29,485 nucleotides of DNA from Microcystaceae cyanobacterium (GTDB taxonomy: Bacteria; Cyanobacteriota; Cyanobacteriia; Cyanobacteriales; Microcystaceae): positions 1-29,485 of the forward strand of contig JBGTGT010000003.1 in assembly GCA_041746575.1 (NCBI GenBank). The letters are read 5' to 3'. The notes under the pieces were generated by a model. The model was not told the origin of the DNA. It saw nothing but the letters and a program-made list of their open reading frames with translations, and made no database searches. The position numbers were made by a program, and so were the translations under genes. This document shows positions 1 to 29,485 of this stretch, in pieces (the stretch's first letter is position 1; each line of letters opens with the position of its first letter).

Positions 1-257
1 GATGGATCAAGCTTCAATTCATACCAGCGATAGCATAATAGAAAAGCTCCCCGAATGGGCAGAAAAAAAGTTAACAATATTTGGGCTACCTGCTTACTCA
101 CCGAAGCAAAACTTAATCGAAATTTTGTGGAAATTTATCAAATATGAATGGGTTCAAATCAACACTTATGAGAGTTGGACTAGCTTACTTAACTATCTGA
201 AAAAAGTGCTTGACAACTTTGGCACAGAATATGCAATTAATTTTGTCTAGGTACTTA
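1..257 (+). mobile_element. Right end of an IS630-family insertion sequence (extends beyond window start)
   Basis: Transposase C-terminus runs into ...AATTAATTTTGTCTAGGTACT followed by TA (256-257), consistent with an IS630 terminal inverted repeat plus TA target duplication. The left end is not visible. Confidence 0.75.
2..250 (+). CDS. IS630-family DDE transposase, C-terminal fragment (5'-partial)
   Basis: MDQASIH...LPAYSPKQNLIEILWKFIK resembles the DDE_3 motifs 'DNA..H' and 'LPxYSPxLNxIExxW'. Confidence 0.85.
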   Translation: MDQASIHTSDSIIEKLPEWAEKKLTIFGLPAYSPKQNLIEILWKFIKYEWVQINTYESWTSLLNYLKKVLDNFGTEYAINFV

Positions 258-694
258 GATTCAAAAAATTAATCGTTACAGTGGATTATGAAAATAATTG
301 TTTATACGCCTGAACTTTTTGGAACGCTTAAACGACACCTTGCATCCGTAAAACAACGGCGTCATCTTCTGGTGCTATTGACTAGGATAAACACCTCAAA
401 CGATAGCCCCTTGGACGTTTGCTGACACTTTTAAAAGTGTCAAGGTTTGCTTACTCAAAGGGTGGTAATAAAAACAAAGATGTGTAATGCCTTATTTTGC
501 TTTTTTTGTCAAGAGCTATTTGAAATTTTTATTTATTCCTTAAGTAATGATTTAGATTCCGTGGCGTGACCTTGAAAAAACCATGTTACGCTGGGGCAAG
601 CTTAAGTTAAGCTAACCACTTTTAATGATGTGAGGAAACGGCGGTTTAAATTTAGAAACTCTCTAAATTCCGCTAATTCAAAAAAGCAGAACCT

Positions 695-1627
695 ATGACT
701 AGACAACTACTCCAACACATTGCTCTGACCGCTACCACCACGGCGATGGGAACAGCCTTGATCTTAGGCAATTATCCCACGTTGGCTTTAAACGCAGAAG
801 ATACTCAATCTTCTAATAAATCTACAGCAGAAATTGTGAAAAGTGACGTCATTCGTCATGTTGATCGTCTAGCCGATTCCTTTCAAGCGATGGCTACCGT
901 TCAGGCGTATAACTGGAAAGAGCAAAAAGCCATTATTCTAAGGGTTAACGAGATTCCCGTGTTGATGTTTCTTAGTACATTAGAAGCAGAAGATATCCAT
1001 AAAACGCTGCAGCAAGCCCAAAAAGTAGCCGGACGGCTTAATCAACTATCTGCTCAAGGGTTTGACGCCAGCCAAATTACCGTTGAGTGGGACAGCAAAA
1101 CCGAAGGCTACAGCATTAGCGTTAAGGATGAAGAACTCCTACAAATCAATAAGACGACGCTTCTTCCCGATAGCACCAATAATCTTGCTAATGATGCCCT
1201 GCAAGCGACCAATCGCCTAAGACGCTTATTGGGCAACGCCGCTCCTTTGACGGAAGTGGCCAATTTACCCAAGCCTCAACCCCCAGTCAAACGAACTCAA
1301 ACGGTGGCAGTCAGTAAAAATCGGACAAAAGGGTCAATCGGCCGAGGAAACGCTTCTTGGTATGGCCCAGGTTTTCACGGCAGACGGACAGCCAATGGGG
1401 AACGTTATAATCAAAACGGTTTAACGGCGGCTCATCGGACTTTACCTTTTGGGACAAAAGTACGAGTGACCAATTTGCGCAACAATCGCTCTGTTATTGT
1501 ACGCATTAATGACCGCGGCCCCTACGCCCACGGCCGTATCATTGACCTTTCCGCTGGCGCGGCTAGAATTATCGGGCTCTTCTCCAGTGGAGTTGCCCCC
1601 GTGAGAGTTGAAGTCATGAGTCGGTAA
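695..1627 (+). CDS. rlpA: Septal ring lytic transglycosylase RlpA family protein
   Basis: N-terminal signal-like segment and C-terminal DPBB motifs ASWYGPGFHGRRTANGE, TAAHRTLPFGT, VRINDRGP, IIDLS. Confidence 0.92.
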   Translation: MTRQLLQHIALTATTTAMGTALILGNYPTLALNAEDTQSSNKSTAEIVKSDVIRHVDRLADSFQAMATVQAYNWKEQKAIILRVNEIPVLMFLSTLEAEDIHKTLQQAQKVAGRLNQLSAQGFDASQITVEWDSKTEGYSISVKDEELLQINKTTLLPDSTNNLANDALQATNRLRRLLGNAAPLTEVANLPKPQPPVKRTQTVAVSKNRTKGSIGRGNASWYGPGFHGRRTANGERYNQNGLTAAHRTLPFGTKVRVTNLRNNRSVIVRINDRGPYAHGRIIDLSAGAARIIGLFSSGVAPVRVEVMSR

Positions 1628-1698
1628 TGACTGATGAGGGAAAAAAAGGAGCGGGTAACCAGAAAAATGTGTATCGTTCTCTACTCACTCCCCGAATT

Positions 1699-2634
1699 TT
1701 ATTGAATTTGTAAATAAATTGAAGAGGGAAAGTGTTCATCCTGCGGATTTTCAAAGGGTTTGTAATACTTATCCCTCAATCCATTTTCGTCCAATTGAGG
1801 CTGATAAGTGGGAAAAACTTTTTTTAATGTTTGAGGGGACTCGTAATGAAGTTGACTTAAACAAAACAGAATTTTGACTTTAGTATTATTAATTAAAAAT
1901 GCCTTGAGCAAAGCAGTTTCTAGCCAAGGAAAAAAGGTTTGTAGCGCATTGCGAGGATAATCATAGGGCAAAAAAATATCGTGGAAGTGAACAATAACGC
2001 CTGAATTTAAGCGAGGTAAGACTTCTAAAATTAGATAATTGACATCGCCAGCAATTTTAACGGTATGGGAAGAATCAATAAATAATAAATCATTGGCTTG
2101 TAATTGAGCGAAAAAGGTTAAATCTATCCTCTGAACAATGTCTTGCTTTAAATTAATCCCTAATAGATTTTGAATCCCTAAAGATGGATGAGGATCAATG
2201 GTCGTTAAATCAATAGCAATATGAGTTTCCGCTTGATTATATTCTAGGGCTTTTAAAAGACAATACGTCGAAATTCCCGAGCCGATTTCAATCACTCGTT
2301 TAGGTTGAAAAAACCGAATGACTCCGTGTAAGGCTTGTGCTTCAATATAACCATAACCTGAACCTATTTTTTGTTGAACGGCCTTTTGATAAATCTCATT
2401 ATCTAAATATTCCTCTTGATAGGGTACACAAATACGCGTTAAATGGGTAATCTGTGGGGCTAAATCCGAATCAATTCCTTTTAGTTGTGATTTTTTTGCC
2501 CAAATTTCCTTATTTTTTTTTAAAAATCGCAGATCGGAAAGAGGGGCGTAGGGGTGAACAGGAATAAGATGAACTCCTAAACGTAATCCAATACGATATA
2601 AGCGTAATCCCCATTGTTTGAAGGCTTGGTGCAT
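1699..2634 (-). CDS. Class I SAM-dependent methyltransferase (Methyltransf_24-like)
   Basis: VIEIGSGIST glycine motif, LFIDSSHTVK, and VHFHDIFLP. Confidence 0.85.
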   Translation of the reverse strand: MHQAFKQWGLRLYRIGLRLGVHLIPVHPYAPLSDLRFLKKNKEIWAKKSQLKGIDSDLAPQITHLTRICVPYQEEYLDNEIYQKAVQQKIGSGYGYIEAQALHGVIRFFQPKRVIEIGSGISTYCLLKALEYNQAETHIAIDLTTIDPHPSLGIQNLLGINLKQDIVQRIDLTFFAQLQANDLLFIDSSHTVKIAGDVNYLILEVLPRLNSGVIVHFHDIFLPYDYPRNALQTFFPWLETALLKAFLINNTKVKILFCLSQLHYESPQTLKKVFPTYQPQLDENGLRDKYYKPFENPQDEHFPSSIYLQIQ

Positions 2635-2788
2635 TGTTCTTTCATGATCCTCTTAATGATGAACTTAAAATCAAAGATTAGCGCAAGAAATGTTTATTTT
2701 TACGAATCTCCCCTTTACCATAGAAGAAGAGGAATTGACAAAGTGATCGCTTTCTTGCCCTGTTTCTGATTCAACCCCCGTTGACATT

Positions 2789-3961
2789 ATGGTGATTGAT
2801 ATCCCGATTCTCTTTTTTGATGGTGAGTCTCCTGATAACCCAGGTCAGGGGGCGGCGGCGGCAATCCTCTTAATGCCGAATGGCAAACGGTTTACGGTTA
2901 GCCAACTATTGTCTTTGACCACTAATCAAGAAGCGGAATATCGAGGGTTAATTATTGGGCTAGAAAAGGCAAAAAAGCTGGGAATTCGACAACTGGAAGT
3001 AAAAGGTGCCAGTGAGACGGTTTTTAACCAAATGAATGGCTTAACACCCATTTCCCCTGAAAACTTAAAATCCTTACATTTTGAAGCCCGCCAGCTGATT
3101 AAGCATTTTGAGCGGGTTTCTGTTGAATGGATTTCTGCGACCCAAAATCGTTCGGCTTGTGCGGCGGTTAAACGGTGTATTGGGGATGCTCTCGGACGAG
3201 AAAGCTCTGTAGCGGTGCAGGATGCTTTTCCCTCCCGTATTTTGCCTATCGTCACTGAATTTCTCGAATTAGGGGATGAAGCCACCGCTCAAGATTATCG
3301 TAACCTCAAACTAGAATTAGATGAATACAGCTTAAAATCCTTAGCTGAATTGCGAACCTTTATTCCGATAGAAATTCAAGATCAGATCGCTTTACAGTGG
3401 AATGGACAAGAAGAAGAACTGTCTGAAATGTATCGGTGGTATCTTCGGGGCTTAACGGCAGAAATGGCAATTCACAAAGTCCAAATCGATTTTCAAGATA
3501 AAATTGAGCCAATCCCTGAAAAACTGCCTTGGGAAGAAGTACTACTCATGCCTCCCTTAAATCTTCTCCTCGATGACGAAATTGAAGAATTGCCTCCTTT
3601 GTTAGATGAAGTCGATGGGAAAACTTTACGAGCGTCGGATACGGCGGCTTTGTCCTTAGAGCCGATTGATCCGGAAACCCAAGCGACCTTTTTCTCCCTT
3701 GCCGATTTGGCTACCGCAGAAATTTCAGAAAATGATCCTACCCACGCCGAATCTTCTCTTTCCATTTCTTCTCTGAAAGAGTCCAAAAAGGATCCGAGTA
3801 AAGATACTCTTCCCTCGACAGCTCGAGTGGATCACATTCTGGAAATGATGGCTCTTCTCTCCCCAGAAGAACAGGATCTTTTGGTGCAAACCTTAGCGAA
3901 GGAAACGGAATGGGTAGGCTCAATGTTGAAAGCGATCGCTGAAAATATGACCCATCGTTAA
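2789..3961 (+). CDS. RNase HI-like domain protein with acidic C-terminal extension, probably catalytically degenerate
   Basis: FDG..NPG and TNQEAEY..LI.GLE match RNase HI motifs. Usual GDS is GAS and usual N..AD is NRSAC. Confidence 0.8.
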   Translation: MVIDIPILFFDGESPDNPGQGAAAAILLMPNGKRFTVSQLLSLTTNQEAEYRGLIIGLEKAKKLGIRQLEVKGASETVFNQMNGLTPISPENLKSLHFEARQLIKHFERVSVEWISATQNRSACAAVKRCIGDALGRESSVAVQDAFPSRILPIVTEFLELGDEATAQDYRNLKLELDEYSLKSLAELRTFIPIEIQDQIALQWNGQEEELSEMYRWYLRGLTAEMAIHKVQIDFQDKIEPIPEKLPWEEVLLMPPLNLLLDDEIEELPPLLDEVDGKTLRASDTAALSLEPIDPETQATFFSLADLATAEISENDPTHAESSLSISSLKESKKDPSKDTLPSTARVDHILEMMALLSPEEQDLLVQTLAKETEWVGSMLKAIAENMTHR

Positions 3962-4055
3962 ACGAGAGATTCTCTTCAGGTTAAAATGGGGATAGGGACT
4001 CGATGAGGAGATACCTTGGCTCGAAACTAGCTTTATCCAGCACAATAAACAAATC

Positions 4056-4529
4056 ATGCTTACTTTAGATCAACAACTTCAACCCCTCATTGATGATGCC
4101 CCTCACTATGGGATTCCGCCGGCAGTAATGGAAAAAGCCGTTGCGCCTGCTCTTCAAGATTTTGCTGAACAACTGCAATACCTTGAGTATTATTTGATCA
4201 CCCTGCCTGATCACTCGTTGATTATGACGACTCTCCGCCGCAGTCATTCTGCCGCTTCAGAAGAAAAACGGGTTATTTACGTTTTTGCAACGGCTCAAGA
4301 TGCCCGAACCTTTCAGGGGGATGCTCAGACGCTTTTACCCGTCGTGAGTCTGCCCATTACTCATCTGCTGTTTCAGTTTTTTGGGCTTCAAGACGTTGAT
4401 AGTTTGATTGTGATGGAAAACACCCATCATTTAGAAAAAGGCAAAGAAATCAAGCGCATTCACTTACAAGAAACGATTTATGAGTATATTCGGCGTTTGA
4501 ATACGTCTCCGTCCAGTTTTTATGCTTAG
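4056..4529 (+). CDS. Hypothetical protein (cyanobacterial type)
   Basis: 157-aa ORF with plausible composition filling the gap between neighbours; no functional motif recognised. Confidence 0.7.
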   Translation: MLTLDQQLQPLIDDAPHYGIPPAVMEKAVAPALQDFAEQLQYLEYYLITLPDHSLIMTTLRRSHSAASEEKRVIYVFATAQDARTFQGDAQTLLPVVSLPITHLLFQFFGLQDVDSLIVMENTHHLEKGKEIKRIHLQETIYEYIRRLNTSPSSFYA

Positions 4530-4574
4530 CTACTTTATCCGGTTAACCGACGAAAACAGTAAGATGCTTTACAT

Positions 4575-5819
4575 TTAGCCAAAATGATCGCCTAAGTATT
4601 TCGCTACCGTTTGCACGTCTTTATCGCCCCGTCCACTGGAATTAATAATAATACGAGGACTACCCGATAATTGGGGACAAAGAACATCTAAATAGGCAAA
4701 GGCGTGGGCAGTTTCCAAGGCCGGAATAATGCCTTCTAATTCACATAAACGCTGAAAGGCGGCGATCGCTTCTCGGTCAGTGATACTGTAATATTCTGCT
4801 CGTCCGCTATCCTTGAGATAACTGTGTTCTGGTCCCACTCCCGGATAATCCAACCCAGCACTGATGGAATGGGGTTCAATTACTTGACCTTCCGCATCTT
4901 GCAATAAGTAACTCATTGCGCCGTGTAAAACTCCCGGTGTTCCAGCCGTTAGTGTAGCGGCGTGTTTGCCAGAAGCAACCCCTTCCCCGGCGGCTTCAAT
5001 CCCAATCAAACGCACTGAAGTGTCCTTAACAAATTCATAAAAGAGTCCCATGGCATTTGACCCTCCTCCTACACAGGCTAGTAAAATGTCGGGCAATCCA
5101 TTCCATTTCTCTGAGCATTGCTGACGGGTTTCTTGACCAATAATTCGATGAAAATCTCGTACCATCATGGGGTAGGGATGGGGACCGGCCACTGAACCCA
5201 GAATATAATGGGTATTTTCGACATTGCTGACCCAATCGCGAATGGCCTCAGAGGTGGCATCCTTTAGGGTTCCTGTACCCGCCGAAACCGGAGAAACGGT
5301 CGCCCCTAATAATCGCATCCGGAAGACATTCAGCTTTTGGCGTTCCATATCTTGAACACCCATATAAATTATGCATTCTAATCCAAAGCGGGCGCAAACT
5401 GTTGCTGTGGCTACGCCATGTTGACCGGCTCCGGTTTCGGCAATAATTCGCTTTTTACCCATGCGTTTAGCTAAAAGGATTTGGCCAAGGGCATTATTAA
5501 TCTTGTGGGCGCCGGTATGGTTTAAGTCTTCCCGTTTAAGATAAATTTGAGGGGCTGTTCCGTTGGGTTGGCGGTAATAGTCACTTAAGCGTTCGGCAAA
5601 GTAAAGGGGACTGGGTCTGCCGACGTAATCTTTTAGGAGTTGGTTTAATTCTTGGTTAAAGTCGTCATCATGTTGATAACGCTCGTAGGCCTTTTCTAAC
5701 TCGCTTAAGGCAGGCATTAAGGTTTCTGGAACGTATTTACCGCCAAAGCGACCAAAGCGACCAAAGGTATCAGGATAAGAGGTTTCTGCTGTTGAAGGGG
5801 AAAGGGGAGTGAAGGTCAT
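4575..5819 (-). CDS. trpB: Tryptophan synthase beta subunit
   Basis: [26 protein letters not shown] (PLP lysine), [38 protein letters not shown] 5819 preferred over the GTG at 5849. Confidence 0.97.
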
Positions 5820-5945
5820 GGCTCTCTGCTTTTCAATATCTAGGCTCACAATCCCTTATTATAGACAAGAGTGCTTCCCTTCTCTCAGTTGATTGCAATG
5901 ACTGATAATGATATAAATTAGCCCTAACAGCCTAACAAAAGCATA

Positions 5946-5965
5946 GATGGGCGAAAAAGCCCATC
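5946..5965 (-). terminator. Probable intrinsic terminator of the PEP-CTERM gene
   Basis: 7-bp stem GATGGGC/GCCCATC about 10 nt past the stop, followed by a T-rich tract on the minus strand. Confidence 0.5.
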
Positions 5966-5976
5966 CCAATGATTAG

Positions 5977-6510
5977 CTATTTTTTGAGCCGCTTAAGGAC
6001 AGAAGGAAAACCTAGGCTACCTAACGCTAATAATCCGAGCAAAGAGCCGGGTTCAGGCGTGGCGATGGGTGCTGGCGGGTTGACCCCCCCTAGAGGCGTT
6101 ACTTCAATTGCAGAGACTTGCCTAATTAAACTATTACTTGAGGTGGATAGACTCATGACTTCTCCAGCCTCTACCTTAAGATTAGCGGCAAAGGGGGTTG
6201 CAATATCAGCTATATCTAAGGTTAGCGAGGTGATTTGAACTGCCTTGGAGAAAGACAAATCGAAGTCAAAGGTACAAAGACCGTTGGATCTTAATAAGCA
6301 GAAACCCTTTGCATCCGCAAAAAAAGTAGAATTAGGGATAGGACTTGATAAGGTAAGCGTAAGGTCATCAACGGTTTTAACAATTGTAGATGAACCCCCG
6401 TCACCGTTACCAAAGTTGAAGGTGACAGCTTGAGCAACGTCAGCACTGCTCAGACTAAGTAACGTTCCGCCAAGGGTCGTTAAGGCCAGAGAAGACAAGT
6501 ATCTTTTCAT
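5977..6510 (-). CDS. PEP-CTERM sorting domain secreted/surface protein
   Basis: Signal peptide MKRYLSSLALTTLGG...AQA from ATG 6510. C-terminal TPEPGSLLGLLALGSLG is followed by the basic tail KRLKK. Confidence 0.88.
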   Translation of the reverse strand: MKRYLSSLALTTLGGTLLSLSSADVAQAVTFNFGNGDGGSSTIVKTVDDLTLTLSSPIPNSTFFADAKGFCLLRSNGLCTFDFDLSFSKAVQITSLTLDIADIATPFAANLKVEAGEVMSLSTSSNSLIRQVSAIEVTPLGGVNPPAPIATPEPGSLLGLLALGSLGFPSVLKRLKK

Positions 6511-6790
6511 TATATTAGTTGGTCCTTCGTTTGGATAACATAAGCATTCAATAGAATCAATAACAACGGGTATTTTTACGCATCTTAGGGGTTTTGTCAA
6601 GTAAATCAGGCTATGGGTTGCTCTAGGGTGTTTTCAGTCTGGAATTGACTTTTGAGAATTAGCCGATTACTTTATCAAACCTCTTGGGCGATGAACGTAA
6701 GATTATAATACCCAAATTTTTTGCAATGTTATCACTACTACCCAAAATGAGTGGGAAGGGCGAAAGTATCGTATAAGAAGCGATTTTGGC

Positions 6791-7318
6791 TTAATTTTTC
6801 ACTCTGACGGCGATGGTACTGGTATTAAAGTTGTATTCTGTGCCTTCTAATTCGATTAATGTGCCTATTTTAACCTTTTGTCCGCCCAAAACAGGTCCAT
6901 CCTTCGCTACTTGCGCTGTCCCTGCTAAAGTTAGTATCATGTCTACACTATAAGCTGATTCTGGACGAGGATCGGGTAACGCTTTGACACTGCCATCGGG
7001 TTGAGGGACTGGCACGGTACGGGGAAGCAGTTGATTTTGGACAATCTCTACCTGTCCAGCGGGTTGATTACGGATAACAATATTAGCTTTTTCTTGTTCA
7101 AATCGCCGAAAGAGAGCTTGAGAGTCTTTGACGCTTAATCCTTTAACAATAACGTCAAGTTCAAGGGGTTTAGTCGCTGATTGAGCAATACTCTTGGTAA
7201 CAGAGGTATTAGGAAAGACAAACAGACTGAGAAAGACTAACAAGAGGATTAATCCGGCTCCTACATCTAAAATGTTAAGTTTGCCGCATAATCGTCCTTT
7301 AGAATCAATGAATTTCAT
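6791..7318 (-). CDS. DUF4330-family membrane protein
   Basis: N-terminal IDSKGRLCGKLNILD plus a TM helix; later IRNQPAG and KVKIG..IELEG..Y pattern. Confidence 0.8.
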   Translation of the reverse strand: MKFIDSKGRLCGKLNILDVGAGLILLLVFLSLFVFPNTSVTKSIAQSATKPLELDVIVKGLSVKDSQALFRRFEQEKANIVIRNQPAGQVEIVQNQLLPRTVPVPQPDGSVKALPDPRPESAYSVDMILTLAGTAQVAKDGPVLGGQKVKIGTLIELEGTEYNFNTSTIAVRVKN

Positions 7319-7420
7319 CGTTTCACCTTTTACTATCTTAAATAATCAGAATTCGTTGATAAATTTTAAGTTCTCGCAATTGTATCATAGTTAATGAATT
7401 GATCATCACAGGGCATAACC

Positions 7421-9451
7421 ATGACAACTACTAATGACCTCACTGTATCATCACTGATCAATAATGCACGGGACGAACCGTCAACTGAAAAAGTTGCGCC
7501 ACTTTGGACGATAGAAGATAGCGAAAATCTTTACCGGATTCAAGGATGGGGCGATCCCTATTTCTCTATTAATGGCTTGGGTCATATTATGGTTTCCCCC
7601 CAAGGTGATCGCGGCGGGGCGTTAGACCTCTACGAATTGGTGGACGGATTACGGCAACGGAACATAGATTTGCCGGTTTTAATTCGTTTTTCCGATATTT
7701 TAGGCGATCGCATGGAACGCATTCAAGCTTGTTTTAACCGCGCCATTGTTCGCTACAACTATGAGAATGTCTATCGGGGAGTTTATCCGATTAAATGCAA
7801 TCAACATCGCCACATTGTGGAAGCCATTGTTCGTTATGGTCAACCCTACCATTTTGGTCTCGAAGCGGGATCTAAACCTGAATTGATTATCGCGCTAGCC
7901 ACGCTAGATTCTACCATTGGGGAAGAAAATGAGAAATCGAATCCTTTACTGATTTGTAACGGCTATAAAGACCGAGATTACATCGAGACGGCTCTTCTTT
8001 CTATTCCTCTCGGTTATCGTCCCATTATTGTCATTGAACAACTAGAAGAACTCTACACGGCTTTATCGATTAGCGCAGAATTGGGGATTGATCCCATTTT
8101 TGGGGTTAGAGCCAAACTCAGTACTCAAGGGGTAGGACGTTGGGGAACTTCTACGGGCGATCGGGCGAAATTTGGCTTGACCATTCCTGAAATTCTGACG
8201 GTCGTTAAAGAATTAAAGGATTGCAACAAGTTACATACGCTCAAGTTGCTTCACTTCCACATTGGTTCACAAATTTCTTCGATTAGTGTCATTAAAGATG
8301 CCATTCGAGAAGCCAGTCGCATTTATGTCCAATTGAGCAAATTGGGAGCAAATATGCAATATTTGGATGTTGGTGGCGGCTTAGGGGTGGATTATGATGG
8401 CTCTCAAACGAATTTCTATGCCTCGAAGAACTATAAAACCCAGCACTATGCCAATGATATTGTCGCTGAAGTTAAAGAAGCTTGCACTGAGTCCGATATT
8501 CCTGTCCCTGTTTTAGTCAGTGAAAGTGGTCGAGCGATCGCTGCACACCATTCGGTCTTGATATTTGATGTTTTGGGAACCAACGAAGTATCTTCTCATA
8601 TTCCTGCCCCGTTACAAACTCAAGAACACCTCATTATTCGTAATCTTTGGGAAACATATAACACGATTCAAGAGCATAATTATCAAGAGATGTATCACGA
8701 TGCCCTGCAATTTAAAGATGAAGCGATTAGCTTATTTAATTTTGGCTATCTAAGCTTAGAAGAACGGGCAAGAGCAGAGGAATTATATTGGGCGTGTTGT
8801 CGTAAAATTTGGCAAGTGACTCGCCATCAGTCTTACGTTCCTGATGATTTGGAAGAGTTGGAAAAAAATATGACTTCTATTTATTATATGAATCTCTCTG
8901 TTTTTCAATCAGTTCCCGATGCTTGGGCAATTGATCAACTATTTCCAATTCTACCTATTCACCGCTTAAATGAAGAACCGACAGAACGGGCAATTCTTGC
9001 CGATATTACTTGCGATAGTGATGGCAAAATTAATCAATTTATTGACTTACAAGACGTAAAGTCGATGCTAGAATTACATTCTCTTAAATCAATCAATTGT
9101 CAAGGAAATTCTCGAGGCAATGCGACTGAACCTTATTATTTGGGGATGTTTTTAGTCGGAGCTTATCAAGAAATTATGGGCAATTTACACAACCTATTTG
9201 GAGATACCAATGTGGTTCATATTACCATGACCCCAAAAGGTTATGAACTCGAATATGTGGTTAAGGGCGATACCATTACGGAAGTCTTGGGATATGTTCA
9301 GTATCAAAGTGAAGATTTAATTGAAAAAATGCGTCGCAAAACCGAGAAAGCACTGAAAAATAAACAAATTACCCTCGAACAATCTCGACGGTTATTACAA
9401 GACTATGAAATGAGTATGCGGAGTTATACTTATCTGTCTTCTAATCCGTAA
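7421..9451 (+). CDS. speA: Biosynthetic arginine decarboxylase
   Basis: YPIKCNQ (PLP lysine), GLEAGSKPEL, HFHIGSQI, DVGGGLGVDYDGS, ESGRA, DITCDSDG, GAYQEIMGNLHNLFGD. Confidence 0.97.
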   Translation: MTTTNDLTVSSLINNARDEPSTEKVAPLWTIEDSENLYRIQGWGDPYFSINGLGHIMVSPQGDRGGALDLYELVDGLRQRNIDLPVLIRFSDILGDRMERIQACFNRAIVRYNYENVYRGVYPIKCNQHRHIVEAIVRYGQPYHFGLEAGSKPELIIALATLDSTIGEENEKSNPLLICNGYKDRDYIETALLSIPLGYRPIIVIEQLEELYTALSISAELGIDPIFGVRAKLSTQGVGRWGTSTGDRAKFGLTIPEILTVVKELKDCNKLHTLKLLHFHIGSQISSISVIKDAIREASRIYVQLSKLGANMQYLDVGGGLGVDYDGSQTNFYASKNYKTQHYANDIVAEVKEACTESDIPVPVLVSESGRAIAAHHSVLIFDVLGTNEVSSHIPAPLQTQEHLIIRNLWETYNTIQEHNYQEMYHDALQFKDEAISLFNFGYLSLEERARAEELYWACCRKIWQVTRHQSYVPDDLEELEKNMTSIYYMNLSVFQSVPDAWAIDQLFPILPIHRLNEEPTERAILADITCDSDGKINQFIDLQDVKSMLELHSLKSINCQGNSRGNATEPYYLGMFLVGAYQEIMGNLHNLFGDTNVVHITMTPKGYELEYVVKGDTITEVLGYVQYQSEDLIEKMRRKTEKALKNKQITLEQSRRLLQDYEMSMRSYTYLSSNP

Positions 9452-9499
9452 TCTAAGAAGAGGCAGAAGGCTTTTTTAGAAACAGATAACTCACGTTGT

Positions 9500-10249
9500 T
9501 TACGTTCCCTTTAGGGTATTATTACTTTTTCGTTTACTTCGGACACAAATAATTTTATTTTTGCGGTGGACTTCAAATAAGTCAATTGCCTCAAACAAAC
9601 TACTCAATTTATCATAGCCATAATTACGAGGATCAAAGGATGCTTGATTAGCAATGTGATTACCCACTAACGCTAAATTTGACCAGCCATCGTCATCTTC
9701 TGTGCTAGCAACTGCCCCTCTTAGCAGATTCATTAACTTGGTATCTTGTTTCAATTCTTTACTTGTTTTCTTAACGCTGGTAATGGCTTTAGAAATATCA
9801 AAATCCTCTGTTTGATCAAGGGTTTCTAAATACAAAAAAGTGGAACAGGCATAAACAAAAGGCAAAGGTGTTTTCTTCTCGCCAAATCCATAAACTTTTA
9901 AGCCATTGGTTAAAATTCGCATCACTAAGGGCGTAAAATCACAATCACTGGAAATGATCGCAAAAGCATCTAACTTTTGGCTATAAAGTAAGTCCATTGC
10001 ATCAATAATTAAGGCCGCATCTGTCGCATTCTTGCCCTTAGTATAGTCAAACTGTTGTACTGGATGAATTGCGTATTCGTGCAAACAGTCTTCCCAACCC
10101 TTCAACGTCGGATTTTTCCAGTTTCCATAAGCTCTACGAATATTGGCCACGCCATATTTGGCAATCTCAGTCAAAATAGCACTAATTCGGGAGGCTGGGG
10201 CATTATCCGCATCAATGAGCAGGGCAATTCGCGATTCTGATTGCTGCAT
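9500..10249 (-). CDS. NYN (PIN-like) domain protein with C-terminal OST-HTH/LOTUS domain
   Basis: LLIDADN, RRAYGNW, KGKNATDAALIIDAMD, SSDCDFTPL, and C-terminal FDPRNYGYDKLSSL. ATG 10249 preferred. Confidence 0.88.
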   Translation of the reverse strand: MQQSESRIALLIDADNAPASRISAILTEIAKYGVANIRRAYGNWKNPTLKGWEDCLHEYAIHPVQQFDYTKGKNATDAALIIDAMDLLYSQKLDAFAIISSDCDFTPLVMRILTNGLKVYGFGEKKTPLPFVYACSTFLYLETLDQTEDFDISKAITSVKKTSKELKQDTKLMNLLRGAVASTEDDDGWSNLALVGNHIANQASFDPRNYGYDKLSSLFEAIDLFEVHRKNKIICVRSKRKSNNTLKGT

Positions 10250-10619
10250 ATCTTTAATTGACAAAGCATTATCCCACAATAGAATTAAAATAAGGCTTTT
10301 AGTCAATAGGCTTTGTGATACTTAATTTAATTGGCACAAAAACTGAAAGTCTAGATTTCTTGACTTAATTTTTAGATATAGTTGCTCAAACCCTTGGCTA
10401 CTAGGCATTTCAAGAATTTTATTCTTGTAAAAGCTCATAATTAGCCTAGTATACCATGCACTACATAATAGTTTAAGAGAACATATCCTGTCAAGGGAAA
10501 TAAAACCCTGATTCTGTCGTTGGAAAAATTACTAAGTATTATATTTAATCTTTTAATCAATAAAATTCTAAATTCTAAGGAAAACTTATTTATTTTCTCA
10601 AATCACTTCAATGAGATAG

Positions 10620-11975
<1,356 letters not shown>

Positions 11976-12203
11976 TTTAAGAAAAAAGAGACTCAGTATC
12001 AAAAATGAGGCTAAAATTAACGCTAAAAAAGCCCAATAGTTGCCACTCTCTTTAGAAATCATGAATAAGCGATCGCTAAATTAGATAGATAGCATTACAC
12101 ATTCAGGTGTTCTTGCTCACACCATACGCCTGACTTCACACTTGCGCCTAGTGCCATCTCTAAAAACGGACGGTAGATGACGAATTCTGACGCTATTTTA
12201 AAC

Positions 12204-13034
12204 CTAGGAAGTGATTAACTTCCGATTTTTTAGATCAAAGCCGTATCCACTTGGCAGAATGTGCAGTTTAATCCCACTTAAGGCTAAAGCTTCATCTTTA
12301 AGGCGTTCTTTGATATTGTTATAACTAGCTTCTTTCAAGTCAGCGACTGTACACGCACCACTTCCCACCACTTTGAACTGATGATCTTTAACGATGATTG
12401 CCGTATCCTCATCAATGCCCAAACCAATCAAGTTAGGATGAGCGGCAAGGGCAGCTAATAAGCGTCCTAAGCGTCCACGCTGGGCAAAGTGCTGATCAAC
12501 AATGGCTTCCGGCAAGAAGCTCATGCCTTCGTCTAAATCCACTACTTCTAAGCGGGGGTGCGTTTCTGCTTCTCCTTCCACGATCATGGTATTCGACATC
12601 ATACTCGCTCCAGCACTCGTGCCACCGACGACCACTCCTTCGGCATATCGTCGGTGTAACGCTTTGTCAATCTCTGTATTTTTAAGAATCTCCGTAATGC
12701 GAGCTTGATCTCCGCCGGTAAAAAATATCCCTGTCGCCTTGTCAAGCGTTTTAAGAAAGCTGGTGTTTTCTGCATCCTCACGATCTACCGTATCTATAAT
12801 GCGAATATCCTCAACTCCTAATCTTTCAAAGACCCGAATATAGTCTTCTCCGACCTCTTTGGATAATTCAGTGGCGACGGTCATGATGGCAATTCGTGCC
12901 TCAGATCCCCCAGCACAGCGAATGAATTCTCGTAAAACGTGGCATTCTCTTTCCTTATCTTCGGCTCCGCCGATAATAACCAATTGTCCAGTTTTTTGGA
13001 CTTTTTCTGCTTGCTGTTTGACACTCGTTTCCAT
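12204..13034 (-). CDS. cphB: Cyanophycinase (peptidase S51)
   Basis: IIGGAEDK, FFTGGDQ, GGTSAGA (catalytic Ser), DQHFAQRGRLGRL, GIDEDTA. Confidence 0.9.
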   Translation of the reverse strand: METSVKQQAEKVQKTGQLVIIGGAEDKERECHVLREFIRCAGGSEARIAIMTVATELSKEVGEDYIRVFERLGVEDIRIIDTVDREDAENTSFLKTLDKATGIFFTGGDQARITEILKNTEIDKALHRRYAEGVVVGGTSAGASMMSNTMIVEGEAETHPRLEVVDLDEGMSFLPEAIVDQHFAQRGRLGRLLAALAAHPNLIGLGIDEDTAIIVKDHQFKVVGSGACTVADLKEASYNNIKERLKDEALALSGIKLHILPSGYGFDLKNRKLITS

Positions 13035-13236
13035 ATCGCCTCCTATTCGGCTGAGGATACTGCCATGATGATAATAATCAATTAAAGCAGGACAAACGAA
13101 ACCAGAGATACTTGCCTTTTGGTATATTTTTATACAGATATTGCAATGTCTTTGGATAGATGGCTAAACGATGAAGATTCTTATAAAGTTAACTTTAGAT
13201 GACGGAATGATGAATTTATGGAAAATTCTGCTAATC

Positions 13237-13911
13237 TTAACTCACAAAATGAACCTGACTGAGAACATAACGTAAGCGGTCATAATCATCTTTAAGTAAA
13301 AAGCTTAACTGGCGACCTACCTGTACTAACCAGTTTCGATCAGCGTGACGGAGTTGATAGATTTCTCGAATGGCGGCAGCTATTAATCCTTCAACGGGAA
13401 CGTCTCTCACTTGTAGTAAAATTCTTAAAAAATCTAAGCGATCGCTAAAATTGACGATTTCTATTGAATCACAACGATAAACCCCTTGATGAATTTGAGG
13501 AGGACGTGGGGGAATATATTGATAAATTTGTCCTTTGGTGTCTGTTTTGCCGTTGCTAACGCGCTGGGGAGGTTCAAACCCCACAATGCAGGTGCGAAAC
13601 TCCGTTTTCAACATGGCGAAGATTTGCGGTTGTTGTTCCCGTAATTCTTTGAGGGATAAGCCTAATGCTCTCGCTCGGTGTACTGAATCAATTGGCGTCG
13701 TTGTTGCGTAAGTCACAATGGCAAAAATTTTATTACCGGATTCTTCGTCCCAAGATTTCACCCAACTACCAAAAGGAGGCATTGGTGGGAAGTTGAGGTC
13801 TTCGGGTTCTAAGCATTGGGCTAAAAATCCCGTGGTTGAAGTTTCAATGACTTCGCCAATATGACTTGGATGACGATGATCACTCTGAAATTGAGGGATA
13901 GGTAACCGCAT
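13237..13911 (-). CDS. HAS-barrel domain-containing protein
   Basis: HIGEVIETSTT.FLAQC, PPFGSWVK and YQYIPPRPPQIH resemble the cyanobacterial HAS-barrel family. ATG 13911. Confidence 0.7.
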   Translation of the reverse strand: MRLPIPQFQSDHRHPSHIGEVIETSTTGFLAQCLEPEDLNFPPMPPFGSWVKSWDEESGNKIFAIVTYATTTPIDSVHRARALGLSLKELREQQPQIFAMLKTEFRTCIVGFEPPQRVSNGKTDTKGQIYQYIPPRPPQIHQGVYRCDSIEIVNFSDRLDFLRILLQVRDVPVEGLIAAAIREIYQLRHADRNWLVQVGRQLSFLLKDDYDRLRYVLSQVHFVS

Positions 13912-14062
13912 TGTAAGAGGCAAGAGGAAGCGAGAGGAAAATGCTGACAGTTAGGGAGTTTTAGTGTTTTCCCTGTCTTAAACTTCCTTTTAGGACTATA
14001 TAAGCTAAGACACATTGACAGTTGAATCAGCTTTAATCCTTTGATTTTGCTTTCAGCTTAAC

Positions 14063-14245
14063 TTACTTTTTAGTAGGATCAACCGCTTCAAGTTCTGAGA
14101 GTCGAAAGGTCACCAATTTATCCCAATTACCTCCTTCAAAGAGAACGGCGGCCTTTCCATCACTCAGCCGTTGCACGATGCCTTGAAAACGATAATAGGT
14201 GTCTTCTGAATTGGTCACTTGAACAATACTACCGGGGAAAATCAT
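14063..14245 (-). CDS. ndhS: NAD(P)H dehydrogenase (NDH-1) subunit S
   Basis: MIFPG...[32 protein letters not shown] is the NdhS signature. Confidence 0.93.
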
Positions 14246-14462
14246 AAGCATTAACAAAAGGATTTCTTTCGCTTAATTTAACATGAAATGAGAATAATAT
14301 AGCTAGTCTCTTGAAATCGTGAACGGACGGGATGAGACGAGGAAATAGGGAATGGGGAACAGATATTGTTTACAACTGCTAAAAGACTGACTATAGGTAG
14401 GCAACAGTCAATCATAATCGAGCATTATCTACCTAATCAATGTTAGTATTTAATCGTTTTCT

Positions 14463-15125
14463 TTAATCCTCCGCACGGAGCGTGTAAGAGAACTTATTCG
14501 TAGCCGATTTGTTGTCGAGTTTCACAGAAACTTCATCCCCTTGAACGCCTGTCAGTTTGATGGTCTGTTTCTCGTTCGTTTTGGACTGTTGCGCATTAGT
14601 ATCATTAAATGTGCGTGTTGCTAATTCTGTCCATTGACCATTCGGGCGATGCTTGCAAACAACGACACTGGTTTTGGCTTTTCCATCTCGTTCAGTAATG
14701 GTCAGCGTGAGTTGATCTTTTTGAAGAGGAGGAACAGTAATAAACGTTCGAGTACCAAGACCCATTGGCAGATTTCCCTTAAGATTTTGATTTAATTCAA
14801 GAAGACGAGCATTCAATGTTGCCCATGAATTTTTAGCAATTGATTTATTCCACCATTGTGTCAAACTGTCAGTTAAGCTAGTAGCAGTTACTGCGTTTTT
14901 ATAGCAGTCCAACACGTCTCGCTCATTAAATTCTTGGCCGTTCGATAAAGCAATTTTGATAGCAGAACAACCGGCGGCGATGGCTTCCGTCCCAAATTTT
15001 TCAAAAGCCTCGGCCGCAACTTTTGAGGCAGATTGACAATCTCCTGCCCATGCTATCCCCGGCGTGACAACAAACATAATGGTACACATTAACAGCGGGA
15101 TCAAAAACTTGCAAAAGCCTTTCAT
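14463..15125 (-). CDS. Secreted hypothetical protein
   Basis: Signal peptide ending AWA, GGAG RBS, four Cys in the mature part and a beta-rich C-terminus; family not recognised. Confidence 0.75.
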   Translation of the reverse strand: MKGFCKFLIPLLMCTIMFVVTPGIAWAGDCQSASKVAAEAFEKFGTEAIAAGCSAIKIALSNGQEFNERDVLDCYKNAVTATSLTDSLTQWWNKSIAKNSWATLNARLLELNQNLKGNLPMGLGTRTFITVPPLQKDQLTLTITERDGKAKTSVVVCKHRPNGQWTELATRTFNDTNAQQSKTNEKQTIKLTGVQGDEVSVKLDNKSATNKFSYTLRAED

Positions 15126-15247
15126 CGTTAAGATCTCCTAATTTTATTTAAAGTGTTATTATATAAATATTTTATCAGTTGATGTCGGTAATTCTTGAAA
15201 AAGTTTATGGCCGAAATAAATCTTAATGGTTGCAGTCTCCAATAACA

Positions 15248-15967
15248 TTAATTTTCAAAATTCCAATGAATAATAGAAAATTGTTTCTTTTGTCCTTCAA
15301 ATGCGATGGAAGCAACATAATCGGAATCCACCGGAAAGGATAATAAATCCCAATAATTTTGGGTTATTAAAGGTAACACGCAATCGCCTTGTCGAGTAAA
15401 AGCCATTTGTGTTAAGCCGCCACTAATTCCTACTCCGATTCCCTTTAAATAGGCTTCTTTTGCTGTCCAAATTTGAAAAAAGGCTTTTTGCTTATCTTGA
15501 CCCTTTAACCCTTGAATAAATCTAAATTCTTCAGAACAGAAAAACCGTTTGGTTAGGTTATCTATTTCTTTGATTTCCCTAATTTTTTCGATATCAACGC
15601 CTATCCATCCCTGAAAACGGATTCCATAAATGGCTTTATCTTCCGAATGGGAAAGATTAAATTGTAAATTGTCTGGGTTATTTTGTTGAGGAATAAATGG
15701 TTTACCTTTGTCGCTATATTTAAAGGAAATTTGCTGAGGATTGAGGTTTAAATATTGCCCTAAGATTTGTCTCAGTCTGCCTCTGGTAATAATATAGCGA
15801 CGCTGAAGATGGTCAAAAGCAAACCGTTCTGCCCTTTGTTTTTCTTCAGTAGAAATGAGTGTTTTTAAGTTATTTATCTCCTCTGAAGATGCCTTTAAAT
15901 GAACGTGCCACAGATGAATCAAAGCGGGATCATTTAAGCATAAATCATTTGACATAACGGGTGTCAT
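15248..15967 (-). CDS. Sfp/HetI-type 4'-phosphopantetheinyl transferase
   Basis: GKP, FNLSHS, IGVDIE, FFQIWTAKEAYLKGIG.G. Confidence 0.92.
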   Translation of the reverse strand: MTPVMSNDLCLNDPALIHLWHVHLKASSEEINNLKTLISTEEKQRAERFAFDHLQRRYIITRGRLRQILGQYLNLNPQQISFKYSDKGKPFIPQQNNPDNLQFNLSHSEDKAIYGIRFQGWIGVDIEKIREIKEIDNLTKRFFCSEEFRFIQGLKGQDKQKAFFQIWTAKEAYLKGIGVGISGGLTQMAFTRQGDCVLPLITQNYWDLLSFPVDSDYVASIAFEGQKKQFSIIHWNFEN

Positions 15968-15973
15968 GAAGAG

Positions 15974-16474
15974 TTAAACAACTGTTTCAACTAAGCCGGA
16001 TTCAGATTCATCAGTTGTTGGGGTTGTCTTAAGAAATTTCTCAATATTGTCAATCGTCATAAACGCTAAGTAACGTTGACTCATTTCTGGACATAAAACT
16101 TCGATAAGGAGATGATTTTCCACCCAAACTTCTAATAAATCAAAAGGGCCGCGATCACAATAACGTACCATCCAACCTTCTCTTTGGGCTAGTTCTTCAA
16201 TGTCAGTGGGACTGAGCGGCGTAGAAAGAGCAAGATGGGTGGCGGTAAAATGAGAAGGAGAGCGATTAACCTGAGAAATCACCTCTGTTTCCCCCGGAAT
16301 GAGTTCAAGGCCGAGCGGTTCAATTTCAATCGCTGTTCCATAATAATCGTCAACAACGACGATGTAAGAGTCAGGAAAGACAGGAAAGGGAAAGGCCTTG
16401 CCCTGTATCATCTCAGCAATAACATCAGCGACATGGGCAGGGTTTTGTACAGCAATGGATAGGTGATGTAACAT
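15974..16474 (-). CDS. VOC/glyoxalase-like hypothetical protein
   Basis: Paired MLHHLSIAV...AIEIEP and THLAL...EVWVEN..LIEV pattern. ATG 16474. Confidence 0.65.
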   Translation of the reverse strand: MLHHLSIAVQNPAHVADVIAEMIQGKAFPFPVFPDSYIVVVDDYYGTAIEIEPLGLELIPGETEVISQVNRSPSHFTATHLALSTPLSPTDIEELAQREGWMVRYCDRGPFDLLEVWVENHLLIEVLCPEMSQRYLAFMTIDNIEKFLKTTPTTDESESGLVETVV

Positions 16475-16652
16475 ACAACTAACTTCTCTTAGGATGTAAT
16501 GATTCAAAGAATTTCTCTGAATATCTACATTTTACTGAACCTGAATTCCAGAAAAATCATCAGTTTTGCCCAGCAAAAGATCATAAATTTGCTGTCGTTG
16601 ATTCTAAATGATAGGATATTAAGTTAACTTAATAAAAGTTTAAACTTTAGAC

Positions 16653-17660
16653 ATGGGCAAGCAAAGAGTATTATCTGGCGTTCAACCGACGGGAAACTTA
16701 CATTTAGGCAATTATTTAGGGGCGATTCGCAACTGGGTTGAGATTCAAGAGCAATATGACAATTTCTTCTGCGTGGTGGATCTTCATGCGATCACAGTGC
16801 CTCACAACCCTAAAACCTTGGCAGAGGATACTTACACAATTGCCGCTTTGTATCTTGCTTGTGGCATTAGCTTAGCGTATTCTACCATTTTTGTGCAATC
16901 TCACGTTCCAGCCCATGCAGAACTGACTTGGCTCTTGAATTGTATCACGCCCCTGAATTGGCTCGAAAGAATGATTCAGTTTAAGGAAAAAAGAGTCAAA
17001 CAAGGAGAAAATGTTAGTGTGGGCTTATTCGATTACCCTGTTTTGATGGCCGCCGATATCTTACTCTACGATGCTGATCAAGTCCCTGTTGGCGAAGATC
17101 AAAAGCAACACCTTGAGTTAACCCGTGATATTGCTATTCGTATTAATGACCAATTTGGCAAAAAAAAGGCGATTTTTAAGCTTCCTGACCCTTTAATTCG
17201 CAGTGAGGGGGCAAGGGTGATGAGTTTAAGCGACGGACGTAGCAAAATGTCTAAATCTGATCCTTCAGAGTTGAGTCGCATTAACCTTCTAGATTCTCCT
17301 GAAGACATTCAACGCAAATTTAAAAAGTGCAAAACCGACGCCTTAAGGGGGCTAGAATTCGATAACCCAGAACGTCCTGAATGCCACAATCTTTTAGGGC
17401 TATATAGCCTTCTATCAGGGAAAACGAAACCTGAAGTCTCCCTAGAATGTCAAGATATGGGATGGGGACAATTTAAACCCCTTATTACCGAGGTTGTAAT
17501 TGAATACCTTAAACCGATTCGGGAGCAATATCAAGACATTGTAGAAGATAAGGATTATTTAGGAAAAGTTCTAAAAAATGGACAAGAAAAAGCCTCCACC
17601 GTTGCCAATCAAACTCTTTCGCGAGTTAAAGATGCCATGGGCTATCTGCCTTCTTTTTAA
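16653..17660 (+). CDS. trpS: Tryptophan--tRNA ligase
   Basis: SGVQPTGNLHLGNYLG (HIGH), VPVGEDQKQHLELTRD, KMSKS. Confidence 0.97.
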   Translation: MGKQRVLSGVQPTGNLHLGNYLGAIRNWVEIQEQYDNFFCVVDLHAITVPHNPKTLAEDTYTIAALYLACGISLAYSTIFVQSHVPAHAELTWLLNCITPLNWLERMIQFKEKRVKQGENVSVGLFDYPVLMAADILLYDADQVPVGEDQKQHLELTRDIAIRINDQFGKKKAIFKLPDPLIRSEGARVMSLSDGRSKMSKSDPSELSRINLLDSPEDIQRKFKKCKTDALRGLEFDNPERPECHNLLGLYSLLSGKTKPEVSLECQDMGWGQFKPLITEVVIEYLKPIREQYQDIVEDKDYLGKVLKNGQEKASTVANQTLSRVKDAMGYLPSF

Positions 17661-17678
17661 ATAAACTCATTATCGGTT

Positions 17679-18572
17679 ATGCTTAACAAATTACGTCAGG
17701 CGGCTCAAAATAAAGAATTTTTGATTACAGCAGAGGTGACGCCTCCTAAAGGGGGAAATCCTCTTAGAATGCTTGAAGTTGCTCAACATTTGCAGGGAAG
17801 GGTACACGCTGTCAACATTACTGATGGTAGTCGTGCTGTATTGCGAATGTCTTCAGTTGCCGCTTCAGTGTTACTGTTGCAACGGGGTATTGAACCGATT
17901 TGTCAGGTGGCTTGTCGCGATCGCAATGTGATTGGCTTACAGGGGGACTTAATGGGGGCTTATGCCTTGGGAATTCGCAATATACTGGCGTTAACAGGTG
18001 ATCCGATCAAAGCAGGAGATCATCAAAAATCCAAGCCTGTTTTTGAGCTAGAATCCGTTAGATTACTGCAATTAATTCATAAATTAAACTTAGGAGTAGA
18101 TTTTAATCAAAAAGAACTGCCTGACGATGCCTTAGACCTTTTTGCGGGAGCTGCAGTTGATCCTCAACTGAAAAGTTGGTCGAGTTTACAACAACGTTTT
18201 GAGAAGAAAGTGTCTGCTGGAGCGCAATTTTTTCAAAGTCAGTTAATTACAGATTTTGAGCGATTAGACAAGTTTATGACTCAAATTGCTCGTCCAACGA
18301 GCCAAAAACCCATTTTAGCGGGTATTTTCCTCTTAAAATCGGCGAAGAATGCTCAATTTATTAACCGTTGTGTACCGGGGGTACAGATTCCCGATGAAAT
18401 CATTAACCGTTTGGCAAAAGCGAATGATCCTTTAAAAGAAGGGGTCAAAATTGCCGCAGAGCAGGTTAAAATGGCTCAGAACTTATGTGATGGTGTCCAC
18501 ATGATGGCCATTAAGCGGGAAGACTTGATTCCTGAGATCCTCGATTTAGCAGGAATTCAACCGATTGAATAA
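17679..18572 (+). CDS. metF: Methylenetetrahydrofolate reductase
   Basis: AEVTPPKG, NITDGSRA, CRDRN..GLQ, LALTGD, KK..AGAQFFQSQ. Confidence 0.9.
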   Translation: MLNKLRQAAQNKEFLITAEVTPPKGGNPLRMLEVAQHLQGRVHAVNITDGSRAVLRMSSVAASVLLLQRGIEPICQVACRDRNVIGLQGDLMGAYALGIRNILALTGDPIKAGDHQKSKPVFELESVRLLQLIHKLNLGVDFNQKELPDDALDLFAGAAVDPQLKSWSSLQQRFEKKVSAGAQFFQSQLITDFERLDKFMTQIARPTSQKPILAGIFLLKSAKNAQFINRCVPGVQIPDEIINRLAKANDPLKEGVKIAAEQVKMAQNLCDGVHMMAIKREDLIPEILDLAGIQPIE

Positions 18573-18762
18573 CCTTAATCCTAACCCACAATGAGAACTC
18601 AGATTAAATCAACTCCCTCCGCACAAGAATTTTAGCGATTGATTTCTGCTAATAAATAATAAATTAAAGGCAAATGAATGATTAATTACCTTGATTAATA
18701 CAATTATTATCTTTAAGTGTTCTTGAATTTTGAACAAAGTTAATTAGTTAGCATGAGTTAAA

Positions 18763-19629
18763 TTACAATACAGTTGACTTAAAGTATTGTGCATAAAGCC
18801 GTTTCACCTTTTCTCGATAAAGTTTTCGGACATTTTCAGGAGCGATAATTATACAATCCTCCCAGTAAGGAGAAATTTCTCGAAAAAACCAAAAGGTACT
18901 ATAAATAGGACGAATAACTCGCCGAATCGGGGGATCACCTTCTAATTCCCCGATAAATCGATCTTGATTAGTCGAGTTGTAAGCAAAAGCCAGTCCTTCC
19001 AAAAGATGAAACTCGACGGCGACTCGTTGTAAATCGATTTCCCATTGACGATCAATGGACGTTACCGCCGCTTCTTGAATACGATCTAAGCGGAGACAGC
19101 GATTGTGCCTCAATTCGGGAATATCTTGGCTTCCCTCGGTTTCTTCACAGCGACACATTAAGTATTGGCGTTTTTCGATCAGTTGGATTTGAGCATGAAG
19201 TACCGTAAAGTGAAAAAGTCGTCCTCCCGCATCCTGATAAGTCAACTTAAAGGGTTGACGTTCTTTGATGTACTGCTCCATCTGTTGTCGCCACCCTGTT
19301 TGAAGGATATCCAAGAAGCTTTCAATCTTCCGACGAAAGGGAGCTTGGAGTTCACTGCGCTGTACCAGTATTCCGGCAATTTCTTTTGCATTGTCGATTT
19401 TTCCAAGGTCTATTAAGGCTTGTCTGGCTTGTTCGAGAGCTTGGATTCTTTCTTGTGTCCAATCGTGGTTTGACGCAATCAGCAGTTCTTGTCGAGCGAT
19501 CGCTTTCAACAAACGTGAGATATTGGGCTTTTCCCCCCATTTCATTCCTTTTTCGTGAGCTAAGGCTTCTAATTGCAGTTTTTCTTGTTCAGAAATAGAG
19601 AGAGTGATCGATTGTCCTTTGCGTCCCAT
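18763..19629 (-). CDS. WYL-domain transcriptional regulator (type I-D associated, Sll7009-like)
   Basis: N-terminal ribbon-helix-helix-like SITLSISEQEK...PNISRLL, central WYL-like LTYQDA...RQYL...LRLDRI, and C-terminal FWFFREI..Y..DC.II.PE.VR. Divergent from the cas operon. Confidence 0.85.
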   Translation of the reverse strand: MGRKGQSITLSISEQEKLQLEALAHEKGMKWGEKPNISRLLKAIARQELLIASNHDWTQERIQALEQARQALIDLGKIDNAKEIAGILVQRSELQAPFRRKIESFLDILQTGWRQQMEQYIKERQPFKLTYQDAGGRLFHFTVLHAQIQLIEKRQYLMCRCEETEGSQDIPELRHNRCLRLDRIQEAAVTSIDRQWEIDLQRVAVEFHLLEGLAFAYNSTNQDRFIGELEGDPPIRRVIRPIYSTFWFFREISPYWEDCIIIAPENVRKLYREKVKRLYAQYFKSTVL

Positions 19630-19865
19630 AGTGTACGTCCACTTTGTCCGTAAAAATATTGCATATCTTCATTATCAAGGTTAAAAATAGAGATAGCAAT
19701 AGTTTAAGTACATTAAATACGGAGGTAGAAAATAGAGTATAAATAATACTCAAATATTTTTGATAACGAGGGTAATCTTTGAGTCGTTTTGGGGAAGTCT
19801 TGTATTGAAGGAGGATTAAAGAAAAGATGTTCTCAATGCAATTGCTCAATCAGGCGCATTTACGC

Positions 19866-19890
19866 AAAAAGCTAGAGTTTAACCCTAGCT
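19866..19890 (-). terminator. Intrinsic terminator of the CRISPR-like RNA
   Basis: Minus strand reads AGCTAGGG-TTAAA-CTCTAGCT then TTTT, directly after the second repeat. Confidence 0.75.
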
Positions 19891-19981
19891 TACAATCCCT
19901 CATAGGGATTAATCATGGAAAAAGGGGATTTTTAGCCTTAATCGCTGTATTCTTTCAATTCCTCAGAGGATTTATTCAGCT
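19866..19981 (-). ncRNA. Putative Cas-regulating CRISPR-like RNA (crlRNA/CreR-type), about 115-nt precursor
   Basis: Promoter, two repeat-like units, a spacer and a terminator lie in order on one strand. Predicted Cas6-matured form is 19959-19897 (63 nt). Confidence 0.75.
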
Positions 19982-19987
19982 TCCTCA
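19889..19987 (-). CRISPR. CRISPR-like mini-array: pseudo-repeat (19987-19952), 27-nt spacer (19951-19925), repeat (19924-19889)
   Basis: Minus strand: TGAGGAAGCTGAATAAATCCTCTGAGGAATTGAAAG / AATACAGCGATTAAGGCTAAAAATCCC / CTTTTTCCATGATTAATCCCTATGAGGGATTGTAAG. The repeats share 21 of their 27 3' positions and carry 3'-proximal hairpins with ATTG(A/T)AAG ends, like cyanobacterial I-D repeats. Confidence 0.85.
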
Positions 19988-20016
19988 TTATATCAAAGGT
20001 TTTGTATTGTGTTCAA
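19987..20016 (-). promoter_or_regulatory. Sigma70-type promoter for the mini-array
   Basis: TTGAAC (20016-20011), 18-nt spacer ending TGA, then TATAAT (19992-19987), an extended -10. Predicted TSS about 19980-19981. Confidence 0.75.
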
Positions 20017-20037
20017 TAAATGAGTAAAGATAGACTT

Positions 20038-20055
20038 CTTAATCGCTGTATTAAC
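20038..20055 (-). promoter_or_regulatory. Partial protospacer with GTT PAM targeted by the mini-array spacer
   Basis: Minus strand GTT (20055-20053) is followed by AATACAGCGATTAAG (20052-20038), identical to spacer nt 1-15 (19951-19937). Confidence 0.85.
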
Positions 20056-20063
20056 CTACTTTG

Positions 20064-20072
20064 TGCTAATCT
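20064..20072 (+). promoter_or_regulatory. Putative extended -10 of the cas operon promoter
   Basis: TG-C-TAATCT. The implied -35 position (about 20044-20049) lies inside the protospacer. Confidence 0.55.
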
Positions 20073-20153
20073 AAAAAATAAGTGAACTAAGACACGGTAA
20101 GCCTTATCCACCTATTCCTTTATCATACTTATTTTTCTAGGGTAGGGCATGAC

Positions 20154-20405
20154 TTGTCTGGTTCGCAAGTATCCAATGAATTAAGTAAGAAGTTTTTTCC
20201 AATGTCACTACCAGAACGTATGCTTCGTTTGATGTCCGATGGTGCATGGTATTCCAGTGATGAATTGGTGGAAAAAATTAGTCATCGCTTTTCTGCTACA
20301 AAGCACATTCTTGAAAAACGAGGGTTTAAGTTTGAAAAACGCCGTCTTCAAGGACAACAACACGAATACAGATTAGTGATTGACTCAAAAGCGATCGCTA
20401 AATAA
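20154..20405 (+). CDS. Small winged-HTH-like protein, first ORF of the cas operon
   Basis: ERMLRLMSDGAWYSSDELVEKISHRFSATKHILEKRGFKFE...EYRL has a wHTH-like pattern. Start is TTG 20154 or ATG 20202. Confidence 0.7.
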   Translation: MSGSQVSNELSKKFFPMSLPERMLRLMSDGAWYSSDELVEKISHRFSATKHILEKRGFKFEKRRLQGQQHEYRLVIDSKAIAK

Positions 20406-20469
20406 CCACTAATCTACAGAGAGGGTTTTTATTCCCTCTCAATTACCTAAATCATTTTATAGGATTATT

Positions 20470-23202
20470 ATGTCTAGAAGTCTATTGAATCGTCAGCCTC
20501 AATCTCTTGAGGAGCAATATTTTAGTGAGATTCGACCTAAATTATATGAGCTTCATGGACAACATCTTCAATATGGTTCTCGCAAAGGACGCACATTAGC
20601 CGAACATTTAGACTCTGCTTGTCAGTTTGTGTTAACTGTTAGCAAAATTGCCAAACTTCCAGAAGAAAAACGAGGTTGTATTCTAGCGGCGACAGCCGTT
20701 CATGACTTAAATAAGTTAACGGATAAGGAGGATAAACGTAATGTGAAAGCCTTAGCAAGGGATCTAACTTTCCTTCAAGAACAGTTGCAACTCGCAGGGG
20801 TTAGAAAATTAGTCAAGACTGATGAAGATTTAGAATTAGTTCGTCGGTTGATTGAACGACATTCAGGACATAATGCCAGTGATGGAATGCGCTTTTTACC
20901 TGAAGATCCTAATATAAAACGTTGGGCGGCAATGCTCATCGGTGCTGATTTATTTGATCTTGGCATTGATAAAGATAAACGGATTTGTAAAGTTGAAACT
21001 GAGCTAACTGTTGCATTAGGTCGAAATATTCAGTTATTTGAAATTACTTTGTCAGAAGATAGAGGGTATTTAACGTCCTTGTTACTGAGTGCTTGTGAGG
21101 AAGTTTTATATCGTTATAATTTGTACACTCTTGCAATTAATCCCAATGGTCAAATCTTTGTGGGAGAGAAATTTCCTGAAGAAGATGTAACGATTAAGAT
21201 AGCTAACGTTTGGCAGAAAAAAATTGACAGTGTTTTTGGTAGTAATGTTGAACAATTAGTTAAAGCAACTAAGGATGGAATTAAAGTCAATAATGAAGCT
21301 ATTCAGCAAAATTTAGAGGGAGCGATTGATGCAGTTGATCAGCTTTTAGTCAAAAAATTCAAGAGTTATACAAAGGAGAAATTAACTCAAGATATTAACA
21401 AATATGGTAATGATGCAGGTGCAGAAGCGGTTAAACAAGCTGAATCATTGGGGTTATTCCCTGTAGATAGTGCTGACGAATTTGTTTTATCTGAAGGAAT
21501 GAAAGCAATTTATTTAAGCTATCGAGAAGCTGAACTAAGCCCGTCTGAGGCGTGGGATAGAATAGCAGAAGATATGGGACTTTCACCTGAACAAAGAGCC
21601 GCTTTAGAGCCTTTTAATCCTCAGTATGGACGGTGTTTATTTGCGGCACAAGTTGCTAAAATTAAAGGATTAGAGGAAATATATAACGCTCTAAGAAATT
21701 CCTTTGAATTTCGAAAAACTGAAGATATAGATGTATCAGCAGAACTCATTAATGCAGTTCAATATTTGCTCAATTTTCCCACAGCAATAAACTGGCAAGG
21801 ATCTTCAGAACTTACTGCTTATATTGAAGCAAATCCTCGTCAACGTTGTTCTTTAGGAACGACTTCCCTGCAAGTCAGTGAATTAATTTCTAACCAAATG
21901 CCACCCGGAACAAAAGTTCAATCCTTTTCTAATCGCCTTCCGGGAGGGATGAGCGCAGAACCAAAAAGACGAGGAGACAACTTAGCTTCCTTAAGCTACC
22001 AATTATTAGCAGTAGGTGCAAACTTTTCCAAAGCGAGCAAACAAGATCCCTTGTATCTTCATTTTGCTTTACCTAATGGTTCGAGCCCAGAATTAAAAAT
22101 AATTTGGCAAAAGTGGTTACAAGAAAAAGCAGATACTAATGCAGATGGAGGAACAGTAACTGTTGATGAATTAGAACTTTATCGAGATAACCACTTAGCT
22201 TTTAAAGCCAATAAAGTGGTCGGTGCTGCTTTACCAAAGCGTCCCGACTTTACTCAATCTACTGTCATTATTCCCCTTGTATGGGGTGAGGTTAATAGTT
22301 CAATAGCTTTACTAAAATCTTTACGCCTTGCACTTGAATTATCACTTGCACCTGATTTCGGTTTTCCTTTCATCTTAGGAGGTAATTTAGAGATAAAACC
22401 TCAGTGGGATATTTTTGGACAAGTTGAAGGAATTCCTTCATCTTTACAACCCCTATTAGGGAATGGTCAATATTATCGCCAAGGACATCTTTCTGAGAAA
22501 CAACAACAGAAAGTTTTAACGGCTGAAGCGATTTTAGACCGATTACGTTGCGTTGGCAAATTAGCGATTTCTGTTGCTAGTTTGAGGAAAAAAGATGATT
22601 GTCTTTACGATTTAGTTAAAGCCACTCAACGACCTCTCGATTTATATTATGTCCTTTTAAGATGGATTCTTCGAGAACAAAATGATCCTAATTTAGAAGC
22701 CATTTGGAATCGAATTAAAGAACCTTTACACCAATTATTAAGGAGTCTTATGTCAGAAGAACATGATTTAGTTTCACAGTATCTTAAAGATGCTGCTTTG
22801 ATTGCTGAAACAGCAAAATTGCGAGGAAGTTCTTTCCGTCGTACCGCTCAAACTGAACCTTTTTCAGAGTTTATTAAAGCGGTACGTTCTCGTAAATCTC
22901 ATTTAGATTGGGACACTGTTTTTGCTTCATTAGTTCAACAATATCACACTCGATTAGATCGAATTCGTGAACATGGAGTTGGAGCAACTAAATTTGAACA
23001 AATCAAGCAATTTTATCAAGTCCTGCGCCAACTGTTTGATGAGGTTTACCATAATCGTCCTGAGCGTTTACTGTCAGACCAAAAAACGTTAGAAGCTGCC
23101 TATTTGTTCTTTTTACAAGAAGCTCGTCAAGACCTTAAAGCACAAGCTGATAGTAACAAAGACCAATCTGAAAATTTATCTGAAAACAACGAGGAAAATT
23201 AA
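20470..23202 (+). CDS. cas10d: Type I-D large subunit Cas10d/Csc3 with N-terminal HD nuclease
   Basis: 910 aa with TLAEHL...VHDLNKL...RHSGH...GADLFD HD motifs and an AGGA RBS; precedes the cas7/cas5 genes. Confidence 0.88.
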   Translation: MSRSLLNRQPQSLEEQYFSEIRPKLYELHGQHLQYGSRKGRTLAEHLDSACQFVLTVSKIAKLPEEKRGCILAATAVHDLNKLTDKEDKRNVKALARDLTFLQEQLQLAGVRKLVKTDEDLELVRRLIERHSGHNASDGMRFLPEDPNIKRWAAMLIGADLFDLGIDKDKRICKVETELTVALGRNIQLFEITLSEDRGYLTSLLLSACEEVLYRYNLYTLAINPNGQIFVGEKFPEEDVTIKIANVWQKKIDSVFGSNVEQLVKATKDGIKVNNEAIQQNLEGAIDAVDQLLVKKFKSYTKEKLTQDINKYGNDAGAEAVKQAESLGLFPVDSADEFVLSEGMKAIYLSYREAELSPSEAWDRIAEDMGLSPEQRAALEPFNPQYGRCLFAAQVAKIKGLEEIYNALRNSFEFRKTEDIDVSAELINAVQYLLNFPTAINWQGSSELTAYIEANPRQRCSLGTTSLQVSELISNQMPPGTKVQSFSNRLPGGMSAEPKRRGDNLASLSYQLLAVGANFSKASKQDPLYLHFALPNGSSPELKIIWQKWLQEKADTNADGGTVTVDELELYRDNHLAFKANKVVGAALPKRPDFTQSTVIIPLVWGEVNSSIALLKSLRLALELSLAPDFGFPFILGGNLEIKPQWDIFGQVEGIPSSLQPLLGNGQYYRQGHLSEKQQQKVLTAEAILDRLRCVGKLAISVASLRKKDDCLYDLVKATQRPLDLYYVLLRWILREQNDPNLEAIWNRIKEPLHQLLRSLMSEEHDLVSQYLKDAALIAETAKLRGSSFRRTAQTEPFSEFIKAVRSRKSHLDWDTVFASLVQQYHTRLDRIREHGVGATKFEQIKQFYQVLRQLFDEVYHNRPERLLSDQKTLEAAYLFFLQEARQDLKAQADSNKDQSENLSENNEEN
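22750..23202 (+). CDS. cas11d: Cas11d small subunit from an internal in-frame start within cas10d (150 aa)
   Basis: AGGAG (22741-22745), 4 nt, then in-frame ATG 22750 (Met761, MSEEHDL...) ahead of a helical C-terminal domain. Confidence 0.75.
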   Translation: MSEEHDLVSQYLKDAALIAETAKLRGSSFRRTAQTEPFSEFIKAVRSRKSHLDWDTVFASLVQQYHTRLDRIREHGVGATKFEQIKQFYQVLRQLFDEVYHNRPERLLSDQKTLEAAYLFFLQEARQDLKAQADSNKDQSENLSENNEEN

Positions 23203-23205
23203 ACC

Positions 23206-24246
23206 ATGTCCATCGAAAAATTAGCCCCCTTTCTTGCTCCTAAATACGAAAACTTTCCTAAAGGTCGTACCATTGGGTTAGTGATTTTAAGAACCACTCA
23301 ATCAGAAACTATTTTTCGCACGGAAGGGACAGGCGAACCGATGTGTAGTGAGTCCGTTCAAGCAGGATTTGAAGACACAAATATTATGCCTCGCTTAGTG
23401 ATGACAAAACGCAAACAAATTGCTCCAGAAAGACGACGAGGACGGGAATTTTTACGGTCAAATGAGTTGCTCTATATCGCTAAAAACGACAAAGTGTGTT
23501 CTCTTAATACCAACGCTCCCTGTGAAATGTGTATTGATTGTTTTCTCTATGGTTTTGCCGCAGGAGGAGAAGGCGCACAGAAAAGCCGAGTATGGACAGA
23601 GGATGCTTTTAGTATTTTACCTTCTACGGAACTGATAGGCGATCGCACAATCAATGCAACTTATGAAAATGGCACAATGCGCGATGAAGAAGGAAAAGCT
23701 TCAACTGCACTTAATACCAGTGAATATATTAAGCCGGGGGTTCATTTTTTGGATATTGTTACCCTCAAAGACGTGACGGCTGATGAGTTACGTTATGCAA
23801 TCGGTAATATTTTATTAACCACTCGTTACGGTGCAGTTTCTAGTCGTGTCGGACGGATGGATAATCAAATTTTAGGGGTATTTGGGGGAATGGCTGAACT
23901 GCCCAGTTCTCTCGAATTAGTTCAAGGGATTTATGATAAGTTGCAAGCAGATAAGATTGAACTTGATCATCCCTTAAAAACCGATCCTTTGATCACTGCA
24001 ACTCAAGAAATTATTGTGACTTGGACAAATAAAAGAGGTGTTTCTTTGCAACTGTCTGACAGCGAATTAAAAGAATTACTCGCTGACATTGATCAAAATT
24101 GGTCAATAGAACAACAAGAAACTTTCTTAAAACGCCTCGATAATTCTTACGCAGAATATCGTAAGAAACCAGAAAACCCATCTGCTAAAAAAGGAAAGGG
24201 TAAAGCTTCTAAACAACAGCTAGAAAAAGCTGAGGAAGAAGAATAA
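23206..24246 (+). CDS. cas7d: Type I-D backbone subunit Cas7d/Csc2
   Basis: LRTTQSETIFRTEG, KRKQIAPERR.GRE, CEMCIDCFLYGFA, KSRV..EDAF, YGAVSSR.G. Confidence 0.9.
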   Translation: MSIEKLAPFLAPKYENFPKGRTIGLVILRTTQSETIFRTEGTGEPMCSESVQAGFEDTNIMPRLVMTKRKQIAPERRRGREFLRSNELLYIAKNDKVCSLNTNAPCEMCIDCFLYGFAAGGEGAQKSRVWTEDAFSILPSTELIGDRTINATYENGTMRDEEGKASTALNTSEYIKPGVHFLDIVTLKDVTADELRYAIGNILLTTRYGAVSSRVGRMDNQILGVFGGMAELPSSLELVQGIYDKLQADKIELDHPLKTDPLITATQEIIVTWTNKRGVSLQLSDSELKELLADIDQNWSIEQQETFLKRLDNSYAEYRKKPENPSAKKGKGKASKQQLEKAEEEE

Positions 24247-24249
24247 ATC

Positions 24250-25032
24250 ATGAAACAACTACAGTTACAGCTTGACACACCAAAACCTACTTTCACAACA
24301 GCGAGATTAGTTGAATTGTGGTGTGCTGAACCGATCTTTTTTGCCTCACGGGAACTGTCAGACACTTATTATACAGAAGGAACAATCGGAAATTATGCTC
24401 TTGCTTATGCGTTATCTTGGGCAAAATCTCCCTATCGTTTAACAGGAAAAGATACCTATAGACCTCGATATGTTGAGGATTTAACACCTCTTAATGGGGA
24501 TTGTTATATCCTTCCTGCATGGCCAATTAACGAACAAATTTCCTTTCGTTTTGAACGGTTTAATGGACTTTCTGATGCCTATTGGTATGCGATGACAAAT
24601 AATAGAGTAGCAACCGCGCGGGAAGATTTATCGATTGTTCGTAGTGGCAAAAAACCGAGTACCTTTCGACCCAGTAATTTTCCACAAACGGGACGACTAA
24701 GAGTAATTGAAAGAAACAACCGATTTCAAACATTAGTATTGGGAGAACGTGAACTTCCTGAATATATCCGTGTGGGTAAATTTATGAGTAAAGTTCGCCT
24801 TGATATTAAACAGACATTTAAGATTAGACAGCTTCCTGTTGCTCAGTATTCATGTAATACTTATTTGAGTGTAGCAGATATTCCGTCTAATCTTGAATTA
24901 ATCGCCTTTGATGTTATTTCAATTCCTCCTGTCTCTTTGTTAAAAAATCTTAGCTTTCAGGGTAAAGCGTGGCAAATTGGGGATTTTATTGTTCCCGCTA
25001 ATCTTCAGTTTTGTGGAGGAAATAATAACTGA
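24250..25032 (+). CDS. cas5d: Type I-D Cas5d/Csc1
   Basis: FFASREL...T...IGNYALAYAL, N.PQ.GR and LPEYIRVGKFMSK; follows csc2. Confidence 0.88.
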   Translation: MKQLQLQLDTPKPTFTTARLVELWCAEPIFFASRELSDTYYTEGTIGNYALAYALSWAKSPYRLTGKDTYRPRYVEDLTPLNGDCYILPAWPINEQISFRFERFNGLSDAYWYAMTNNRVATAREDLSIVRSGKKPSTFRPSNFPQTGRLRVIERNNRFQTLVLGERELPEYIRVGKFMSKVRLDIKQTFKIRQLPVAQYSCNTYLSVADIPSNLELIAFDVISIPPVSLLKNLSFQGKAWQIGDFIVPANLQFCGGNNN

Positions 25033-25057
25033 TGATTTAGAAAACTTGAGTTAGGTT

Positions 25058-25080
25058 GGGCGAGTGGTATTCGCCCCTAC
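25058..25080. repeat. REP-like hairpin (GTAG-type) between cas5d and cas3
   Basis: GGGCGAGT-GGT-ATTCGCCC followed by CTAC, which reads GTAGGGGCGAAT... on the minus strand. Confidence 0.5.
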
Positions 25081-25128
25081 ATTTTTCTCATTGTAGCCGT
25101 TATATTTACATTATTTAGGTCAATTCAT

Positions 25129-27417
25129 ATGAATAGCAAACTTGAAATTACCATCGAACCTGCTAGTATTGCTACTTGTTTAGATATTCCTACTGAATTA
25201 GAATTCATGGGAAAAACATTACAGCATCAAGTAGATGTTTATGAAGCAGCAAAGGATCATGATATTATTCTTGATCTTGCACCCACAGGAACAGGAAAAA
25301 CGGATGCAGGATTAAGTATTTTGAAGCATAATCCTGATAGGAATGCTATCTATATTGCTCCTACTAATGCACTGATTGAACAGCAAACCCAAGCCGCAGA
25401 AGAATTTGTCGAAAAAGCAAGTTTACCTCACATTGTTAAAGCGGCATCAGCAAGACATATCAAAGATTGGCCAAATGAGAAAGTCGGAAAACGTCGAGGC
25501 AAAAAACTTTATAATGTATTGCGTGAACCTGCTACTATTTTTCCTGAGTGTCAGAGCCAACCGCTCTTATTAGTGACTAATCCAGATATTTTCTATTACG
25601 CAACCTTCTTCTATAATAGACTAGATAAAAGCAACATTGCTAGTGAATTTTACAGTAGTTTTTCAACAGTAATTTTTGATGAATTTCATCTTTATGTTGC
25701 CAAACAACTTGTTAGCTTATTTTTCTATATGGCAATGTCTAAAGTTTTCGGTTATTTTAGTCATAATCGAAAAATTGTCTTATTAACAGCAACCCCCGAT
25801 CCAGCGTGTAATGCTGCTTTAGAAACTTTACAGCGATCAGGGGTTAAAATTAAAAAGATTGATGGACAAGAAAATCAAACTCATTTAACTCCCTCACAGA
25901 CACAGGTTAATCTCACGATTTGTAAACAACCAGACACGAAAGATCAATTCGTTCAAGAAATTGTTCAGGAAGTGACTCGAAGATTAAAAGAAAACCCTGA
26001 GCAAAATGGTGCAGTCATTCTTGATTCAAAAGATACAATAGGAAGAATCTATGATCAACTTTATAAAAAAGGATTTAAAAGTCAAATAGGTCGTATTATT
26101 GGTAATACTCCTCTTAAAGATCGTAAAAAAGCCGTTCAAAAACAAGTCATTTTAGCGACTCAAACGGTTGATATAGGATTTAACTTTAAAAAGATTCCAG
26201 AACCTGCTCGACAAAATTTAGATTGGTTAATCTTTTCCACTCGTGATCGTTTCTCTTTTTGGCAAAGAATCGGACGAGTAGGGAGAGTTTTAGGTAAACA
26301 AGAAACGGATATTATTTCAGAGGCGATCGCTTATCTTCCAGAAAAGGCATGGGAACAAGGGATTAAAGAATTGGACATTAATGGGGGACGAGAATCATTA
26401 AGAACAATGTTAGATAGTTTAGATTGTATGAAACGTCCATTTTTAGAAGTCTATTGGAGGTCAGAAGCTTTTTTAGAAATTGCTAGACCGTTACTTGAAC
26501 TTGAGAATGTTTTAGCTGGATTATCGAATGAAAATTTAATTATTCAACTTTATCAAACCCTACAAAAAATATTGGGTGGAAGCAAAGATTGGAATTATTA
26601 TCGTCAACGAATGAAGGTTATTCAAGGAGCAAATAATATTTGTAATTATTCTATCGAAAAATTACAGAAAGACTGGAAATATATTAAAGGTGGTCAAAAC
26701 TGTGTAATGAGCTTTCTAAGATCGAATTATCTAGAAGATTATGAAACAATACAAGCAGATCAAGCATCTATGAAAACGATAGAAAAGTTCATTCAAGAAG
26801 ATCCTAGTATTGCTAATGAACTACTAGAATATGCTCAAATTTTGCAAGCGAGTTATACTCCTTTATTTCGTTTTCGAGATAGTTTATTTGAAAATGTGAA
26901 AGTTCATGATCCTAATTTTCTTCTTTTAGACGAAGCAGGAGAGACAAATCTTGATCCGATTCATTTACTGCGATATTTAGAATTTGAAACCAATGGAGAT
27001 ATTATTGAATTAATTGAACGTGCTGAAATTCCTTATAATCTAATATTTTCTTTACAAGTTGAAGATTTAGAAACTTTCAATAATACTTATTTAGCAAAAC
27101 TCTATGCGTTTAAAAATTTACATATTAAACGAATGCAGGGAGGGAGTACCCGTCCTACTGATTTTCCTTCATCCTTACAAAAAGCTATTCAAGAAACCCT
27201 AATTTCGGGCGTTATTGTTAAAGAAAATAATAAAAATCGATGGGCAATTGCTAAACTAAGAAAACAAGGTTTAGACTGTTATTCGCTAGAAGTTTCAGAT
27301 TACTCAAACTTAAAACCTCAAGAGTATCTATTCTTTCCCAGTTTATCAGGAATTTTAGCGATCGCACAAGCAGGTTTTGCTTTAAAATGTCCAGATAACG
27401 AGCCTTTTATTTGCTAA
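25129..27417 (+). CDS. cas3: Type I-D CRISPR helicase Cas3' (no HD domain)
   Basis: HQ motif, APTGTGKT (Walker A), PTNAL, DEFH, TAT, ATQTVDIG.NF, QRIGRVGR. Confidence 0.9.
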   Translation: MNSKLEITIEPASIATCLDIPTELEFMGKTLQHQVDVYEAAKDHDIILDLAPTGTGKTDAGLSILKHNPDRNAIYIAPTNALIEQQTQAAEEFVEKASLPHIVKAASARHIKDWPNEKVGKRRGKKLYNVLREPATIFPECQSQPLLLVTNPDIFYYATFFYNRLDKSNIASEFYSSFSTVIFDEFHLYVAKQLVSLFFYMAMSKVFGYFSHNRKIVLLTATPDPACNAALETLQRSGVKIKKIDGQENQTHLTPSQTQVNLTICKQPDTKDQFVQEIVQEVTRRLKENPEQNGAVILDSKDTIGRIYDQLYKKGFKSQIGRIIGNTPLKDRKKAVQKQVILATQTVDIGFNFKKIPEPARQNLDWLIFSTRDRFSFWQRIGRVGRVLGKQETDIISEAIAYLPEKAWEQGIKELDINGGRESLRTMLDSLDCMKRPFLEVYWRSEAFLEIARPLLELENVLAGLSNENLIIQLYQTLQKILGGSKDWNYYRQRMKVIQGANNICNYSIEKLQKDWKYIKGGQNCVMSFLRSNYLEDYETIQADQASMKTIEKFIQEDPSIANELLEYAQILQASYTPLFRFRDSLFENVKVHDPNFLLLDEAGETNLDPIHLLRYLEFETNGDIIELIERAEIPYNLIFSLQVEDLETFNNTYLAKLYAFKNLHIKRMQGGSTRPTDFPSSLQKAIQETLISGVIVKENNKNRWAIAKLRKQGLDCYSLEVSDYSNLKPQEYLFFPSLSGILAIAQAGFALKCPDNEPFIC

Positions 27418-27444
27418 ATAATTGTTACTTAAACCTAAAATCTC

Positions 27445-27705
27445 ATGACTATTCAAGAATTAATCGAAGCCCTCTCCCCATCTGACCCCAATACTCCCGT
27501 TGTTATAAGTGGTTATAAAGGAGGTTACAACGATGTTAGTATCATCGAAAAGAAAACCATGCAACTGAATGTTAATAACAAATATTATTATGGTGTACAT
27601 AATTGTATAAAAGGATTAATTGTTTCCGATAAGCCGATAGCTGAAGTAATTTATTTAAGGGGTTTTAATTCCATTTATGATGAACCTGAGTTATCTTATC
27701 ATTAA
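27445..27705 (+). CDS. Small hypothetical protein within the cas operon
   Basis: 86-aa ORF MTIQELIEAL...PVVISGYKGGYND, co-oriented and tightly spaced with neighbours. Confidence 0.6.
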   Translation: MTIQELIEALSPSDPNTPVVISGYKGGYNDVSIIEKKTMQLNVNNKYYYGVHNCIKGLIVSDKPIAEVIYLRGFNSIYDEPELSYH

Positions 27706-27764
27706 GTTGCAAATAATCTTGATAGTTGTCTAATTTTTATCATTGTCAATGGAATCTCAACATT

Positions 27765-28325
27765 ATGTCAAACCAAACTCAAACCAAACTCACCCTAGAC
27801 GAATTCCTCTCATCTCCCTTGGCTAATGAAAACTATGAATATTTTGACGGAGAATTAATTCAAAAGATGTCGCCTAAATTTTCTCATTCCCGTGTCACAG
27901 GTCAATTATTTATCCTTCTTGAAGATTGGAATCAAGGAAAAGGAGAAATTGGCATTGAATGGTGTGTTCGCTTAAAACGTAATGGAAAAGATTGGTGTCC
28001 CATTCCAGATTTACTCTATATCTCTTTCGAGAAACTAGGTGATATTGAATTAGAAGATGATGCTTGTCCAATTCCTCTAGAATTAGTCATAGAAATTATT
28101 TCCCCTGATCAATATTTTAGTGATCTCAGCGAAAAAGCAGAATCTTATTTAAAAGCAGGGGTTAATCGAGTTTGGCTAATTGATACTCAAGTTAAGAAAA
28201 TCACTATCTTTTATCCCGATTCTCCGCCACAAACTAAGCAAGGTGAAGATGCTTTAGCTGATGATTTATTACCTGAACTAAATTTAACCCCTCAACAAAT
28301 TTTTCAGAAAGCAAGATTAATTTAG
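27765..28325 (+). CDS. Uma2 (DUF820) family endonuclease-like protein
   Basis: LTLDEFL...EYFDG..IQKMSP..H, PDLLY, LVIEIISP, K...YL.AGV.RVWLID. ATG 27765. Confidence 0.88.
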   Translation: MSNQTQTKLTLDEFLSSPLANENYEYFDGELIQKMSPKFSHSRVTGQLFILLEDWNQGKGEIGIEWCVRLKRNGKDWCPIPDLLYISFEKLGDIELEDDACPIPLELVIEIISPDQYFSDLSEKAESYLKAGVNRVWLIDTQVKKITIFYPDSPPQTKQGEDALADDLLPELNLTPQQIFQKARLI

Positions 28326-28363
28326 GTATCAATTGAACTCTTAACTATCAACTATTCACTAAA

Positions 28364-29176
28364 ATGCCTTATAGTCTTGTTATTAATTTAACTCCCATTT
28401 CTCCCCTGTCACCGAACTATCTCAGTGGAAGACACCTTCATGCCTTATTCCTGACTCTCGTTAGCTCAGTCGATCCGGAATTAGGCAATTATCTACATAA
28501 ATCTCAAGTAGATAAAGCTTTTGTCCTTTCTCCTTTTCAAATTAGTGGAAAATCTCACAAAATTGTCTGGAGTCATACTAAACCTATCCCCTATGGTATT
28601 CCCTGTTGGTTTCGCATTTCTCTTTTAGATGACACGCTTTTCGGCAAATTAACTCAATTATGGCTTAATCTCAACCCTAAGCATCCTTGGCATCTTGGTT
28701 CTGCTGATTTACACATTACTAGCATCTTAGGCACACCCCAATTAACTCAACCTTGGGCGAATAGTTGTTCTTATCAACAATTATATGAACAATCGAGTGA
28801 AACGGAGCGTAGTTTTCATTTTACCTTAACAACTCCCACTGCCTTTCGAAATGGTCAGTATGACACCGCCTTACCCACTCCTGATGTTGTTTTTAATAGT
28901 CTCTTAAGACGATGGAATAAATACAGTAAAATTCCTTTTGATTCTTTTTCCATCACTGCTATCTTTCCCAGTTTTTTTGATATTCATACTGAAATCGTCA
29001 CTGACTCTCGTAGTAAGTTTATTGGTTGCGTTGGGAATATTCAATATCGTTTATTAGGAGAAGTTGAACCCTCGCAAATTAAACAGATTAACACCTTAGC
29101 AAATTACGCCCTTTATTGTGGCATTGGACGTAAAACAACAATGGGGATGGGAATGGTTATGAGAGTTAATCGTTAA
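28364..29176 (+). CDS. cas6: CRISPR endoribonuclease Cas6
   Basis: GRHLHALFL, TPTAFR and the C-terminal G-loop YCGIGRKTTMGMG. Confidence 0.95.
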   Translation: MPYSLVINLTPISPLSPNYLSGRHLHALFLTLVSSVDPELGNYLHKSQVDKAFVLSPFQISGKSHKIVWSHTKPIPYGIPCWFRISLLDDTLFGKLTQLWLNLNPKHPWHLGSADLHITSILGTPQLTQPWANSCSYQQLYEQSSETERSFHFTLTTPTAFRNGQYDTALPTPDVVFNSLLRRWNKYSKIPFDSFSITAIFPSFFDIHTEIVTDSRSKFIGCVGNIQYRLLGEVEPSQIKQINTLANYALYCGIGRKTTMGMGMVMRVNR

Positions 29177-29191
29177 TTAAAGGAAATTATT

Positions 29192-29330
29192 ATGTTTAGT
29201 TTAGTTTATGAAAAAGTTTATAAGTTTGCTATTAGAATCGTTAATTCTTATAAGTATTTAACAGAAACAAAAAAAGGAGTTTATTATGTCTAAGAAACTT
29301 CTCAAGTGTGGAACATCTATTAGGGAGCAA
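29192..29330 (+). pseudogene. Frameshifted, truncated four-helix-bundle (23S IVS-protein-like) gene
   Basis: AAGGA RBS. MFSLVYEKVYKFAIRIVNSYKYLTETK continues after a shift in the A run as KEFIMSKKLLKCGTSI. The original frame stops at 29293. Confidence 0.7.
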
Positions 29331-29345
29331 TTTCTACAGCAGATT

Positions 29346-29485
29346 GTGACATCCTCCAGACACCGACCCTAACGGGTACGGTGCTGGCTTCCCTTCCTTG
29401 CGGTTGGTTTTTCCTGCTTCATCGGGGTTCCCAAGCAACCTTCCTCCACAGGCAGTATCACCGACTGTCCATCGGCTACAAAGGT
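29346..29485 (-). mobile_element. Right end of an IS200/IS605-family tnpB element (reRNA/omegaRNA scaffold region)
   Basis: Subterminal hairpin CCAG-CACCG-T-ACCC-GTTA-GGGT-CGGTG-T-CTGG (29387-29356), followed by AGGATGTCAC ending in a TCAC motif. Confidence 0.72.
29369..29485 (-). CDS. tnpB: TnpB C-terminal tail (5'-partial)
   Basis: Open frame TFVADGQSVILPVEEGCLGTPMKQEKPTARKGSQHRTR* with the G..V..PVE...PMKQE tail typical of cyanobacterial TnpB. RuvC motifs would lie outside the window. Confidence 0.68.
   Translation of the reverse strand, partial: TFVADGQSVILPVEEGCLGTPMKQEKPTARKGSQHRTR

Follow-up and report, generated by a model that had tools for sequence, protein, structure and literature searches.

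The stretch of DNA analyzed here (the window) is an entire contig of 29,485 bp (C3), belonging to a cyanobacterial genome assembly of 4.2 Mb distributed over 134 contigs, with a G+C content of 40%. The left 18 kb of the window are occupied by housekeeping genes, such as those for trpS, serS and arginine decarboxylase. These are followed, on the minus strand, by a gene for a WYL-domain regulator (18763–19629), recognized as such by PADLOC (E 1.1e-10); the Pfam WYL match of the product was weak (E 8.9e-4, at 19.6 bits against a cut-off of 21.8 bits). On the plus strand lies a gene for a small HTH protein (20175–20405; PADLOC HTH model PDLC01152, E 5.9e-13), whose start, judged against the sequences of relatives, may alternatively be the ATG at 20212. 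Homologs of this HTH gene, divergent from WYL, were also found in two related loci, L038 and L072.

The HTH gene precedes a block of type I-D cas genes on the plus strand (20470–29176), identified with NCBIfam, Pfam and PADLOC. The block comprises cas10d (20470–23202; PADLOC Cas10_Id, 1514 bits), cas7d/csc2 (23206–24246), cas5d/csc1 (24250–25032), cas3' (25129–27417), and cas6d (28364–29176; 472 bits), with an 86-aa ORF and a Uma2 gene (27445–28325) interposed between cas3' and cas6d. By the same three resources, the genes for Cas6d, Cas10d, Cas7d, Cas5d and Cas3' are all intact. Solved structures offered no usable sequence match for Cas10d or for the small HTH protein, and it was PADLOC that named both. 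A hairpin at 20418–20440 lies between the stop codon of the HTH gene and cas10d. The left 18 kb contain no transposition genes, and among 27 ORFs scanned across the window none matched a transposition family.

Anatomy of the mini-array

Between the WYL and HTH genes, and on the same strand as the former, which is located 3' of it, the minus strand carries from 20016 to 19866, in this order, a promoter, a first repeat, a spacer, a second repeat and a hairpin with a tail of five U residues (U5). All of these elements had been described in the original prediction, and inspection of the sequence located each of them where it had been placed. Thus, two repeat-like sequences surround one spacer-like sequence, beside a cas locus and outside an array, which is the makeup of a mini-array; the two repeat-like units are 63 nt apart, end to end, and stand 450 nt upstream of cas10d.

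The promoter consists of a –35 hexamer TTGAAC (20011–20016) and, after an 18-nt gap, a –10 hexamer TATAAT with a TG extension (19987–19992). In a consensus scan this sigma-70-like promoter matched at 10/12 positions. Promoter-like sites numbered 4 in the interval 19500–20600, as compared with 3.4 ± 1.8 in shuffled sequences, so the mini-array promoter is by itself not significant. Transcription would be expected to start near 19980. Not only in the window, but also in the related units of Cyanothece (L032) and Microcystis (L077), a –10 hexamer (TATAAT or TAAAAT) precedes the end of repeat 1 by 35–37 nt.

Repeat 1 is degenerate. In a 37-nt frame (19952–19988) it contains the hairpin UCCU-CUG-AGGA (19970–19960), with a stem of 4 pairs only, and ends with ATTGAAAG at 19952. 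Cas6d is reported to cut past the stem-loop, leaving an 8-nt 5' handle (PMC10212523). The corresponding 8 nt of repeat 1 (19959–19952) read AUUGAAAG, and the predicted Cas6d cut in this repeat falls between 19960 and 19959. Repeat 2 (19889–19925) contains the hairpin CCCU-AUG-AGGG (19907–19897) and its last 8 nt are ATTGTAAG; here Cas6d would cut after 19897. When aligned at their 3' ends and counted by eye, the two repeats are identical to each other at 21/37 positions.

The spacer-like guide occupies 19926–19951, and its bases 1–15 (19951–19937) match the target described below, as determined by blastn-short and target scans. An earlier count had given this spacer a length of 27 nt, which becomes 26 nt (19951–19926) if the repeat is taken to be 37 nt long. 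At 26 nt, the guide compares with about 34–37 nt for the array spacers of relatives. The terminator-like element (19866–19890) is made of a hairpin (19890–19871) and of the U5 tract (19870–19866). For the intrinsic terminator postulated at this place, RNAfold predicted the hairpin with its U5, but the element was absent from the list of a terminator scan. The predicted fold of the whole transcript was not better than those of shuffled sequences (z = –0.68).

Two other assignments for this segment were considered and rejected. A canonical CRISPR array does not agree with the presence of two units only, with the null results of TRF and of Rfam at gathering level, or with the absence of cas1, cas2 and cas4 from the contig. 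A guide RNA of a type I-D CRISPR-associated transposon was discarded in view of the presence of Cas3' and of the lack of Tn7-like transposition genes near the effector genes.

Relationship of the repeats to true type I-D arrays

A family-wide BLAST search retrieved true arrays with the repeat core of the mini-array from a genome of the same genus, G036, and from G084 and G058. The array repeat of G036 is GTTTAAACTACTATTAATCCCTATGAGGGATTGAAAC (in the transcribed sense), and G084 contains the closest I-D locus, with a Cas10d 81% identical to that of the window. Comparison with the I-D-type arrays of these relatives showed the identity of the pseudo-repeats to be real: repeat 2 agreed with the array repeats of G036 and G084 at 27/37 positions (22 and 21, respectively, of the 24 on the 3' side), and repeat 1 at 18/24 positions on the 3' side and at 3–4 of the 13 on the 5' side. 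In the 8 nt of repeat 2 past the cut, a tract that drifts, 6/8 positions match here, and the Microcystis units have ATAGCTTG. This pattern of decay, with repeat 1 retaining its hairpin and handle and repeat 2 retaining its hairpin, fits what would be expected of a single-guide unit.

With positions numbered from the 3' end, repeat 1 has U-A as the stem pair adjoining the cut site, where repeat 2, like the array repeats of relatives, has C-G. Across orthologous units, 3/4 hairpin pairs are invariant in repeat 1 and 5/7 in repeat 2. Covariation in the hairpins was not significant, as its score was reached by 72/500 shuffles (7 aligned units, 5 of them distinct). The compensatory pair that had been adduced in favor of selection on structure is real, but it amounts to weak evidence, being a single event and with no significant covariation among orthologs.

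Standard finders overlooked the mini-array, just as had been anticipated. TRF detected no array, and a scan of the entire window with Rfam gave nothing that reached gathering level. The CRISPR-DR models of Rfam gave only sub-threshold scores of 22.4, 24.9 and 18.9 bits, versus gathering scores of 40, 36 and 36; the model matching repeat 2 with 22.4 bits (gathering score 40) was CRISPR-DR5.

A self-target next to a type I-D PAM

The first 15 bases of the spacer (AATACAGCGATTAAG) are repeated exactly at 20052–20038, on the same strand and 101 nt upstream. The identity sets in at spacer base 1, without including any of the repeat. Directly before the upstream copy stands GTT (20055–20053), so that PAM and 15-nt protospacer together span 20038–20055 on the minus strand, between the mini-array and the HTH-cas10d operon. 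Published PAMs for type I-D are GTN in Synechocystis and GTH in Microcystis (PMC10212523). An interference PAM is hence present at the target in the window, and GTT or GTC occurs at the equivalent place in all 11 related units. The guide shows partial, PAM-proximal complementarity to this site, with 15/15 matches counted from its first base. This self-target, which is absent from the original prediction, represents the main evidence for the proposed role of the mini-array.

We evaluated the self-target in several ways. In a blastn-short search, the 20052–20038 segment was the best non-self match of the spacer in the 4.2-Mb genome. All the 392,368 GTN-flanked sites of the genome were also ranked by how far their matches ran from the PAM, with positions 1, 6, 12, 18 and 24 ignored; the self-target ranked first, with 12 read positions, and the next best site had 10. 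Finally, within 1.2 kb on either side, shuffled spacers matching as well as the self-target were 0/500. In the Microcystis I-D system, mismatches at positions 1, 6, 12 and 18 are tolerated and three mismatches abolish editing (PMC8216271).

Related units in other cyanobacteria

A search for the same unit in homologous loci, proposed together with the original prediction, was successful in Cyanothece, Microcystis and Dactylococcopsis. Specifically, homologous units were found in Cyanothece sp. BG0011 (L032, corresponding to contig G014:C147), in the Microcystis isolates L070 and L071 (with the unit as in G044 and G045), in four Microcystis-like metagenome contigs (L077, L085, L086 and L088), in a Dactylococcopsis MAG (L038), and, in a decayed form, in a Halothece MAG (L037). 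Seven units could be aligned. Their invariant parts were the –10 hexamer, the CCU...AGGAAUUGAAA portion of repeat 1, the 5' part of the guide and the UCCCUA..AGGGAU portion of repeat 2; the 8 nt past the second cut site and the sequence of the terminator drifted. In the Cyanothece unit, a different hairpin followed by T7 stands at the terminator position, and in this case the terminator scan did call it.

In the homologous units, the best GTN-flanked match to their own guide was located 92–104 nt upstream, on the same strand. Altogether, 12/12 tested units had their best GTN-flanked match on the same strand and 92–123 nt upstream. In 8/12 units (window, L032, L077, L085, L086, L088, L038 and L099) the match was reached by 0/500 shuffles.

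The comparison of guides and targets revealed a distinctive distribution of mismatches. In the window, the guide (AATACAGCGATTAAG) and its GTT-flanked target (AATACAGCGATTAAG) have none. The Cyanothece guide of L032 (AATACAGCGATAAAG) differs at positions 6 and 13 from its target (GTC AATACTGCGATACAG). Mismatches at positions 6 and 12 separate guide and target both in Dactylococcopsis L038 (AATACCGCGATCAAG and GTT AATACTGCGATTAAG) and in Microcystis L077, L086 and L088 (AATATCGCAATCAAG and GTT AATATAGCAATAAAG). Within positions 1–15, therefore, 5/6 mismatches from four lineages (window, L032, L038 and L077) fall on position 6 or 12, a concentration with a binomial probability of 2.2e-4 for lineages that are not fully independent. 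Both positions are among those at which Microcystis I-D tolerates mismatches (PMC8216271). Moreover, the Microcystis units differ from the window at positions 5 (C to T) and 9 (G to A), and they do so in the spacer as well as in the target. L099, an unrelated I-D mini-array that comes from another family of the order and is situated between cas3' and toxin-antitoxin-like genes, has the guide AAGATTGCCATCTGAT and the target GTC AAGATAGCCATATGAT; over 16 nt, these two again disagree at positions 6 and 12 only.

Other units gave a less clear picture. In L070 and L071, a mismatch at read position 8 made the match easier to reach, and shuffles did so in 130/500 and 145/500 trials, respectively. The corresponding figure for L100 was 17/500. 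In the Halothece unit L037 the site carries two one-base indels, and the match was reached by 349/500 shuffles. G084 and L069 retain repeat 2 only. In G014, an intact-looking unit is found at the start of a contig; no Cas10d or Csc2 was found in this 99%-complete assembly, and the unit may persist without an effector.

To gauge how widespread the unit is, we collected 46 related loci anchored on WYL, 45 of which had upstream sequence. Complete mini-arrays were present in L032, L070, L071, L074, L037 and L038, and remnants with repeat 2 only in L041 and L069; the other 37/45 loci had no unit in the 450–700 nt examined. For L074 and for four tested members (L078, L079, L081 and L087) of a second family of metagenomic mini-arrays, the surrounding 1.2 kb yielded no convincing target flanked by GTN. 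An order-wide search with the pattern CCTNNNAGGAATTGAAA gave matches in 91/401 genomes, and the control search with the reversed pattern matched fewer genomes, with one match each. When 30 of the CCTNNNAGGAATTGAAA loci were examined, most proved to be coding sequence, chance matches or array ends, and the only clear mini-arrays were L099 and L100.

Position of the target relative to a putative cas-side promoter

The consensus scan called no plus-strand promoter in 19500–20600. The alignment of lineages nonetheless suggests a candidate –10 hexamer for the HTH-cas promoter, TAATCT (20067–20072, plus strand). In 4/4 aligned lineages, a TAnnCT hexamer occurs 10–13 nt past the complement of the PAM, in the form TAATCT in the window, TATACT in Dactylococcopsis, and TATGCT in Cyanothece and Microcystis. 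In Cyanothece, the complement of the PAM falls within a perfect TTGACA. If TAnnCT is the –10 element, protospacer and PAM would extend from about –42 to –25, and the divergent HTH-cas10d promoter would have its –35 region overlapped by the self-target. With an alternative –10 hexamer, TATCAT (20121–20126), the target would instead fall between about –80 and –95.

The end of the self-target is 22 nt from the –35 hexamer of the mini-array itself. At this distance, an effect on the mini-array's own promoter is possible.

Proposed function of the mini-array

On the basis of sequence comparisons, we consider it likely that the unit is a CRISPR-derived regulatory mini-array of the CreR/crlRNA kind, belonging to the adjacent type I-D system. 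The idea of a regulatory guide of ~63 nt (19959–19897) for the neighboring I-D Cascade, advanced in the original prediction, gains support from the PAM-flanked self-target, from the conservation of unit and pairing across genera, with mismatches where I-D Cascade tolerates them, and from the intact effector genes.

According to this model, a ~115-nt transcript would extend from near 19980 to the hairpin-U5 element. Cas6d would cut past each repeat hairpin, generating the RNA 19959–19897, whose 63 nt would include the 8-nt handle AUUGAAAG, the 26-nt guide and a 3' hairpin. Once this RNA had entered the I-D Cascade, the complex would read the GTT at 20055–20053, and guide bases 1–15 would pair with the plus strand at 20038–20052. 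Since a 15-bp match is far below what I-D interference needs, we would expect, by analogy, binding without cutting. The bound Cascade would sit over the presumptive –35 region of the divergent promoter for HTH and cas10d-cas7d-cas5d-cas3'-cas6d, causing the effector to repress its own genes. The outcome would be a negative feedback loop. Relief, again by analogy with CreR, might come from the titration of Cascade by canonical crRNAs or by anti-CRISPR proteins.

Alternative explanations

The features of the unit could in principle be those of a decaying, non-functional repeat remnant, for instance the last part of an array now lost, with the 15-nt identity being left over from a local duplication. 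Such an origin would agree with an assembly that contains neither a cognate array nor I-D adaptation genes, with the decay of related loci (repeat 2 only in G084 and L069, indels in the site of L037), and with G014, which carries the unit without detectable I-D effector genes; in addition, repeat-like relics are described as common in cas loci (PMC10120712). We regard a remnant as unlikely, given that at least four genera have kept the –10 hexamer, the hairpin with its handle, the seed and the second hairpin, as well as the distance to the target, and that a GTN PAM is retained in every unit. The changes themselves, gathering at positions 6 and 12 and occurring as double changes at 5 and 9, are unlike those of a neutral duplicate. 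The two 15-nt copies might also be operators for a DNA-binding protein, either WYL or HTH, with the repeat-like hairpins being incidental. Two regulators flank the region, and direct repeats about 100 nt apart are a common operator arrangement. This we deem very improbable: the 15-mer, with up to 3 mismatches allowed, occurs upstream of WYL in only 4/45 loci (the mean for shuffled sequences being 1.2), and two of these four are mini-array loci. Furthermore, one copy always comes directly past the repeat handle and the other always after GTN, and the free positions follow a 6-nt period, as would be anticipated if Cascade, but not if a DNA-binding protein, read the site.

A functional crlRNA could, on the other hand, have a main job other than cas autorepression, namely the control of the HTH gene as cargo, or the role of a CreTA-like antitoxin paired with an unrecognized toxin. 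It is indeed the HTH protein, and not a cas gene, that comes first after the target, and the hairpin at 20418–20440 separates its stop codon from cas10d. Shmakov et al. also describe I-D mini-arrays with targets upstream of genes for regulators or toxin-antitoxin systems that are placed ahead of cas10d (PMC10120712), and toxin-antitoxin-like genes adjoin the mini-arrays of L099 and L038. Such a different assignment seems to us quite unlikely for the window, which has no toxin-like gene between the target and cas10d (no toxin family was matched there with NCBIfam, Pfam and PADLOC, searches that are blind to a small RNA toxin). As for cargo control, the HTH gene is present in loci that have no mini-array (L072), so it belongs to the locus and is not cargo, and in Microcystis G044 only ~25 HTH codons are left between the target and cas3'. 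Autorepression of the cas genes is the reading that we prefer.

Absence of a type I-D array from the assembly

By marker genes, the completeness of the assembly is 99.78%. A blastn-short search of this assembly with the repeat of the mini-array found no other copy and no cognate I-D array. Cas4 was likewise not found in the assembly. Its single Cas1-Cas2 pair lies beside a type III-B locus, whose array has 26 copies of a different repeat, and its sole Cas6 is the Cas6d of the I-D locus. The contig ends 310 nt past cas6d, within a 140-nt multi-copy element (29346–29485), and the I-D array may be unassembled or unbinned. Were the array really missing, the mini-array RNA would be the one evident guide of the effector. 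We think it improbable that the I-D effector has no array of its own and that the self-targeting mini-array is the only guide carried by its Cascade. If this were true, RNA-guided repression of the HTH regulon would be the sole function for which the effector is kept, or else the effector would be silenced by its own last guide.

Comparison with known systems

The original prediction had assigned the unit to a known RNA class, leaving it open whether an I-D instance had been described. Two works from 2023 answer this question, as both predict I-D mini-arrays (PMC10120712; 10.1101/2023.03.10.532045). Of the 128 I-D loci considered by Shmakov et al., 15% had a mini-array (Table 1), with targets in the cas10d promoter or upstream of the regulators or toxin-antitoxin genes that precede cas10d (PMC10120712). 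In the preprint by Liu et al., autorepression of the CreR type is shown experimentally for I-B, I-E and V-A; the I-D cases, presented in its Figure S7, derive from a manual search only, and none is given there as tested (10.1101/2023.03.10.532045). The two supplementary files of PMC10120712 that were searched contain no cyanobacterial names, and in the literature searched there was no experiment on an I-D mini-array and no paper on a Microcystis mini-array. As I-D mini-arrays were already predicted in 2023, the unit in the window is a well-supported further case of a class that is not new, and the known picture of mini-array RNAs is unchanged by it.

That degenerate mini-CRISPRs bring about the self-repression of cas genes has been shown for types I-B, I-E, I-F1 and V-A, and only predicted for I-D. 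The locus in the window and its relatives provide a clean natural test, with pairing kept across genera and unread positions free to change. This combination suggests that the circuit has been under selection in cyanobacteria. Constructs for a first I-D experiment are at hand, because the Microcystis I-D Cascade works in heterologous cells. The mini-array would add an RNA layer to the protein regulators, WYL and HTH, of I-D loci.

With CreR of types I-B, I-E and V-A, the unit shares the degenerate two-repeat structure beside cas genes, a guide partly complementary to a putative cas promoter region with a canonical PAM, and a predicted mode of action consisting of binding without cleavage and autorepression of the effector (10.1101/2023.03.10.532045). 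It departs from CreR in being of type I-D and in lying outside the cas operon, between the WYL and HTH genes. CreA of the I-B CreTA module is similarly a degenerate mini-CRISPR RNA that leads Cascade to a promoter through limited complementarity (10.1101/2023.03.10.532045). Its role, though, is to repress the toxin RNA gene creT, whereas in the window no toxin is evident downstream of the target.

The I-D mini-arrays of Shmakov et al. are closer, as they belong to the same subtype, have partial, seed-anchored and PAM-flanked targets upstream of cas10d or of the genes preceding it, and are patchy among relatives, some loci having lost the unit (PMC10120712). In those mini-arrays, however, the seed-side repeat is the better kept, while in the window the better kept is repeat 2, the 5' half of repeat 1 being lost. 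Finally, canonical I-D crRNAs have in common with our unit an 8-nt 5' handle ending in GAAA plus one base, a hairpin directly before the cut, a GTN PAM, and every sixth position unread (PMC10212523). The unit in the window differs from them by encoding a single guide with its own predicted promoter and terminator, by the length of this guide (26 nt versus about 35 nt), and by its complementarity to 15 nt of the chromosome, in place of a full match to foreign DNA.

Mini-Arrays in Related Loci

A type I-D mini-array also occurs at L099:1400–1520 and in locus L100, on the reverse strand of both, where it lies between cas3' and a divergent trio of small genes that, judging from their translations, look like toxin-antitoxin cargo. 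The target in L099 is present as two tandem copies, each flanked by GTC and 23 nt apart, and the first of these matches the guide except at positions 6 and 12, where mismatches were shown to be tolerated in Microcystis I-D.

Reduced forms of the unit were encountered as well. The closest I-D locus, L027 from the relative G084, encodes a Cas10d 81% identical to that of the window and has its CRISPR array on the same contig. The remnant found there (G084:C32:15600–15720) retains just repeat 2 and a terminator-like hairpin, and the cas10d start is about 60 nt away; it lacks repeat 1, the 5' half of the guide, the target and the HTH gene. Locus L041 likewise shows a repeat-2-only remnant. In the unit of a Halothece metagenome-assembled genome (L037:3400–3560) the guide reads TGAATAACGATTAAGG, and an upstream GTC-flanked site, TGAATACGATTAGG, corresponds to that guide with two of its A or T runs each shortened by a single base. 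This site may be a decayed target.

A second mini-array family was noticed on metagenome contigs (L078–L084 and L087; for example, L078:1254–1345). In this family, repeat 1 has the 3' end TAGGAATTGAAAC, the 28-nt guide begins with TATGAACTATA, and repeat 2 forms the hairpin CCCTATTAGGG, directly followed by a hairpin of the form CCCC...GGGG, a ribosome-binding site and a small ORF. When four of the loci (L078, L079, L081 and L087) were searched, no GTN-flanked target was found within 1.2 kb.

Array and Adaptation Genes

In the assembly of the window's own genome, we found no cognate array for the I-D locus, no Cas1–Cas2 belonging to it and no Cas4. The sole array of that assembly (C46:6192–8075, 26 copies), whose repeat differs from the I-D type, adjoins a type III-B (Cmr) locus, as does the sole Cas1–Cas2. 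Cas6d was the single Cas6 detected.

Other Features of the Window

Between cas3' and cas6d, and hence within the I-D operon, the window carries an 86-aa ORF and a gene for a Uma2-family endonuclease (27445–28325); no family match was found for the 86-aa ORF. A 7-bp hairpin, GAGAGGG-N8-CCCTCTC, separates the HTH stop codon from the cas10d start (20415–20445). It is devoid of a U-tract and might act in processing or attenuation.

At either end of the window (118–257 and 29346–29485) stands a 140-nt stretch that recurs at the ends of other contigs, and both stretches probably derive from multi-copy elements.

A GTGTACGTACA-like palindrome, noted in the window at 19630–19720 on the minus strand, directly precedes the WYL start codon in many relatives among L031–L076 (by eye, uncounted). 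In the loci viewed by eye, a second, GTCCGTA/GTACTTA-like copy lies 60–90 nt further upstream. These elements are probably operators through which WYL regulates its own expression.

Follow-up and report, generated by a model that had tools for sequence, protein, structure and literature searches.

A conserved mini-array at a cyanobacterial type I-D CRISPR locus carries a partial, PAM-flanked match to a promoter upstream of the cas genes: a candidate RNA-guided autorepression element

Organization of the type I-D locus

The window analyzed in this study is the whole stretch of 29,485 nucleotides from a Microcystaceae cyanobacterium. It contains a WYL-domain regulator gene and a mini-array on the minus strand, and a small winged-helix gene followed by cas genes on the plus strand (Table 1). 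The signature set of type I-D, which consists of cas10d, csc2, csc1, cas3' and cas6, is complete and intact according to Pfam, NCBIfam and PADLOC. The preliminary description of this DNA, which was made from the sequence alone, had called the locus type I-D, and this was borne out by the NCBIfam families for Csc2, Csc1 and Cas3' and by the PADLOC model Cas10_Id. A PDB sequence search with Cas10d gave no match, and a Cas10d search of genome contigs returned two loci only.

The first gene behind the promoter that is discussed below encodes the winged-helix protein. Its open reading frame (ORF) had no significant match in Pfam and NCBIfam, its homologues gave weak winged-helix matches, and a PDB sequence profile search with it returned nothing meaningful. 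The AlphaFold2 model of the protein (pLDDT 88) has the topology H-H-H-strand-strand, and its best Foldseek matches were winged-helix regulators. The start of cas10d lies 64 nt past the end of this ORF. The WYL gene on the other side also matches the Pfam WYL family, at an E value of 0.00089 that falls below the family cut-off, and WYL homologues were located upstream of the winged-helix ORF in 27 of 30 related loci.

Neither k-mer array finders nor fuzzy searches with the two repeat-like units of the mini-array (R1 and R2) and with the repeat of L007, the locus of the closest relative, whose Cas10d is 81% identical, revealed a cognate I-D CRISPR array in the assembly. The I-D adaptation genes (cas4, cas1 and cas2), like this array, were not found in the assembly as sequenced. 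The sole CRISPR array of the assembly has 26 repeats and lies on contig C46, in a type III-B locus that also contains cas2 and the gene for the single Cas1 of the assembly. The contig of the window stops 170 nt past cas6 inside a repeat of approximately 5x depth (29346-29485), and thus the absence of an I-D array and of I-D adaptation genes is not proven. A standalone repeat on contig C120 was also considered, and its best candidate target was one 11-nt match flanked by GTC, which is not significant. No variants in the mini-array or its target were found among the contigs of four sequencing runs. Five runs from two studies were listed for this stretch, and none of them is recorded as RNA.

Table 1. 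Features of the type I-D locus, with positions in the window.
Feature	Position	Strand	Evidence or remark
WYL-domain regulator gene, downstream of the mini-array on the same strand	18763..19629	-	PADLOC cas-associated WYL, E 1.1e-10
Intrinsic-terminator-like hairpin and T-run, predicted end of the mini-array transcript	19866..19892	-	10-bp stem then UUUUU in fold
R2, distal repeat-like unit	19889..19925	-	core identical to the L007 I-D repeat; Rfam CRISPR-DR25 24.9 bits (sub-threshold)
R2 hairpin AATCCCTATGAGGGATT	19910-19894	-	conserved in 13 loci
Mini-array spacer, ~26 nt	19926..19951	-	nt 1-15 (19951-19937) match the target
R1, degenerate proximal repeat remnant with short hairpin	19952..19980	-	Rfam CRISPR-DR25 18.9 bits (sub-threshold); fold
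Predicted 8-nt 5' handle in R1, ATTGAAAG	19959-19952	-	
Predicted sigma-70 promoter of the mini-array, TTGAAC-18 nt-TG-TATAAT	19987..20016	-	promoter scan 10/12, TG before the -10
Partial protospacer, equal to spacer nt 1-15	20038..20052	-	exact match
PAM 5'-GTT-3', protospacer (non-target) strand	20053..20055	-	
Extended -10 TGcTAATCT (TGCTAATCT) of the putative promoter facing the winged-helix and cas genes	20064..20072	+	11 nt after the PAM
Predicted 5' leader	20079..20201	+	conserved long-range stem, 20084-20093 with 20156-20164
Conserved 67-aa winged-helix (HTH) gene, first behind the targeted promoter	20202..20405	+	PADLOC HTH PDLC01152, E 4.4e-13
cas10d, type I-D large subunit	20470..23202	+	PADLOC Cas10_Id, 1514 bits
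csc2 (cas7d)	23206..24246	+	Pfam Csc2, E 1e-107; NCBIfam TIGR03157
csc1 (cas5d)	24250..25032	+	NCBIfam TIGR03159, E 2.4e-64
cas3' helicase, type I-D	25129..27417	+	NCBIfam TIGR03158, E 1.9e-92
cas6 endoribonuclease, expected processor of the mini-array transcript	28364..29176	+	Pfam CRISPR_Cas6_N, E 6e-71; NCBIfam cas6

Anatomy of the mini-array

The mini-array extends over positions 19866-20016 of the minus strand and is composed of its own predicted promoter, the degenerate repeat R1, a spacer of approximately 26 nt, the repeat R2 and a terminator. The two repeats surround a single spacer beside the cas locus, which is the degenerate two-repeat mini-CRISPR arrangement of crlRNA/CreR elements. 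Both repeat-like units are real. R2 holds TAATCCCTATGAGGGATTG, all 19 positions of which agree with the I-D CRISPR repeat core of L007, and the AGGAATTGAAA of R1 is invariant or almost invariant in the 13 loci of this architecture that are described below. The Rfam CRISPR-DR25 scores of R1 and R2 are both sub-threshold, as the gathering score of this model is 36. The handle predicted for the mini-array RNA, AUUGAAAN, begins 8 nt ahead of the spacer. The last three bases of the handle are AAG, AAT, AAA or AAC in the 13 loci, and no PAM lies beside the spacer. Every one of these loci also has a -10 element of the form TAnnnT, 1-24 nt ahead of its R1 hairpin.

The pairing between R1 and R2 that RNAalifold proposed for the mini-array is artefactual and stems from the similarity of the two hairpins, and for this reason the structure was scored as our own three-hairpin model. 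In this model the terminator and the hairpins of both repeats are conserved, with 87.7% of cells paired across the 13 loci versus 27-60% with the partners slid. For the terminator stem alone, 93% of cells are paired in the 13 loci, and five of its nine pairs have changes on both sides.

Two properties of the element depart from a canonical array. First, R1 is degenerate and folds into a hairpin of no more than approximately 4 bp, so processing by Cas6 on the 5' side is not assured. Secondly, the spacer is shorter than the canonical I-D spacers of L007, which are approximately 35 nt, and its loading into Cascade is therefore assumed. The preliminary description had given 27 nt for this spacer, and alignment to the canonical 37-nt repeat corrects the length to approximately 26 nt.

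The target site and the promoter beside it

The 15-nt sequence AATACAGCGATTAAG has two exact copies in the window, both on the minus strand, one in the mini-array spacer (19951-19937) and the other at a GTT-flanked site approximately 100 nt away (20052-20038). When up to two mismatches were allowed, 0.09 matches were expected in the window, and two or more matches occurred in 0 of 100 shuffles. Past nucleotide 15 the two copies diverge (GCTAAAAATCC versus AAGTCTATCTT, 1 of 11 positions identical). The repeat-like unit ends in ...ATTGAAAG, directly ahead of the array copy. The preliminary description had placed spacer nucleotides 1-15 exactly at 20052-20038 and directly after GTT, had restricted the match to the PAM-proximal 15 nt, and had noted AAG before the array copy, which would leave the array without a PAM. 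Each of these points agrees with the present results, including the triplets themselves, GTT at the target copy and AAG at the array copy. The I-D PAM is described as GTN in Synechocystis and GTH in Microcystis (PMC10212523), and GTT fits both forms, as expected from the earlier assignment of a canonical I-D PAM.

The site is also rare in the genome. A search for GTN followed by seed positions 1-15, with positions 6 and 12 free, found a single site in the 4.2-Mb assembly, where 0.01 sites were expected. A possible off-target site on contig C99, consisting of GTN and seed positions 1-11, was rejected as not significant since 0.6 such sites are expected by chance.

Transcription from the targeted promoter is predicted to start near position 20079. 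This promoter lacks a recognizable -35 and escaped the consensus scan, which found no plus-strand promoter between 19600 and 20500. Among the 13 loci, the -10 hexamer is located 10-14 nt past the PAM in 12 and 24 nt past it in one, and TGn is present in 10. The site had earlier been assigned to the -35 position of a TGnTAATCT promoter facing the cas genes. The -10 portion of this assignment stands, as the element is positionally kept in 13 of 13 loci, but the first gene behind the promoter is the winged-helix ORF and not cas10d.

Related loci and the pairing pattern

The same architecture was identified in 13 loci from at least eight cyanobacterial families, with nine different seeds. A mini-array with its target was present in 11 of the 30 loci retrieved by the small winged-helix ORF, and two additional loci, G234 and the metagenome contig L075, were provided by other searches. 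As controls, the scan was repeated on the opposite strand and on reversed sequence, with no positives among 30 loci in either case, and on 600 shuffles, three of which were positive. A pattern scan of metagenomes with AGGAATTGAAANARTACNGC matched at least 116 stretches. Among the matches listed, 80 loci had flanking DNA, and these included one true member (L075) and five ordinary CRISPR arrays; the remaining matches among the 80 were dismissed as chance. A detectable mini-array was absent from 19 of the 30 loci with the small winged-helix ORF, which indicates that the circuit is optional.

Spacer and target are identical at positions 1-5 in 13, 13, 13, 13 and 12 of the 13 loci, at positions 7-11 in 13, 13, 13, 12 and 13, and at positions 13-15 in 11, 13 and 11. 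Identity is found in only one locus at position 6 and in three at position 12. Beyond the seed, it is found in seven loci at position 16, in none at position 17, and in one to seven at positions 18-26. Ten loci have GTT as their PAM and the other three GTC, with no triplet outside GTH among the 13. Because positions 1-5 and 7-11 served to find the related loci, identity at these positions is partly by construction, while positions 13-15 were not used in the search. Independent support is provided by positions 6 and 12-17, the third base of the PAM, the placement of the site and the controls.

The positions that pair also covary. In comparisons of locus pairs at each pairing position, two-sided changes that keep the match numbered 409 of 1014, versus 57 one-sided changes, and for positions 6 and 12 there were 2 two-sided versus 72 one-sided changes among 156 comparisons. 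Covariation of spacer and target across orthologous loci had been proposed in the preliminary description as a check, and it was found with 13 loci and nine seeds. In type I-D, every sixth base is described as flipped out and tolerant of mismatch (PMC10212523), and a mismatch at position 6 was noted for type I by Shmakov et al. (10.1101/2023.03.03.530964). The pattern corresponds to the 5+1 pairing that marks a type I Cascade, and the complementarity appears to be deliberately partial. A chance repeat was rejected as the origin of the 15-nt match, given the 5+1 pattern in 13 loci.

A proposed autorepression circuit and the alternatives to it

All sequence-level elements of the earlier interpretation hold, and the anatomy of the element, its conservation, its PAM, its seed register and its covariation are direct observations. 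The reading that we favor, with a probability of roughly 0.75, is that a guide of the crlRNA/CreR type holds the I-D Cascade at the promoter, so that the winged-helix gene and the cas operon are repressed. The mini-array would be a separately transcribed small gene for a crRNA-like RNA, whose transcript Cas6 would cut at both repeat hairpins. The product would be loaded by the type I-D Cascade (Cas10d, Csc2/Cas7d, Csc1/Cas5d and Cas6), and the guide would read the GTT PAM at 20055-20053 and pair with the plus strand over just 15 nt (20052-20038). As complementarity ends there, the R-loop would not be completed, so Cascade would stay bound and cleavage by Cas3'/Cas10d would not be licensed. The bound complex would cover positions from approximately -24 to -41 with respect to the predicted start, and RNA polymerase would thus be excluded, which would amount to repression by binding without cleavage. 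The repressed operon would start with the winged-helix gene and most likely run on into cas10d-csc2-csc1-cas3'-...-cas6, with cas10d probably co-transcribed from the targeted promoter. In this manner Cascade would negatively feed back on its own synthesis, and relief would be expected when canonical crRNAs compete for the Cas proteins or when anti-CRISPRs inactivate Cascade.

The extent of the repressed unit is where another reading departs from this one. The crlRNA may be functional and yet control essentially the winged-helix "cargo" gene alone, with the cas operon on a separate promoter; a separate cas promoter would mean Cascade-dependent control of a regulator and not direct autorepression. 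The winged-helix ORF is directly behind the target in all 13 loci, the distance from this ORF to cas10d is 1.1-1.3 kb in three of them, and the I-D genes are located 3-9 kb downstream in three others. In addition, Shmakov et al. describe I-D mini-arrays as regulators of cargo genes that lie upstream of cas10d and include transcriptional regulators (10.1101/2023.03.03.530964). The 64-nt gap in the window holds a hairpin, and an internal cas promoter may exist. However, this hairpin has no T-run, the promoter scan called nothing on the plus strand around it, cas10d is within approximately 60-400 nt on the same strand in 5 of the 13 loci, and every locus examined downstream has its I-D genes on the same strand. 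Control of the cargo gene alone is judged unlikely. A related idea, which we hold to be similarly doubtful, makes the winged-helix protein the main output: crlRNA-Cascade would keep the regulator off, a burst of crRNA or an anti-CRISPR would free it, and the alarm would be relayed with the WYL sensor. If this were true, the module would be a sensor of Cascade integrity with a transcription-factor relay. Under this idea the I-D Cascade of this genome, where neither an I-D array nor I-D adaptation genes are part of the assembly, may even serve as this regulator only.

Two further explanations dispense with a working guide RNA. The element could be a decayed, non-functional remnant, either of an old self-targeting spacer or of a partial intergenic duplication, as the degenerate R1, the short spacer, the missing element in 19 of 30 related loci and the closest relative (L002/L007), which keeps a single repeat unit and no target, might suggest. 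This is very improbable, since the promoter, hairpins, terminator, PAM and seed are kept across at least eight families with compensatory changes, and neutral decay would not keep 13 pairing positions and free exactly positions 6 and 12. The 15-nt copies could otherwise be duplicate operators of the WYL or the winged-helix protein, with the repeat-like flanks being incidental. Two DNA-binding regulators are indeed encoded on either side, and L008 and L187 carry at the equivalent position TGTAATTATAA, which recurs at the start of the WYL gene, resembles palindromes elsewhere and looks like a protein operator. Such an account would have to explain why in 13 of 13 loci one copy directly follows the last base of the repeat and the other directly follows GTT or GTC, and why mismatches at positions 6 and 12 and identity ending at position 15-16 reproduce the Cascade signature. 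It would also require nine unrelated seeds for winged-helix proteins that are 56-76% identical, which is odd for a conserved operator, and we regard it as scarcely credible.

Comparison with known systems

The type of circuit proposed here, Cascade-mediated autorepression through a partially matching guide, has precedents in other CRISPR types and has been predicted for I-D. Shmakov et al. (2023, 10.1101/2023.03.03.530964) predicted two-repeat mini-arrays whose targets in I-D are promoters, either that of cas10d or those of cargo genes upstream of it. The present element shares with those described there the subtype, the two repeats, the location upstream of cas10d and the transcription opposite to the cas genes. 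In both cases, moreover, the seed partly matches a site that lies next to a canonical PAM, in the probable promoter of the gene between mini-array and cas10d. In their description, the intervening gene is a transcriptional regulator, a toxin-antitoxin pair or another gene. The repeat upstream of the spacer is described as the better conserved one in their elements, whereas here it is the downstream R2 that more closely resembles the canonical repeat, with R1 the more degenerate unit. Both their study and the present analysis are computational, and the comparison is made with their text description.

Autorepression by CreR was demonstrated experimentally for types I-B, I-E and V-A (10.1101/2023.03.10.532045), and the same preprint mentions creA-like I-D elements from a manual search. 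Common to CreR, as described there, and the present element are a degenerate mini-CRISPR, a spacer whose 5' part is partly complementary to the cas promoter, a canonical PAM and a predicted autorepression that senses crRNA load and anti-CRISPRs. The proof described for CreR is confined to the three types named, and unlike in CreR a winged-helix gene comes first here and a WYL regulator lies alongside. CreTA of Haloarcula hispanica (I-B), in the account of the same preprint, likewise has a mini-array inside or beside the cas locus and a crRNA-like RNA of limited complementarity that guides Cascade to divergent promoters. CreA represses the small RNA toxin CreT in that system, while no toxin is evident here: the ORF behind the targeted promoter has a winged-helix fold and no match to a toxin family in Pfam and NCBIfam or in the family search with its homologues, although a small RNA toxin may lie in the 5' leader. 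A WYL regulator gene adjoins the I-D cas genes, as does Sll7009 in Synechocystis (PMC10212523). Unlike the protein regulation described for Sll7009, an RNA-guided layer would be added here between the WYL gene and the cas-side promoter.

In the accounts compared here, RNA-guided autorepression of cas genes in I-D had been predicted only, with experimental proof in I-B, I-E and V-A. The locus and its 12 relatives represent a natural mutational scan for I-D. The rules that it suggests are pairing at positions 1-5, 7-11 and 13-15, freedom at positions 6 and 12, complementarity held to approximately 16 nt and a PAM of GTT or GTC, and the 0 of 13 matches at position 17 suggest a licensing threshold of I-D. 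These rules for binding of I-D Cascade without cleavage are directly testable. They could contribute to understanding how cyanobacteria limit the cost of CRISPR and autoimmunity, and to the use of I-D ("TiD") as a programmable repressor. The locus would also join three regulators at one divergent promoter, namely the WYL protein, the crlRNA and the small winged-helix protein.

Occurrence of the winged-helix gene and its predicted leader

Among the 401 genomes of the order, 66 contain a homologue of the winged-helix ORF. The stem predicted in the leader of this gene is also recovered from the related loci, where RNAalifold on the 13 sequences gives seven pairs, five of which have changes on both sides.

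The repeated 15-mer and its surroundings

Two exact copies of AATACAGCGATTAAG are present in the 29,485-nt window, both of them on the minus strand (19951-19937 and 20052-20038). With up to two mismatches the chance expectation is 0.09; in 100 shuffles that preserved the dinucleotides, two copies never arose. The first copy is preceded on the minus strand by ...TCCTCTGAGGAATTGAAAG and the second by ...AAGTAGGTT, so that the 5' flank of the second copy is GTT (20055-20053). Past position 15 the two copies part (1 of 11 positions identical). TGCTAATCT occupies 20064-20072 of the plus strand, 11 nt after the PAM. Every sequence statement of the preliminary description holds.

The first copy belongs to a mini-array. 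The gap of 840 nt between the WYL gene and cas10d contains a complete small transcription unit on the minus strand, made up of the predicted elements listed in the table. L007, the closest relative found (Cas10d 81% identical), has a 37-nt CRISPR repeat in its I-D locus, and the core of this repeat is matched at 19 of 19 positions by the R2 sequence TAATCCCTATGAGGGATTG. In addition, Rfam CRISPR-DR25 gives sub-threshold matches on both R1 and R2. The gene set from cas10d to cas6 is a type I-D interference module. The 86-aa ORF, which is also kept after the effector genes in the related loci L195 and L197, and the Uma2-family gene are unusual for I-D gene content.

Features of the mini-array, the cas genes and the assembled CRISPR loci
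Feature	Position	Strand	Remarks
Mini-array promoter, predicted	20016-19987	-	TTGAAC-18 nt-TATAAT, score 10/12, TG before -10
R1, degenerate repeat remnant	19980-19952	-	ends in ATTGAAAG
Spacer, ~26 nt	19951-19926	-	between R1 and R2
R2, second repeat-like unit	19925-19889	-	contains TAATCCCTATGAGGGATTG
Hairpin and T-run	19892-19866	-	terminator, predicted
WYL-domain regulator gene	18763-19629	-	Pfam weak; PADLOC E 1e-10
cas10d	20470-23202	+	PADLOC Cas10_Id, 1514 bits
csc2/cas7d	23206-24246	+	downstream of target
csc1/cas5d	24250-25032	+	downstream of target
cas3'	25129-27417	+	downstream of target
86-aa ORF	27445-27705	+	between cas3' and cas6; without family matches
Uma2-family putative nuclease gene	27726-28325	+	PADLOC PDC-S03; between cas3' and cas6
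cas6	28364-29176	+	downstream of target
Only assembled CRISPR array	G000 C46:6192-8077		26 repeats, GTTTCCATTCAATTAATTTCTCTACAGAAAAGAGAA; beside cas2, cas1
Type III-B locus (cmr2, cmr3, cmr4, cmr6, csm6-like)	G000 C46:8000-24000		adjoins 26-repeat array

Related loci

Loci of relatives were gathered by a Cas10d query and by a query with the 67-aa protein encoded behind the target; among 401 genomes from the same order, 66 encode a homologue of this protein, and the best 30 loci were taken. The strand opposite to this small ORF was scanned for three features: the handle ATTGAAAN with one mismatch allowed, a following sequence with at least 9 matches to a second site among the ten positions 1-5 and 7-11, and a GT flank at that second site, no more than 400 nt away. 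The architecture was found in 11 of the best 30 loci, against 0/30 on the other strand, 0/30 in reversed sequence and 3/600 in shuffles. Genome G234 and the metagenome contig L075 bring the total to 13 loci, which span at least eight GTDB families and include two close pairs (G415/G269 and G512/G495).

All 13 loci have the -10 element of the mini-array, an R1 hairpin with AGGAATTGAAAN, the spacer, an R2 hairpin and the terminator. The target lies upstream of the spacer copy on the same strand, by 85-117 nt (252 nt in one locus), and 152-174 nt from the small ORF in the 11 loci with a distance from the scan. The WYL gene start and the small ORF are ~100 nt apart in loci without a mini-array and ~420-445 nt apart in loci with one. 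Mini-array and target together thus resemble an optional insert that separates the two genes of a conserved WYL/winged-helix pair.

Several other arrangements were seen. L008 and L187 have no mini-array but retain a relic of the R2-like hairpin and terminator. The L002/L007 locus, where the small ORF and the target are both absent, has a single repeat-like unit, TTTTTCGTCATTAATCCCTATGAGGGATTGGCCAC, on the opposite strand ~65-90 nt upstream of cas10d, and a full I-D array whose repeat is GTTTCAACTATTAGTAATCCCTATGAGGGATTGAAAC. Motifs resembling GTGTACGTCCACTTTG occur at the WYL gene start in many loci (19631-19646 in the window; also L015, L017, L018, L042 and L043), with a consensus of about AAGTGTAnTTACACTTT and often in two copies 71 nt apart; they are probably the operator of the WYL regulator.

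Pairing pattern and covariation

Positions 1-5 and 7-11 served for detection of the loci; positions 6 and 12-17 did not. Spacer and target agree at positions 1-5 in 13, 13, 13, 13 and 12 of the 13 loci, at positions 7-11 in 13, 13, 13, 12 and 13, and at positions 13-15 in 11, 13 and 11. Agreement is found in one locus, the window, at position 6, in three loci at position 12, in seven at position 16, in none at position 17 and in 1-7 at positions 18-26. Nine different seeds are present (for example AATAC.GCGAT, AGTGC.GCAAT, AGCAA.GTGAT, TATAG.AAAGA and TTTGG.AAAGA), and at least two different matched bases occur at each of the 13 pairing positions. Across all pairs of loci, 409 of 1014 comparisons at pairing positions showed a change in both spacer and target that preserved the match, versus 57 with a change in only one of them. 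Spacer/target covariation, named as a check in the preliminary description, is therefore present across related loci. Positions 6 and 12 gave 2 both-sided versus 72 one-sided changes in 156 comparisons.

The PAM is GTT in ten loci and GTC in three, and the array-side triplet is AAG, AAT, AAA or AAC. The earlier identification of a canonical I-D PAM at the target agrees with the GTN (Synechocystis) and GTH (Microcystis) given in PMC10212523, a source which also describes every sixth base as flipped out in I-D, with mismatches tolerated there. Given the free positions 6 and 12, the GTT/GTC flank and the covarying seeds, the pattern, at the level of sequence, is as predicted for an RNA guide on a type I Cas7 backbone and unlike a protein operator or a neutral duplication. 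In a small sample and uncorrected for multiple testing, position 17 agrees in 0/13 loci versus ~3 expected; at position 6, the 12 mismatched loci have C/G in the spacer in 10 cases and A/T in the target in 11. These position 17 and position 6 biases may reflect selection against R-loop extension.

Targeted promoter and winged-helix gene

A TAnnnT hexamer follows the PAM by 10-14 nt on the plus strand in 12 of the 13 loci (24 nt in G443), is preceded by TGn in ten, and is followed by a conserved A-rich start and leader. The hexamer of the window is at 20067-20072 (+), which predicts a transcription start near 20079; the PAM and protospacer would then span about -24 to -41. This positional conservation supports the proposal of a putative TGn-extended -10 promoter whose -35 position is covered by the site; a consensus promoter scan misses this promoter because the -35 is absent. 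In the leader, 20084-20093 pairs with 20156-20164 (+) in a conserved, predicted long-range stem (consensus GAACCAGAC ... GTCTGGTTC; 7 pairs, some with both-sided changes among the 13 loci), which may represent either a DNA inverted repeat or a structure of the RNA. Its 3' arm is overlapped by a short upstream ORF (MTCLVRKYPMN in the window) that is not kept in L008.

The first gene behind this promoter is the 67-aa ORF (20202-20405, plus strand). The ORF prediction runs back to a TTG at 20154, and homologue alignment favours the ATG at 20202. The protein matches a PADLOC cas-associated HTH model (E 4e-13), and its AlphaFold2 model has three helices and a beta-hairpin (pLDDT 88). The best Foldseek matches are winged-helix transcription regulators, with weak E values of 0.02-0.2 and TM of 0.6-0.69. 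The family is conserved at 62-75 aa, its invariant residues include L10, M11, D13, W16, R29, F30, S31 and A32, and its gene and a WYL regulator gene usually form a divergent pair.

Proposed mechanism and alternatives

The best-supported reading, based on the observed anatomy, conservation, PAM, register and covariation, is a crlRNA/CreR-type circuit. Cas6 would cut the mini-array RNA and the product would be loaded into I-D Cascade, which would recognise GTT, form a partial R-loop of ~15 nt and remain on the DNA without licensing Cas3'/Cas10d. Bound Cascade would then block RNA polymerase at the promoter in front of the winged-helix and cas genes. Expression and processing of the mini-array, binding without cleavage and repression of the promoter are proposed because of CreR in I-B, I-E and V-A (10.1101/2023.03.10.532045); the same holds for the co-transcription of cas10d and for relief of repression through competing crRNAs or anti-CRISPRs. 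In several loci the -35 of the crlRNA promoter is 8-25 nt beyond the paired segment, so this promoter, too, may be damped by Cascade.

The serious rival, which we consider unlikely, is that the winged-helix gene alone is controlled and the cas genes have a separate promoter. Distances from the small ORF to cas10d or other I-D genes cover 12 of the 13 loci (all except L075). They are ~60-400 nt in five loci including the window, where the 64 nt contain a hairpin without a T-run, and 1.1-1.3 kb in three; G234 has cas10d ~190 nt after its small-ORF match, and three loci have more divergent I-D genes 3-9 kb downstream. That the mini-array is a decayed relic is highly improbable, being contradicted by conservation with compensatory change. 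A further rival takes the two copies as operators of a DNA-binding protein. In L008 (cut-region positions ~3010 and 2929) and in L187, TGTAATTATAA stands after GGGTT where other loci have the crlRNA target; this operator-like sequence recurs at the WYL gene start, and in these two loci a protein operator may have replaced the RNA-guided site. For the 13 loci, however, an operator origin is scarcely credible given the register, the PAM, the position 6 and 12 pattern and nine unrelated seeds.

The crlRNA circuit would have a precedent, since mini-arrays in I-D loci were reported computationally by Shmakov et al. (bioRxiv 10.1101/2023.03.03.530964), with canonical PAMs and position-6 mismatches noted at their targets. 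In the CreR preprint (10.1101/2023.03.10.532045) I-D appears only through a manual search, and the literature searched, two later crlRNA preprints included, yielded no experimental work on I-D. The window mini-array is thus a well-supported case of a kind already predicted for I-D; what the comparison adds is a set of pairing rules for I-D, position by position, and the connection with the conserved winged-helix gene.

Genome context

The window is one whole contig of a 134-contig assembly, in which neither an I-D-type CRISPR array nor adaptation genes of the I-D locus were found. The sole Cas1 is on contig C46, together with Cas2, the 26-repeat array and type III-B genes. At the contig end, 29346-29485, the depth in two runs is ~5x that of the rest of the contig (last bin 141.8 and 169.7, elsewhere 28.2 and 34.6). 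A multi-copy element here interrupts the assembly 170 nt past cas6, so an I-D array may lie beyond it. A standalone I-D-type repeat, GTTTAAACTAACAGTAATACCTATTAGAGATTGAAAT, lies on contig C120 at 47222-47258 (+) and is identical to the L007 repeat at 30 of 37 positions; a second repeat is absent there, and its best candidate target in the genome, a single GTC-flanked match of 11 nt, falls short of significance. The start of the window contig presumably encodes an IS630-like transposase fragment, judging from a peptide motif.
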